Shown: positions 1 through 16,489 of the stretch, piece by piece | How the letters are laid out: each line of letters begins with the position of its first letter | How positions within the stretch are numbered: the stretch's first letter is position 1 | Virus record (IMG/VR): IMGVR_UViG_3300010882_000009 | Origin: a virus | Taxonomy: Duplodnaviria > Heunggongvirae > Uroviricota > Caudoviricetes | Length of the DNA stretch: 16,489 bases | Reading direction: 5' to 3' (one strand) | Position numbers and translations under genes: made by a program | Notes under the pieces: generated by a model | Database searches by the model: none | Told to the model about the DNA's origin: nothing | What the model saw: only the letters and a program-made list of their open reading frames with translations

Positions 1-130
<130 letters not shown>

Positions 131-217
131 CAAACCAATTAGCCAATATACAGCCTACGGCAGACCACAATACAAGATAATAATTATTTTATAATTAAAA
201 AATTATTTTAAAATCTA

Positions 218-383
218 AGGGCACAAACGTAGTTATCGTTTACAATATAGTTATAGAGATAATACGGGATACAGCAATTAATACAATTATAGATATAGAT
301 ATAGATATAGATAACAAAAAATATTTTATTAATTAGGGCACAAACGTAGTTATCAATTACAATATAGTTATAGAGATAAAACG
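218..383 (+). repeat. 49-bp direct repeat pair (218-266, 335-383) with (ATAGAT)x4 between them
   Basis: AGGGCACAAACGTAGTTATC(GT/AA)TTACAATATAGTTATAGAGATAA(T/A)ACG occurs twice, 117 bp apart, with 3 mismatches. Confidence 0.92.
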
Positions 384-473
384 CAATCACCTATATGTTT
401 TATTATCAAGTATACCGTACCGTTTGGCGAAACGATATAAACCGCCACATTATATATTTATTTAGGAGGCAAA

Positions 474-549
474 GGTTATAGTAACGGTATATGATTGTGA
501 AATATATACAATTATATACTGCATTACTATAGCCAATGGAGTTTATAAT
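474..549 (+). promoter_or_regulatory. long RNA stem-loop followed by ATGGAGTTTATAAT (divergent family A member)
   Basis: GGTTATAGTAA-CGGTATATGATTGT pairs with ACAATTATATACTG-ca-TTACTATAGCC using G-U pairs; 3' motif shared with 4012, 4673 and 6937. Confidence 0.65.
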
Positions 550-585
550 AAAATTACAATATTAAACTATAAAGGAGGGTTTTAA

Positions 586-951
586 ATGGCAAAGGGGAAA
601 CATGTTATAAAACTAGGTTTGGTTGAAGGCAGACACGAAATGCCTGTATCATCCTATGTATTTAACGAAATATCCGCCGACATTACTGATATTGCAACTC
701 TTAACAATTTAGCATATGACAATATAATGAATATAGGCGGATGGGATGCAAATGATACAGAGTTATGGATTGGGTCTACGTTCGCAGCCGAAGGGTATGC
801 ACCTCACGAGTGCATATTGCACCTATATGTATTTGAATTAACGTATGTAGTAATAGCAGTATTAAACGCTTGTAGGGCACTGTGGTTAGATGTAATACTC
901 TATCATTATGATAGGGATACAGACAGTTATTATCCGCAACAGGTGTTATAG
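586..951 (+). CDS. hypothetical phage protein, paralogue of 2655-3017; possible CARF/SAVED-like fold
   Basis: RBS AAGGAGG; high similarity to 2655-3017 (KHVIKLGxVEGRHEMPVS...YAPHECILHLYV...DTDSYYxQQVL). Confidence 0.85.
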   Translation: MAKGKHVIKLGLVEGRHEMPVSSYVFNEISADITDIATLNNLAYDNIMNIGGWDANDTELWIGSTFAAEGYAPHECILHLYVFELTYVVIAVLNACRALWLDVILYHYDRDTDSYYPQQVL

Positions 952-988
952 GTGTTATAATCAAAATGCGTTAGATTTAATTAAAGTA

Positions 989-1060
989 TAATTTACGTAT
1001 TTGAGCCGTATAGCAATTTCTGGTTTTAGAAATTGCTATACGGTTTTATTGTGTAAATTA
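989..1060 (+). promoter_or_regulatory. long RNA stem-loop (family B), duplicated at 3052-3140
   Basis: CCGTATAGCAATTTC/GAAATTGCTATACGG inner stem; outer AATTTACGTA/TGTGTAAATT with G-U pairs; may also act as a terminator. Confidence 0.75.
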
Positions 1061-1068
1061 TTATCGGA

Positions 1069-1109
1069 GCGTGACAACGGGTTGACCACCATCACGTAAA
1101 AATTGGTCA
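1069..1109 (+). promoter_or_regulatory. candidate pseudoknot in the 5' leader abutting the RBS
   Basis: GCGTGA(1069)/TCACGT(1092) stem; loop TGACCA(1083) complementary to TGGTCA(1104) directly before GGAGG. Confidence 0.5.
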
Positions 1110-1121
1110 GGAGGTGCTATT

Positions 1122-2012
1122 ATGGCACAATTAAAAGATAAGAGTTTCTATACTAACAAATGTACAGAATTAGGGATTGAGATTCCGGCTGGCGCAACAA
1201 TTCAGGTAATGAAAGAATTGATCATCAAATTTGAAGCTGAAAACGTTGACGACGCTGGAACGGTTGAAGCGTTAAAAGCAAAAGTCAAAGGATTAGTTGA
1301 TGGCTATAATCAACTAATCACTGATGAAAAAATGAATGAGCTGACAAAAGCCCAAGTAGGCATTGCTGAGCAGCTTAAGAAATTGAATGAGGCTGAGAAA
1401 AAAGCCCAGATTCATGGGTGGTTGGCGCAAGAAAACCCGCTTATTGCCTGCTTAGATAGCCCTGAAAAAGGCGGCGCTAATGGCACATACATTTTTACTG
1501 CTGTGAAATATGATCCAGCATTAAAAACGGGAAGCATTGCTGCAACCGCTCCATTGGTGGATATTATGGACATAGCAAAGGTGCGCCCCGGTGTATTCGC
1601 CCAAAGTACATGGGCGATGAAGACTGACTATCTGAACGCGGGTCTTAGGGATAGCAGTATAGTTAATATGAAAATAGCATCCGAAAGAGTAGGGAAAAAA
1701 CTTGCCAGCTTTGGAGCCGGAAAAGTAGAAAAAGATGAGTACAAGCGCGAGTTGGGCGTATTATTGGATGAGCTTAATTTCCTTCAAAATGGCTTTGGAG
1801 GTGTTACTATCGCGCTTCAAACGGTTGTTGATCACATTATAGAAGGGTTTAAAGTGCGTGAAGAAGATGCGATTACGTTGGCGCTGAATTACTCTCAATG
1901 GAGTGGGAAGAATGCCCGCGAAACATCGTTAGCGACGGAATCAAAATTCCGTAAGCAGTTATGTAATGTATTGACGGCTGTTGTACAAAATGCAGGATAT
2001 ACTGCCGTATAA
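1122..2012 (+). CDS. hypothetical protein, 296 aa, helical/coiled-coil N-terminal half
   Basis: Long ORF with strong RBS GGAGGTG; no family recognised. Confidence 0.9.
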   Translation: MAQLKDKSFYTNKCTELGIEIPAGATIQVMKELIIKFEAENVDDAGTVEALKAKVKGLVDGYNQLITDEKMNELTKAQVGIAEQLKKLNEAEKKAQIHGWLAQENPLIACLDSPEKGGANGTYIFTAVKYDPALKTGSIAATAPLVDIMDIAKVRPGVFAQSTWAMKTDYLNAGLRDSSIVNMKIASERVGKKLASFGAGKVEKDEYKRELGVLLDELNFLQNGFGGVTIALQTVVDHIIEGFKVREEDAITLALNYSQWSGKNARETSLATESKFRKQLCNVLTAVVQNAGYTAV

Positions 2013-2040
2013 ATATAGCATGGTAATATCCTCCTGATTT

Positions 2041-2480
2041 GCCGATTGAAAAGACTGTCAAGTGCATGTGGAATATGCGCATGTATTTGGCGGTCTATTT
2101 GAGTTGGTTAGTCTACAATATTTTCAATATTAATCAATCTCAGGCTAGATAGGTTAGTCATTGGTTAATCTAGTTAGCAAATTAGCAAATTGAATATAGC
2201 AGCCCGTTGCTAGGGGCTTGAGTAATACTAGTGGGGACATTGACCGCCATTTGGTGCAAGTCAATGAATACGGTGTCTGACGTGGGTGCTGGAGCGATCC
2301 GAGTTGCTTAGAATTATATTCTTATACTCGATGCCGATTTGTGAACATGCCGAATCGAAGATAGATGATAATCCGTCTGGATTGCTTATGGCTTGCTTGC
2401 CGGATTTCAGATATAAATGCGGTCTGCTAATTATAATTGATATTTATTATGATTATCAGACCGCTTATTTAGTGGAATCT
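2041..2480 (+). ncRNA. candidate structured non-coding RNA region
   Basis: Relatively GC-rich intergenic region with several stems; AGACTGTCAAGTGCATGTG/CGCATGTATTTGGCGGTCT pairs fully only with G-U; T-loop-like GGTGCAAGTC. Confidence 0.45.
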
Positions 2481-2561
2481 AAGAATTGAATATAAGTATT
2501 TATGTATTGAAATATTTTATACATTTCTTAGTACATTAAATAAGCGGCTATTTGCAACAAC

Positions 2562-2635
2562 AATAGTATATTTACTGAGCCGATATTTGCGTTTTATAGT
2601 ATGATGCGAATATCGGCTTGACTAAATTTATTATT
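2562..2635 (+). promoter_or_regulatory. long RNA stem-loop (family B-like) before the RBS of 2655
   Basis: GAGCCGATATTTGCGT/ATGCGAATATCGGCTT with G-U pairs; TGAGCCG shared with the 989 and 3052 hairpins. Confidence 0.65.
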
Positions 2636-2654
2636 CTAAAAGGAGGATTTTAAA

Positions 2655-3017
2655 ATGGAAAAGGCAAAACATGTTATAAAACTAGGTGTGGTTGAAGGTA
2701 GACACGAAATGCCTGTATCTTGCTATGTATACAACAAAATAATAGACGTTACTGATATAGACGAGTTATACGAAAGGGCACATAACAATATAATCTATAT
2801 TGGTGGATGGCATACATTAAACGCCAGAATATGGGTTGGTGCGACTGCGACATGTGACGGGTATGCCCCTCATGAGTGTATATTGCACCTGTATGTATCC
2901 GGGTTAACAGTAGCATTAATAGCAGTTATTAATGCTTGTAAAACGCTAGGGTTAGAGGTTGTTCTCTATCATTATAGCAAGGATACAGACAGCTATTATT
3001 CGCAACAGGTGTTATAA
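2655..3017 (+). CDS. hypothetical phage protein, paralogue of 586-951; possible CARF/SAVED-like fold
   Basis: RBS AAGGAGG; C-terminus LHLYVSGLTVALIAVINAC...VVLYHYSKDTDSYY. Confidence 0.88.
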   Translation: MEKAKHVIKLGVVEGRHEMPVSCYVYNKIIDVTDIDELYERAHNNIIYIGGWHTLNARIWVGATATCDGYAPHECILHLYVSGLTVALIAVINACKTLGLEVVLYHYSKDTDSYYSQQVL

Positions 3018-3051
3018 TCAAAATGAGTTAGATTCAATTCTAAGTATAATT

Positions 3052-3140
3052 ATAATTTACGTATTTGAGCCGTATGGCAATTTCTAAATTTTAATTTTTA
3101 AATTTTGGAAAATGCTATACGGTTTTATTGTGTAAATTAT
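3052..3140 (+). promoter_or_regulatory. long RNA stem-loop (family B), copy of 989-1060
   Basis: Same stems, different loop; one A-U pair becomes G-U and one pair becomes a mismatch. Confidence 0.75.
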
Positions 3141-3166
3141 TATAAAAAATAAAAGGAGAATGAATC

Positions 3167-3484
3167 ATGTTAGGTAAAAACCCAGAATTAAAAAATGCAT
3201 ACACTCCATTAGAGGTTGCATATTATGAGTTTTGCGACGCTACTACTGCAGTATCTATTTTGCGTCAAAAGATTTCTACAGAAAGCCGAAAGCTTATAAA
3301 GCGCAAAACGCCAAAAGCAAAAGACAATTGCCGAGCTAGGATAGATTCGCTCAATAGAGAATTGAAATTTGCTATAAATCGTGTATATATAGCAGATTGT
3401 AATCTTGCGTATGTTGATAAAGAAAATCAAAGCCCCGTGGCTAAATTATCATTAAATAGCACTGATTATAAAATTGCTGTTTAA
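3167..3484 (+). CDS. hypothetical protein, basic and helical
   Basis: RBS AAGGAG, 105-aa ORF. Confidence 0.8.
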   Translation: MLGKNPELKNAYTPLEVAYYEFCDATTAVSILRQKISTESRKLIKRKTPKAKDNCRARIDSLNRELKFAINRVYIADCNLAYVDKENQSPVAKLSLNSTDYKIAV

Positions 3485-3508
3485 TGTAAGACTTAATGCG
3501 CTATATAT

Positions 3509-3567
3509 TTGTACATTGCTTAATTGTATGAGATTTTAAAATCTCATACAATTTGTGTAGTTTACAA
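3509..3567 (+). promoter_or_regulatory. family A stem-loop containing a perfect 32-bp palindrome (3522-3553)
   Basis: TTGTA-CATTGC-[AATTGTATGAGATTTTAAAATCTCATACAATT]-TGTGTAGTT-TACAA. Confidence 0.75.
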
Positions 3568-3713
3568 GTTAGGATATTTATTACCAACAAAAAGTATTAC
3601 AATTGTATATTCGCTAATATGTAAAAATCTGTGTGTTGTTTATTTGTATTGTATATTGTATATTGTTATTGTTATTGTTGTTAGTTTGATTGTTATTATG
3701 ATTGGAGGTATTT

Positions 3714-3920
3714 ATGAAAATAGAAAGACGCGACATAATACTTGATATACTTAACATTATATTTGATAATAACAAGTCCGCAGTATATACTGCGTTTGGA
3801 CTTATAATGACAAATGACGCATTGTTTAATCTGGTTACAAACAATGAATTTGAAGATGACAATATAGCTTTTGCCGTTGTATTTAAAACTATATTTTTAG
3901 AATTCATGAATGCCAATTAA
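3714..3920 (+). CDS. hypothetical protein
   Basis: GGAGG RBS places the start at ATG 3714 rather than 3702. Confidence 0.7.
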   Translation: MKIERRDIILDILNIIFDNNKSAVYTAFGLIMTNDALFNLVTNNEFEDDNIAFAVVFKTIFLEFMNAN

Positions 3921-3923
3921 TTC

Positions 3924-4026
3924 AATTGCATATTGCTAAGATAGTTATATTTTTAAATATTATAAACAAAATATTGAATTATGTTTTTTATTTAAACAAT
4001 ATAACTATAATATGGAGTTTGCAATT
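3924..4026 (+). promoter_or_regulatory. family A stem-loop
   Basis: AATTGCA-TATTGC-[ATAGTTATATT...AATATAACTAT]-ATGGAGTT-TGCAATT. Confidence 0.75.
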
Positions 4027-4062
4027 ATTTTAAAATTTAAAAATATTAAAGGGGGAAATAAA

Positions 4063-4584
4063 ATGAGTTACAAAAATTGCGAAGTGATCATTATTGATCG
4101 CTGTAAGTATTGGCTTATGCCATTTGAGGTATACGTCGAAGGACAAAAATATTATAGTACGCATGAACAAATGTCGTACACTTTAAAAACAATTGACGGA
4201 AGCAATGAAATTATTGAAATAATGTGGGAAGACGGGAAAATTGAAACAGCGTCAGAGATATATATATACGACACCGAATTTGAGCTTATTCCGTTTGTAG
4301 ATAGTATCAGCGGGGAAATTACTGACGATGAATTTTTATCTGAAGGGTATATAACAGCAAAAGATAATATAATTGAATGCCGCAGCATAGGTATGTTTCG
4401 CGAATTGCAGTTAGCGTTATTATGCCATTATATAATCGGAGTGCGTGATAATGTTCATGATAAAAATCCAGTTGAAGAATTGCGGAAAAAAGTTTGGATA
4501 TTCCGCAATGTTCCTGCTGTTCGGAAAGTGGTAAATGAATATATAAAAAAAATAAGGGATGCAAAAAAGTGCAAAGCATCATGA
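4063..4584 (+). CDS. hypothetical protein
   Basis: RBS AGGGGG before ATG 4063; the upstream ATG 4012 lies inside the hairpin motif. Confidence 0.85.
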   Translation: MSYKNCEVIIIDRCKYWLMPFEVYVEGQKYYSTHEQMSYTLKTIDGSNEIIEIMWEDGKIETASEIYIYDTEFELIPFVDSISGEITDDEFLSEGYITAKDNIIECRSIGMFRELQLALLCHYIIGVRDNVHDKNPVEELRKKVWIFRNVPAVRKVVNEYIKKIRDAKKCKAS

Positions 4585-4614
4585 TTTTGCAATTGCTTTG
4601 TAATATGAATGCGC

Positions 4615-4687
4615 AATTATAAATTGCTATGCTAGACTATATTGCTAATAAAAATGTAGTATTGTCTAGCACATGGAGTTTGTAATT
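4615..4687 (+). promoter_or_regulatory. family A stem-loop
   Basis: AATTATA-AATTGC-[TGCTAGAC...GTCTAGCA]-CATGGAGTT-TGTAATT. Confidence 0.75.
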
Positions 4688-4726
4688 AAAATTAACATAA
4701 AATAAAAATAAAAAGGGGCTGAAAAC

Positions 4727-5113
4727 ATGAGTGAAACATCTTTTATTGCTATGAGTATGAAAGTAAAAATGATTATTGATATTAATAATAATCCGCAAAT
4801 TGAACTTATTGACATGTTCAATTGTAAATATGTTGCAAGCCTATACTATGTTGGCGGGATTAAGTTTAAATACAAATCAGACGAATATGATTTTGGTGGA
4901 ATTTTCGAAAGCATAGCAAATATAGTAGACGATATAACTATTAATTTACTTATTGATAATGGAATTAGCATTGCTGTAGATAAAACTGAATATCAAAAGC
5001 GTCATGGTGTTTACTGTGATGATGTACAGCGATTTGCAAATTTACTGAATGGAGCATCTGTGTCACAATATAGTAAGCAATACGAGTTATATACTAAATT
5101 GACTGGAGCGTGA
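4727..5113 (+). CDS. hypothetical protein
   Basis: RBS AAGGGG, 128-aa ORF. Confidence 0.82.
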   Translation: MSETSFIAMSMKVKMIIDINNNPQIELIDMFNCKYVASLYYVGGIKFKYKSDEYDFGGIFESIANIVDDITINLLIDNGISIAVDKTEYQKRHGVYCDDVQRFANLLNGASVSQYSKQYELYTKLTGA

Positions 5114-5117
5114 TATA

Positions 5118-5216
5118 ATGTTTGAAGACCGGATAGTAATATTTTTAATTTTAGTTATTGCTGCAATGGTTGTATGTAACTTCTTGCATAAATGCATATG
5201 CTCATGTATGTTATGA
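5118..5216 (+). CDS. small membrane peptide (32 aa, MFEDRIVIFLILVIAAMVVCNFLHKCICSCML)
   Basis: GGAG upstream; starts 4 nt after the previous stop; hydrophobic segment; below the ORF-track cut-off. Confidence 0.5.
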   Translation: MFEDRIVIFLILVIAAMVVCNFLHKCICSCML

Positions 5217-5257
5217 ATGTACTAAAAATTGATTTTAAATAAAAATCATAGGAAGGT

Positions 5258-5455
5258 GTGAGTTTGTTGTCATTGTATTTATTGTCCAAAATTGAACGCA
5301 ACGAAATAATGTTTTATATTGCAATAATAATTGCAATGATTATGTTTGCATTGATTCTGTCTGCGTGCAGCTTACAGCATATAAGAGAATCATATGATAA
5401 GCCATGTACTCTTAGGTGCATGGCGTGTACTGAAATATATTCTGGAAAGCGATAA
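5258..5455 (+). CDS. small membrane protein (start uncertain)
   Basis: Hydrophobic stretch MFYIAIIIAMIMFALILSA; AGGAAGG upstream. Confidence 0.55.
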   Translation: MSLLSLYLLSKIERNEIMFYIAIIIAMIMFALILSACSLQHIRESYDKPCTLRCMACTEIYSGKR

Positions 5456-5463
5456 TTATATTT

Positions 5464-5496
5464 TACACCACATTATACATATAATAATGTGGTGTA
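5464..5496. terminator. perfect 13-bp stem hairpin (terminator or processing site)
   Basis: TACACCACATTAT-acatata-ATAATGTGGTGTA just after the stop; no clear U-tract. Confidence 0.45.
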
Positions 5497-5687
5497 TTAA
5501 ATATTAAAATATTATATGAAAGGATTGATTAAAATGAAGCGGCATTAAGCCGCATTAAGCCGCATAAAATCAAATAATATACCTGATAAAAACCGAAAAG
5601 CTATTCATACGCATTATATGTAATTATATGTGCATATTATATCGCTGATTAAGTTATCAATTTAAAAAACTATATTATTATGGAAGG

Positions 5688-5972
5688 ATGTGTTTTGTTA
5701 TTTTACTACTTACAAGTGATGAAATTAGACAGATTGAGAAGGAGATTAGAGATCTATCTATTAGAATTAACAAAAAGATTCGTATGCGTAAATGTGCGGA
5801 TACAGAATTAGAAAAGCGTCGTATATTACAAGAAAGGCTTGCTATTGCAGTAGAATCTGAATTAGAGATTACATGTGGGGAGATTGGATATGCTGGAGTT
5901 GTGCGTACAAGCTACAGAAAGCCAAAAGCAGGAAAACGAAAAACAAATAAATACGGTTACAAAGCAGGGTAG
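5688..5972 (+). CDS. hypothetical basic coiled-coil protein (start uncertain)
   Basis: 94-aa ORF, Lys/Arg-rich C-terminus. Confidence 0.72.
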   Translation: MCFVILLLTSDEIRQIEKEIRDLSIRINKKIRMRKCADTELEKRRILQERLAIAVESELEITCGEIGYAGVVRTSYRKPKAGKRKTNKYGYKAG

Positions 5973-6034
5973 AGTTATGAAATGCTGAATATAAAACGAA
6001 AGGTGGCAAGCGAGTAATTGATTAAAATAAAATC

Positions 6035-6095
6035 ATAATTGTCATTCGCTACTTTTACAATACATTTACTGTTTTAGTTTGCGGATGACAATTGT
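6035..6095 (+). promoter_or_regulatory. RNA hairpin overlapping the 5' P1 strand of the ribozyme
   Basis: ATAATTGTCATTCGC/GCGGATGACAATTGT, 15 bp including G-U. Confidence 0.6.
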
Positions 6096-6178
6096 TGTTT
6101 AATGTAGCCTTTAGGCTGTGTTGATATATAGCCTAAAGCCCGATTCCCAAGCCGGGGCAGATACAGAGGGGACAACAA
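6092..6178 (+). ncRNA. twister ribozyme, type P1 with P3 stem; predicted cleavage between U6100 and A6101
   Basis: P1 TTGTTGTT/GACAACAA; UAA; P2 TGTA/TACA; GC pseudoknot; P3 CTTTAGGCTG/TAGCCTAAAG; P4 CCCG/CGGG with loop ending TCCCAAGC; 3' GA-GGG pairs with loop CCC. Confidence 0.85.
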
Positions 6179-6204
6179 ATAATGATTATATTGAGGTGAT
6201 TATT

Positions 6205-6387
6205 ATGTTTTCTAAGTCTGAATTATTAGTTTGCTTTTGGTGTTTTATAATATCTTTATTCATTATTAGCGGTGCGATATTGCTAAATACAAAATATTAT
6301 GATAAACTAGACGATATTGTAGAAACCCATGTTCGTTGTGGATATGACGGGTATGTACTGATGCATAATCGTAATTGTCACAAATAA
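6205..6387 (+). CDS. small membrane protein
   Basis: RBS GAGGTG before ATG 6205; N-terminal TM-like segment; the longer 6118 start lies inside the ribozyme. Confidence 0.7.
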   Translation: MFSKSELLVCFWCFIISLFIISGAILLNTKYYDKLDDIVETHVRCGYDGYVLMHNRNCHK

Positions 6388-6390
6388 ATG

Positions 6391-6418
6391 TCTTAATAGA
6401 ACTTGTATTCTATTAAAA
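6391..6418 (+). repeat. dif-like junction site 1
   Basis: TCTTAATAGAA-CTTGTA-TTCTATTAAAA. Confidence 0.85.
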
Positions 6419-6443
6419 TATTAATATAAAGGAGTGGTAAGCA

Positions 6444-6674
6444 GTGGAAGAAACAATGAAAGATTGTGGCATGTATTGTTTAATTGAATCAGGATATAAT
6501 TATGGAAATATTCCTGCACATTTGGTTGAAAGACTACGCAATTGCAAAGAATGTTATTGTAAAGAATGTACTAATACATATGACAATTGTATTTGCGATT
6601 ATTGTATACATTGTGGCAATATAAGTAGGGAATGTTATTGCGATATGGAAAATGTATTAAAAGGAGATGTTTGA
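6444..6674 (+). CDS. Cys-rich small protein (putative Zn-binding)
   Basis: RBS AAGGAG; multiple CxxC motifs. Confidence 0.75.
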   Translation: MEETMKDCGMYCLIESGYNYGNIPAHLVERLRNCKECYCKECTNTYDNCICDYCIHCGNISRECYCDMENVLKGDV

Positions 6675-6675
6675 T

Positions 6676-6876
6676 ATGAGATTTAGTATTGGTGATAGGG
6701 CAGCAATAATTCAGTTAGAAAGTGGTAAAACATACGGAGTAGCAGTTGCAACAAAATCCATGGCTGAGCTTAGCCAACGTCAACAGCCTGCAACAATAAG
6801 CAATACACACTATGACAAAGGTTTGTATGAAGTAAATGAGTCTGAGTTCTTTTTTAGCGACGAAATGTTTGTGTAG
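6676..6876 (+). CDS. hypothetical small protein
   Basis: AAGGAG at 6661 fits ATG 6676; begins MRFSIGDR, a pattern common in small phage beta-barrel proteins. Confidence 0.65.
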   Translation: MRFSIGDRAAIIQLESGKTYGVAVATKSMAELSQRQQPATISNTHYDKGLYEVNESEFFFSDEMFV

Positions 6877-6881
6877 CAATA

Positions 6882-6956
6882 ATTATAATTGTATATTGCA
6901 AGATGTGGCTATGATAACAATATTTATAGCCACATAATGGAGTTTATAATTATAAT
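6882..6956 (+). promoter_or_regulatory. family A stem-loop
   Basis: ATTATAATTGTA-TATTGC-[ATGTGGCTAT...ATAGCCACAT]-AATGGAGTT-TATAATTATAAT. Confidence 0.78.
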
Positions 6957-6971
6957 AAGGAGTGTTTTAAT

Positions 6972-7271
6972 ATGCGTAAATTACAGTCAGTAATTTTAGA
7001 AAAAGGAATTGAAAATGTGAGGATTCAATTCATTGGTAATGCAAGCTTCACAGAAACAGTTGATGCAATATGCCGTTTAGAAGCATATCCTGGTAGCGAG
7101 GATTTTACTGCCGTGTATATACACAAAATAACTGTGATAGAAGTTAAAAAAACAATGACAAAAATACTTTGGGTTCCAATTAATAATAGCAAAAATTTTT
7201 ACATGTCAGATTTAGAGGCAATGATTAATGCCGGATATGTTGTGATTATGAGCAATGATGATTTATTGTAG
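6972..7271 (+). CDS. hypothetical protein
   Basis: RBS AAGGAG, 99 aa. Confidence 0.82.
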   Translation: MRKLQSVILEKGIENVRIQFIGNASFTETVDAICRLEAYPGSEDFTAVYIHKITVIEVKKTMTKILWVPINNSKNFYMSDLEAMINAGYVVIMSNDDLL

Positions 7272-7330
7272 TGCTGTTTAGTACGGCGCTATAGCATATT
7301 GAATAAAAATTAAGTGTTTGGAGGCTAAAA

Positions 7331-7582
7331 ATGTTTGATGAAAAATTATGGTATATTAAGTGTGAAAAAAGTTTTGCTCCATACTATTTAAGATACACTG
7401 ATGACAAACAAGTATACAGTGGATTTATAGTTAAGAGCGGCGAAATAATGCACGTAAATGATAAAATGCTCGTACATGATAAAATGTATGATATGTGGGA
7501 AATATCTTATCCTAATGGCAGACTATTTTATACACAGCTTTGCCAATTGAAAGAATGCTGTATTACACTCAATCAGTACTAA
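7331..7582 (+). CDS. hypothetical protein
   Basis: RBS GGAGG, 83 aa. Confidence 0.8.
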   Translation: MFDEKLWYIKCEKSFAPYYLRYTDDKQVYSGFIVKSGEIMHVNDKMLVHDKMYDMWEISYPNGRLFYTQLCQLKECCITLNQY

Positions 7583-7638
7583 ATTAAACCAAGTTAGGAG
7601 TGAACTATATTATGTTTTAGGGAAGATGCGAGTAAATA

Positions 7639-7666
7639 TTTTCATAGAAAATTACTTCTATTAAAA
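7639..7666 (+). repeat. dif-like junction site 2
   Basis: TTTTCATAGAA-AATTAC-TTCTATTAAAA. Confidence 0.88.
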
Positions 7667-7684
7667 TCTTTGGAGGGATTTAAA

Positions 7685-7807
7685 ATGGAAAAAATTAAAA
7701 TAGAATTAAAGTTAATTAAAACACTGTTGCTTTTAAATTTGACAATGAATATGACGAGTGTTGTGTTAATAATAATCAATTTCCTTTCACTGTCCTCATA
7801 CTGGTAA
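7685..7807 (+). CDS. small hydrophobic protein (40 aa), or a frameshifted gene extending to 7863
   Basis: RBS GGAGG; MEKIKIELKLIKTLLLLNLTMNMTSVVLIIINFLSLSSYW; the -1 frame is open 7720-7863. Confidence 0.55.
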   Translation: MEKIKIELKLIKTLLLLNLTMNMTSVVLIIINFLSLSSYW

Positions 7808-7854
7808 TATATGTTGTAAAGAATATGACTAACAATAATTGCAGAGTCAATATA

Positions 7855-7882
7855 TTTTCATAGAAACTGCATTCTATTCAAA
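7855..7882 (+). repeat. dif-like junction site 3
   Basis: TTTTCATAGAA-ACTGCA-TTCTATTCAAA. Confidence 0.88.
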
Positions 7883-7899
7883 ATCTAAGGAGGTTTAAA

Positions 7900-8100
7900 A
7901 TGTCTAACGATAGAAGAATACTTATTATTGACATAATAGAATCACAGACAAAATGTGTTGATACACAACGTATTTTATTTGGTGCGTTAATGTTAGATGA
8001 TAGAATATGGTGTAAAATTTCAGATAAAGATACTAACGAAAAGTCTATATTATCAATAATGGTTCATATTGTTAATTGCTTAGATTTAAAATTAAATTAG
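7900..8100 (+). CDS. hypothetical protein
   Basis: RBS AAGGAGGT, 66 aa. Confidence 0.75.
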   Translation: MSNDRRILIIDIIESQTKCVDTQRILFGALMLDDRIWCKISDKDTNEKSILSIMVHIVNCLDLKLN

Positions 8101-8113
8101 TGGAGGGTTTAAA

Positions 8114-8455
8114 ATGAATCTTATTTTTGCATTGATCGCTGTAGTATTTACAACTGTTTATGCGGATGTATCTGCATTCCCATGTTATTACGAAAGCAAA
8201 GTTTATTCAAATTATGAGCATAGCTATATATATGGCTATGTATCAAGCGCAGACAATGAATACATTATAATTGACACTGTAGATGGTAATGGATGGGCAG
8301 TTGAAAAGGGTTTTGCCGATTTATCATACGGTGATTGTGTTGCTATATTGTTTGACAATATGGGAACACCAAGCTATATTTATGACGACGAAATAATTGA
8401 CATTATTGTTATTAATTCTGGATGCACAAGATGCTATAATGTATTAATAAACTAA
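8114..8455 (+). CDS. putative secreted or membrane-anchored small beta-barrel phage protein
   Basis: RBS GGAGG; hydrophobic N-terminus; DGNGW...GD...FDNMGT..IYDDEII pattern. Confidence 0.8.
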   Translation: MNLIFALIAVVFTTVYADVSAFPCYYESKVYSNYEHSYIYGYVSSADNEYIIIDTVDGNGWAVEKGFADLSYGDCVAILFDNMGTPSYIYDDEIIDIIVINSGCTRCYNVLIN

Positions 8456-8496
8456 TCAGCAGGAGCCAAAAAATATTAATATAGGAGTGTGCGTAA

Positions 8497-8718
8497 ATGA
8501 ATATACCTGAATGTCTAACCTATATTTATGATACAAAAGACAAAGGATTAAAGCCGTGTCCGTTTTGTGGCAACCATAAAAGTTTAATAATTGAAATTTA
8601 CATTTTGGACAGTTATTCAGTTGTATGTGATTATTCAAACAATGGTTGTGGAGCATCATCTGGACGTAGACCTACGGAATATGAAGTGATAAATACATGG
8701 AATAATAGGGTGAATTGA
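8497..8718 (+). CDS. Lar (restriction alleviation)-family zinc-ribbon protein
   Basis: LKPCPFCG...VVC...GCGA...INTWNNR is the characteristic Lar_restr_allev pattern. Confidence 0.85.
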   Translation: MNIPECLTYIYDTKDKGLKPCPFCGNHKSLIIEIYILDSYSVVCDYSNNGCGASSGRRPTEYEVINTWNNRVN

Positions 8719-8725
8719 GGTAATT

Positions 8726-8917
8726 ATGAAACTATGGATTTTAGTAACATTATTTTTTAGCATAATGCTTTATTTATACGGAAATACCAAAACAGATTTG
8801 CAGGAAAAATACAATCAATCTGAAATGATTCTTGCATCGTTATTATACGGTGGAATTTTATCTGTTGTAGTTTGTATTCTTGTGGAAATAATTGTTTTAA
8901 TTGTTGCAAAGTTTTAG
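8726..8917 (+). CDS. small two-TM membrane protein
   Basis: RBS GAGGT; two hydrophobic segments. Confidence 0.75.
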   Translation: MKLWILVTLFFSIMLYLYGNTKTDLQEKYNQSEMILASLLYGGILSVVVCILVEIIVLIVAKF

Positions 8918-8947
8918 AATTTAAGATATAATAATAGGAGTTGTTTT

Positions 8948-9344
8948 ATGTTTAGTATATTGCTTAAATGCATATATGGAACATACTCAAGAGTAAAATA
9001 TATACTTGCATACAAGAGATTTGACACCAGTATATACGAAAAAATATCGAAGAGATTTTGACATGTCTCTTGTAAATCGTGCGATAGAGATAGTAGAAGG
9101 ACGAATGACGCTATTTGACTGCTTAGACGAGTTTGTGTGTTGTGTAAATATAGATACAGATTTGATAGTCATGGAGCATGTATACAAAGGATCAACATTT
9201 GGTTGGAATATATATGTGAGATCCGGACAAGATTTAAAGCTTATTGAAACATATGATGTGGAAAATGATGCAAATAGCGTTGTAGAAATGATATATGACG
9301 GGCTTGCTTTCGGAGCAACATATTTTATGCTTCCAGATATTTAA
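8948..9344 (+). pseudogene. frameshifted gene, or two coupled ORFs (8948-9061 and 9063-9344)
   Basis: RBS AGGAG precedes ATG 8948 (37-aa ORF); the long ORF is in the +1 frame; A6 run at 9039-9044. Confidence 0.5.
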
Positions 9345-9378
9345 ATAATAATATATATAATAAAAAGGAGTGTTTTAA

Positions 9379-9819
9379 ATGGGAAATAAATTTAACAATG
9401 GTGACATTGTAACGCTTATTAAAACTGGTGAGACTGGTACTATTGCCATATTTCCTAATCGCGTAAGTCCAATTATGAAGTTTTCCCCATCTAGTTACGA
9501 CAATATGGATGGTGTATATTATAACGCAGCCATAGTTAAAGAAGATGAAATAGCTAATGCTTCTACTGAGGAAAAAATTCGCCATATTGAAATAAAGCAT
9601 AACAAATACTATCAACCAATACAAACCCATGTCATAGGCGATTATCAAATTATTGAGGATGAAAACGGGATGTTTTATCCACACTTTAATTTTAATCCAA
9701 TAAATGTCGCCCATAATTCTATTAATTCAGCATTGATAGGTGTGATATGCAAATCGCACTTAGACAGCGATGAAAAACTTAGCGAATATGTATTGTATCT
9801 CTTGGGCATTGAGTGGTAG
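9379..9819 (+). CDS. hypothetical protein, paralogue of 13387-13839
   Basis: RBS AAGGAG; shared EEKIxxIEIxHN...IQTHVIGDYQII. Confidence 0.88.
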   Translation: MGNKFNNGDIVTLIKTGETGTIAIFPNRVSPIMKFSPSSYDNMDGVYYNAAIVKEDEIANASTEEKIRHIEIKHNKYYQPIQTHVIGDYQIIEDENGMFYPHFNFNPINVAHNSINSALIGVICKSHLDSDEKLSEYVLYLLGIEW

Positions 9820-9930
9820 ATTTTTATAATGCTTTATAATATAAGTACGAAATAATAAAATAGTTATAATACGTTAAAATCACATTGCACACTACATCAT
9901 TATTCTAAGCAACAATGTAATATAATCTCA

Positions 9931-9998
9931 TATTTGATAATTGAGAGTGTCGTTCATCATATGTAATAGAATGGACGACTCCCCTGAGTTATTAAATA
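9931..9998 (+). promoter_or_regulatory. long intergenic stem-loop before the RBS
   Basis: TATTTGATAAT/GTTATTAAATA outer stem, GTCGTTCAT/ATGGACGAC inner stem, G-U pairs. Confidence 0.55.
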
Positions 9999-10026
9999 AT
10001 ATTTACAAAATAATAGGAGTGATATT

Positions 10027-10425
10027 ATGGATTATTTAAAAATAATCAATACAAATGTTAAATCTGGATTTATTGCATTAAAATTGCAAAAATCAAATGG
10101 ATTATGGGAAATTGACACAAATCAAGAATTTATCGATGAACATATATTTAGTACACTGGATTATTTATATGAACATTATTATCCTGATTATGACGAGAGG
10201 GTATGTGCAATTTATAATTGTGATGATAAATTTGAATATGGACATGTTAAATTCCCACTTCCATGTGAAATAAGTAGCATGAAAAAAGAAAACGTTGAAT
10301 GTAGTCCAATTGCAATATTTGCAATAATATGTATAGATAACGCCTATAATTATGACAACGGAGAAGGGTATTGTATTTATGCTGTATATAAGTGTGATAT
10401 AAAACATGAGCTAAAAATTTATTAG
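10027..10425 (+). CDS. hypothetical protein
   Basis: RBS AGGAGTG, 132 aa. Confidence 0.85.
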   Translation: MDYLKIINTNVKSGFIALKLQKSNGLWEIDTNQEFIDEHIFSTLDYLYEHYYPDYDERVCAIYNCDDKFEYGHVKFPLPCEISSMKKENVECSPIAIFAIICIDNAYNYDNGEGYCIYAVYKCDIKHELKIY

Positions 10426-10467
10426 ATTAAGCAATGATAATAATTTTATATCAATAGGAGGGTAATT

Positions 10468-10743
10468 ATGCAAAAATTTGAATATCGTGGCAAAGTCACT
10501 ACACATTTATTTTTTGGTAGTGGCGACGGAATGGATATGCGCTTACAGTCTTGTAGTAAAAACAAATTCCCGCGCGATCGTGTTTCAATAGTGACAAAAG
10601 ATGGGGAATTATACTCTAATGTATTTTTTGTTGATGCGAATAAATATGGTGTTGAACATTACACAACTGAAGACCCTGATTGTGGAGAAATAATTTTTAC
10701 AACATTTGATAGAATTGATGTGTTTACGCACAAATCTATTTGA
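10468..10743 (+). CDS. hypothetical protein
   Basis: RBS AGGAGG; the stop codon lies inside junction site 4. Confidence 0.82.
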   Translation: MQKFEYRGKVTTHLFFGSGDGMDMRLQSCSKNKFPRDRVSIVTKDGELYSNVFFVDANKYGVEHYTTEDPDCGEIIFTTFDRIDVFTHKSI

Positions 10744-10809
10744 ATAGAACTTACATTCTATTAAAATATTTACGGTGTTAATTTGCATAGAACATAGCTT
10801 TTATCAAAA
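10739..10809 (+). repeat. tandem dif-like junction sites 4 and 5
   Basis: TTTGAATAGAA-CTTACA-TTCTATTAAAA (10739-10766) and TTTGCATAGAA-CATAGC-TTTTATCAAAA (10782-10809). Confidence 0.85.
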
Positions 10810-10841
10810 AATAAAAAATATAATAAAGGAATGGTGAGTTT

Positions 10842-11081
10842 ATGGATTTTGCCTATGTAGTTAAATTAGCAGACGAAAGTGGTATGGTAATGTTTGTTAC
10901 ATTATCTCCTGACAATATGTATGATAAAATATATAAACATCTTCTTGGCTACATGAAAACTGTATTATTATCAAAAGAAAAAGACGTGAGTTTAGGTTCA
11001 TTTGAGGACTATTGCTACTATCCTGATGGAGATTTTGAAAATAAGATTTATTTGCAAGTTGTCAAAAGCAGTATTAAATAA
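10842..11081 (+). CDS. hypothetical protein
   Basis: 79-aa ORF, GGTGAG upstream. Confidence 0.75.
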   Translation: MDFAYVVKLADESGMVMFVTLSPDNMYDKIYKHLLGYMKTVLLSKEKDVSLGSFEDYCYYPDGDFENKIYLQVVKSSIK

Positions 11082-11120
11082 TTTTAAATAAAAATATTAT
11101 AATAAAAAGGAGATATTTAT

Positions 11121-12008
11121 ATGTGTGTATTTAAAAGTGGAATTATTTTAAAGGATAAAATTTTTATACCAGACTACGATCACCATACAGATATGCTAAA
11201 AGAATTAAATATAGAGGACAATTCCAAAAATGCTCAGTCTATTTTTGTACGGGCAGAACTTATTCCACAAGATAATAATGTCTTTTCTGATATTGCCACG
11301 TGGAGATTTAATGTTGACCAAGATATAGTACCTGACTGGTTTGTTAAAGATTATGAAAAAGAAAGAATGATCGCCGCAGTAAAAGAATGGGGAAAATCAC
11401 GTATTTATATTGGTGTTGACGGATTAGAATTATCAACAGGAGCTAATTATTATTTAAAAGATTGTAAAGATGTTCTATTGCAAGGTAATGTAAATGTTGC
11501 AATGTTGCAAAGTTCAAATGTAGAACAGATGTTAGGTAGCTCCGCTGTAGAAGTGATGAGAGATAGCTCAACTGTAGGACATATGTGGGAAAGCTCAACT
11601 GTAGAAAAGATGTTGGATAGCTCAACTGTGCGTCGGATGAGAGGAAGCTCAACTGTAGGAGCTATGTGTGGAAACTCAATTGTAGAAAAGATGTGGGATG
11701 GCTCAACTGTGCATAAGACATTTGATAATTCAACTGTGTATCATATGGGTGCTAGCTCAACTGTGCATCAGATGTTGGATAGATCAACTGTAGGAGAGAT
11801 GTTTGATAGATCAACTGTGGGGGAGATATTTAATAGGGCAACTATAATTAAGATGAGAGATAGCTCAACTGTATCAATACCAGATGATTATTTTTCAAAA
11901 TATGTAAAACAAGATAGCATTATACTGTATGATAATGCTGTAATAAAAGACAGTCGCACAAAAACAATTTATCATAGTGGAGATTGGAAACTAGTTTTAA
12001 AGAACTAG
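11121..12008 (+). CDS. phage protein with a 9-aa tandem repeat (putative beta-solenoid)
   Basis: RBS AAGGAG; 14 repeats of MxxSSTVxx at 11502-11879; N-terminal MCxFKSGIIL...DHHTDML...FVRAEL domain. Confidence 0.9.
   Translation: MCVFKSGIILKDKIFIPDYDHHTDMLKELNIEDNSKNAQSIFVRAELIPQDNNVFSDIATWRFNVDQDIVPDWFVKDYEKERMIAAVKEWGKSRIYIGVDGLELSTGANYYLKDCKDVLLQGNVNVAMLQSSNVEQMLGSSAVEVMRDSSTVGHMWESSTVEKMLDSSTVRRMRGSSTVGAMCGNSIVEKMWDGSTVHKTFDNSTVYHMGASSTVHQMLDRSTVGEMFDRSTVGEIFNRATIIKMRDSSTVSIPDDYFSKYVKQDSIILYDNAVIKDSRTKTIYHSGDWKLVLKN
11502..11879 (+). repeat. 27-bp coding tandem repeat, 14 units
   Basis: Recurrent AGCTCAACTGT core with 27-bp period. Confidence 0.9.
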
Positions 12009-12041
12009 AGAGAAATCACATTAGTTTTAGCCAATTGGTAG

Positions 12042-12069
12042 TTAACATAGAAACTGACTTCTATTAAAA
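12042..12069 (+). repeat. dif-like junction site 6
   Basis: TTAACATAGAA-ACTGAC-TTCTATTAAAA. Confidence 0.85.
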
Positions 12070-12078
12070 TATAATCTT

Positions 12079-12378
12079 ATGGATGGATTAATTATGATGT
12101 TATTTAAAGACTTTCTTGCTTTTGTGATAAGAGATAAAGAATCTGCGTTATATGAGCATTGGGTACGTGTTGTAATGGGCGGGAATGATGGTAGGATAGT
12201 ATGGGAAGGCAGGGCATGTGACTTTGTGGATGGAAGAGATTTTGGATTTGAAATTACACTTGCATGTAATCTTGGAGACTTCCCTATAGAATCATTTGTT
12301 GGATTTGATCGTGAAAATAATAAGGACGATAAGATGTTGCCAATATATAATAAGCCATATTTAGTTACAGTATATTAA
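12079..12378 (+). CDS. hypothetical protein (true start possibly 12094 or 12097)
   Basis: 99-aa ORF; GGATGGA may be the RBS for the downstream ATGs. Confidence 0.78.
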   Translation: MDGLIMMLFKDFLAFVIRDKESALYEHWVRVVMGGNDGRIVWEGRACDFVDGRDFGFEITLACNLGDFPIESFVGFDRENNKDDKMLPIYNKPYLVTVY

Positions 12379-12412
12379 TTCATTATTTGTTTGTTAAAAA
12401 TGGAGGTTTAAA

Positions 12413-12877
12413 ATGACAACAATAAGACAATTGATTAACAAGTTGACAGAAATTAAATATAACAATCTTAATGCTTATGCTTTAAAGCATGCTACAACGC
12501 CTTGGGAAAGTATTGAACAGGTATTATGGATGACTGGCATTGTAAATAGGTTTCTTTTAAATAATGGTATAGAGATATTTTTAGATATGCCACCACCTTC
12601 TAAAGATTTTTTTGCTGGTCATTTTAAGAGTGGAGCATATCGTAAATTAGATTTTTATATATATGCTACACATAATTTTATTCCAACTAAAGAAATTATG
12701 AAGTATGCGACTATATATGGAGATAATTATTTATATCCAAGAACAAGGTTCTTCGGTGTACCAGAACGACTTGTTAACGAGTTTTTAAATCTCAATAGTG
12801 GTATTGATATTGATATGTCAATAGAAAAAACACATAGATCATGGGCAGTTTTGAAGGAATTAAAAACATTTGCATAG
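12413..12877 (+). CDS. hypothetical protein
   Basis: RBS GGAGGT; the TAG stop is supplied by junction site 7. Confidence 0.85.
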   Translation: MTTIRQLINKLTEIKYNNLNAYALKHATTPWESIEQVLWMTGIVNRFLLNNGIEIFLDMPPPSKDFFAGHFKSGAYRKLDFYIYATHNFIPTKEIMKYATIYGDNYLYPRTRFFGVPERLVNEFLNLNSGIDIDMSIEKTHRSWAVLKELKTFA

Positions 12878-12896
12878 AACGGCTGTTTGATTAAAA
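12869..12896 (+). repeat. dif-like junction site 7 (variant right arm)
   Basis: TTTGCATAGAA-CGGCTG-TTTGATTAAAA. Confidence 0.75.
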
Positions 12897-12923
12897 TAAC
12901 AATAATAATAGGGGGTAACGATA

Positions 12924-13343
12924 ATGGAACATAAATATTATTGTGTATATTGTGGCGAAGGATTTAATTATGAACCTCGTCATGGTGGATTAGCTTGTGA
13001 AGATTGCTATTGTTATGAATGCGATGAGTTACATGAAAATTGTAAGTGTGATTATACGGATGACATAGAATGCGAAGACCCCGGTCTTGTGTGTAATTTT
13101 AAAAAGAGCAATAAGCAAATCTATGAGGAAGCAATCATGGAGTATAATAGGAGATATGCCTTTGATAAAGATAGCGAAATATACTCAATAAGTACCGAAG
13201 CATTTGATATAACAGGCAAAGACATATCTGGCACATATTTCTCAGTACGAGACTACACACAAGGGTATGGTGTAGATGGAGATGGTATATCACATACGAA
13301 TTTATATAACATTATAGAGGAAATAAGAAAAAATAAATTTTGA
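12924..13343 (+). CDS. Cys-rich (Zn-binding) hypothetical protein
   Basis: RBS AGGGGGT; N-terminal CxxC clusters; stop overlaps site 8. Confidence 0.85.
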   Translation: MEHKYYCVYCGEGFNYEPRHGGLACEDCYCYECDELHENCKCDYTDDIECEDPGLVCNFKKSNKQIYEEAIMEYNRRYAFDKDSEIYSISTEAFDITGKDISGTYFSVRDYTQGYGVDGDGISHTNLYNIIEEIRKNKF

Positions 13344-13365
13344 TAGAAGTTACTTTCTATTGAAA
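13338..13365 (+). repeat. dif-like junction site 8
   Basis: TTTTGATAGAA-GTTACT-TTCTATTGAAA. Confidence 0.85.
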
Positions 13366-13386
13366 ATAAAATTGGAGGAATTATTC

Positions 13387-13839
13387 ATGGATTTTTATAG
13401 TGAAGACATTGTAGTTTTATATGGAACAATTGGTAAAGTTATTATAACTAAACACAAAGAAAAACATATGATGTTTATACCTGCTGGAACAAATGGGAGC
13501 AGTATGTCAATATTACAGGAGTATTTAATAGGTAATATTCGACATGCTACGCAAGAAGAAAAAATAAAATACATTGAAATTGAGCATAACATATATTGGC
13601 ATACAGCAATACAAACTCATGTCATAGGCGATTATCAAATTATTCAAGATATAAGGGGGCTGTTTAATCCGTATATAAATTTTATATCAACAAATAAAGT
13701 ATATACATCAATTGAGGCCGCTATGATTGGTGTATTGTGCCATAAGTTGATAGGAGCTGATGAGACATTAAGCAAATATATTTTTAAAATATTTGGAATA
13801 AAGGAAGGTTTTGGTGGCGAACTGATAAATGGAAACTAA
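13387..13839 (+). CDS. hypothetical protein, paralogue of 9379-9819
   Basis: GGAGG RBS at 13374 gives start ATG 13387; shared motifs with 9379. Confidence 0.87.
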   Translation: MDFYSEDIVVLYGTIGKVIITKHKEKHMMFIPAGTNGSSMSILQEYLIGNIRHATQEEKIKYIEIEHNIYWHTAIQTHVIGDYQIIQDIRGLFNPYINFISTNKVYTSIEAAMIGVLCHKLIGADETLSKYIFKIFGIKEGFGGELINGN

Positions 13840-14170
13840 AGTAAATTATCAATTGATAAAGGCGTTTGATAATGGTAGATATTATCCTGATTATCAAGCC
13901 TTCTTAGCTGCGGCATCGTGCCAAGAAGAGCGCGAATATATAGAGCGCATCAAAGATAAGAACATATCGTTTTCATTCAATATGGTTTACGTTACAAAGC
14001 AAGCCTGTTCGCACTACGAGATATTCCAGACACCTTGCAATGAATTCTACCCGTTAGAAAGTTTGCTGGCGCGTATAGGCGATGAATCAAGTCGCAGACG
14101 TTGTACATCCTGTATCTGCCGGACACAATCATATTCTGGTGGCGATATACAGCACTTTCCTATTTTGTGA
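13829..14170 (+). CDS. hypothetical protein, possible Zn-binding (CxH...CxxCxC)
   Basis: Overlaps the previous stop (translational coupling), 113 aa. Confidence 0.8.
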   Translation: METKVNYQLIKAFDNGRYYPDYQAFLAAASCQEEREYIERIKDKNISFSFNMVYVTKQACSHYEIFQTPCNEFYPLESLLARIGDESSRRRCTSCICRTQSYSGGDIQHFPIL

Positions 14171-14175
14171 ATTAA

Positions 14176-14203
14176 TTTGCATAGAAAACAAATTCTATAA
14201 TTA
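14176..14203 (+). repeat. dif-like junction site 9
   Basis: TTTGCATAGAA-AACAAA-TTCTATAATTA. Confidence 0.82.
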
Positions 14204-14215
14204 TGAGGTATTAAT

Positions 14216-14473
14216 ATGAAAATGAGAATACATAAATGCATACGATGCGAGTCAAAAAATACTCGTAATTGTCAAAGAGCAACTAAATTAGGATTTGAAG
14301 AACTCTTAAATGATTTTCCAAACTCTGACCAATCAGACTATATTTTACTTGCTCATATTTGTGATGATTGTAACATGATTTTCTATACAAAAGCAAAAAT
14401 TGAAATATCATATTTAGATGAGCAAGATATTTTATTGGATAAGAATGAAGCAATTAGATTTGGAATAATGTGA
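14216..14473 (+). CDS. zinc-ribbon protein (CxxC...CxxC)
   Basis: RBS GAGGT; CIRC and CDDC motifs; bracketed by sites 9 and 10. Confidence 0.82.
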   Translation: MKMRIHKCIRCESKNTRNCQRATKLGFEELLNDFPNSDQSDYILLAHICDDCNMIFYTKAKIEISYLDEQDILLDKNEAIRFGIM

Positions 14474-14482
14474 ATGAATAAA

Positions 14483-14510
14483 TTTGCATAGAAACACTGT
14501 TCTATTAAAA
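14483..14510 (+). repeat. dif-like junction site 10
   Basis: TTTGCATAGAA-ACACTG-TTCTATTAAAA. Confidence 0.9.
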
Positions 14511-14543
14511 ATTAAAATGGCAAGCAACTAAATTTAGTATTGA

Positions 14544-14619
14544 ATAATCAAATATTAACTTTTGCCACAAATAATATATTGTAAATAAATATTTGTGGCT
14601 TGCGTTAGTAATTGATTAT
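14544..14619 (+). promoter_or_regulatory. long stem-loop (family C)
   Basis: GCCACAAATA/TATTTGTGGC inner stem, ATAATCAA/TTGATTAT outer stem; GGCTTGC motif shared with 16361-16428. Confidence 0.6.
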
Positions 14620-14653
14620 AATAAATTGCCAATATATGAAGGGAGCAATAATT

Positions 14654-15361
14654 ATGTATTCATTAAAAACTGGTGATATTGTTTTTATAAGAGACGCTGG
14701 TAGAGGGCTAGTGGCATACGATAGTTTTGGTAAGGTTATTTTACCTACAAATAAAAATATCCGCGAAGGATATGCGGAAATTGTTAAAATTGTTAAAGAT
14801 GCAGAAAAATATTACAAGGCAGAATTAAAAAATGTAGCACATGATTTACATCATGAAATATCAAAAGAAGAGTTGATGGAAGTTGTAAAGCTACATGGTT
14901 ATAAACTTGGATTTATAGAACCATTTATATCTCCTTATGATGGTATTGAGGAGTTTCAATACTTCTTCTATAATCTTGAAAATGGCAATCTGCTTACAGG
15001 AGAAACATATAATGGTTGTTGGAATTCATTTAATGTTCATATTCACTGTGATGGATTTTTTATAGGTAGGACAAGATATATCCATACATACGGTATGGAT
15101 AAGACTGTTTTAAGATTAACAGATAATTGTCAACTATTTTATGAATATGGTATATTAACATTGGCAAATATGTATGCACAACGCGGACATGGACGTAAAT
15201 GGATGAACAACTCATATTTTAGTTTATGGCATTATGGAGAATCACATAGATACGATGATATACGCGAGGTGGCAAAAACTGCTAATAACCGAATAGCTAA
15301 ATGTCCTGCTGACATATGGGAAATACTTGGAGATGTTAATGGGCTAAAACATCTACATTGA
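14654..15361 (+). CDS. hypothetical protein
   Basis: RBS AAGGGAG before ATG 14654. Confidence 0.88.
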   Translation: MYSLKTGDIVFIRDAGRGLVAYDSFGKVILPTNKNIREGYAEIVKIVKDAEKYYKAELKNVAHDLHHEISKEELMEVVKLHGYKLGFIEPFISPYDGIEEFQYFFYNLENGNLLTGETYNGCWNSFNVHIHCDGFFIGRTRYIHTYGMDKTVLRLTDNCQLFYEYGILTLANMYAQRGHGRKWMNNSYFSLWHYGESHRYDDIREVAKTANNRIAKCPADIWEILGDVNGLKHLH

Positions 15362-15388
15362 TTATAATTAAGAATTATGGAGGTATTT

Positions 15389-15709
15389 ATGGAATCTCAA
15401 AAAATAAAGATTTGTTTTTTTGGTGGAGTGCATAATACAATTAATGTTTTTATATGTATGAATAGCGTAGATGAGTATTACACAGAAAATATATCAGCAT
15501 TACGCAACTTCCTATCTCAGTTTGACGTATGGGATGGAGCTGGATGCTGGGAGAAGGAACGCATAACAATATCATTTGAATTCCCGTCTACAATAATGCA
15601 CTATGTTAAGTGTTCGCACTTCAAATCACTTATTTATAGACAATGTAAAAATGTTGAAATTGAATTTGAATACAAATATTTTGAACATCTCAAAATTAAA
15701 GATTATTAA
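15389..15709 (+). CDS. hypothetical protein
   Basis: GGAGGT RBS before ATG 15389. Confidence 0.8.
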   Translation: MESQKIKICFFGGVHNTINVFICMNSVDEYYTENISALRNFLSQFDVWDGAGCWEKERITISFEFPSTIMHYVKCSHFKSLIYRQCKNVEIEFEYKYFEHLKIKDY

Positions 15710-15724
15710 AAGGAGAGCTATTTT

Positions 15725-16348
15725 ATGAAATGGATTAAATTAAGCAACGATAATTTCCAATACATTCTAAATAAAATAAACAAAGTTTGCTTTTCTCGGC
15801 GCGTTATAGTTGGACGCAATTGCATTGATACTAAAACAAATAAAGGTACTCATAAGGATAAATTTGTAAAAATAGCCAGAAGAATAAAGATATTAAAAAA
15901 CAACAAATACAAAAGGCATTACAAGTTAATAATTAACAAGCAATTCTGGAGTGTAACGGAACACATCTTTAGGACAGACCCATCACGTGGAAATTGCTAT
16001 ACAAATCCTCCAATAATCCATATTAATATGGCAGCAGCTATGGGGACATGTTTATATGAAGGCGACGAAGTTAGATTTCTACCTTTCGGAATTATACAGA
16101 TTAAACGCTATCCAAGATATGCCGAACGCTTTTCAAATATATATACTCTATTACCAACAATTAAAAAAGTTGACAGAGATAAAATCATTGCAGATCGGGA
16201 AAATGAGGAAGAGCGGATTGATGATGAGTATTTCAAAGATGAATTAGAACGAGAAATAGAAGAAGAATTATATGAAGATGCAAACGAAGATGTAGAATAC
16301 TTCGATTTTGATTATTATGATTGTAGAGATTATGACGACTTCGATTAA
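15725..16348 (+). CDS. hypothetical protein, basic body with a very acidic Asp/Glu/Tyr/Phe C-terminal tail
   Basis: RBS AAGGAG; tail EEERIDDEYFKDELEREIEEELYEDANEDVEYFDFDYYDCRDYDDFD. Confidence 0.88.
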   Translation: MKWIKLSNDNFQYILNKINKVCFSRRVIVGRNCIDTKTNKGTHKDKFVKIARRIKILKNNKYKRHYKLIINKQFWSVTEHIFRTDPSRGNCYTNPPIIHINMAAAMGTCLYEGDEVRFLPFGIIQIKRYPRYAERFSNIYTLLPTIKKVDRDKIIADRENEEERIDDEYFKDELEREIEEELYEDANEDVEYFDFDYYDCRDYDDFD

Positions 16349-16360
16349 TTATAAAATCAA

Positions 16361-16428
16361 ATATTCTATTTTGCTTCCAATATTAAAGACTAAATAAAAT
16401 ATTGGCGGCTTGCTGTAGTATTGAATAT
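16361..16428 (+). promoter_or_regulatory. long stem-loop (family C)
   Basis: CCAATATT/AATATTGG inner stem, ATATTC/GAATAT outer stem, GGCTTGCTGTAGTATTGA. Confidence 0.5.
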
Positions 16429-16452
16429 ATAATTTAAAAGGAGATTATTTTT

Positions 16453-16489
16453 ATGAAGCTTGAATATAAACAATGTGAAGTAGCAGAAG
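16453..16489 (+). CDS. 5' end of a gene truncated by the window edge
   Basis: RBS AAGGAG, MKLEYKQCEVAE... Confidence 0.65.
   Translation, partial: MKLEYKQCEVAE

Follow-up and report, generated by a model that had tools for sequence, protein, structure and literature searches.

A candidate type-P1 twister ribozyme with a two-base insertion in L4, upstream of a small membrane-protein gene in a probable gut phage

Genomic setting of the element

The window (the whole stretch of DNA that was analysed, 16,489 nucleotides from the Caudoviricetes record IMGVR_UViG_3300010882_000009) contains a run of short same-strand ORFs, and the candidate ribozyme is intergenic within this run, on the coding strand. 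The locus is made up of the following features:

5688..5972, + strand: upstream ORF of up to 94 aa, with its stop about 128 nt before the predicted cut site
6035..6095, + strand: P0-type hairpin with a 15-bp outer stem (6035-6049/6081-6095), overlapping the outer half of P1 at 6092-6095
6092..6178, + strand: candidate type-P1 twister fold (P1, L1, P2, P3, P4, L4, T1, T2), from Rfam RF03160, the pair table and the inserted-relative model
6179..6206, + strand: predicted 11-bp start hairpin, its stem taking in the 3' half of the SD motif, the spacer and the start codon's first two bases
6205..6387, + strand: downstream gene for a 60-aa protein with one hydrophobic helix (hydropathy 2.65), SD motif at 6193-6198

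A clear family match was obtained for one of the 32 window proteins, a Lar-like restriction alleviation protein at 8497 (Pfam and PHROG). The proteins of the 5688 ORF and the 6205 gene each returned themselves alone in the protein search, with ESM Atlas matches below 0.9, and the 6205 protein had no Pfam or PHROG match. A contig of 225,398 bases encodes both flanking proteins, and the sequencing runs with this DNA are labelled termite gut metagenome; because of these features and the gene run, the source is probably a large gut phage. DNA similar to 5600-7300 was not found in the INPHARED phages, nor a relative of the 1122 protein in the viral contigs, and INPHARED, the protein searches and the viral contigs gave no relative of the ribozyme locus that could show conservation of the window copy.

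The membrane-protein gene had been placed about 100 nt past the cut in the original prediction, and its start at 6205 is indeed 104 nt after the cut site. This layout is typical: in 48 of 56 canonical viral twisters an SD-like motif and a start codon follow within about 120 nt, at a median distance of 81 nt from the cut. A suggested link to the first 'dif-like' site is not supported; the first such palindrome is at 6396, behind the 6205 gene and about 295 nt from the cut. The palindrome, ATAGAA-N6-TTCTAT with 0-2 mismatches, has 11 matches in the window (6396, 7644, 7860, 10744, 10787, 12047, 12874, 13343, 14181, 14488 and 16256), of which ten are at or between gene ends and the last, inside an ORF, is probably due to chance.

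Several other features of the window were recorded. CA/TA dinucleotide repeats fill positions 1-140, which may be a terminal repeat or else a low-complexity edge of the assembly. A duplicated module, its copies about 2.07 kb apart (560-1064 and 2629-3143), carries paralogous genes for 120-aa proteins, and behind each stands a long hairpin (985-1064 and 3048-3143), nearly identical in the two copies. The 295-aa ORF at 11121-12008 includes eleven copies of a 27-base (9-residue) repeat at 11486-11900 and had no Pfam or PHROG match. Long intergenic hairpins at 5458-5503 (-17.9 kcal/mol) and 6882-6956 (-30.8 kcal/mol) may bound the transcription unit of the ribozyme; a terminator scan of the window was at chance level.

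Identity and anatomy of the candidate twister

The element at 6092-6178 is, judged by its sequence, a type-P1 twister ribozyme with a two-base insert in L4. Its parts, all on the + strand, are:

6092-6099/6171-6178: P1, 8 bp with one U.G
6100-6102: U6100-A6101-A6102, directly after the P1 5' strand
6100..6101: predicted scissile bond U6100/A6101, from its place in the twister consensus, with A6101 as the predicted general acid
6103-6106/6162-6165: P2, 4 bp, perfect
G6107-C6152 and C6108-G6151: T2 pseudoknot, the GC of L2 with the GC of L4
6109..6138: auxiliary P3 hairpin (6109-6121/6126-6138), 13 bp with a 4-nt loop, long and AU-rich
6139-6142/6153-6156: P4, 4 bp
6143-6152: L4, 10 nt, the core at 6145-6152 following A6143-U6144
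6143..6144: AU insert, following the P4 closing G-C pair and preceding the conserved L4 U
C6146-G6170, C6147-G6169 and C6148-G6168: T1 pseudoknot, three pairs plus A6149/A6167 (A.A), placed by complementarity only
6166: G6166, predicted general base, following the P2 3' strand, its role as given in PMC5408937 and PMC11662667

The Rfam twister-P1 model (RF03160) matched 6096-6174 over its whole length with 45.4 bits (E 2e-7) and placed the AU as an insertion. The Rfam match, the folding and the pair table agree on stems P1, P2 and P4 in twister order, with the element ending in P1, and the conserved bases A6101, A6102 and G6166 and the U.A pair of L4 (U6145/A6150) are all in place in the pair table. 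The original prediction of a twister is thus borne out in every element: the covariance search that it named as its check gave this significant match, the cut site at 6100/6101 and G6166 fit their consensus positions, and the roughly two extra nucleotides (AU) that it had noticed in L4 are what Rfam treats as inserted. P3 is also present as described, its length having been put too low at 10, as against 13 bp.

The score is below the RF03160 gathering threshold of 67.2 bits. This says little about class membership, because 25 twister-P1 matches in 20 canonical viral loci (hand-picked from 119) scored 44-68 bits and 23 of them were also below the threshold, only two reaching it; the missing cut-off limits the Rfam label and not the twister class. 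The L4-plus-GAGGG motif was absent from 200 shuffles of the window (0/200), and folding of 6088-6182 gave z = -3.4. In pseudoknot-free folding T2 has an alternative pairing with 6157-6158, at a probability of about 0.37. Among the structural features tested, the element departs from the pattern in the consensus loop length and the Rfam cut-off alone.

This was the single ribozyme found in the 16.5-kb window with Rfam and the inserted-relative model, three further Rfam matches being weak and unrelated, and it sits in a G+C-rich patch of a region of 31% G+C. The 3' arm of P3 (6119-6138) looks like a degenerate repeat of the 5' half of the ribozyme, and the inserted-relative model (R1) aligned it as that half; from this resemblance, the long P3 may have arisen by local duplication.

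Recurrence of the L4 insertion

The consensus L4 of 8 nt directly after P4 is replaced in the window by a loop of 10 nt, and 9 or 10 nt were found in nine other natural cores. In the viral contigs there were 126 canonical 3'-half matches, comprising 89 with P1, P2 and a normal P4 (47 distinct cores), 36 without P1/P2 and a single odd one that is probably chance. The insert must be rare, because L4 was 8 nt long in all 89 of the canonical matches with P1, P2 and a normal P4.

Inserted loops were sought as twister motifs with a non-G base before the loop core in three collections (72, 34 and 81 stretches), a scan that is blind to inserts ending in G. Filtering on P1 and P2 alone, ignoring P4, left 11 distinct cores besides the window. 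In nine of these (16 loci) a perfect 4/4 P4 was displaced by one or two bases, compared with 1 of 154 background matches. The displacement was one base in seven cores and two bases in L384 (AA) and L393 (AU), so that two-base inserts occur in just two cores other than the window, one of them with the identical AU in a different core. Across the loci the insert at the P4/L4 junction is U, A, AA or AU. A further locus, L369, has a 3/4 P4 and one extra U and was marginally outside the spacing of the filter, and was matched by both Rfam and the inserted-relative model. Since most of the 16 inserted loci form one related group, they represent about four or five independent lineages, the window included.

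In an alignment of nine of the inserted cores, whose rows were picked after their pairing was seen, 96.7% of cells pair, 9 of 17 pairs change on both sides and none of 500 shuffles was as high; the pseudoknot columns were fixed by the search pattern and hence are uninformative, and the row of L366 is one base out of register in P4. A model built from the inserted relatives, with the window excluded, matched the window at 37.2 bits (E 1.5e-8), taking the P3 3' arm as the 5' half. Rfam at E 0.001 detected 5 of 14 inserted loci and left 9 undetected, and searching 100 fetched loci with the inserted-relative model added no inserted twister to the 13 that were known in this set.

Only a position after the P4 closing G-C pair and before the conserved U fits the insert in all loci, and this would be consistent with a flipped-out bulge; that the insert varies while the core is constant is as expected of a bulge. 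The AU is not peculiar to one assembly, because an independently assembled contig, possibly from the same sample, matches 5000-6693 without difference, the insert included. The doubt that the insert had originally cast on activity is weakened, as the same position recurs with intact, covarying stems and the published L4 location 1 is tolerant. In the literature searches, a bulge of 1-2 bases at the P4/L4 junction was nowhere described as a sub-type, but the supplement of PMC11662667 and the discovery paper may hold cases.

Some candidates were set aside. L473, from the genome collection (81 stretches), has an ambiguous core and a 3/4 P4, and L296 passes on P1/P2 and is without P4; both were excluded from the count. 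For fifteen matches a twister with a long L4 arm was considered; no 5' half was found inside 230 nt, and the matches look like coding sequence. The narrow pattern scans yielded chance matches only. A narrow loop-pattern scan (120 loci) gave none that passed the strict anatomy filter and two that passed the loose one, both without P4; a second narrow pattern (55 loci) gave none with a downstream GAGGG, and further narrow scans (8 and 23 loci) gave four loose passes without P4.

The surroundings of some of these twisters were also recorded. Two inserted-loop twisters lie within tRNA gene clusters (L337 1997-2051 and L366 2997-3051, both on the - strand), the former, from a viral contig of 181 kb, about 95 nt ahead of a tRNA, and they could take part in tRNA precursor processing. 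In L356, L379, L380, L388 and L399 an element about 100 nt upstream of the cut is conserved (71-99% mutual identity); it had no Rfam match at E 0.001 and may be an RNA that gets its 3' end from the twister. Different ribozyme classes are known to cluster together, and canonical twisters were seen near a pistol ribozyme (L144 1109-1175) and a twister-sister ribozyme (L196 1530-1600).

The upstream hairpin

The 15-bp hairpin at 6035-6095 had been predicted to compete for half of P1 and to modulate cleavage. The hairpin and its overlap are real (z -5.9, 0/300 shuffles, the strongest z among 68 ribozymes compared) and it is complete before the ribozyme is transcribed. Modulation is only weakly supported: in the fold of 6030-6200 the six inner P1 pairs keep probabilities of at least 0.96 and the outer two drop to 0.23 and 0.63, and completing P0 gains about 5.1 kcal/mol against 7.5 for P1. 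Upstream folds with z at or below -3 were seen in 16 of 56 canonical viral twisters, at least two P1 bases being taken in ten of those, although these z values are rough, with 25 base shuffles each. From the retained inner pairs, the energies and this frequency it follows that the upstream hairpin is an ordinary, known auxiliary P0 element. According to PMC11662667, such a hairpin is present in about 10% of natural twister candidates, and the mean cleaved fraction is 0.40 with P0 (0.67 if P3 is present too) versus 0.85, a reduction that speaks in favour of modulation. A switch driven by P0 is unlikely because six P1 pairs remain intact and P1 is reported to be dispensable in twister (PMC5408937). 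The likeliest use of P0 would come after cleavage, when it could close over 6092-6095, help to release the 5' product and leave a structured 3' end.

The downstream gene and its predicted start hairpin

The predicted start hairpin (-7.3 kcal/mol, z -3.8, 0/300 shuffles) can extend into the P1 3' strand. The opening energy at ATG 6205 is 9.8 kcal/mol, above that of every other valid start in the window (26 remained of 28 scored coordinates, as 6453 and 7002, one of which had 11.2, were dropped as non-start codons), and this value is reached in 2 of 48 canonical twisters. When the RNA is continued to 6260, pseudoknot-free folding replaces P1 and P2 by pairing with the downstream gene, and forcing the twister core costs 6.8 kcal/mol; this cost may be repaid by the two pseudoknots and by Mg2+, all of them outside the folding model. 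With the core forced, the opening energy of the start is 6.6-8.4 kcal/mol before cleavage versus 7.4 after it, so cutting does not clearly flip access to the start.

A long helix between 5967-6019 and 6219-6261 (-28.6 kcal/mol, G.U-rich) was chosen after the fold was seen, and 0 and 1 of 300 shuffles were as good. It is not claimed, as among 1075 distant segments those at 15876 (-28.6) and 4881 (-28.5) equal it.

Type I toxin mRNAs encode small hydrophobic proteins and have their ribosome site buried in structure. The 6205 gene was considered as a possible case: a hydrophobic helix and a predicted start hairpin were observed, and no homologues were found in the search. Such systems also have an antisense antitoxin RNA and a toxic peptide; promoter-like sites on the minus strand were at chance (33 on both strands versus 26.5 expected).

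Proposed function and alternatives

The most probable reading is that the twister folds co-transcriptionally and cuts the phage message between U6100 and A6101, so that an active ribozyme would split a polycistronic phage transcript in an arrangement that is already known; we put the probability of this predicted cutting at roughly two in three. A polycistronic transcript would run left to right through the 5688 gene into the ribozyme, where the AU would flip out between the P4 closing G-C and the conserved U, leaving the pseudoknots and active site intact and perhaps lowering the rate. The upstream RNA left by cleavage would carry P0 and a cyclic phosphate at its 3' end, and the hairpin could zip over 6092-6095, helping product release and shielding that end. 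The downstream RNA would have a 5'-OH and the folded core at its head, with the membrane-protein gene starting 104 nt further on. The two halves could then differ in stability and translation, and whether the downstream half is stabilised or degraded would depend on host nucleases.

Every conserved base and pair is present, which supports this reading, and about 94% of tested natural twisters, from thousands of candidates, are reported to cleave (PMC11662667). The same source describes cleavage as independent of L4 length and L4 locations 1 and 9 as tolerant of change. Small ribozymes near phage genes have been proposed to split polycistronic RNA, and their purpose is called unsettled in the same articles (PMC3088659, PMC6765202). 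Evidence against activity comes from PMC11662667, in which both P0 hairpins and L4 insertions lowered average cleavage, and from the predicted refolding with the downstream gene in the RNA to 6260, at its core cost of 6.8 kcal/mol.

These same points could mean that the copy is slowed or decaying, with the AU a recent lesion, or with P0 and the downstream hairpin trapping the RNA, so that little is cut in the cell. The published averages, the predicted competing fold and the rarity of two-base inserts (two other cores) all agree with it, but it is an unlikely explanation: no other lesion accompanies the insert, as none of the four stems, the two pseudoknots or the catalytic bases is damaged, the element stands out as a G+C-rich patch in a region of 31% G+C, and the AU also occurs in the different core of L393. 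That the stretch is instead a coding 5' extension of an 89-aa protein from GTG 6118, with an accidental likeness to twister, is very improbable and largely refuted. Public gene calls do begin at or near 6118, but this GTG falls inside the P3 stem and an SD motif precedes ATG 6205; moreover, the E value of 2e-7 is against all of Rfam, no shuffle of the 200 reproduced the motif, and none of the 120 chance loop-pattern matches showed the remaining anatomy under the strict filter.

That the element acts as a kinetic switch on the membrane-protein gene is quite unlikely. Here the RNA would have only a brief time to fold and cut before 6196-6235 captures the ribozyme 3' strand and extends the start-codon hairpin; P0 and the long helix would tune this, and cutting would set the dose of a possibly host-damaging membrane peptide. 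Its appeal lies in the predicted hairpin at 6179-6206 that would bury the start and is extendable into the P1 3' strand, the highest opening energy of the window starts, the strongest P0 z of the 68 ribozymes and the long duplex. The opening energies before and after cleavage show no clear flip, however, the duplex is post hoc, G.U-rich and equalled elsewhere, no homologues were found with which conservation could be checked, and the window has three further small hydrophobic proteins with no ribozyme. The folding features therefore keep a switch in consideration as far as folding models go and do not establish one. The boldest version, in which a bulged, deliberately slowed twister competes with its flanking hairpins to set membrane-protein output and belongs to an uncatalogued sub-type with a 1-2 base P4/L4 bulge mostly missed by Rfam, is improbable; if it were true, the P4/L4 junction would be a free insertion site beside the catalytic core.

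Relation to known systems and significance

Roth et al. in 2014 are said to have reported the discovery of twister. The element shares with type-P1 twister (RF03160, clan CL00120) the L4 core sequence and the ending in P1. The order of P1-P4, T1 and T2, the U/A cut site and the conserved A and G are likewise those described in PMC5408937 and PMC11662667; the window adds two bases at the P4/L4 junction, a long AU-rich P3 and a score below gathering. The natural twisters tested by CHiTA (PMC11662667) include catalogued L4 insertions and upstream P0 hairpins, as in the window, whereas a hairpin burying the ribosome binding site is outside that analysis as far as its account goes. Hammerhead and twister ribozymes flanking phage or prophage genes are described at the same kind of intergenic, coding-strand site, a short distance ahead of a start codon among consecutive small genes (PMC3088659, PMC6765202); in contrast to these, the 16.5-kb window has a single ribozyme and no tandem series.

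The twister class and the transcript-splitting layout in phages are thus known, and the recurring small bulge is a modest addition to them. The role of twister in phages is described as still open (PMC6765202), and the window copy, coming from an uncultured element, does not make that role easier to test. The structural value is likewise modest: the window and nine natural cores indicate that an insertion of one or two bases immediately next to the pseudoknots is possible. Search models can be broadened to take in the recurring insert, which points to an insertion site that is tolerated. Should cleavage prove to control the buried start codon, the element would have a defined regulatory role, something rare for a phage twister.

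Follow-up and report, generated by a model that had tools for sequence, protein, structure and literature searches.

What does a phage gain from ten copies of a 28-bp palindrome, set between its genes and each with a different centre? The question is raised by the window (the whole stretch of 16,489 nt that was analysed, part of a 225-kb contig, IMG/VR virus record IMGVR_UViG_3300010882_000009, Caudoviricetes), in which the copies are distributed over 8.1 kb among small genes.

Ten 28-bp sites at the gene junctions of the window

The starts and spacers reported for the ten copies in the first-pass annotation were borne out by the window sequence (Table 1), as were the perfect ATAGAA-N6-TTCTAT core in eight of ten sites (the exceptions being those at 10782 and 12869) and the presence of stop codons within three of them. 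The outer arms read TTTKM / TAAAA; all ten sites begin with T (position 1) and finish with A (position 28). The 11-bp arms pair at 7–10 of 11 complementary positions; the sites fold weakly (−0.5 to −6.8 kcal/mol) and are A-U rich. The chance expectation is a mean of 0.01 matches per shuffle (200 shuffles, at most three mismatches). In the PWM scan that had been proposed, applied to the window, the ten sites scored 25.8–33.5 bits and the next best match 8.6 bits, and the window therefore holds no 11th copy.

Table 1. Sites, modules and selected genes of the array, in positions of the window.
Feature	Position	Strand	Description
Site 1	6391..6418	+	spacer CTTGTA; stop 6387 lies 4 nt upstream, start 6444 lies 26 nt downstream; nearly symmetric
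Site 2	7639..7666	+	spacer AATTAC; exact consensus; 40-aa ORF 19 nt downstream
Site 3	7855..7882	+	spacer ACTGCA; start 7900 is 18 nt downstream
Site 4	10739..10766	+	spacer CTTACA; stop 10743 inside; 43 bp from site 5, no gene between
Site 5	10782..10809	+	spacer CATAGC; right inner arm TTTTAT, the SPbeta-type arm
Site 6	12042..12069	+	spacer ACTGAC
Site 7	12869..12896	+	spacer CGGCTG; stop 12877 inside; right arm degenerate
Site 8	13338..13365	+	spacer GTTACT; stop 13343 inside; nearly symmetric
Site 9	14176..14203	+	spacer AACAAA; stop 14170 lies 6 nt upstream, start 14216 lies 13 nt downstream
Site 10	14483..14510	+	spacer ACACTG; matches the consensus exactly; stop 14473 lies 10 nt upstream
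Nine inter-site modules	6419..14482	+	co-directional small ORFs: 4, 1, 8–9, 0, 2, 2, 1, 2, 1 genes
Lar-like restriction alleviation protein	8497..8718	+	PF14354, phrog_599; sole annotated cargo gene
295-aa cargo protein	11121..12008	+	27-nt repeats; has paralogue P0002

The earlier observation that gene interiors are free of copies also held: all ten sites lie at junction-compatible positions, between a stop codon and the next RBS, although such positions make up 11.9% of the window (P = 6 × 10−10), and the sites fill 9 of its 23 gene junctions. A place on or just after a stop codon, claimed for most sites, applies to six, which lie within 10 nt of one, whereas the other four follow at 34–57 nt; a start codon stands 13–33 nt downstream in eight of ten. 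Similarly, the description of the sites as bracketing one to a few genes suits several modules, but not those with no gene or with 8–9 (Table 1). The asymmetry and common orientation reported for the outer arms survived in part: the forward strand is favoured in eight of ten sites by leave-one-out scoring, but with p = 0.11 and with the sites at 6391 and 13338 nearly symmetric, so that co-orientation of the ten is at most suggested. The ten spacers are all different, as had been stated; this equals the chance expectation and is therefore no evidence in itself. Little weight attaches to the spacers of one genome being unique, given a match probability of 4 × 10−4 per pair. The spacers of the window are richer in G+C than its intergenic DNA (25/60 vs 0.24, p = 0.002), but the comparison with all of the window gives p = 0.06 and SPbeta has no such excess; the difference was left out of account.

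Nearly all inter-site ORFs are without a family match. The gene at 11121 and its paralogue in the same genome have DNA in common from 11086 onward, where the junction carries no site, and this counts against the recombination reading; an apparent joint of 10771 to 11086 was discarded, being explained by a site copy that the paralogue's contig also holds. No site-to-site deletions were seen in contigs of the three runs that hold the sequence, each possibly its source, but contigs drop rare variants and this is therefore no evidence; no RNA run is listed among the sequencing runs holding the sequence. In agreement with the first-pass annotation, an integrase search of the window found no recombinase gene, and a YomM-family gene is likewise absent from it.

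A related family of sites in SPbeta-like phages, as judged from its frame and arms

Relatives carrying the array were sought by exact-pattern scans of viral, metagenome and genome collections, one of the viral scans covering 44 of 64 parts; the matches listed were single-copy. Of 40 records picked from these scans, 37 were counted and an array was present only in the SPbeta-like phage G017, which has no spacer and no protein in common with the window; G003, G005, G007 and G023, when examined, had none. A blastn search of phages gave no match to this phage, a homologue search with the 296-aa ORF found nothing, and 80 loci from the family of the 295-aa protein, mostly in phages of ~40 kb, are without such an array. 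As these searches yielded no relative, the design was tested in its nearest match, the TAAAA-N6-TTTTA sites of SPbeta-like phages, which share the 28-bp frame and to which intermediate arms exist.

Like the window sites, the SPbeta palindromes have a 6-bp gap, lie between stop codon and RBS, and carry T at position 1 (23/32) and A at position 28 (31/32; the tally covered 32 of the 34 sites in SPbeta and 15 of the 24 in G017). They differ in the inner arm, which is ATAAAA and not ATAGAA, and the window has the better conserved outer arms and the higher site density. Intermediate arms occur in window site 5, in Geobacillus virus E3, where a single array mixes ATAAAA, ATAGAA and ATGAAA, and in G017, which contains ten exact copies of the window core against none of a control pattern. 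The window sites conform to an ATRRAA-N6-TTYYAT core in the 28-bp frame with T1 and A28, and we infer from these sequences that they belong to the SPbeta site family as a variant in which each arm has G in place of A. A literature search found no printed description of SPbeta-type junction palindromes. The first-pass reading of the sites as recombination junctions is supported solely by way of this matching family and not in this phage, and the first-pass interpretation as a whole is partly supported.

The seven SPbeta-like genomes compared, which are not independent samples, carry 30–40 sites apiece and have 21–28 spacers in common with SPbeta, whose circular order they keep, where 0.52 would be expected per pair. 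Among plus-strand genes at 65–134 kb, with gaps up to 250 nt, homology breaks at 17/17 junctions with a site but at 27/74 without one (Fisher, 6 × 10−7); when gaps of at least 25 nt are considered, site-free junctions break in 17/36 (1 × 10−4). Exact matches of at least 1 kb end at sites in 15/106 cases (1.1 expected), and in one-sided pairs the end of homology lies at most 7 nt from the site in 87/114. Many breaks also occur away from sites, as the site-free junctions and the remaining 91/106 long-match ends demonstrate; sites do not mark the limits of the phi3T-to-phi3Ts swap, and in four laboratory hybrids each crossover lies somewhere within an identical block (1.4–18 kb) and is not placeable on a site, 15/16 junctions being described by the authors as homologous (10.1101/2020.05.06.055103).

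The spacers themselves are retained when the neighbouring DNA changes. In pairs chosen by flank only (leaving out flank identities of 0.6–0.8 and sites <300 nt from record ends), the spacer is identical in 60/75 when the downstream side has been replaced and in 81/86 when the upstream side has; 15 addresses survive replacement of either side, and in 161 distinct pairs the spacer is common while both flanks are unrelated. In one hybrid site the break falls at the left arm, beside the spacer. Joins of unlike spacers are a minority (5/30 upstream-anchored spacer pairs), and where spacers differ they mostly track the downstream side (11 vs 1). In same-address pairs, identity on the left reaches background within ~2 nt of the core, whereas on the right it is still 0.57–0.79 at +16 to +20. 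Retention whichever flank changes fits spacer-matched exchange between phages rather than an operator, and does not fit a mainly integron-like excision. The integron-like capture, excision and shuffling of genes proposed earlier is not the main pattern, in that spacer order is kept across SPbeta-like genomes and the DNA between is replaced.

A candidate recombinase and the rival readings

A candidate enzyme is the tyrosine recombinase YomM, whose homologue in G017 accompanies the window's core and has R171, K204, H279, R282, W305 and Y314, all invariant in an alignment of 30 sequences. Among named phages, the array is present in 3/4 with YomM and absent in 3/3 without it. A clear TAAAA array occurs in 17/34 YomM-family records, with G017 and G038 carrying arm variants; exceptions to the link are G069 (91% complete; one site vs one control), G062 (no site) and phage 949 (two sites only). 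None of the best 120 of 552 YomM homologues is assignable to this contig. As predicted from sequence, the enzyme that would act at the sites is likely to be a catalytically intact YomM-family tyrosine recombinase.

The alternative named in the first-pass annotation is an operator for a dimeric phage regulator. Operators of this kind, lying ahead of single genes or small operons and bound for example by an MrpR-like dead recombinase, would account for the fixed spacing, the symmetric arms, the short distance to a start codon in eight of ten sites and the tendency of differing spacers to follow the downstream side. MrpR (YopR), a protein with a tyrosine-recombinase fold, gives ten ChAP-seq peaks on SPbeta according to PMC10516654, and its operator SPBRE is, like the sites discussed here, a repeated intergenic element of an SPbeta-like phage; the TAAAA site is also found in 4/10 of the peak regions. 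However, all ten peak regions hold a different word (ACAAAWAATATGTAT-like), with about ten SPBRE copies at promoter regions, 30/34 SPbeta junction sites lie outside the peak regions, and in the window this word has 3-mismatch matches only, none at the ten sites. An unread spacer would have no reason to persist after a downstream gene swap, yet most do, and the window sites belong to a dense series of genes that all point one way, with three sites overlapping stop codons. The SPbeta data thus weaken the operator reading, which we regard as improbable overall, although it keeps some probability for this phage. The core of the LexA (SOS) box is GAAC-N4-GTTC, to which the window has no match. It is also highly unlikely that the sites serve as sigma-A promoters, or as RNA hairpins for termination or processing: a reading as TTGMAT-N16-TAAAAT is possible in 2/10 (10739 and 12869) and one as TTAACA-N17-TAAAAT at 12042, but one hexamer is missing in most sites, three end 13–19 nt upstream of the start codon, which would leave a transcript without its RBS, and the A-U-rich folding is weak, with no Rfam match.

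An unlikely explanation is that the sites are short, conserved boundary sequences for homologous recombination by a phage single-strand annealing protein or host RecA, perhaps stimulated by a binding or nicking protein, without site-specific strand exchange. SPbeta encodes a Sak4-like annealing protein (by annotation), arrays are absent or weak in some YomM phages, and the shared patch may be 20–28 nt long, because right-side identity extends past the core. T4-type phages provide a parallel in their PeSLs, repeated elements at variable-module borders that drive modular shuffling as set out in PMC2839356. A PeSL, however, is a promoter plus a terminator stem-loop, and the strong sigma-70 promoter and stem-loop were not found at the window sites, which are short and weak-folding, with recombinase-core geometry and individual spacers. 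Homologous recombination also leaves the strict 6-bp gap, the symmetric arms, A28 and the co-occurrence with an intact tyrosine recombinase unexplained, and left-side identity ends almost at the core. Integrons combine IntI, attI and attC, a long folded single-strand hairpin site, and resemble the window in having arrays in which repeated sites, possibly co-oriented in the window, separate small accessory genes; the window differs in lacking an integrase and, by the folding energies of the 28-bp sites, attC-type hairpins, and the tested SPbeta family in conserving site order. The sites had further been called dif-like. The shape, two 11-bp arms and a 6-bp centre (PMC2731167, PMC5357621), stands, and Acinetobacter plasmid pdif sites, acted on by XerC/XerD, likewise bound gene modules; as described in PMC13141974, pdif crossover calls for identical or near-identical 6-bp spacers, and modules are swapped by two crossovers through a cointegrate. 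By contrast, the inner arms of the window sites are symmetric, the XerD core TTATGT is in 0/10 right arms, which match the pdif XerD arm (TTATGTTAAAT; PMC13141974, Table 1) at 5–8/11, there is no C/D alternation, and the spacers are unique and ordered on a phage genome whose likely enzyme is phage-encoded. Action of host XerC/XerD as on pdif modules, or integron-like excision and reordering of single cassettes, is thus very improbable, even though the minority of unlike-spacer joins in SPbeta relatives resembles module loss and gain and the 43 bp from site 4 to site 5 may represent a module that has been emptied.

Proposed spacer-addressed exchange between phage genomes

We consider it probable that the ten palindromes are joints for recombination, individually addressed by their 6-bp spacers, and that related SPbeta-like phages would swap the genes lying between addresses that match. 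One phage-encoded YomM-family tyrosine recombinase would bind both arms and exchange strands at the spacer edges. The requirement for matching spacers would lead to in-register exchange between two phage genomes in one cell, with two crossovers replacing a module and one crossover yielding a hybrid, and would spare a genome from deleting itself; rarer joins of unlike spacers may add or remove modules. The wider proposition, that SPbeta-like phages carry their own addressed scaffold, comprising a conserved late-region YomM and dozens of 6-bp addresses, of which this phage has an arm variant, seems to us evenly balanced between true and false.

Phage mosaicism at gene borders is an old question, usually answered by illegitimate recombination followed by selection, or by short homologies. 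If the proposed exchange is correct, co-infecting relatives would swap accessory modules in register without long homology, and phages would encode dedicated machinery for their own mosaicism, a naturally occurring cassette exchange at many sites that resembles neither integrons nor pdif modules nor PeSLs. A site of recombinase geometry at SPbeta gene borders makes such a targeted mechanism testable in B. subtilis, and one recombinase with dozens of non-cross-reacting spacers and natural arm variants would serve genome engineering. The exchange would also assign a function to a tyrosine recombinase that is conserved and distinct from the prophage integrase.

The ten sites and their family

The feature is real: a re-scan of the window returned all ten 11-6-11 sites with the coordinates and spacers of the first-pass annotation, 200 shuffles of the window gave a mean of 0.01 site matches, and a weight-matrix scan for site number within the window scored the ten at 25.8–33.5 bits and everything else at no more than 8.6. 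The perfect ATAGAA-N6-TTCTAT core claimed for eight sites is present in 8/10. Placement at gene junctions was likewise borne out, with 10/10 sites junction-compatible compared with 11.9% of positions (P = 6e-10) and 9 of the 23 gene junctions in the window occupied. The finer description, of sites at or just after a stop codon and ahead of a ribosome-binding site, fits most of them: six of ten have a stop no more than 10 nt away, and in eight the distance from the end of the site to the next start is 13–33 nt. Bracketing of one to a few genes also holds in part, the successive modules between sites containing 4, 1, 8–9, 0, 2, 2, 1, 2 and 1 genes, and the proposed common orientation is hinted at rather than established (8/10 by leave-one-out, p = 0.11). 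As annotated, no integrase gene was found in the window; a family scan of 34 open reading frames (ORFs) gave one match, a Lar-like protein, and an NCBIfam scan of 20 ORFs gave none.

The stretch is present in three termite-gut sequencing runs, each possibly its source, and the longest contig recorded for the window's proteins measures 225,398 bp. Pattern, DNA and protein searches found no relative of this phage, and the claim was therefore tested through the site family. In an unbiased palindrome count of SPbeta, the top word was TAAAA-N6-TTTTA (34 copies, most between stop and ribosome-binding site); in the 28-bp frame, T occupies position 1 in 23/32 and A position 28 in 31/32, both of which are invariant among the window's ten. 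Geobacillus virus E3 mixes ATAAAA, ATAGAA and ATGAAA arms, and at window site 5 an arm of the window type is combined with one of the SPbeta type. G017, a phage record encoding homologues of SPbeta terminase, portal, tape measure, polymerase and the tyrosine recombinase YomM, contains the exact window core 10 times (control, 0) and 24 times at one mismatch; it has no spacer and no protein in common with the window, and is thus not a close relative of this phage. We infer that the window site is an arm variant of the SPbeta-type family. Spacers end in A at 13/15 plus-strand G017 sites, 18/32 SPbeta sites and 4/10 window sites, which may mark a strand preference.

Other repeats and genes of the window are tabulated. 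Repeated palindromes of other kinds occur in the unrelated phages L048, L049, L055 and L120 (CCACA-N10, 8 copies; GATAG-N5, 6; GTACA-N5, 7; a nested set in L120) and are probably operators.

Features of the window and their coordinates
Feature	Position	Observation
Imperfect (CA)/(TA) microsatellite	1–130	Contigs from three runs reach 49 nt into it; could be genome end or assembly edge
49-nt direct repeat	218–266, 335–383	94% identity; 117 nt between copies; 5' of first gene; promoter-like
Duplicated block	560–1064, 2629–3143	75% identity; 121/120-aa gene pair (63% identity); conserved hairpin downstream; not bounded by sites
296-aa ORF	1122–2012	No homologue among 5.8 billion proteins; no family match
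Terminator-like stem, 19 pairs	2052–2096	3' of 296-aa ORF
Ten sites (starts)	6391, 7639, 7855, 10739, 10782, 12042, 12869, 13338, 14176, 14483	
Paralogous genes	9379–9819, 13387–13839	41% identity over 145 aa; site directly before second copy only
Cargo gene 11121 (+)	11121–12008	27-nt (9-aa) repeats; 485 homologues, mostly from ~40 kb phages without arrays; paralogue P0002 at same read depth
76-nt intergenic repeat	14546–14620, 16355–16429	76% identity; each copy before a gene start

Spacers and flanks in SPbeta-like genomes

Seven SPbeta-like genomes carry 30–40 sites each and have 21–28 spacers in common with SPbeta, in unchanged circular order (expected, 0.52 per pair). Among 500 same-spacer pairs, both flanks differ in 191, one in 180 and neither in 129. 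Shared ancestry of the seven genomes means that all counts from them overstate independent events. Homology breaks in these genomes at 17/17 site junctions versus 27/74 others; 15 of 106 ends of exact matches of at least 1 kb fall at sites (1.1 expected), and in 87 of 114 one-sided pairs homology stops within 7 nt of the site. The decisive test picked site pairs by flank alone: where the downstream side had been replaced, 60/75 pairs had the same spacer, and where the upstream side had been, 81/86 did (22/30 and 24/27 by distinct spacer pair), and 15 addresses are retained both ways. Retention whichever flank is replaced is not expected of an element travelling with its downstream gene. The unlike-spacer minority includes a hybrid that combines the left flank of SPbeta site 87599 with the next site's address, the join lying at the left arm, as if the intervening module were absent.

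Fully identical blocks of 18,235, 4,895 and 1,404 bp between SPbeta (L028, L042, L043) and phi3Ts (W01) start or finish at junction sites and look like recent exchanges between natural phages.

A candidate enzyme and competing readings

YomM is encoded in 7/7 SPbeta-like genomes. For the homologue in G017, a recombinase of family PF00589, an alignment of 30 homologues shows R, K, H-x-x-R, W and Y to be invariant; the C-terminal part of SPbeta YomM aligns poorly, so its catalytic set is less certain. Arrays occur in 3/4 named phages with YomM (10, 27 and 32 sites) and in 0/3 without; in the fourth, phage 949, the tested pattern occurs only twice, and another arm may be in use there. Of 34 YomM-family records, 17 carry seven or more TAAAA sites and 2.5-fold the control count, many of the remainder being fragments; G017 and G038 carry arm variants, and no array was found in G069 or G062. 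The link is an association with exceptions. W15 and Lactococcus 949-group records also encode a YomM-family recombinase.

The sites might instead be operators of MrpR, the SPbeta regulator with a tyrosine-recombinase fold, and four of the ten MrpR ChAP-seq peak regions described in PMC10516654 do contain a junction site; yet all ten contain a ACAAAWAATATGTAT-like word, and 30/34 SPbeta junction sites lie outside them. Action of host Xer fits poorly with the window sites, whose right arms have the XerD core TTATGT in 0/10 cases and which show no C/D alternation. Promoter, hairpin, LexA and Rfam readings were tested and all fail.

Homologous recombination at short boundary sequences is a possible explanation, and identity does extend a few bases beyond the right arm. 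Against addressed exchange, the phi3T-to-phi3Ts swap is bounded by gene borders that carry no site, many homology breaks in SPbeta-like genomes fall away from sites, and the DNA shared by gene 11121 and its paralogue starts at a site-free junction. Crossovers in four laboratory hybrids lie inside identical blocks of 1.4–18 kb, several ending at sites, so that site-specific and homologous exchange are inseparable there; the authors of 10.1101/2020.05.06.055103 classed 15/16 junctions as homologous.

Proposed addressed exchange

Judged on sequence comparison, the sites are rather likely, with appreciable room for doubt, to be an arm variant of a hitherto undescribed type of site through which SPbeta-like phages exchange genes by address. 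A single recombinase would bind both arms, and strand exchange would require matching spacers, by analogy with pdif, whose crossover needs a spacer match (PMC13141974); unique addresses would protect the genome from self-deletion and guide exchange with a relative in the same cell to the matching address. The likeness to pdif modules lies in how modules are replaced; the sites are not members of the pdif family. A literature search of mostly open-access main texts, without the original SPbeta genome paper, found no description of such sites; ‘YomM’ with integrase and phage returned 0 papers, and the name yomM does not occur in the text of one survey of SPbeta-like genomes. The sources drawn on were PMC10516654, PMC11984713, 10.1101/2020.05.06.055103, 10.1101/2021.11.22.469490, PMC2731167, PMC13141974, PMC5357621 and PMC2839356. 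Should a phage recombinase prove to act on these sites, the category would be new.
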